A stretch of DNA of 21,717 bases from Promethearchaeota archaeon (GTDB lineage Archaea > Asgardarchaeota > Hermodarchaeia > Hermodarchaeales > Hermodarchaeaceae). Every line of letters starts with the position of its first letter. Within the stretch, counting starts at the first letter, position 1. The stretch lies in the NCBI GenBank assembly GCA_048939245.1, contig JBHLPR010000035.1, positions 1 to 21,717 on the forward strand, written 5' to 3'. Shown here piece by piece: positions 1 through 21,717 of the stretch. The translations under genes and the position numbers were made by a program. The notes below the pieces were generated by a model. The model was given only the letters and a program-made list of their open reading frames with translations, did not search any database and was not told the DNA's origin.

Positions 1-1483
1 CACAGTGGCTTTTGGTTCTGCGCTACATAAATGGGCATTCAATATAGAATTAATGCAAAGGGCTAATCTCCAGTTTAAAGATATCATTAGACTTTATCAA
101 GAAAATAAAATTTCGAGCCTTAGTAATCTGTTACCAATTCATGAACCTATCTTGAATATGATAATCCAGCATTTACCTTCTCCTATTATTGCGCAAAGGA
201 ACCGCATAAAGTACATTTGGAAAGGAAAACTCACATCTCCGGCTGGTAAAGCTCTTCGTTCATGTAATTCGGATGGCCCCCTCATATTTGGCGTCACCAA
301 AATAATTACGGAATCTAAGCACGGGCAAATTGCTGTTGGCCGTTTATTTTCAGGCACCATACGAAAGGGAACCCAAATACGAATTTTACCATCTGACAAG
401 ATATACAAAACCCAACGAGTTACCTTGTTCATGGGTTCAAGGCAGGTAGTAATTCCATCTTTAACGGCAGGTAATATTTGTGGCATAATTGGTTCAGATG
501 AGGTTCGAGCTGGTGATACAATTACAGGCCAATTAAACCTACAAGGAATGATCCCCTTTGAAGAAATCAGTTATATTATAGATCCTGTTGTGACAATAGC
601 AATCGAGCCAAAACGAACAAAAGACTTACCTAGATTACTTGATCTTTTGGAACAGCTTACAAGAAGCGATCCCAATCTCCGATTTTCAGTCAACGAGCAA
701 ACTGGAGAGAATCTACTTTCTGGACTGGGACTTTTACATTTAGAAATTGCTGTAAAAGATATTGAAAAGGAAGGAATTCAAATTTATGCTTCTAAACCCA
801 TCGTTCTTTATCGCGAAACCGTAAAAACTGCTACAACACTGGTAAAACCACAAAGAAGCCCCAATGGAAAAAATTCAATACGAATTACTATCGAACCCCA
901 AGAAAAAATAAACGAAAAGATCCCTGTCTGGTACAAGGATCCAGGCGGCAATATTCTTCAAAACTCGACACACAATACGATTTCACCTGTCGAAAAGGAT
1001 TCAATAATTGCTGGTTTCAATTGGGCTATGGAACGTGGACCACTCTGTGCGGAGCCAATTGTTAATACTTTGATTCGAATAGAAGACATTGAGCTTAGCC
1101 CAGAGCCAGCTGAAAGAAACAGGGTCGAGTTAATGTCAATGATTCGTGAGTCGATATTGTTAGGATTTAAAGAAGCAGGAGTTGTTCTTCTAGAGCCCAT
1201 CTATAGTATACAGGCCATAGTTCCAAGTGAATTTCAAAATGAAACAGTAAATGTACTTATGTCTAAAAGAGGACAAATAGATAATGTAGAGTTTAGTAAA
1301 GATCTGGTAACAATTAAGGGATCGTTGCCTGTTGGAGAATCTTTTGACTTAGCTGATGTATTACGCTCAACAACTTCAGGTAAAGCTATTTGGCAGACGA
1401 AATTCACACGGTGGCAAGTAATTCCTGAAAACCGAGCAGCTGAAATTATTTTAGATATTAAGAAAAGGAGAGGACTACTCTAA
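1..1483 (+). CDS. Elongation factor 2 paralogue (aEF-2p-like), C-terminal part; 5' end and G-domain motifs lie upstream of the window
   Basis: EF-2 motifs: AFGSALHKWAF, GRLFSGTIRKG, PVVTIAIEPK, DPNL...TGENLLSGLGLLHLEI, PIVLYRETV, SPNGKN, GPLCAEP, LLEPIY. The diphthamide loop reads SPEPAERNRVE instead of HEDxxHRGPAQ. Confidence 0.9.
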   Translation, partial: TVAFGSALHKWAFNIELMQRANLQFKDIIRLYQENKISSLSNLLPIHEPILNMIIQHLPSPIIAQRNRIKYIWKGKLTSPAGKALRSCNSDGPLIFGVTKIITESKHGQIAVGRLFSGTIRKGTQIRILPSDKIYKTQRVTLFMGSRQVVIPSLTAGNICGIIGSDEVRAGDTITGQLNLQGMIPFEEISYIIDPVVTIAIEPKRTKDLPRLLDLLEQLTRSDPNLRFSVNEQTGENLLSGLGLLHLEIAVKDIEKEGIQIYASKPIVLYRETVKTATTLVKPQRSPNGKNSIRITIEPQEKINEKIPVWYKDPGGNILQNSTHNTISPVEKDSIIAGFNWAMERGPLCAEPIVNTLIRIEDIELSPEPAERNRVELMSMIRESILLGFKEAGVVLLEPIYSIQAIVPSEFQNETVNVLMSKRGQIDNVEFSKDLVTIKGSLPVGESFDLADVLRSTTSGKAIWQTKFTRWQVIPENRAAEIILDIKKRRGLL

Positions 1484-1496
1484 GGAGGTAATCAGC

Positions 1497-1988
1497 ATTC
1501 GATTCCGAATAACAGTGATTGGGAGCAGTGGAGGAATATCTCGGGAGATATCTGCGCTTGCAGAAGAGGTGGGGCAAGAAATTGGTCGAAGAGGTGCTGT
1601 TCTTATCACAGGGGGAAAAGACGGTGTTATGGAAGCAGCATCAAGAGGGGCAAAGAAGGTTGATGGAATTACTATTGGGATTTTACCAGAGCATGATGAA
1701 TCTAAAGCCAACCCATTTGTCGATGTTACAATTCCCACTGGTATCGGATATGCCAGAAATTATGTAAACATACTTGCGAGTAATGCCATAGTGAGCATAG
1801 CTGGAGCAGCAGGAACATTAAGTGAAATTGGATATGCAATCGCCTTGGAAAAACGATTAATCCTGCTCAAAGGTACAGGAGGCGTTACTGAATTGATAAT
1901 TAAAAATCAATCAATATTCCCACAGGCTGACATTCACATAGCTGAGACTCCCAAAGACGCAATTGACATCGCATTCTCAACGAAATAA
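1497..1988 (+). CDS. LOG/SLOG-family nucleotide-binding protein (TIGR00725-like)
   Basis: Motifs VIG...LITGGKDGVMEAASRGA, TIGILP, PTGIGYARN, GAAGTLSEIGYA. The ORF track starts at GTG 1515, but the frame is open upstream and GGAGGT (1484-1489) points to ATT 1497. Confidence 0.85.
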   Translation: MRFRITVIGSSGGISREISALAEEVGQEIGRRGAVLITGGKDGVMEAASRGAKKVDGITIGILPEHDESKANPFVDVTIPTGIGYARNYVNILASNAIVSIAGAAGTLSEIGYAIALEKRLILLKGTGGVTELIIKNQSIFPQADIHIAETPKDAIDIAFSTK

Positions 1989-2011
1989 TTTCGAGTACAG
2001 GCTGTTCACAA

Positions 2012-2266
2012 TTATCCAAGAATTAATTGCCAAGGGGGATTGAATGCTAACCATTGCATTACAACAAACAGGATTATACCTCCAAAAACCATGTTTCTAC
2101 CTTTTTTGGAATCTACGCCACTACACCAGTAGATGAAACCTATTGCAATCAGCAACGCCGATGCAAAGGTCCCAATCAGAATAACAAACCCCCAACCTGT
2201 TATCAGATAGTGCGTTAGTTGTTCAAGAAGATTTTGAAGAAGAGACGAAACTTGAAGGATTATCAT
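2012..2266 (-). CDS. Small two-TM membrane protein (VirB2/TrbC pilin-like layout)
   Basis: 84 aa with two hydrophobic helices separated by a short basic loop (DSKKGRN). An SD-like GAGGAG...GGGTG precedes the ATG. Confidence 0.6.
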   Translation of the reverse strand: MIILQVSSLLQNLLEQLTHYLITGWGFVILIGTFASALLIAIGFIYWCSGVDSKKGRNMVFGGIILFVVMQWLAFNPPWQLILG

Positions 2267-2384
2267 ACATACACCCTATCCTCCTCTTACGAGTGAATAC
2301 AAAAACTCCCATAAAGGTAGCAAAAATATCAAAGGAAGAGAATAATAATTCCATATCAGTAGTTTAGGTAACGGAGCAATACAC

Positions 2385-3488
2385 ATGTGGAGGTTAACAA
2401 GAAACGATGCGATAACTGTCTGGTCCAAAGAGATTATTCAAAAACGGTTAGCGCGGTATCGCTCCATAATCGAGTTAAAGGCACCAGCTCGGTATCTTCT
2501 CGCACGAAGTATCCCAGTAGATTTTAACACAACTGAGTCTTTATCGACACTCTGGAAATATCATAATGAAGCACGTAATATTTTTGATAGACAGCTTCGA
2601 GAAACAAAAGATAGACAAAATCTGGAAAATGAAAAGCTCCCGTTACAATCTTTTATGGATTTAAAAATAACAATTACTAATCGCATTCTACAGAATTGTC
2701 ACTTCTGTGAACGACAGTGTAAAATTAATCGCAGAAAGGAATTAGGTTATTGTAAGATTTCCGATACAAGTTATGTTTCATCTGCATTTCTTCATACAGG
2801 AGAAGAAGCACCTCTTGTACCATCAGGAACCATTTTTTTTAGTGGATGTAATTTTCGGTGTGCTCACTGCCAGAACCATGATATCTCATGCAACCCAATG
2901 AATGGCACTAAGGTTTCACCAGAGCAATTATCTAAAATCGCTGATGAATTAGCATCACAGGGTGCAAAAAATATCAATTACGTAGGTGGAGAACCGACTC
3001 CTCACCTTCACAATATTATTGCCTCGATGAAATATCAACAATCTAATATTACACAGCTCTGGAATTCCAATATGTACCTATCAAAAGAAGCATTGGACCT
3101 ACTTAGTGATATCATTGATTTCTGGCTTCCGGATTTGAAATATTTCTCTGAGCGGTGTGCCGAAAGAATTTCTGATGTCAAACAGTATACACCAGTTGTT
3201 ACGCGCAATATCAAAACCGCATATTTGAAAGGAACAAAAGAAATGATCATTCGTGTCCTTGTATTACCCAACCACCTAGAATGTTGTACAATTCCGATTT
3301 TAGATTGGATTTCGGAAAATACTCCTGAGGCTTTAGTAAACATCATGGCACAATATCGACCTATGTGGAAAGTCTTACATCAACCAGATGAATTCAAAGA
3401 TATCACATCTCGTGTTTCACCGGATGAAATGCATCGAGCCTATAGTCATGCAAAAAAGCTGGGTTTAGAATTTAGTTCAGTTAGCTAA
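2385..3488 (+). CDS. pflX: PflX-like radical SAM protein (pyruvate formate-lyase activating enzyme-related)
   Basis: CHFCERQC N-terminal cluster, HTGEEAPLVPSGTIFFSGCNFRCAHCQNHDIS (CxxxCxxC), NINYVGGEPTP, WNSNMY, PDLKY, IIRVLVLPNHLECC, VNIMAQYRP. Confidence 0.9.
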   Translation: MWRLTRNDAITVWSKEIIQKRLARYRSIIELKAPARYLLARSIPVDFNTTESLSTLWKYHNEARNIFDRQLRETKDRQNLENEKLPLQSFMDLKITITNRILQNCHFCERQCKINRRKELGYCKISDTSYVSSAFLHTGEEAPLVPSGTIFFSGCNFRCAHCQNHDISCNPMNGTKVSPEQLSKIADELASQGAKNINYVGGEPTPHLHNIIASMKYQQSNITQLWNSNMYLSKEALDLLSDIIDFWLPDLKYFSERCAERISDVKQYTPVVTRNIKTAYLKGTKEMIIRVLVLPNHLECCTIPILDWISENTPEALVNIMAQYRPMWKVLHQPDEFKDITSRVSPDEMHRAYSHAKKLGLEFSSVS

Positions 3489-3519
3489 TTCTCTCTAAGT
3501 CCTAATTTCTGTGGGGTTT

Positions 3520-3528
3520 TTCAATGAA
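3520..3528. repeat. Isolated perfect copy of the 9-mer TTCAATGAA
   Basis: Intergenic, upstream of the tandem Lrp-like regulator. It is a single unit and may be chance. Confidence 0.35.
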
Positions 3529-3554
3529 AGCCAGCATTTCTTTGATGTGGGCTT

Positions 3555-5036
3555 ATGCGGTTAAACCTGGATTTTGTACTTAAACAGTTGAAATGTAGGC
3601 CATGGCGAAAGATTTCCAATACAGCCATTCACACACCAGAAGAGATACTAGAACATTGGTTACCACCTATTATACCAGAACTTGTAATGGACGATTTCCA
3701 AGAATTTTTTGCAGGCAAGCTATCAGGAAAACTTGGGTGGCTTCGTAGCAGGATCAATTCGTCTTTTACTCAGTTCAAAGTAGCATTTGAGCCAGGTGGT
3801 TACCGTGGATTACCCGATTTCATCGAGTGGGATGGAAAGCTTGATGGTCAATTCCTTGAACGTATGCTTCCTCTGCTCCAGTCAATAGCGGAGTGTACAA
3901 CTACCCAACTATCTGTTGAGCAGTTCTGGATCTTGGCAACCGAACTATGTAAGTTCACGACTTTCCCCTTATCCTCACTAGATATCAGCATTATCAAAAC
4001 TTTCAGTAAAATGCCGATGATTACGATTCCGGCACTTGCACGATTGCTAGGAGTTTCTTACAAAAAAGCGCGCACGCGATGGAACCGTTTACGAAGACTG
4101 AATATCTGCCGAATCCCGGCACAGGTGAATTATCGCAGTCTAGGATTGGTCCCCTTATTCATCGAATTTCATGACACAACGACCGCAATCAAAAGCCCCT
4201 ATTTACTTTCGTATATTGAGCTTACTGGTAATTTAAGGCGATCATTGTTTTTTATGGCAGTGCCCGAAGAACGAATTAACCAATTGCAAAGATTTCTTGA
4301 TCTTCACTTCGGAACGACCTATACTCTGTATCTTGTCGAAGATTTGGGACAGGTCATTGAATTTACTCATTATCAGATAGACGAGGAAAAGTGGCATATT
4401 GATTGGCGAAAACTATTCATTGGAGCCCATTTACTTCACGAATCGGATACTAATCAAGATCTGGAGTATTGCGAACAAGATGAGCAAGAGTCTCATCGTC
4501 TCTATATCCCGGATAGCAGAGATAAGAAATTGATTCCTCTTTTGGCATCAGATGCGCGTGTAAAGCTAGAAAAGCTTGCGGCTATCGCCGGTATGAGCGT
4601 ATCTCAAGCTAGTCGTCGAAAATCGAGACTAATTGATCTCGATGTGTTACAACCGAAACCACTCATTAGGAGAATTGGATTGCTAGAAGACGTAATTATC
4701 CGTATGAAAGACAGTGATGTGAGATTATTGGGAATAGTCAATGAGTTGCCCCAAGCATGGATTAGGCAACTTACCGAATACAATACCGGAGAAAAGGAAC
4801 TTTTTGTATATACTACATTACCACCAGGATCCTTTGCACTAATTCGTTACTACCTTAGCAAATATCTTCATTCTAGATCTGATGTCTATATCAGTGGTCC
4901 TGAAAATGGCGGATGGCCTTTAACGTTCAACCACTATGATTCAGAAAAGGGTTGCTGGAATTGGATAGAGCCGATAGTCTTTGAAAGTGCAAGAATTACA
5001 GCTTTCGAAAAAAGAACTAGCCCAAGGCAGATTTGA
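3555..5036 (+). CDS. Large transcriptional regulator with two Lrp/AsnC-like wHTH modules
   Basis: Two HTH segments: SLDISIIKTF...TIPALARLLGVSYKKARTRWNRL and SRDKKLIPLLASDARVKLEKLAAIAGMSVSQASRRKSRL. Each is followed by a GL-containing linker and an alpha/beta domain. Confidence 0.7.
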   Translation: MRLNLDFVLKQLKCRPWRKISNTAIHTPEEILEHWLPPIIPELVMDDFQEFFAGKLSGKLGWLRSRINSSFTQFKVAFEPGGYRGLPDFIEWDGKLDGQFLERMLPLLQSIAECTTTQLSVEQFWILATELCKFTTFPLSSLDISIIKTFSKMPMITIPALARLLGVSYKKARTRWNRLRRLNICRIPAQVNYRSLGLVPLFIEFHDTTTAIKSPYLLSYIELTGNLRRSLFFMAVPEERINQLQRFLDLHFGTTYTLYLVEDLGQVIEFTHYQIDEEKWHIDWRKLFIGAHLLHESDTNQDLEYCEQDEQESHRLYIPDSRDKKLIPLLASDARVKLEKLAAIAGMSVSQASRRKSRLIDLDVLQPKPLIRRIGLLEDVIIRMKDSDVRLLGIVNELPQAWIRQLTEYNTGEKELFVYTTLPPGSFALIRYYLSKYLHSRSDVYISGPENGGWPLTFNHYDSEKGCWNWIEPIVFESARITAFEKRTSPRQI

Positions 5037-5054
5037 AATGACTCTAATAATGGA

Positions 5055-6182
5055 TTGATTCAATTGAATGTATTATTGATTCTTTTGCTCACCACCGTAT
5101 TAGCGACATCAAATGTGCCTCTACCATCTCCTCAGACAAGTGTTTATAGAGGTGGCCCAACCACGATTTCAGTTCAACTAAAGAGCCAAAGTGGCACCCC
5201 AATTGAGAACGCAACAGTCCTCTTTTTCCATGAAACCCAAAATGAACTGCTAGGAACAGCAATTACAAATTCTTCGGGGTTTGCTCATTTCATATGGATG
5301 ATTGCAGCTAGCCATGAACTTGGACCCGTCCAATTGAATGCTACCTTCCGTGGAGACCCTGAACGATATCTTCTCCCCAGTATGGTTCCAATTCCCTTGA
5401 CAATTTTTGCTAAGATGCAAATCGAAATCAATGTGACAGATGAAAGTGGTATTCCAATAGATTCAGATGTTCGAATAGGACAACGTCTGTTTTTTTACAC
5501 AACGGTTACAGATGATAATCATAATCCTCTAAACGCAGTTACTGTTCAAATGGTAATGGAACCGAACCAAATCATTTCTGAAAGAATTACGCCATCAAAT
5601 GGATCTATAATCTTTAGTTGCCTTCTAAACCATACAGCTTACTCCTCTTTCGCATTTACAATCAGAAGCCTGAATCAAGGATATTATAATGGAACCGAAA
5701 TCAAATTGCGTTTTCTGATTCAGAATTCGTCAACCCAATTCATTGGTCTCCCCAAATTTTGGCACCCATCATTTGGTTACAGTCTACGTGGAAAATTACA
5801 ACGACCTTCAGGAGAAGGCATTCCGAATGCTTCGATTCAATTATTACTTGAACCCGTTGAAGTAAGCAAAATCACTCAAACCGAAGATGATGGGACTTTT
5901 TACTTCGATTTATTCGATGTCTTTGAATATATACAGTATAGCCAATACTTAATAGTTCAATACAAAGGAACGCCTGGTCAGAGTGCAAGAAGAGCAGTTA
6001 TCGGAATTATTGCTAGCCCGCCACACAACCCCTTTACCCAATCCATCGAACCTACCTCATTCTTAGTTTGGCTTCCCTTGATTCATCAAAGTAGCATTTT
6101 AATTGTTAGTTTTTTAACAATTGGAACCTCGCTCGTGACTCTGAAGATGAAACGATCAACAAAACGAATATTTTCACACTAA
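5055..6182 (+). CDS. Secreted, C-terminally anchored surface glycoprotein with Ig/transthyretin-like beta-sandwich repeats
   Basis: Hydrophobic signal peptide, three repeats of the type (G/N)xP(I/L)xNA/xT(V/I)...T...G, a C-terminal TM helix followed by KMKRSTKR, and nine N-x-S/T sequons. Confidence 0.7.
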   Translation: MIQLNVLLILLLTTVLATSNVPLPSPQTSVYRGGPTTISVQLKSQSGTPIENATVLFFHETQNELLGTAITNSSGFAHFIWMIAASHELGPVQLNATFRGDPERYLLPSMVPIPLTIFAKMQIEINVTDESGIPIDSDVRIGQRLFFYTTVTDDNHNPLNAVTVQMVMEPNQIISERITPSNGSIIFSCLLNHTAYSSFAFTIRSLNQGYYNGTEIKLRFLIQNSSTQFIGLPKFWHPSFGYSLRGKLQRPSGEGIPNASIQLLLEPVEVSKITQTEDDGTFYFDLFDVFEYIQYSQYLIVQYKGTPGQSARRAVIGIIASPPHNPFTQSIEPTSFLVWLPLIHQSSILIVSFLTIGTSLVTLKMKRSTKRIFSH

Positions 6183-6260
6183 ACAATAGAATTATGTTTA
6201 TTGTACCGCCGAAAACTTAAACCAAGAGCACCCTACATTACACTCGAGGTTATTTGGAAA

Positions 6261-7235
6261 ATGTCAGAGCATTGGATGTGGACAGAAAAATATCGACCAA
6301 GAAGACTTAAGGAAATCGTCGGTCAAAAAACAGTAACAGAACGTCTCCAAAAATTCCTAACTGAACGCGATCTACCACACTTACTCTTTGCGGGACCAGC
6401 AGGCACAGGAAAAACTACAACCATCATCGCATTTTCCAATGAATTATATGAAGAGAATTTTACAGGCAATTTTCTCGAGTTAAATGCGAGTGATGATCGA
6501 GGAATTGATGTGATTCGAAATCGTGTGAAGAGTTTTGCTCGAACTCGTCCCTTAGGGGATGTGCCATTCAAAATTATATCTTTGGATGAAGCGGATAGCC
6601 TGACGAGAGATGCCCAACATGCCCTTCGACGAACAATGGAACGATATGTCTCCAGTTGCAGGTTTTGCCTAATATGTAACTATTCAAGTCGAATAATTGA
6701 TCCCATCCAATCTCGATGTGCAATATTCCGTTTCCCACGATTAGATCAAAAAGAATTAACTAAGAGAATCAACTTCATTGCTAAGCAGGAACAGGTCAAA
6801 TTATCTGATGACGGAATGCAAGCCATACTTTATGTGTCAGGTGGAGATTTACGGCGCGCAATTAATGTACTTCAAGCTGCATCTGTTATTCAAAAAGCAG
6901 TTGATGCTGACACCGTTTATTCTACAACCGGAAAAGCCCGTCCAGAAGATGTAAACCAGATGCTTCAATCGGCTTTAAACGGAAATTTTGTAAAAGCTCA
7001 AGAAAAACTTAGGAATCTCTTAATCTGGCAAGGATTGTCTGGAACTGATATAATCAGGCAAATTCACCGTGAAGTTATGAAACTAGGCATTGATGAAAAA
7101 ATTAAGGTTCAACTAATAGATATGGTAGGAGAAGCCGAATTTCGTTTAACAGAGGGAGCAGACCCTGAAATTCAACTAAGCCATATCCTCGCCAAATTTA
7201 CATTAGCAGCACAATCAAGTGATTTTGGAAAATGA
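6261..7235 (+). CDS. rfcS: Replication factor C small subunit
   Basis: WTEKYRP, GPAGTGKTT, LELNASDDRGIDVIR, LDEADSLT, QHALRRTME, IQSRC. ATG 6261 is preferred over TTG 6201 because GAGGT lies at 6246-6250. Confidence 0.97.
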   Translation: MSEHWMWTEKYRPRRLKEIVGQKTVTERLQKFLTERDLPHLLFAGPAGTGKTTTIIAFSNELYEENFTGNFLELNASDDRGIDVIRNRVKSFARTRPLGDVPFKIISLDEADSLTRDAQHALRRTMERYVSSCRFCLICNYSSRIIDPIQSRCAIFRFPRLDQKELTKRINFIAKQEQVKLSDDGMQAILYVSGGDLRRAINVLQAASVIQKAVDADTVYSTTGKARPEDVNQMLQSALNGNFVKAQEKLRNLLIWQGLSGTDIIRQIHREVMKLGIDEKIKVQLIDMVGEAEFRLTEGADPEIQLSHILAKFTLAAQSSDFGK

Positions 7236-8461
7236 AAAACCAGCCTTGGGTTGTAAAATACCAACCCCAACAAATCAAAGATCTAATCGGAAATAAAACC
7301 ACTATTTCTAAAATCACTGAATGGCTGAAAAAATGGCCAAAAAGTATCCTGCGCAACAAACGGGCACTCCTAATTTTTGGACCTGCAGGAGTTGGTAAAA
7401 CAAGTTCCATTTATACAATAGCTAGTAAATTAGATTATGAGATTTTTGAGATAAATGCAAGTGTTAAACGAAGCAAAAAAAGGATGAACGAACTACTGAA
7501 GTATTCTTCAAAGACTGGAACACTCACAGGAAAACGAGGGCGTATAATACTAATTGATGAATTAGAGGGGTTGAGCGGTAAATCAGATAGGGGAGCTGCT
7601 TCAGCAATCCAGAACCATATCAAAGATGCTCAAGTTCCAATCATTCTGATTACCAGCGATATTTCAGATTCGAAAATCCGACCTTTACGAAGGGTTTGTA
7701 CGTATATTGAATTTAAGCCGATTTCTGATGAGGAAATTATAAAGAAACTTGAACAGATTTGTGACAATGAGTCCATCACGTTCGAAGAAGACGCACTAGA
7801 GATACTAGTATCCAGCTCTCGAGGAGATTTCAGGGCAGCCATTAATGATCTGCAGAATCTCAGTGAAACTGAATCAACAATTACTATCCAGAGGGTCAAA
7901 GATTTTCTAAAAATCAGGGACCAGTCAATTGACATCAGCCAGGCATTGGATAAAATTTTCTATGCAAAGACTTGGAAAGAAGCCGTCTTTGCAGCTAACC
8001 AAACAGATGCGTATCCAGACGAATTAATCCGTTGGATAAGTAACAACATACCCTTAGTATTTCCTGACCTGGCTCAACAGGAGAAGGCATTGGAATATTT
8101 AGCGAGAGCCAGTATCTTCAATTACCGCATTACTCAAACACAGAATTGGAAATTACTTCCCTACTCTAAAGAACTCATGAGCCTCACAGGTTCAATAATT
8201 GGTCAAGAACCAACTGGTGAAAACCCCGAATATCATTTTCCCGAATGGATAAGGCAAATGGGCTTCTCTCGGGGGCTGCGTCAAAAGCGGTCATTAATTG
8301 GTCAAGCCCTTTCTCCAATAGTTCATCTCTCCTCAAAAAAAGCATACAATGAATACAGAATACTTCTCAAAGCCTTAATCAAAAATGCGAAATTGATTGA
8401 TAGAATTGAGAGAGATTTAGAATTGTCAGAGGAATTAATTCAATTTATTCTAAAGGATTAA
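7232..8461 (+). CDS. rfcL: Replication factor C large subunit
   Basis: PWVVKYQP, GPAGVGKT, EINAS, LIDELEGLSG.SDRG, GDFRAAINDLQ, QNWKLLPY. ATGA overlap with the rfcS stop. Confidence 0.93.
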   Translation: MKNQPWVVKYQPQQIKDLIGNKTTISKITEWLKKWPKSILRNKRALLIFGPAGVGKTSSIYTIASKLDYEIFEINASVKRSKKRMNELLKYSSKTGTLTGKRGRIILIDELEGLSGKSDRGAASAIQNHIKDAQVPIILITSDISDSKIRPLRRVCTYIEFKPISDEEIIKKLEQICDNESITFEEDALEILVSSSRGDFRAAINDLQNLSETESTITIQRVKDFLKIRDQSIDISQALDKIFYAKTWKEAVFAANQTDAYPDELIRWISNNIPLVFPDLAQQEKALEYLARASIFNYRITQTQNWKLLPYSKELMSLTGSIIGQEPTGENPEYHFPEWIRQMGFSRGLRQKRSLIGQALSPIVHLSSKKAYNEYRILLKALIKNAKLIDRIERDLELSEELIQFILKD

Positions 8462-8469
8462 ACTCCAAG

Positions 8470-8790
8470 TCATTCGGATTTTTCCCATAGTTCGATAAAT
8501 CGTCGAAGCGCTAGAGCCCGAAGATTCTCGATTTTATAACGATAAATCCGAATCCGACCAAATGTTTTCTCTTGAACAAGTTTTGCACGTTCTAGAAGTT
8601 GAAGATGTCTTCGTGTTGTACTATGATTCAACTGTGTTCTCCTAGCGATTTCAGAGATGTTCAGTTCCCCACACTCCGCTAGAAGACGTATGATCTTAAT
8701 TCGCCCGCGCGAGGAAAACAGAATCTCGACAGGAATTGGTCGATCATCCGTTAATTGTTCAAGGAGTGGAGGTTTTGACTCCTCAACCAC
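8470..8790 (-). CDS. ArsR-like winged-helix DNA-binding protein coupled to cdc6
   Basis: LFSSRGRIKIIRLLAECGELNISEIARRTQLNHSTTRRHLQLLERAKLVQEKTFGRIRIY. The start overlaps the cdc6 stop. Confidence 0.85.
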   Translation of the reverse strand: MVEESKPPLLEQLTDDRPIPVEILFSSRGRIKIIRLLAECGELNISEIARRTQLNHSTTRRHLQLLERAKLVQEKTFGRIRIYRYKIENLRALALRRFIELWEKSE

Positions 8791-9994
8791 GTCTTACACC
8801 TACTTTCCTTTTTTCAAGGAGGAGTTCTAGTTCGCGCTCTAGAACTGCTGCAGGGATGTCAGGCAGGCTGATTAGAGTAGTATTACCGCGTTGCCCAACA
8901 CTGGAACTCTTCGTCGTGAGAATTCCCAACCCTACAAGATCCTGAATGTACGCCCATATCTGAGTATGAGAACGAGGAGTCTGTACGTACTCTTCGCAGA
9001 CAAGTCCATAACGAACCTCCAGAGCACCAGTAGTGACATAAGCGTCTTCTGAAGGCTTTAGCAACCTACATACGGCAATTAGAAGGAGAATTTGAGAGGT
9101 TGATAAATCCACGAGAACTTCACGTCGTATCTCCGGCGTGATAAAAGCCTTTGCGCTTCTTACGAATTCGGGCAATATTCGGAGTACGCCCTTTTCGTCG
9201 GCCACTTTTCCGGCATTGTATAGCACTTCTAATGCGTAGCGTGCATCCCCCGAGGCACCTGCTATGTCTGCTATCAAATCAAGTGTGCTAGAAGGAACGG
9301 CTCCGTCTAAAACCGCCTCTTTTACCCGAAAATTTAGGATATCTCGAAGCTGGCGGGAATTATAACGGTTAAACCGGAGCATGTTTTTCTGAAGAGTACT
9401 CCATGTGCTCGGATCGCGAATATAGCCAAATAGGGGGGTTCGGCTTATGCCAATTAGTGATACACGTTGTTGGGCATTTAGCCGATCATCGACAGTACGC
9501 GATAGCAGGTAGAGCAGCTCTTCACCACAACGTTTGAGAAACACTCCGAGTTCATCCAGTGTCACAAGCAGATAGAGATTTTTCGATTCTATGTACTCCA
9601 GAATTATTGAAAGGAGTTCCTGTGTTGATAGCCCCCTAAGCGGAATACCAGTCTGGAACGTTGAGAGGATTTTGTTTAAAATCATGTATTCTGTTCGTTC
9701 ACGACGCGCATTAACATGCACATATATTAGATTAAATCCGTGACTCTTTGCAATCTCAACTAGGAGTGTTCCAAATAGCTTAGTTACCGAGGTTTTCCCA
9801 GAGCCAGTGTCCCCAACAATTAGTACTTTTTGCGATATTTTACCAGGCGCTTCAATTACACCACGGAACAACTGAGTTAACTTGCGTAGATGTTCCTCCC
9901 GATGGGGGAGGTTGGGAGGAACATAATCGATGGAAAGCTTCGCCTCATCAATGAATACAGATGGGCGTTGTAATTCATGTCGAATAATCTCCAT
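8783..9994 (-). CDS. cdc6: Orc1/Cdc6 family protein, Orc1-2/Cdc6-2-like subfamily
   Basis: LSIDYVPPNLPHRE, Walker A GDTGSGKT, Walker B VTLDE, GDARYALEVL, and wHTH PRSHTQIWAYIQDL..LGIL...GQRGNTTLISL. The likely start is ATG 9994 (GGAGA upstream), not 10165. Confidence 0.95.
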   Translation of the reverse strand: MEIIRHELQRPSVFIDEAKLSIDYVPPNLPHREEHLRKLTQLFRGVIEAPGKISQKVLIVGDTGSGKTSVTKLFGTLLVEIAKSHGFNLIYVHVNARRERTEYMILNKILSTFQTGIPLRGLSTQELLSIILEYIESKNLYLLVTLDELGVFLKRCGEELLYLLSRTVDDRLNAQQRVSLIGISRTPLFGYIRDPSTWSTLQKNMLRFNRYNSRQLRDILNFRVKEAVLDGAVPSSTLDLIADIAGASGDARYALEVLYNAGKVADEKGVLRILPEFVRSAKAFITPEIRREVLVDLSTSQILLLIAVCRLLKPSEDAYVTTGALEVRYGLVCEEYVQTPRSHTQIWAYIQDLVGLGILTTKSSSVGQRGNTTLISLPDIPAAVLERELELLLEKRKVGVRRG

Positions 9995-10115
9995 CCTGTG
10001 TTCTCCGTTCGCTATATTTTGAACATCGAGTGGGTGTAATAAAAGAACAGACAGAGTCGAAGATAAGTGAACTAACCCCGAAGATGAAAAAATTCGAGAC
10101 CGAAATGAATGTAAT

Positions 10116-10652
10116 TTATTTTTCATCAGTGTTTTCGGAAAAGACACGCGTTTGGAGATATTCACCTAACACGGTTAATGCATAGCTAGCCAAGCGTGAG
10201 TTTTCGTTCTGAGGATAATTGTGTCTTCGAAGTTGTGCAGCGTTAAGAATCCTATTGAGCGTGATGAAAATATCACGTGAATCGTTAACGAGTAGAGAGA
10301 TGCGATCTTCAGGGACATGAATTTGTTCCTTTAAGGAAATTCTTCCTCTCTTACCCTCATCGATGAATAGAATAAGGAACACGAGGGCCATAACTCCAGT
10401 TATCGTGTAACGAAACGTGACCGACGAAAAGGGATAGGGAACAGTGTCACCAGAAATGAAGATAATAAGCTCAGAAGCGGAGAAACTAATCGCTACAATG
10501 GATAGCCCCACTAGGGTAAATACTGCACGTATACGTCGTCGAGTGTATACGTCTTTGATTATCGTATCAATGAATAATAATTCACCAACCAGTGGATATA
10601 GAAGGAAGAGGAGTGTTGCACGCATTCCTGACACAGGTTTGGGTTGATTCAT
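10116..10652 (-). CDS. Hypothetical membrane protein (about 3 TM helices plus a cytoplasmic tail)
   Basis: Three hydrophobic segments; it fills the gap between cdc6 and the divergent ostC. The start is uncertain (ATG 10652 or GTG 10670). Confidence 0.6.
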   Translation of the reverse strand: MNQPKPVSGMRATLLFLLYPLVGELLFIDTIIKDVYTRRRIRAVFTLVGLSIVAISFSASELIIFISGDTVPYPFSSVTFRYTITGVMALVFLILFIDEGKRGRISLKEQIHVPEDRISLLVNDSRDIFITLNRILNAAQLRRHNYPQNENSRLASYALTVLGEYLQTRVFSENTDEK

Positions 10653-10760
10653 ACACCAGTACCTTCTCACCGCTGAAGTTACAAGAGGGGATACGAGGGT
10701 AAAGGATATATAGCGTTCGTATGGTCTATTTCAAGTCCGCTTATGTATGTTGGTGAATAG

Positions 10761-11195
10761 ATGTCAGACCTATGGTGGCCAAAATTTATACGAAAACCCA
10801 GGCTGAAGCTTCGAAGGCCCCAATTTGGTGAACTTCGATTGCCCTCGAAGTGGATATTGTTCGCTGTTGTATTAGGAGTATATTACTTTGTAGTAAGTGG
10901 AGGAATGTTTGTTCTCTCATACGAAACTTTGCCTGTTCTTGAAATAAGCGATCAAATAATTACCCTTTATCCAGGACTGAATCGCCAACTATTAATCGAA
11001 GGAATAGTAGGGGCTGTATTATTCTTCATTGGGTTTATCGGTTTCTACATAATGTACCAAAGTACGAGGAGCATATACCGACCAAGGTACTCCCAGATGA
11101 TACTTGCTCTTGGACTTGTGATGATTCTTGTCTCCTTCTTTGGTTGCCAATGGATGATAAACCAGAAAATAGCACTTGCAAATCTAATAGGGTAG
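10761..11195 (+). CDS. Oligosaccharyltransferase subunit OSTC/DC2 (OST3/OST6 family) homologue
   Basis: Collinear with eukaryotic OSTC as recalled: PRLKLRRP~PNLKLKKP, LPS..ILFAVV..YYFVVSGG~MPS..VYALVV.SYFLITGG, NRQLLIEG~NGQYIMEG, LFFIGFIGF~LFTMGGLGF, GLVMILVSFF~GFVCVLLSFF. GGTGA RBS at 10753-10757. Confidence 0.82.
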   Translation: MSDLWWPKFIRKPRLKLRRPQFGELRLPSKWILFAVVLGVYYFVVSGGMFVLSYETLPVLEISDQIITLYPGLNRQLLIEGIVGAVLFFIGFIGFYIMYQSTRSIYRPRYSQMILALGLVMILVSFFGCQWMINQKIALANLIG

Positions 11196-11234
11196 GAAAT
11201 TGCTACTTCCCTTTATCTAATTTCGTTTCTAGGT

Positions 11235-11813
11235 TCACCAAGGTTCCTGCTTCAACCGTAGCAGGTATCCGATAACATTTGCACAGAGATGAATTAATGG
11301 GGTCACAATCAATAGAAAGACAGCAAGAACCCAAGGGATTGGTATAATAAACGCACCCAAGAGTATAGCCATAATAAGAAAATCAAGTTGATCAAGTATC
11401 GGTGCCGGTCGCCCTCGACTAATTTTCAAACGTCGTTTAATGAATGACCCAATAAGGTCCCCCACCAGCGCGCCCAAGGCAACCAAAATTACCAAAGGAA
11501 AATTGACTAAAACAACAGGAACAAACTCGGTAGGAAGATACAAGTACATCAAAATTAGGGCAAGAAGAAACGGAGCACCTATTATTTGTAAAACACCGAT
11601 AAGCACACCAGAAATAAAGCCAATAAAAAATCCCTCCCATGTCTTTCCAGGACCTAGAACTAGCTGACCGTCCCCAAGAGTGTGATTTCCATCTATTTGA
11701 TGACGTGATTTGATAAATCTACCAAATACTGCAAAGCCATTCGCAATATATGCAGGAAGAACATACCAGAAACCTAGAAGCAATAATAACGGATGAAACA
11801 CAATTGCCACCAT
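11235..11813 (-). CDS. carS: CDP-archaeol synthase (CDP-2,3-bis-O-geranylgeranyl-sn-glycerol synthase)
   Basis: LPAYIANG, ID.....DG..VLGPGKTWEG, GALVGDLIGSFIKRRL..RG.PAPILDQLDF, TPLIH..AN.IGY.L.LK.EPW. Confidence 0.95.
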   Translation of the reverse strand: MVAIVFHPLLLLLGFWYVLPAYIANGFAVFGRFIKSRHQIDGNHTLGDGQLVLGPGKTWEGFFIGFISGVLIGVLQIIGAPFLLALILMYLYLPTEFVPVVLVNFPLVILVALGALVGDLIGSFIKRRLKISRGRPAPILDQLDFLIMAILLGAFIIPIPWVLAVFLLIVTPLIHLCANVIGYLLRLKQEPW

Positions 11814-11820
11814 GCTAATG

Positions 11821-12501
11821 TTATCTAAATCCTGCTAATTGTAAATGTACGATCAGAATTTTGGATTCAGAATTGTCCCTTTTAGTCAACTTAAATTCTC
11901 TGTAACCTTTTGACTCGGCTCTTATAATTTGGAGATGATAGGTTCCCCAATAAGATGTAACTGATTCAGCTACAGGTAAGAAGTTGGTTTCATTATCAAT
12001 ATCTCCGCGTACTTGATTTAATACAATTACTGCAAAATTTGAAGAACGAGCTGCACTTGCTATTAGACCAAATTGTTGATTCAATTTGCGATTCAACATC
12101 ACGTTATCTGTATTAGGGCCATATTCTCTTCGATAATGGGAAACAATCGTATCAAATACCAATAGCTTTACATCTGGTGAGAGTATGCTATCAAGGTTGG
12201 AAACCAATTTGGACTGTTCTTTGAAGTTAACTGGTGAAACGATGGTAATTAGCGGAGATATTTGACTAAACTGGGAGGAGGTCATTTGCCGCAGGCGAAT
12301 CAGTGGGAACTTTCCCTCTAAATTGATATAAAAAACCCGGTTACCTCTTTGAGCTGTATTAATAGCAAATTGTATGGCAAGTGTAGTCTTTCCAACCCCT
12401 CCTGGTCCAAAGATGTGAAGAATCTCACCTTCGCCAAGCCCACCCTCCAATGCTTCATCCAAAGAAAGAACCCCAGATGGGATTAGATTTCGTTTAGGCA
12501 T
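11821..12501 (-). CDS. radB: RadB-like RecA/RadA paralogue
   Basis: IPSG..SLDEALEGGL, GPGGVGKTT, LLVFDTIVSHYR, VIVLNQV, with no N-terminal RadA HhH domain. The RadB KHR patch reads KRD, so a RadC-type paralogue is possible. ATG 12501 is preferred. Confidence 0.78.
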   Translation of the reverse strand: MPKRNLIPSGVLSLDEALEGGLGEGEILHIFGPGGVGKTTLAIQFAINTAQRGNRVFYINLEGKFPLIRLRQMTSSQFSQISPLITIVSPVNFKEQSKLVSNLDSILSPDVKLLVFDTIVSHYRREYGPNTDNVMLNRKLNQQFGLIASAARSSNFAVIVLNQVRGDIDNETNFLPVAESVTSYWGTYHLQIIRAESKGYREFKLTKRDNSESKILIVHLQLAGFR

Positions 12502-12514
12502 AGTAGTGATCACA

Positions 12515-12550
12515 TTTAATGAATTCAATGAATTTAATATTTTTAATAAA
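12515..12550. repeat. 9-bp tandem array 1 (TTTAATGAA TTCAATGAA TTTAATATT TTTAATAAA)
   Basis: Four phased units filling the xpd-radB gap. Confidence 0.85.
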
Positions 12551-12554
12551 CCTT

Positions 12555-14480
12555 TTAAAATTCTGTTAGCGAATAGAATTTTTTCAAATGAGTATAAAGT
12601 TCTCCATCAGCATCGTTTGACCCCTTTAAGTTTTCATTTATCCAACTAGGAAGTAAACGTCTGCACAAAGAAGTAGCATACCGATCGTCTAAAAATACTA
12701 TTACCCCCTTGTCTTCAAGCCTTCGAACAGAACGTCCTGCAGCTTGTGAAGCACGTCGCATTGCTGGTAATTGATATCCATATAATCGACCTTTTTGAGG
12801 GAAGTGCTGTTCGAAATAATCAATTCTAACGGTTTCCTTTGGACTGGGTTTCGCATAGGGAACCCCGACGATTACTACTGTCTCCATTTCTTGACCCGGA
12901 TAATCCTCTCCTTCACTATTTCGTCCACCTAGAACACCAAGAAGAACGGCTCCATCTTTGGCCCTTCTCTTAAACTTTCGAACCAGTGAATCGTTTTGAG
13001 CAGAAGACATCTTGGGCCTTTCAATAAACAGTTCCCGATTGAGTAATTTCTCCAAACCTGTAGCAAGAAGGGATTGTATCACAGCATATGACGGAACAAA
13101 GATCCCAACATTATGAGGAGTTGCTTGACAGACCTCTAGAATACGACTGTTAATTTTTTCAAACATTGTAGGAGTTCGGTATCTCATCAAAGTGGTAACT
13201 CCTTGACTAACTATTGGAAGAATCTGATCACAAGTAAATGGAGAAGGCAAATTCAATACCCGTGAATTTGCTGGTAAACCAACTAAGTCAATATGCGCGC
13301 TGATTGGTTCCAAGGTACCTGATAAATGAACGGAAGCATGACATGAATTTAACACAGAGGCCGTTGAAGTTCTTGGATCTAATGCAACTATTTCAATACT
13401 AGCTGAGGATTTATTATTGACAGTTCGATTCACAAAATAAGCAGCATCAGTTCTTTGAAGAAAATAACACCAACGAGTAAAAAATTGTGCCACAGAATGA
13501 ATGTAACTTATGGGTGGCTTTCCTTCTCCTATTAATTTACTTAATATCCTGTCACCGATCTTAACCATAGTGTTTGAAAAATTCTCAAAATCATCAATGC
13601 CTAGAACCTCGCAAATTTGCGCAGTCAATTGTATAGGATCAAATTGTATCTCCTGCCCAGCGTTATCATCGATAATTTGCTGCAATATATTTTCAAACAC
13701 TTGATAGAATTTACTAAGTCTCAATAGCGCATATTGATTTGCTTCTTTCTTTGATTGACGGATTGAATAGAAAGACAATTTAGCTGATGCCAATTCAACA
13801 GCAATACGAGGTAAATTGTGAGCCTCATCAAGAAGTAAGACTGTATGAGAAATGGAATGACCAAAGGCATCGAAAAATAGTGCATTGATATACGGATCAA
13901 AAATTTGAAAATAAGTCGTGGCCACAACGGTCATTAATGGTAATAGGCGCTTTGAAAGTTCATAGGGGCAAACTCTTTCTAACTTACATTTCTCGCGAAG
14001 TTCTAATCCTGTAAGTGGAGTTTGATAAAATGTTCGTAGATAGTCTTTATCATTCTTTATTTTCTTCATGAAATTTCGATAGTACTCACATCGCCCCGAA
14101 CGTTTTAGTTGACTACAAATAAACATTGCAAGTTGCGCGTTCTTCGCATATCTGTGAACTACTTGATTCAAACATGAAGAAGCACGTCCTCGAAGGACTA
14201 CCCCGTTGAATCCTGTTGATTCGGAAATAGGTCGGAGCTCCTGCATAACACGGTCAAGCTGCTTATGTGTTCGGGCAACATATAGAATACCAAATCTTTT
14301 CTTTTCTAGTAGAGTCAGGACCCCTGATATGGCTGCAATAGTTTTCCCAAATCCATTCGCTGCTTCAACACAAAGGTGATTTCCCAGAGCAACTTCTTCT
14401 TGAATTGAATGGATAAGGGAGAGCTGACCAGGTCTTGGCACCGCATATGGAAAGTAGTTTTCAATGTGTTTTGAACCCAT
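12555..14480 (-). CDS. xpd: XPD/Rad3/DinG family Fe-S DNA helicase
   Basis: FPY..PRPGQ Q-motif, AANGFGKT, YVARTHKQL, Fe-S cysteines (SSCLN, FICSQL, GRCEYY, VCPYE), LLDEAHNL, LSGTLEP, SEGEDY, QAAGRSVR, DDRY. The start is ATG 14480 (GGTGAGG 9 nt upstream) or 14498. Confidence 0.95.
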   Translation of the reverse strand: MGSKHIENYFPYAVPRPGQLSLIHSIQEEVALGNHLCVEAANGFGKTIAAISGVLTLLEKKRFGILYVARTHKQLDRVMQELRPISESTGFNGVVLRGRASSCLNQVVHRYAKNAQLAMFICSQLKRSGRCEYYRNFMKKIKNDKDYLRTFYQTPLTGLELREKCKLERVCPYELSKRLLPLMTVVATTYFQIFDPYINALFFDAFGHSISHTVLLLDEAHNLPRIAVELASAKLSFYSIRQSKKEANQYALLRLSKFYQVFENILQQIIDDNAGQEIQFDPIQLTAQICEVLGIDDFENFSNTMVKIGDRILSKLIGEGKPPISYIHSVAQFFTRWCYFLQRTDAAYFVNRTVNNKSSASIEIVALDPRTSTASVLNSCHASVHLSGTLEPISAHIDLVGLPANSRVLNLPSPFTCDQILPIVSQGVTTLMRYRTPTMFEKINSRILEVCQATPHNVGIFVPSYAVIQSLLATGLEKLLNRELFIERPKMSSAQNDSLVRKFKRRAKDGAVLLGVLGGRNSEGEDYPGQEMETVVIVGVPYAKPSPKETVRIDYFEQHFPQKGRLYGYQLPAMRRASQAAGRSVRRLEDKGVIVFLDDRYATSLCRRLLPSWINENLKGSNDADGELYTHLKKFYSLTEF

Positions 14481-14544
14481 TATCCTAATCCTCACCATCT
14501 GAATATCCTAGAAGGATAAAAACCTCATTTAATTAGCAAGGGTA

Positions 14545-14570
14545 TTCATTAATTCATTGAATTCAATGAA
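14545..14570. repeat. 9-bp tandem array 2 (TTCATTAA TTCATTGAA TTCAATGAA)
   Basis: Contains the perfect 18-bp palindrome TTCATTGAATTCAATGAA at 14553-14570, upstream of xpd. Confidence 0.9.
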
Positions 14571-14665
14571 ATTCTTAGATTAACGGTTTCTAATTCTACA
14601 ATAAAAAATGCGAGATAAGAAAACGAGCCTCTAATAAATCTCTCTTTAAATCGATCCAAGAAAAA

Positions 14666-14685
14666 GGGGTAGGCATGCCTACTCC
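14666..14685. repeat. GC-rich inverted repeat GGGGTAGGCATGCCTACTCC
   Basis: Perfect 14-bp palindrome GTAGGCATGCCTAC (14669-14682), extendable with one G-T pair, in an otherwise AT-rich intergenic region. Confidence 0.6.
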
Positions 14686-14794
14686 CCATCATTGTGTTCT
14701 AATCCATAGAATGAAATGTGTCGCTAGCCAGGTTCTTAATGGTATTGAGTGCCATTCGGCTCTGAACCAGATGTCAGGGATGTGAGGGAATTCC

Positions 14795-15292
14795 ATGTTA
14801 CTTACACTTCTCGGTATTTTCGGGATGCGTAGATTCCAACTGAAGCACCGCAATCATTTTATTATTATCAACTTGAGCCTACTAGCTTTAGCAACCATGG
14901 AAACAACGATAACCCTCTGGCAACCTGACTATTTCTATGGGGTCCCCAATATACTCCAGTGGATAATTTCCATATTAGGAGGGAAATTTGCTGTATTGGC
15001 TGCCTTTCCTTTTTCTGTAAAAATCTTCTTTTCTGCGTTTTGGTTAGAATGGGGGGAATACCATCTTTTCATTTACCTCGGTAACCTGCCAATTATTAAC
15101 CTGCAGTCCCCCACAGTGCCAGTCGGGGGGGTCGAACGATTACTCTGGATGCTACGCATTCGAATACTCGCCTTTCCCATCGTGTTCCTGCTAAACCTAA
15201 CCTTCTTTCCAATCTATATTCTTATACAATACGGCATCCATCAACTCCAATCAAGGGAATCGAGTAAAATGACTTATCATTATAATAACTAA
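14795..15292 (+). CDS. Hypothetical membrane protein
   Basis: 165-aa ORF with several hydrophobic segments and no recognisable motif. The start may be ATG 14825. Confidence 0.5.
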   Translation: MLLTLLGIFGMRRFQLKHRNHFIIINLSLLALATMETTITLWQPDYFYGVPNILQWIISILGGKFAVLAAFPFSVKIFFSAFWLEWGEYHLFIYLGNLPIINLQSPTVPVGGVERLLWMLRIRILAFPIVFLLNLTFFPIYILIQYGIHQLQSRESSKMTYHYNN

Positions 15293-15491
15293 CAAAATTA
15301 GAAGTGGTTACGCTCCACACAATCGGATACGTTACACAAAGATAACGGGGAAAGAACTGCTTCTATTTTAATGGAGAATTAAATACTGGTTCCTTTGGAA
15401 TTGATTTGACAACATTGTTGATAACCAAATACAACAGTTTTTAAGAGTCTGTTCTTTACGTATACAAAATTGTATCCATGGAGATGATGAT

Positions 15492-16004
15492 TTGCCAAGA
15501 AAGAACGAAATCGAGGAGACCCGTTCTTGGGCGCGTAGAATGCTAGAAGACCCGATTACCAAATTATTAGCAGAAAATAGTCAGTTATCTCAGGTTCAAC
15601 TTGAAACCCTGGTACTCGATTATCTTCTGGATGGATTTGGGGGAAAACGCATCGACTATCAAACGAAAGCATCCTTGAGAGGCCAAAAAGCAACCAAGGT
15701 AAAGCAGGGTGGTGTTAGTAGAGGAGCTTTCAACCGTTCACTTGCTCAAGCAAGACGAAATGTTACGAGGTCCGTTTTTACATTAGTTCTTCTTGGTTAC
15801 CTAGGGTTATTTGATACCCCAGCGCTAATGCGATACCAAGATCTTGCAGAAGATATTCGAAGCTATGCACGTGAATATGATATTGTTGCAACAAATAAAG
15901 AAAAACCAACTCAAACTCATCTTAACACCCTTAAACAAACACAGGAACGCATTTTACAGCTTATTGAAGCTCTCGCTCAACCTATAGCCCTCAAACCAGA
16001 ATGA
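15492..16004 (+). CDS. Conserved-looking archaeal HTH protein (Tfx/sigma-region-4-like)
   Basis: SQLSQVQLETL ... DYQTKASLR...VSRGAFNRSLAQARRNVTRSVFTLVLLGYLGL resembles an HTH followed by a long dimerisation helix. GGAGA RBS before TTG. Confidence 0.6.
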   Translation: MPRKNEIEETRSWARRMLEDPITKLLAENSQLSQVQLETLVLDYLLDGFGGKRIDYQTKASLRGQKATKVKQGGVSRGAFNRSLAQARRNVTRSVFTLVLLGYLGLFDTPALMRYQDLAEDIRSYAREYDIVATNKEKPTQTHLNTLKQTQERILQLIEALAQPIALKPE

Positions 16005-16008
16005 AACC

Positions 16009-16028
16009 TTTCAATGAATTCATTGAAA
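16009..16028. repeat. 9-bp tandem array 3 (TTCAATGAA TTCATTGAA), perfect 20-bp palindrome
   Basis: TTTCAATGAATTCATTGAAA lies in the 42-bp gap between two convergent stop codons. Confidence 0.9.
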
Positions 16029-16046
16029 ATCTTAATATTTTGAAGA

Positions 16047-16619
16047 TTATGATACTTGATCAATAATGTGTTTTCCCGTAGCTGTGATTATTAACTCATC
16101 TTGATTCTTCTGAAGATAATCCTTATTGAGTAGGTAGTTAATAGCTCGGCCAGAATATTCCAGAGAGAACCCAGCATTAGAAAGGTCGGATTGGTTGATG
16201 CTTCCTCCCTTTTTCTGAATTTGAAATAGAACAGAAAGATATCCGTAATTAATAATGAGCTTGCTGGTCATGTCAATGTCCTCGTCATATTTCATTGGCC
16301 AGAGCGAAGTTGGTAACCAACCAGTAAAAGTGTAAAATATCACTTCGTTGAATGAGCGGAGTAGATTGATAATTTCATCCTCTGATCCAGGAGGAACAGC
16401 TAAAACACTTTTTCCTAATTTTATGTGAGGTATTTGATCTAACACACCGGGATAGTGATAGTTTCGAACAATGATTTCTCCATTTTTTAATTGCTGTTTG
16501 ATTTGTTGACTGTGACCATACAATTCCCTGAAGAACCGGGTTTTCCGAGACTGACTCACTCCCTTTTGGTGTTTAAAATCAAAAGAAATAACACTGACAT
16601 GCTTCAAATCATCAGACAT
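16047..16619 (-). CDS. Hypothetical protein: Cas2/VapD-like ferredoxin-fold N-domain plus C-terminal wHTH
   Basis: N-domain VISFDF...RKTRFFRELYG...GVL...KLGKSVLAVP...EIINLL. C-domain VLFQIQKKGGSINQSDL...GRAINYLLNKDYL....LIITATGK is a typical wHTH. GAGGT RBS. Confidence 0.6.
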   Translation of the reverse strand: MSDDLKHVSVISFDFKHQKGVSQSRKTRFFRELYGHSQQIKQQLKNGEIIVRNYHYPGVLDQIPHIKLGKSVLAVPPGSEDEIINLLRSFNEVIFYTFTGWLPTSLWPMKYDEDIDMTSKLIINYGYLSVLFQIQKKGGSINQSDLSNAGFSLEYSGRAINYLLNKDYLQKNQDELIITATGKHIIDQVS

Positions 16620-16707
16620 CGAATTTGTAACCTCAAGATATTGGTATAAGACAAATTATACCAGAACCCCCTCTAAAATTAGTAACGACTTAGAGTAACT
16701 AGACTAG

Positions 16708-16743
16708 TTCAATATCTTCATTAATTTTAATGAAGTTTATGAG
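16708..16743. repeat. 9-bp tandem array 4 (TTCAATATC TTCATTAAT TTTAATGAA GTTTATGAG)
   Basis: Phased units whose core forms the inverted repeat CTTCATTAA-TT-TTAATGAAG (16716-16735), directly downstream of the RHH gene. Confidence 0.8.
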
Positions 16744-16760
16744 TTTATAAAGGATGAGGG

Positions 16761-17129
16761 TTAGCTTTCGCGTTGTAACTTCTTGTAAACATCAGGGAAA
16801 TCGGATTTCAGTTTCTCTTCTAACGCTTCAGCTATGAAACGAGACTTACCACCGAACCCTGCGTATTGTCCTTGCCCTGATTTTGTTGCTGCTAATGCTA
16901 CGAAATCCAAAGCAGCTTTAATCCAAGCAGGAACACTTGCACTGATTGTTCGACGCCCTTCGTATTCGCTTTCAATACGTAACCGCTTTAACCCAGAGTC
17001 GCCAACTCTTGTTGAAAGTTCCTCTAGCTCAATCTCTTTTGTTTCTGTTGATTGGGGTTTTTCCTGGGATTTGGATTTTGACTCCTTTTCCTTTTTCATT
17101 CGTTCTCTAATTAAGTCAGTAGCTGACAT
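16761..17129 (-). CDS. Ribbon-helix-helix DNA-binding protein with a long charged N-terminal tail (ParG/omega/SegB-like architecture)
   Basis: Strand RRTISASV, helix PAWIKAALDFVALAA, turn, helix KSRFIAEALEEKL. The N-terminal ~55 aa are K/E/S-rich. TAA-GGTGA-AAAAA-ATG couples it to the ATPase stop (start 17129). Confidence 0.72.
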   Translation of the reverse strand: MSATDLIRERMKKEKESKSKSQEKPQSTETKEIELEELSTRVGDSGLKRLRIESEYEGRRTISASVPAWIKAALDFVALAATKSGQGQYAGFGGKSRFIAEALEEKLKSDFPDVYKKLQRES

Positions 17130-17139
17130 TTTTTTCACC

Positions 17140-18459
17140 TTAGACAAATGTGGATCCTTTCGTCCAAAGCTCAGTGGCCTGTATCTGACCTGCTTCTGGA
17201 CTATAGATTAGACCTTGTTTTTCGAATAAGTCGAAATCTTCTAACACGCTTTCCCATGAACGCTCTTGACTTTGGAGCCATGATTCAATATCGTCAAGAG
17301 TACGGGGAAAAGATAAGAATTCCAAAAGGGTAGTTTGAAAATTGTTAAACTCCGCTCTCGCTCGTGTTACTTCTTTTTGGGCAAACTGCTGAATGTATTC
17401 AGCATTAATATGATATGCTGATAAGACCTGATCAAATGTGTAACCGTCATTAACCAGAACCTCAGCGCCACGAATCGCATCTTGAAGAGATCTCAAGAGG
17501 AGTTCGAGCATAATTCCAGGATTGCCACCAGAGAAATTATAAATCGCTTCTAATGCCTCTCCTGTGAATGGGGTTAGAATTGCCTTAATTTTTGAGGAGT
17601 TTAGATCAATACTCTCTTCTGGGTCCTTACTAATTTGATCAATTGACCCCTTGAGATAGGCGAGTCTCCAAAGTAATACCTTCATCGCGCTGATTTTTTT
17701 CATTCTACGCATATCATAGATCTCAACAAACCGTCGTCGAATTGCGGATTTATTTCCATGACCTAATGTTTCTCCAACTGAGGAAAGAAGTTCAAGTGTT
17801 TTAACAGCACTTTCCCCAATACGCGTAATTATCGCAAGAGCCAAAACAAGGTAACGCCGACCATCCTTGGTCTTATCATTTACCATTCGTAGAAGAGTGT
17901 CGACAATACGTACACGATTATCTGGCCTTTGCCGTTCTAATTGTCGAAACTCGTCTATCAACAAGACATACGAGGTTCCATTCTCTTCAGCATCAGTTCT
18001 CAAAGCCAATAATAGACGGGAAAGGCGTTTTGCTATTGATCCACTTCTAACTACCCTAACGCCTACTTTGTCGATTAAGAATTCACGAACGGTCTTTTCA
18101 CCTATGTTAGCGTGAACAAGATCGTCTATCAACGCGTCAGCCGAGCTGACTCCTTCAAGACGAATCGCACGAATGTTGGGTAGACGATTCAAGGACTGCT
18201 GAATCATCTCTAAGAAAGTTGTTTTGCCTGCACCTAGGGGACCAGAGACCACTACGCTAGCAGTTTGGTTTCGAAGATAGTTGACCGCACGTTTAATCGC
18301 TAGGGCTTCTTCTTCAGGGACCACGTACAAATCCTCTGAGTCTATACCAAAGAGTTCAATCCGTTCATTTTTGAATCCCCACTTTGAAAGCATTTGCTGA
18401 TCAAATCTTTGTGTTTGCTCGACTAATTTATCAAGTTCACTCAGACAAAACACACCCAA
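17140..18459 (-). CDS. AAA+ ATPase (ExeA/AAA_22-like) with C-terminal winged helix
   Basis: Walker A GPLGAGKTT, Walker B VLLIDE, putative Arg finger AIRRRF, lid FTGEALEAIYNFSGGNPG, and a C-terminal LLEFLSFPRTLDDI...FEKQGLIY wHTH. It lacks the ParA deviant KGGxGK motif. Confidence 0.8.
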   Translation of the reverse strand: MGVFCLSELDKLVEQTQRFDQQMLSKWGFKNERIELFGIDSEDLYVVPEEEALAIKRAVNYLRNQTASVVVSGPLGAGKTTFLEMIQQSLNRLPNIRAIRLEGVSSADALIDDLVHANIGEKTVREFLIDKVGVRVVRSGSIAKRLSRLLLALRTDAEENGTSYVLLIDEFRQLERQRPDNRVRIVDTLLRMVNDKTKDGRRYLVLALAIITRIGESAVKTLELLSSVGETLGHGNKSAIRRRFVEIYDMRRMKKISAMKVLLWRLAYLKGSIDQISKDPEESIDLNSSKIKAILTPFTGEALEAIYNFSGGNPGIMLELLLRSLQDAIRGAEVLVNDGYTFDQVLSAYHINAEYIQQFAQKEVTRARAEFNNFQTTLLEFLSFPRTLDDIESWLQSQERSWESVLEDFDLFEKQGLIYSPEAGQIQATELWTKGSTFV

Positions 18460-18521
18460 TATTAACTTCAGAGAAGGTTATTCGATAATAAATAATTATT
18501 GATTGTATTTAAGATATAAAA

Positions 18522-18557
18522 TTTAATTATTATATTAAATTCATTGAATTTAATGAG
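18522..18557. repeat. 9-bp tandem array 5 (TTTAATTAT TATATTAAA TTCATTGAA TTTAATGAG)
   Basis: Four phased units in the very AT-rich region upstream of the ATPase gene. Confidence 0.82.
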
Positions 18558-18569
18558 TTTTCGCTTCAA

Positions 18570-19163
18570 TTATTTTTTTGTGAATGCAATGATATCGATT
18601 TTTGTAATTATCCCCACAGGCCTATTTTGGTCTAGAACCAAGAGTGCCTCAATTCCAGACGCAATTTTAGAAAGGGCTAATTCAGAAGTATCCTTAACGT
18701 CAATTGTTGGAAATGGAGGTTCCATGATCTCTCTAACAGAAAGCCCAAACACTTTCTGTGATTCGATAGTCATTAATTGTCGGATTATTGCGCCTTCGCT
18801 AATCGATCCAACTGCATTATTTCCCTTTATAACAGGAAGCTGTGAGATTCCATGACGCCTCATTAGGATTACGGCGCGTCTTACTTTGTCCTCAGGAGCA
18901 ACCCATATTAGTGGATTTAATTTCGAAGAATGGCCTTTCCATCGTATTAAATCTCCAATTGTTAAATGAACTTTCTCTTGTTTCTTAATAACTTTGAGAA
19001 TACGTTTGAGAGTGATTATACTAGGATTCACTTGACCTTTTTCAATACGGGCAACTAATGACTGACTAATACCTACCTCATCAGCTAGCTCTGCTTGAGT
19101 TAGTCCCACTTTTCTTCTAAGCTCTTGCAATTCCTCTGGTGTGGGTACGCGAAAATCAGACAC
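18570..19163 (-). CDS. XRE-family HTH transcriptional regulator with C-terminal CBS pair (COG3620-like)
   Basis: PTPEELQELRRKVGLTQAELADEVGISQSLVARIEKGQVNPSI, plus CBS motifs VAPED.V..A..LM..HGISQLPV and VREIMEPPFP...GIITKID. The likely start is GTG 19163. Confidence 0.92.
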   Translation of the reverse strand: MSDFRVPTPEELQELRRKVGLTQAELADEVGISQSLVARIEKGQVNPSIITLKRILKVIKKQEKVHLTIGDLIRWKGHSSKLNPLIWVAPEDKVRRAVILMRRHGISQLPVIKGNNAVGSISEGAIIRQLMTIESQKVFGLSVREIMEPPFPTIDVKDTSELALSKIASGIEALLVLDQNRPVGIITKIDIIAFTKK

Positions 19164-19251
19164 AGATAATACACCGTCTTTAGGTACTATAGGTAATAAC
19201 TCCAAAAGAATTAATACTCTGCTGGAATCGGTGAAGAATGGAGATGACACC

Positions 19252-21570
19252 GTGACAAAAATCCAACAAGCTGAAATTCGAGTCGTCGGTGTCGTTCAAG
19301 GAATAGGTTTTCGACCATTCATTTATGCACAAGCTGTTAACCGGGGATTAAGCGGCTATGTTTTAAACACGGGAAATTCTGCAGTCCGAATAGTGGTTGA
19401 GGGGGAAAAACAGAAAATCATTGAATTCATTAAATCCATTGAAAATGACAAACCATACTTAGCGGTTATTGACAGCATACAGACAATCTGGAAGCCCTCA
19501 AAGAAACAATTCCCAGATTTTCAGATTCGCCATTCCAAGAATGAAAAGAAGGCAGGTGGATCTGTTATTCCCCCAGATATCTCTGTATGTCATGATTGTA
19601 TTGATGATATGAATGACCCCCAATCACGTCATTACCAGTACCCTATGACTTGTTGCGCCATTTGTGGTCCTCGTTATACAACAGTAACAGACACTCCATA
19701 TGACCGTGAACGAACCACAATGAATGATTTCCCCCTATGCGAAGATTGCGATTCTGAGTACAATGACCCTTTAAATCGGCGATATAACGCTCAAACTATA
19801 TGCTGTCCAGTTTGTGGACCTACTTTTCAATTATTCACAGCAGACGGTTCAGTAATTGGATGTGGTGATCCCTTTCTCGAAACGGTAAAATTATTGAATG
19901 AAGGAGCCATTGTAGCAATCAAGGGATTAGGAGGGATTCATCTTGCAGTCCGTGCGACGCTAGATGCCCAAGTGCAACGATTACGTAAATTACGAAACAA
20001 ACCTCACAAACCCTTTGCCATAATGTCTAAGGACCTTGATATGGTTAGACAATATGCCTCTGTCAATACTACAGAAGAACGACTACTTATTTCATGGAGA
20101 CGCCCAATCGTTGTTTTAAATCAACAAACTCCATTCCCACTTTCTCCTTCTCTAGCACCGAATTTAGATACAATCGGTGTGATGCTTCCCTACTCAGGAA
20201 TTTACCTCAGGCTATTTGAAGGATTACAGGATCTTGCACTGGTTATGACAAGTGCAAATCCAGTAGGGCTACCCACCATTATTCACGAATCAACATTCCA
20301 AAGAAATTTCATGAAGATGGCAGATTATTTTCTTAGCCATAATCGAGCCATCTATCAACGCTGTGACGATTCAGTTATAATACCGATATTCAACCAAGAA
20401 CTCATTATCCGTCGTTCAAGAGGATACACACCTGAGCCCATAGACACAGCTGATGGTGGCCCAACGATTCTTTCTTTGGGTGCTTTAGAAAAGAACACCG
20501 GAGCTATTTACCATAGGCGACGAATCTATCTTACTCAACATATTGGAGATGTAGATACTGTTGAAGCCTTGAAATACCTTCAGGAAAGCTTATCACATCT
20601 GCAACGACTGCTCCGAGTTTCTGATTTCGAAGCTGTTGCTTGTGATTTGCACCCTGATTTCCTAACTACCCAATATGGTAACGAATTGTCAAGAGATCAC
20701 GAAATTCCACTCATTCAAGTACAACACCATCATGCTCATCTTGCTTCCCTTCTAGCAGATTTCAAGCTTCCATCCGACGAAAAAATCGTAGCCATCTGTT
20801 GCGATGGAGCTGGTTATGGCCCTGATAATACTATTTGGGGCGGGGAGATTCTCGTTGGTAACGCCCAAGACTATGCTCGTTCAGGTTTTCTCGAACCACA
20901 AATCATGCCTGGGGGAGATCTGGCTGCACAATATCCGTTTCGTATGTTACTGGGCATACTTTCTAAGAAATACGCGCACACCGAGTTATATGATCTCTTT
21001 GAGGGGGAATCCAGAACAGCCTTACCTCAAGGTCCAAATGAGCTCAAAGTAATTCTTGCCCAAATCCAGCAGGAAATCAATACACCATTAACTTCGAGCA
21101 CTGGTCGATTATTGGATTCACTTGCAGCCTTACTAGGAGTTTCTTATCAGAGAACCTATGAGGGAGAGCCAGCTATCCACTTTGAAGCCTTTGCCAACAG
21201 AGGTAACTCTAAGATACGGTTACAAACACCTATTGAACAGAAAGGAGAAAAAAGAATTCTAAAAACAGGTATCTTGGTAGACCAAGTATTGAAACATCGT
21301 GATAGATACAAAGGTCCCGATTTAGCGTTGGCAGCACACCATAGCATTGCTCAGGCATTAGCACAAGCGGCTATTGGCGCGGCTAATTCTCAAGGGATAT
21401 CCAAGATTGGATTTTCTGGAGGAGTTGCCTTTAATAAAATTTTGACACGAAGCATTAAATCAGAAATCGAAAAAGAAGGAATGGAATTTCTTATTCATCG
21501 AAACATTCCTCCAGGTGACGCAGGAACCTCCGCGGGGCAATCTCTTGTTGCTCGTGCAAAAATCAATTGA
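19252..21570 (+). CDS. hypF: [NiFe]-hydrogenase maturation carbamoyltransferase HypF
   Basis: Acylphosphatase GVVQGIGFRPF, two CxxC-x18-CxxC zinc fingers (CHDC/CAIC, CEDC/CPVC), KGLGGIHL, RRSRGYTP, QHIGD, HHHAH, DGAGYG.D..IWGGE, TSSTGRLLD, SGGVAFN, PPGDAG. Start GTG 19252 with a GGAGA RBS. Confidence 0.97.
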   Translation: MTKIQQAEIRVVGVVQGIGFRPFIYAQAVNRGLSGYVLNTGNSAVRIVVEGEKQKIIEFIKSIENDKPYLAVIDSIQTIWKPSKKQFPDFQIRHSKNEKKAGGSVIPPDISVCHDCIDDMNDPQSRHYQYPMTCCAICGPRYTTVTDTPYDRERTTMNDFPLCEDCDSEYNDPLNRRYNAQTICCPVCGPTFQLFTADGSVIGCGDPFLETVKLLNEGAIVAIKGLGGIHLAVRATLDAQVQRLRKLRNKPHKPFAIMSKDLDMVRQYASVNTTEERLLISWRRPIVVLNQQTPFPLSPSLAPNLDTIGVMLPYSGIYLRLFEGLQDLALVMTSANPVGLPTIIHESTFQRNFMKMADYFLSHNRAIYQRCDDSVIIPIFNQELIIRRSRGYTPEPIDTADGGPTILSLGALEKNTGAIYHRRRIYLTQHIGDVDTVEALKYLQESLSHLQRLLRVSDFEAVACDLHPDFLTTQYGNELSRDHEIPLIQVQHHHAHLASLLADFKLPSDEKIVAICCDGAGYGPDNTIWGGEILVGNAQDYARSGFLEPQIMPGGDLAAQYPFRMLLGILSKKYAHTELYDLFEGESRTALPQGPNELKVILAQIQQEINTPLTSSTGRLLDSLAALLGVSYQRTYEGEPAIHFEAFANRGNSKIRLQTPIEQKGEKRILKTGILVDQVLKHRDRYKGPDLALAAHHSIAQALAQAAIGAANSQGISKIGFSGGVAFNKILTRSIKSEIEKEGMEFLIHRNIPPGDAGTSAGQSLVARAKIN
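19417..19443. repeat. 9-bp tandem array 6 inside hypF (ATCATTGAA TTCATTAAA TCCATTGAA)
   Basis: Three phased units, each one mismatch from TTCATTGAA, encoding IIEFIKSIE. Confidence 0.7.
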
Positions 21571-21604
21571 TTTTATTCAAATCAAAATGATTGATGAATT
21601 GATT

Positions 21605-21640
21605 AACAATGAGCTCATTTATTTCATTGAATTCAATAAT
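21605..21640. repeat. 9-bp tandem array 7 (AACAATGAG CTCATTTAT TTCATTGAA TTCAATAAT)
   Basis: Four phased units downstream of the hypF stop, with further degenerate units at about 21590-21607. Confidence 0.82.
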
Positions 21641-21654
21641 GTTCCAGTGGAAAT
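21641..21654 (+). promoter_or_regulatory. ORB/mini-ORB-like sequence GTTCCAGTGGAAAT
   Basis: Matches the core of archaeal origin recognition boxes (TTCCAGTGGAAA) but has no G-string. It is intergenic and directly abuts array 7. Confidence 0.5.
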
Positions 21655-21717
21655 CATCCACAACTAATATAAATACCCGATATTTATCTAGACGCAGAGT
21701 TGTAGTATTATGGCCGC

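Follow-up and report, generated by a model that had tools for sequence, protein, structure and literature searches.

A Hermodarchaeota contig of 21.7 kb (C22, from a 2.5-Mb genome), analysed here in its entirety as the window (21,717 nt), carries an AAA+ ATPase gene coupled to a gene for a small predicted ribbon-helix-helix (RHH) protein. The pair lies within a field of phased nine-base repeats that ends at the replication origin, oriC. From sequence comparison we read these elements as a three-part partition or origin-positioning system in which an ATPase with the ORC/TnsC/MuB fold would be a new kind of NTPase (probability roughly 0.6). With slightly less assurance, we propose that an AAA+ ATPase and an RHH adaptor define a fourth class of DNA partition, found on chromosomes in much of Asgard and on plasmids in euryarchaea. 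The preliminary description of this DNA had suggested a segregation role, and the comparative predictions of that role, i.e. one repeat focus, linkage of the pair, a local repeat, origin proximity and a non-ParA AAA+ fold, all held.

Both genes lie on the minus strand. The ATPase ORF (17140-18459) precedes the RHH ORF (16761-17129) by 10 nt, and this gap contains a ribosome-binding motif and reads stop-GGTGA-A5-ATG, exactly the coupling first described. The ATPase (437-439 aa) is 82-91% identical in 14 congeners, a conservation that exceeds that of hypF, xpd and radB and matches that of RFC and Cdc6. It has a standard Walker A (GPLGAGKT), a Walker B (DEF) and an invariant arginine run at the finger position, while the sensor-2 arginine of the Hermod protein is replaced (lid motif GGNPG). 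Pfam gave an AAA_22 match of 29.5 bits (cut-off 27) and no Cdc6_lid or Cdc6_C match, whereas the true cdc6 matches both; TIGR02928 scored 12.9 bits against a cut-off of 181. The original statement that the motor is neither ParA, actin nor tubulin agrees with the P-loop AAA+ assignment from both sequence and model. The Walker A is not the deviant form of type I partition motors, PF13614 (ParA) had no match in the ATPase, and the fold differs from the actin and tubulin folds of type II and III systems (ParMRC, TubZRC).

The ATPase model (pLDDT 80) matched Cdc6/ORC (Z 16), archaeal ATPases, TnsC (Z 13.7-15.4) and MuB (Z 13.0), and its residues 22-437 align to 1w5s and 2qby with Z 15-16. Closest to it among Atlas models are a Thorarchaeota cluster and proteins of the ExeA/AAA_22 type, with TM up to 0.85 by target. 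Judged from the model, the fold resembles Orc1/Cdc6 and TnsC/MuB about equally, so that control of initiation or copy number stays a real rival to partition. The protein had been called an ExeA/AAA_22-like AAA+ ATPase with a winged helix. The family and fold stand, but the C-terminal winged helix that follows the lid is limited to the Hermod/Ranarchaeia form and is absent from the Thor, Odin and plasmid forms. P0133, a look-alike that bears a winged helix, has no RHH neighbour. Unlike the bacterial ExeA-type matches, neither the window nor the compared loci contain transposase or secretion genes.

The partner protein (122 aa) is predicted to comprise an N-terminal tip (residues 1-14), a linker (15-31), a strand (59-66) and helices (68-118). 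The tip is conserved and the linker charged and variable; the tail as a whole has low model confidence. Pfam and PDB sequence searches with the RHH family were blank, and Foldseek of the monomer model gave nothing useful. Residues 58-117 (model pLDDT 62) matched mostly RHH proteins. These structure matches are weak but consistent (VIA Z 3.3-5 to TraM, ParD2, PutA, SegB and omega), and among the language-model neighbours are clusters of RHH and centromere-binding proteins, in line with the C-terminal RHH and N-terminal tail originally proposed. A downstream RHH protein with a flexible N-tail, as predicted here, is the arrangement of type I partition operons. The tip helix is common to all ATPase-linked RHH homologues and is missing in three loci without the ATPase, a loss that may be a single event. 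A complex prediction of the ATPase with two RHH copies scored 0.06 (mark 0.32) and is evidence neither for nor against contact.

The repeat field consists of seven arrays, each of two to five pseudo-palindromic 9-bp units with the core TYAWTRA, spread over 12515-21640, i.e. about 9 kb around the pair, at distances of 0.7-2.2 kb. Array 1 (12515-12550, four units) lies at the radB start, forms the left end of the field and is kept in relatives. Array 2 (14544-14570, two to three units starting at 14544 or 14553) is upstream of xpd, and array 3 (16010-16027) lies in the gap of two converging genes. Array 4 (16708-16752) lies immediately 3' of the RHH gene and 5' of a gene for a 190-aa protein. 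Array 5 (18522-18557), upstream of the ATPase and beside a TATA-like run, is probably an autoregulatory site at a putative promoter. Array 6 (19417-19443) is within the hypF coding sequence, and array 7 (21605-21640) forms the right end of the field. Arrays on both sides of the pair and five more to the left and right had been noted before, and all seven were recovered, although array 6 sits in a reading frame and is not intergenic. This array is the most synonymously constrained stretch of hypF, as the 8 highest of 687 codon windows overlap it; on this sequence measure it is under selection as DNA.

Seven period-9 TYAWTRA dimers occur on the 21.7-kb contig versus three, all isolated, in the remaining 2.5 Mb, a single focus of the kind foreseen for a centromere-like site. 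Local shuffles gave a mean of 0.05 dimers (maximum 1 in 1000), and control spacings of 7-15 other than 9 gave 0-1 dimers on the contig. In all 14 related loci the arrays are at identical positions as far as the loci reach, and in two relatives no arrays were found in the 20 kb past the origin. As in type I partition loci, the repeats thus form a replicon-unique cluster in cis near operon and origin. In the AT-rich family f9, TYAWTRA trimers are single and scattered and a reversed control also rings; we regard them as background.

At 21642-21652, abutting array 7, is what we take from the established consensus to be an ORB-type box of oriC. Another contig of this genome, C81, carries a second ORB together with the origin-linked cdc6. 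The field is placed as ending at oriC because DNA matching the C81 start continues from the right end of the window in three relatives. The pair had been located on the chromosome near cdc6 and an ORB-like box; the box stands, but the cdc6 of the window (8783-10165) is 2.4 kb outside the field, and the origin-linked copy is that of C81. The former overlaps a small ArsR-type winged-helix gene (8470-10165 together); the genus conserves this arrangement strongly, and it recurs in family f12 (L141). Between xpd and the gene for a 170-aa protein lies about 0.8 kb absent from relatives (14581-15450), which holds a 165-aa ORF (14795-15292) without a family; the segment was unmatched elsewhere in the genome, in the fetched loci and in Rfam. 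Rfam had no match anywhere in the window, and PADLOC found no defence system in it and weak P-loop matches only. By eye, 5-1483 presumably encodes the C-terminal portion of a paralogue of elongation factor 2 that lacks the usual diphthamide histidine motif.

The ATPase and RHH genes are present in 14 of 14 congeners. In the sister genus the pair was found in none of four genomes (80-83% complete), and the origin region was not located via ORB boxes. The pair (55% identity) is also retained in Ranarchaeia and in one unlabelled locus, with the same TYAWTRA-type repeat amid other flanking genes; where these contigs extend far enough, ORBs and cdc6 are nearby. The linkage expected from the preliminary description therefore extends beyond the genus; one lineage, represented by Asgardarchaeia-type loci, has the RHH gene without the ATPase and only one or two arrays, one of them at an ORB. 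In one Hermod bin (G009), contig C249:2-955 encodes a Thor-type ATPase (84% identity) that is probably contamination.

A Thor-type contig, reached via the neighbouring 170-aa gene, encodes a 324-aa AAA+ protein coupled to a 97-aa RHH-like protein, with RTAWTAY arrays at period 9 next to ORBs and within hypF. Relatives of this ATPase are present in f6 (55/60), f2 (4/4), f7 (5/5), f18 (5/6), f20 (3/3), f26 (1/1) and f27 (3/5). The Thor-, Odin- and Freya/Jord-type loci that were read have the ATPase followed by a tailed RHH-like ORF, near hypF, the 170-aa gene, an HTH-CBS gene, cdc6 and ORBs. That other Asgard groups would have a local repeat of their own was a further expectation of the preliminary description, and such repeats were indeed observed, as GATATC at period 13 in f7/f18 and as a weaker period-10 form of RTAWTAY in f2/f20; arrays are weak in Odin-type loci. 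Repeat sequence and period co-vary with the RHH lineage. In a complete genome (3,576,204 bp), 16 of 18 repeat matches fall in 11.4 kb around the operon. Every match lies within 5-28 kb in four of five Thor-type genomes, and the fifth has degenerate arrays only.

The RHH profiles of the Hermod and Thor lineages can be aligned (84%, E 7.5e-6), and the ATPases of the two share a lid signature at 96.7%, versus 62% with Cdc6. In the ATPase tree, the Thor, Freya/Jord, Odin and plasmid proteins group at 88/83 and the Hermod ATPase stands outside on a long branch with an open fork. Its grouping with the Thor/Odin/plasmid forms is not rejected (p-AU 0.22), nor is a grouping with Cdc6. These other forms, which have no winged helix, group with ExeA-type proteins. 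A distant ATPase relative (P0131, E 1e-32) is encoded on a 1.2-kb contig (L038:3-1186), where the next ORF opens with the same RHH tip motif, which points to an additional lineage. In many Asgard families neither the pair nor ParA was seen, so the pair must be dispensable there or replaced. Given these families and the presence of SMC, the system is not universal.

Searching with the Odin-type ATPase revealed cassettes on plasmids of euryarchaea, namely pNG100 and plasmids of Natrinema, Halomarina, Haladaptatus, Natronosalvus and Methanohalobium. In each cassette read, the ATPase is followed by a tailed ORF of 101-177 aa with an RHH-like pattern, identified by inspection and with weak cross-lineage profile support. 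AT-rich phased repeats of 6 or 7 bp lie upstream and in several cases also downstream, and compact versions have two short arrays only. This layout is closely the same as that of type I RHH partition cassettes. In four records orc1/cdc6 is the next annotated gene after the cassette. Of five plasmids searched with PF13614 (ParA), four gave no match, among them two of about 30 kb. The cassettes of L144-L148 and L158-L160 are annotated as hypothetical proteins.

In family f12 (3/3), parA and parB occupy the same origin neighbourhood, ahead of the genes for the 170-aa and HTH-CBS proteins, and phased arrays were not found in these loci. This swap could be a single event. Among 251 Asgard genomes, ParA of the f12 type was seen in five, none of which belongs to an ATPase-RHH family; the ParA-superfamily matches of our Hermod genome are MinD/CooC-like by inspection and located elsewhere. 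In one f12 genome, broken ORFs that by eye resemble an IS200/IS605-type insertion lie between parB and the 170-aa gene (L137:8530-9783).

Three neighbours of the cassette deserve mention. The HTH-CBS gene (18570-19250, minus strand) is a persistent neighbour of both cassette and parAB, and the 190-aa gene (16047-16619, minus strand) is a genus-restricted one with a weak C-terminal winged-helix match. The conserved 170-aa HTH-like protein (15492-16004, plus strand) belongs to a family of 1803 homologues (Thorarchaeota, Bathyarchaeota) that tracks the pair across Asgard, is also beside parAB, and in the loci read is near cdc6 or ORBs (between ORB boxes in L031/L032). It is possibly an accessory part of the cassette, and its family is itself a candidate for a role at the origin or in segregation. 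As the sole binder of the arrays it is unlikely, because the Bathyarchaeia-type locus L041 and f12 have the gene without phased arrays; it may still act as a helper. A further family of about 154 aa with a weak winged-helix match lies between cdc6 and ORBs in most Asgard loci read (L042:18445-18909, L032:6738-7205, C81:559-996), and L041 has a look-alike.

We infer a mechanism of four steps, namely RHH binding, ATPase oligomerisation, tip-triggered release and origin movement. Each palindrome would be occupied by one RHH dimer, and cooperative binding along the phased units would mark some 10 kb next to oriC, the first DNA to be replicated; the array upstream of the operon would give autorepression. 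The ATP-bound ATPase, shaped like ORC, TnsC and MuB, would oligomerise on DNA without sequence specificity. The N-terminal tip of the RHH protein would then touch the ATPase and cause hydrolysis and release, much as the SegB and ParG tails act on ParA-type motors and MuA on MuB. SegB residues 1-21 and the ParG tail stimulate their own ATPases (PMC8682754), and MuB is an AAA+ protein that coats DNA and is taken off by MuA (PMC3894238). Local stripping or bridging would finally move sister origins or hold them apart, the job of ParA-ParB in f12. The parA-parB genes in the same slot and the cassettes on ParA-less plasmids are additional lines in favour of partition. Against it are the Cdc6/ORC proteins among the best folds and the end of the field at an ORB box, and SMC could do much of the segregation.

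In a second explanation, less probable but serious, the ATPase is an ORC-like regulator loaded by the RHH protein beside the origin. It would control initiation or copy number by helping, blocking or timing Orc1/Cdc6, e.g. by sequestering origins once they have fired or by pairing sister origins. The top structure matches would fit such a regulator, as would the last array touching the ORB box in every Hermod relative and in Asgardarchaeia-type loci, the plasmid cassettes directly before orc1/cdc6 and the Hermod-Cdc6 grouping that the tree does not reject. However, the ATPase has no match to the Cdc6-specific domains, the other forms lack a winged helix and cluster with ExeA-type proteins, and the field extends 9-28 kb from the ORBs. 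Partition genes, too, adjoin origins and rep genes, and in f12 it is parA-parB that fills the slot.

A local regulon is very improbable; in it the RHH protein would repress radB, xpd, the 190-aa gene and its own operon in the manner of MetJ or omega, with the ATPase as a signalling or remodelling partner. Archaeal RHH cell-cycle regulators are a precedent (CdrS, PMC7439475; aCcr1, PMC9976892), four of the seven arrays precede a gene start by no more than about 130 bp, one of them beside the TATA-like run, and one lineage retains the RHH protein without the ATPase. Yet arrays also occur between converging genes, after hypF and in coding DNA, and the divergent HTH-CBS/hypF gap has none. The flanking genes vary by lineage while the field keeps to the origin, and the genome has no cluster elsewhere; the sites are thus not confined to promoters of a constant gene set, as those of MetJ/omega-type repressors are. 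A repair regulon of radB and xpd is rejected because the arrays are still there in two loci from which xpd is gone (L003, L012). Finally, we give little credence to a static organiser, with arrays that tether the origin to a cell structure or load SMC and an ATPase that is scaffold and not motor: dispersed short sites 0.7-2.2 kb apart would suit looping or anchoring, the sensor-2 arginine is missing and SMC is present, but the two Walker motifs and the arginine run do not vary, plasmid versions make do with two short arrays, and no membrane or SMC gene is linked.

Under the preferred reading of partition or origin positioning, the closest known system is SegAB-segS of the Sulfolobales, which likewise pairs an NTPase gene with a downstream gene for a tailed RHH protein, has short repeats by the operon and lies near an origin (PMC8682754, PMC12139799). 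One of the RHH structure matches is SegB (7duv), in which additional helices likewise surround the RHH. SegA, in contrast, is a deviant-Walker ParA ATPase whereas the Asgard cassette has an AAA+ protein with a lid, and the cassette differs further in its 5-12 arrays over 9-28 kb directly at oriC. ParF-ParG-parH (TP228) and delta-omega (pSM19035) share the operon order, the flexible N-tail and the phased repeats on both sides, but their motors belong to the ParA family, unlike the AAA+ protein here. Chromosomal ParABS is similar in its origin-proximal dispersed sites and its slot in f12, although neither of its proteins shares ancestry with the cassette; ParB is an HTH CTPase clamp with a 16-bp site.

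The ATPase model has the AAA+ core, lid and winged helix of Orc1/Cdc6, which give the best structure scores and share the origin linkage. Our ATPase differs from them in the family matches, the sensor-2 arginine and an identity of 10-18%, and two true Cdc6 genes are nearby. To our knowledge, Orc1 has no RHH partner. TnsC, MuB and ExeA are alike in the AAA_22 domain, the structure scores and the nearest Atlas models, and the ATP-dependent DNA filaments of TnsC/MuB, removed by a partner, are a model for the mechanism; unlike them, the cassette has no transposase, transposon ends or secretion genes, is inherited vertically at 76-98% identity and has an RHH partner. The cassette would thus function like SegAB or ParFG with a motor that is not ParA, and by sequence it appears to lie outside Orc1/Cdc6 and the transposon ATPases too. 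Partition types are defined by Walker, actin and tubulin NTPases, none of them AAA+ (PMC13245405).

For the segregation machinery of Asgard archaea a recent review names possible ParA/ParB homologues only (PMC7617429), and true ParA is found in 5/251 genomes. A literature search of incomplete coverage found no description of an ATPase-RHH cassette. Even if the ATPase controls initiation, the cassette would be an undescribed origin-bound machine. Since plasmid copies exist in culturable haloarchaea (pNG100, Haloarcula marismortui), the question is open to existing genetics without an Asgard culture.

Follow-up and report, generated by a model that had tools for sequence, protein, structure and literature searches.

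Phased 9-bp palindrome arrays adjoining an Asgard replication origin and a candidate ribbon-helix-helix reader

Asgard archaea are the closest known relatives of eukaryotes and, to our knowledge, the initiation and segregation of their chromosomes are largely unstudied by experiment. MetJ of E. coli, a ribbon-helix-helix (RHH) protein, binds tandem palindromic 8-bp metboxes, of which 2-5 follow each other in strict phase. Each box takes one RHH dimer and neighbouring dimers contact each other cooperatively, with strong central and degenerate flanking boxes, and the operators are spread over several promoters. Arrays bound by the RHH protein omega likewise lie upstream of several promoters, its own operon included. 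The repeats bound by omega are 7 bp long, contiguous and in either orientation, and omega activates its ATPase (PMC9499535). The archaeal RHH protein SegB of the Sulfolobales binds palindromes that cluster near segAB and are mostly intragenic (PMC12284271).

The window analysed here is the whole stretch of 21,717 nucleotides from contig JBHLPR010000035.1 of a Promethearchaeota archaeon. It carries rows of abutting 9-bp palindromes next to a replication origin, which possibly belong to an undescribed origin-linked control or segregation module. A literature search with 13-mers of the arrays returned matches to unrelated primer or insert sequences only.

Seven phased arrays on an origin flank

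The original prediction described seven arrays of 2-4 units of the 9-bp word TTCAWTGAA, and every one is present at its listed place. The eight perfect copies (at 3520, 12524, 14553, 14562, 16010, 16019, 18540 and 21623) were also confirmed, and the expectation of fewer than one copy agrees with dinucleotide shuffles, which gave a mean of 0.88 and reached eight in 0 of 100 cases. Among units with at most one mismatch, the short spacings were 9 bp (five times) and 18 bp (once) and nothing else, as expected from strict 9-bp phasing, and no +9 pair arose in 200 Markov controls. The phasing was misread only at array 2, where the outer degenerate unit TTCATTAAT at 14545 sits 8 bp from the next unit, while a reading from 14544 is in phase. 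The mixed orientation ascribed to the units is defined by the central A/T alone. The copy at 3520 is a single unit with no neighbour. Single perfect units number 105 genome-wide, against about 32 expected from base composition; they are nearly all isolated and, judged by eye, have a coding look (FIE/FNE codons).

The unit consensus is TTYAWTRAA with an invariant A-W-T core, and the weight matrix of the arrays is symmetric. Most array cores form a perfect or near-perfect 18-bp palindrome centred on GAATTC. Three units are the most frequent array size (36 of 67 arrays), which indicates a unit of 9 bp and not an 18-bp operator. A genome-wide scan, which had been suggested as a check, showed that the rows are not spread over the genome: all three-unit matches in its 2.5 Mb are on this contig, bar one on contig C82. 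Specificity to this locus thus belongs to the tandem arrangement only and not to single units.

Array 1 (12515-12550) consists of TTTAATGAA TTCAATGAA and AT-rich degenerate units. Situated between the stop codon of xpd and the start of radB, it overlaps the core promoter region of radB and is found at the same junction in nine relatives. Array 2 (14544-14570), with the perfect 18-bp palindrome TTCATTGAATTCAATGAA, is situated about 20-25 bp upstream of the conserved TATA-like box of xpd, GGTTTTTATCC (minus strand, 14514-14524). Array 3 (16010-16027) is a perfect 18-bp palindrome with convergent genes on either side; it starts 6 bp past the stop codon of o170 and directly follows this stop in eight of nine relatives. 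Array 4 (16708-16743) comprises 3-4 units upstream of o190, and a conserved TTTTAG(A/G)G box is about 10-40 bp away. The four units of array 5 (18522-18557) adjoin the TATA-like box of an operon encoding an ATPase and a putative RHH protein, and an extra in-phase unit, ATCAATAAT (18495-18503, minus strand), lies 27 bp beyond it within the core promoter of this operon and is near-invariant in the genus. Array 6 (19417-19443) has three in-phase units within hypF, covering the codons IIEFIKSIE, and array 7 (21605-21640) is located downstream of hypF.

Intergenic placement applies to six of the seven arrays, as array 6 lies within the hypF frame. These six are found in the approx. 8% of the region that is intergenic, and five arrays overlap conserved TATA-like boxes or precede them by 0-40 bp, so that the earlier statement that their position is independent of promoters is not supported. 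The promoters concerned are those of radB, xpd, o190, the ATPase-RHH operon and the next gene past the contig end. As the array-to-box distance ranges between 0 and 40 bp and two arrays are away from promoters, a simple repressor model leaves some arrays uncovered.

At its end the array field meets a canonical origin, as array 7 directly adjoins the first ORB box, the mini-ORB GTTCCAGTGGAAATCATCCACAAC (21641-21665, plus strand). Next come a TATA box, TAATATAAATA, and a conserved gene for a 97-aa TrmB-like winged-helix protein (wHTH97), which starts at 21711 and is cut by the contig end. Beyond this break, relatives have three more ORBs with G-strings and a second cdc6 gene; in this genome these are on contig C81. 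Two cdc6 genes bracket the array field, one of them being the true Cdc6 gene at 8783-10165. wHTH97 was considered as the binder of the arrays and rejected: it occurs in 41 of 61 relatives, array-less genomes included, and the sister genus keeps the homologous promoter with an ORB-like box in the absence of the array.

Conservation, distribution and local proteins

Nine further genomes of this Asgard genus (Hermodarchaeia) keep all seven array positions, at protein identities of only 50-90%. The 18-mer was found in 12 of 14 genomes of the genus and in none of four genomes of the sister genus. The arrays are under selection at the DNA level, even inside hypF. Synonymous diversity in hypF is lowest at its array, where codon diversity is 0.13 compared to a mean of 0.58 over the gene, and each of the 11 windows with the lowest values, out of 450, overlaps array 6.

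The proposed binder is o128 (16761-17129, minus strand), a protein of 122 aa that is probably an RHH protein. The pattern sought for this fold (MetJ/Arc/CopG) was an N-terminal β-strand with alternating polar residues, helix A, a G-x-S/T/N turn and helix B. o128 begins with a conserved N-terminal peptide, MSATDLIRERMKK, followed by a variable K/E-rich linker and a C-terminal RHH-like domain with a TISASVP strand and a GGKSRFIAEALE helix; its invariant pattern is RRTISASVP-AWIKAALDFVA...GGKSRFIAEALEEKL. An hhalign comparison with five RHH_1 proteins of this genome gave the expected register with E 0.013, but a probability of 3%. In the AF2 monomer, residues 68-83 and 94-110 form helices and there is no strand; with a pLDDT of 57 it is too poor a model to be suited to a fold search. 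Searches of Pfam, NCBIfam and PDB sequences gave no match. A protein atlas pointed to a mobilisation protein, ParB_C and MetJ, but as all scored below 0.9 these are leads only. A profile search of 1.84 billion representatives found three clusters, all of the o128 family itself, which leaves o128 without a transitive connection to any named RHH family. As the family is tiny, the fold call rests on the pattern.

The o128-type RHH gene was detected in 16 of 400 Asgard genomes, i.e. in this genus and in the distant Asgard genome G022, whose RHH has the same strand and second helix. P0126, P0127 and P0129 are distant RHH homologues. Within the 2.6 Mb of G022, three-unit matches occur only 130-240 bp upstream of the RHH gene and 7 bp from an ORB; its units are degenerate and lie in AT-rich DNA. 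Adjacency of array and ORB is thus seen in two lineages. Eleven genomes without the RHH have two three-unit matches in total, although at least nine of them carry the HTH-CBS regulator, o170 or both and at least eight a wHTH97 homologue. Being conserved across the genus and found only where the o128 gene occurs, the arrays are most likely docking sites of o128; this co-occurrence amounts to just two independent lineages. A search for related loci returned only spurious P-loop matches in genome contigs; in metagenome contigs it returned nothing with one protein as query and, with an alignment, only Hermod-type loci.

The AAA+ ATPase (17140-18459, minus strand) has a lid and a C-terminal winged helix and matches PF00004 and PF01637/AAA_22 in Pfam. 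Its gene overlaps that of o128 by 8 nt as called and belongs to the same operon. The predicted structure is closest to Orc1/Cdc6: the best Foldseek matches of the model are archaeal and eukaryotic Orc/Cdc6 structures over the full length (1w5t, 2qby, 1fnn and 7jgr), with TM values of 0.41-0.48 and 12-14% identity. Unlike the Cdc6 at 8783-10165, it was not hit by the Pfam families Cdc6_C and Cdc6_lid. Homologues with 54-57% identity are found in Ranarchaeia (P0065-P0071). The complex prediction of the ATPase with o128 gave a score of 0.03, which is uninformative either way. The o128 segment considered for ATPase contact is MSATDLIRERMKKEK; the genus has both the N-terminal peptide and the ATPase, whereas the RHH of G022 and of its two close relatives lacks the peptide, and the ATPase was not found in G022.

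Three further proteins are encoded among the arrays. The genus-specific o190 (16047-16619, minus strand), which is flanked by arrays 3 and 4, has an N-domain and a weak match to a winged helix (wHTH); Pfam, NCBIfam and PDB sequence searches gave two weak winged-helix matches only, and the protein atlas just unnamed archaeal folds plus a wHTH. o170 (15492-16004, plus strand) is origin-linked and widespread in Asgard, has a conserved upstream element of its own and matched nothing in the same three sequence searches. The HTH(Xre)-CBS regulator (18570-19166, minus strand) also belongs to an origin-linked family widespread in Asgard.

Proposed mode of action and competing readings

The favoured explanation, held with moderate confidence, is that the arrays are cooperative binding sites of o128 with one RHH dimer per unit, which would control promoters of the origin flank and perhaps recruit the ATPase. 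Side-by-side cooperative binding of a dimeric protein, as originally proposed, fits units that are palindromic, abutting, phased and conserved in position. One o128 dimer would read one palindrome TTYAWTRAA, dimers 9 bp apart would touch, and 2-4 of them would fill an array, with a strong unit nucleating binding and weaker AT-rich units extending it. Since an array adjoins the TATA-like box of the operon of o128 itself and an in-phase unit lies on its core promoter, autorepression is predicted. Further arrays sit directly before or on the promoters of xpd, radB, o190 and the winged-helix gene on the origin side; the remaining ones follow the o170 stop and lie in hypF. Jointly, the arrays cover 9 kb on one side of the ORB-type origin, and the last one touches the first ORB. 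Through its N-terminal peptide, carried on a flexible charged linker, o128 probably contacts the Orc/Cdc6-like AAA+ ATPase encoded in the same operon; the module would then pair a regulator with an ATPase, as in omega/delta of pSM19035.

The arrays coated by o128 might also form a centromere-like or chromosome-organising field, a handle for the ATPase in origin segregation, positioning or licensing, with transcription control being secondary. This reading keeps the same binder and extends the favoured explanation, but is considered unlikely. It is consistent with about seven arrays within 9 kb adjoining the origin, with array-ORB adjacency in two lineages, with the non-promoter sites in hypF and past the o170 stop, with an array preceding an operon of ATPase and tailed RHH as in a type Ib par cassette, and with the mostly intragenic sites of SegB (PMC12284271). 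However, the arrays have a strong intergenic and promoter-proximal bias, lie on one side of the origin only and are present in G022, where the ATPase was not found. Moreover, the ATPase is an AAA+ protein of the initiator clade and not a ParA, and we know of no partition motor of this kind. Omega activates its ATPase only on four or more contiguous repeats (PMC9499535), a number that most arrays, with 2-3 units, do not reach. It is similarly doubtful, if conceivable, that in Hermodarchaeial Asgard archaea the RHH serves as an adaptor on the phased 9-bp arrays and recruits the divergent Orc/Cdc6-like ATPase to a partition-like or origin-licensing machine, which would use an initiator-clade motor instead of ParA and be physically coupled to the first ORB of oriC.

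Binding by another local protein, the RHH being unrelated to the arrays, appears quite improbable. The HTH-CBS dimer on the 18-bp palindrome, o190, o170 and the winged helix of the ATPase come into question. An 18-bp palindrome would suit an Xre-type HTH dimer, G022 also has HTH-CBS and o170 with conserved recognition segments, and the whole local block is absent from the sister genus. Nevertheless, of the binders listed in the original prediction the comparison of genomes picks the RHH. HTH-CBS (46 of 400 Asgard genomes) and o170 (119 of 400) are common in array-less genomes, several of the 11 array-poor ones included, so that o170 is probably not the binder and HTH-CBS is a less likely one. 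o190, listed as the Cas2-like winged-helix protein, and the ATPase were not found in array-bearing G022, and the commonest array of three units is ill-suited to one dimer per 18-mer. Cdc6, the last of the listed candidates, occurs together with ORBs in checked Asgard genomes without arrays. This also makes it very improbable that the units are shortened ORB-like boxes by which Orc1/Cdc6 binding is extended over the origin flank, in the manner of the satellite ORB/mini-ORB clusters of Thermococcales. The half-sites are alike (TTCA-W-TGAA and TTCCA-G-TGGAA), array 7 adjoins the mini-ORB, the two cdc6 genes bracket the field, and the ATPase encoded within it is itself Orc/Cdc6-like. Against this, the sister genus shares the ORB consensus and Cdc6 and has no arrays, the half-site spacing is off by 2 bp, the units are without G-string, and the ORB core TTCCAGTGGAAA, usually followed by one, is matched solely at 21642-21653 and by none of the array units. 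Finally, chance AT-rich repeats, mobile-element remnants or an RNA-level signal are hardly credible sources of the arrays. The region is AT-rich (60-62%) and the outer units are degenerate, but shuffles and Markov controls never gave the observed counts or +9 pairs, and Rfam and tRNA scans of the window found no match. Palindromes on both sides of genes of either strand argue against an RNA signal, and conservation, with the same gene junctions kept throughout the genus and synonymous sites constrained, has largely refuted this reading.

The locus offers defined parts, namely a DNA word of strict geometry, a candidate reader without known relatives and a co-encoded Orc/Cdc6-like ATPase, and the array field is in direct contact with the first initiator box of the origin. 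If the RHH loads the ORC-like ATPase on the arrays, this would be a new adaptor-based coupling of initiator-type ATPases to specific DNA. If o128 is merely a local repressor, the arrays would be a clean archaeal case of phased operators in the style of omega and MetJ and would mark an origin-proximal regulon (xpd, radB and the origin-side winged-helix gene).

Comparison with described systems

ORB and mini-ORB boxes, including the Thermococcales satellites, resemble the arrays as repeated dyads that flank an archaeal origin with half-sites TTC.A/T.GAA (PMC1904270), but the arrays have neither ORB spacing nor G-string and their distribution tracks the RHH gene and not Orc1. The aCcr1-3 proteins of Sulfolobales are likewise small archaeal RHHs with short boxes at replication, division and segregation promoters (PMC9976892, PMC13199686); their boxes, however, are single and spread over the genome, without phased arrays, ATPase partner or origin link. 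SegB resembles the proposed reader o128 in that a palindromic motif lies upstream of its own operon and at further sites clustered nearby, some of them inside genes, and in being co-transcribed with an ATPase, SegA (PMC8682754, PMC12284271). Its 13-bp motif TCTAGA-S-TCTAGA differs from the present unit and is mostly single, with about 40-50 sites chromosome-wide versus seven array sites in 9 kb here, and the ATPase at this locus is an AAA+ protein and not of the ParA type like SegA.

The likeness to MetJ lies in short phased palindromic units with a strong centre and degenerate flanks at several promoters. MetJ differs by its period of 8 bp instead of 9 bp and its corepressor SAM, and lacks both an ATPase partner and an origin link. 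The omega/delta/parS system of pSM19035 also has short gapless abutting units in either orientation, with 7 bp there and 9 bp here (PMC9499535, PMC2441792). No sequence similarity between the two modules is detectable; the present one is chromosomal, archaeal and adjoins oriC, its 9-bp unit is a palindrome, its arrays mostly have 2-4 units versus 7-10, and the partner is an Orc/Cdc6-like AAA+ protein and not a ParA with deviant Walker A motif. On the other hand, the gapless contiguous repeats, with one array upstream of the ATPase-RHH operon itself and more at other promoters, correspond to omega/ParG-type (type Ib) partition. Like omega, o128 is predicted to have a flexible N-terminal tail before its RHH domain, and the ATPase gene is co-transcribed in both systems, so that here too regulator and partition handle would be one protein.

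Unit, phasing and genomic distribution of the arrays

The palindromic unit TTCAWTGAA is present eight times in the 21.7-kb window (at 3520, 12524, 14553, 14562, 16010, 16019, 18540 and 21623), exactly as claimed in the original prediction. Its estimate of under one expected copy agrees with a mean of 0.88 in dinucleotide-preserving shuffles, none of which (0/100) reached eight. All seven tandem arrays described were likewise found, at 12515-12550, 14545-14570, 16010-16027, 16708-16743, 18522-18557, 19417-19443 and 21605-21640 (arrays 1 to 7). The copy at 3520-3528 is present, but it is a solitary unit and not an array. It is located 27 bp 5' of the start of an AsnC-HTH gene, was retained in the closest relative checked (locus L022) and was absent from L017; it could be a weak additional site or a coincidence.

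With up to one mismatch allowed per unit, short spacings took just two values, 9 bp (in five cases) and 18 bp (in one), and +9 pairs did not occur in any of 200 Markov-chain controls. The 9-bp phasing, which had been called strict, holds in this test; the outer unit of array 2 is offset by 8 bp and not 9. Most array cores are an 18-bp palindrome with the centre GAATTC (TTCATTGAATTCAATGAA at 14553, TTCAATGAATTCATTGAA at 16010) and therefore the reported mixed orientation of the units is carried by the central A or T alone. Of 67 arrays, 36 have three units, the most frequent length, 21 have two and 10 have four; the repeat unit is therefore 9 bp rather than 18. Built from 173 units, the position matrix is symmetric, with T.72, T.86, C.70/T.28, A.99, W, T 1.0, G.73/A.20, A.96 and A.68.

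Within the genome (2.52 Mb in 122 contigs, the window being the complete contig C22), 105 perfect single units were counted, about three times the expectation from base composition. The names of the organisms from which homologues derive place this genome among the Hermodarchaeia, a group of Asgard archaea. Nearly all of them are isolated and, judged by eye, resemble FIE/FNE codons. The three-unit pattern (TTYAWTRAW)x3 with up to two mismatches matched exclusively on C22, bar one site on contig C82, while its reversed control gave zero matches in the genome; the whole-genome comparison proposed earlier therefore shows the tandem arrays to be specific to C22 apart from this site. The C82 array (C82:12436-12462, or L061:1937-1963; TTCATTGAA ATTAATGAA TTTAATGGG) abuts a TATA-like AGATATAAAA and is flanked by an operon of an unknown 272-aa protein and a Ras-family GTPase and by a GNAT acetyltransferase gene. 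In the relative G012, pattern matches were confined to the origin-side locus.

Conservation and origin-flanking position of the array field

Of the 14 other genomes of the genus, 12 contained the 18-mer with at most one mismatch, each time clustered at one locus; it was absent from all four sister-genus genomes. The gene order radB-xpd-o170-o190-o128-ATPase-HTH/CBS-hypF is retained in nine relatives with protein identities of 50-90%, and these have an array at each of the seven corresponding positions, namely, at the radB/xpd junction, upstream of each of xpd, o190 and the ATPase gene, immediately 3' of the o170 stop, within hypF and downstream of hypF. An 840-bp stretch (14600-15440) with the membrane-like ORF o165 is unique to the genome studied here and has no second copy in it; the xpd-o170 gap of the relatives measures only about 190 bp.

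Array 6 (19417-19443) falls within the hypF reading frame, which corrects the original prediction. The other six of the seven arrays are intergenic though intergenic DNA makes up only about 8% of the region, and the view that the arrays are positioned independently of promoters is not supported. Conserved TATA-like boxes, defined by conservation in alignments of upstream regions, lie at or near five arrays. The xpd array is placed about 20-25 bp 5' of GGTTTTTATCC and that of o190 (16047-16619, minus strand) 10-40 bp 5' of TTTTAG(A/G)G. At the wHTH97 gene (21711), the order is array, mini-ORB and TATA; at radB, the start codon is separated from an AT-rich box by the perfect units. The four-unit array of the ATPase-o128 operon abuts the box TTTTATATC, and an additional unit, ATCAATAAT, follows exactly three periods downstream and is near-invariant across the genus. 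The non-promoter arrays are those 3' of the o170 stop and inside hypF. The o170 gene (15492-16004, plus strand) has its own conserved near-palindromic element, CGTATACAAAAYTGTATCC (15458-15476), which in every genome of the genus directly precedes the start of the gene. The corresponding place also carries an element in L017-L026, with TGTATAC in the distant Asgard genome G022. In the inspected loci (this genus, G022 and G019), members of the o170 family are a few kb or less from ORBs.

In the hypF array, three fully conserved Ile columns use ATT in 30 of 30 codons, Glu is always GAA (23/23) and Ser is TCC in 9 of 10, while the codons on either side vary freely. Mean synonymous diversity is 0.13 in the nine codons of the array versus 0.58 across the gene, and the 11 least diverse of 450 nine-codon windows all overlap the array. 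Selection acts on the DNA word itself.

The window encodes the small and large RFC subunits, Orc1/Cdc6 (8783-10165), radB, xpd and hypF. A match to the core of the Orc1/Cdc6 binding box (ORB), GTTCCAGTGGAAAT, begins on the base right after array 7. A strong TATA box comes next and then, at 21711, the ATG of a gene truncated by the contig end; in every relative, this gene encodes a 97-aa TrmB-like winged-helix protein (wHTH97). Beyond it, the relatives have three canonical ORBs with G-strings (GTTCCAGTGGAAAyNAAGGGG) in inverted arrangement, then the gene of a 151-aa wHTH protein and, last, a second cdc6. The remaining origin half was found at the start of contig C81 (C81:1-2807), with the 151-aa wHTH gene at 553-1005, an ORB with G-string at 1311 and the second cdc6 at 1575-2807. 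Therefore, the array field is a 9-kb region on one flank of an ORB-type oriC, touching its first box. By eye, the first ~550 bp of C81 are unlike the ORB pair of the relatives, and the assembly gap between the contigs may hide a rearrangement. HTH-CBS (18570-19166) and wHTH97 (21711-21717) recur near ORBs in several Asgard families and look like general origin-neighbour genes.

The candidate RHH protein and competing explanations

Among several DNA-binding candidates encoded in the block is o128 (16761-17129, minus strand). From its true start it reads MSATDLIRERMKKEK; an invariant peptide at the N-terminus is joined by a variable K/E-rich linker to the C-terminal segment RRTISASVPAWIKAALDFVA...GFGGKSRFIAEALEEKL. 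We read this C-terminus as a putative ribbon-helix-helix (RHH) domain with strand, helix A, G-x-S turn, helix B and a nine-residue loop insertion, a fold assignment with weak formal backing. Sequence searches of Pfam and PDB gave zero matches for o128. Its AF2 monomer is a poor model with helices at the expected places and the strand absent. A profile alignment with five RHH_1 proteins of the same genome had the expected register (E 0.013, probability 3%), and the protein-atlas neighbours MetJ, ParB_C and a mobilisation protein were all under the reliable score. The family forms three clusters among 1.84 billion representatives. The ATPase encoded upstream (17140-18459, minus strand; 8-nt overlap with o128 as called) is an AAA+ protein of 437-439 aa. 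Its model (pLDDT 82) is closest over the full length to archaeal Orc/Cdc6 (1w5t, 2qby, 1fnn) and eukaryotic ORC/Cdc6 subunits, with TM 0.41-0.48 and 12-14% identity.

All 14 genomes examined in the genus have both genes, and none of the four from the sister genus has either. Across 400 Asgard genomes, the ATPase is confined to the genus, and o128 was found in addition only in G022, which belongs to another family. The G022 protein shares the strand and helix B. Members of the genus, which also carry the ATPase, have the N-terminal peptide, and it is missing in G022 and its two close relatives; neither ATPase nor o190 was found in G022. This 2.6-Mb genome has three-unit matches at three sites in total, two of them 130-240 bp upstream of the RHH gene; the third is in the wHTH97 homologue's promoter region, 7 bp away from an ORB. 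Eleven RHH-less genomes gave two such matches summed; HTH-CBS and/or o170 are present in at least nine of them and a wHTH97 homologue in at least eight. The arrays therefore track the RHH gene and no other candidate, a pattern based on two independent lineages. At its origin locus (L025), G022 also has GTTAGGGGG-N25-CCCCCTAAC inverted repeats in two intergenic regions and ATTCACA/TGTGAAT words adjoining an ORB; the elements lie at 8563-8620, about 9670-9715 and 11640-11680 of L025.

This phyletic pattern disfavours binding by a different local protein, which is quite improbable: among 400 Asgard genomes, 119 have o170 and 46 have HTH-CBS, and 41 of 61 relatives carry wHTH97. That Orc1 binds the arrays as shortened ORBs is very unlikely, since genomes with the same ORBs are without arrays; in the sister genus (G016), the recognisably homologous wHTH97 promoter with an ORB-like box has no array. 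Chance, mobile-element or RNA features are essentially excluded by the conservation and the controls. A mainly centromere-like or origin-control function of the field would involve the same binder as the operator reading and is unlikely, though deserving of some weight; a segregation system at the locus is possible.

Proposed mode of action and known systems

The arrays as first observed are confirmed and much strengthened, and we classify them as probable phased RHH-type operator arrays of the omega/MetJ sort. One RHH dimer would occupy each 9-bp palindrome, its ribbon reading the YAWTR core, and adjacent dimers would cooperate at the 9-bp spacing, a distance that falls in the 7-11-bp range of omega, MetJ, ParG, ParR and Arc. 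In this proposal, the module represses its own promoter and controls the adjacent origin-flank promoters, and the tail peptides presented by every array would be accessible to the Orc/Cdc6-like ATPase. For such arrays, an Asgard origin flank as site and an Orc/Cdc6-like ATPase as partner would be unusual.

Omega arrays double as operators at several promoters. Among described systems, omega/delta/parS of pSM19035 comes closest: its RHH protein occupies abutting 7-bp repeats of either orientation and activates its ATPase from there (PMC9499535). In archaea, the precedent is SegB, an RHH protein with palindromes upstream of segAB and clustered, mostly intragenic sites (PMC12284271). In contrast to the ParA of omega- and SegB-type systems, the putative partner here is an initiator-clade AAA+ protein. 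Moreover, the arrays are short, the setting is a chromosomal origin flank and the field touches an ORB in two lineages.
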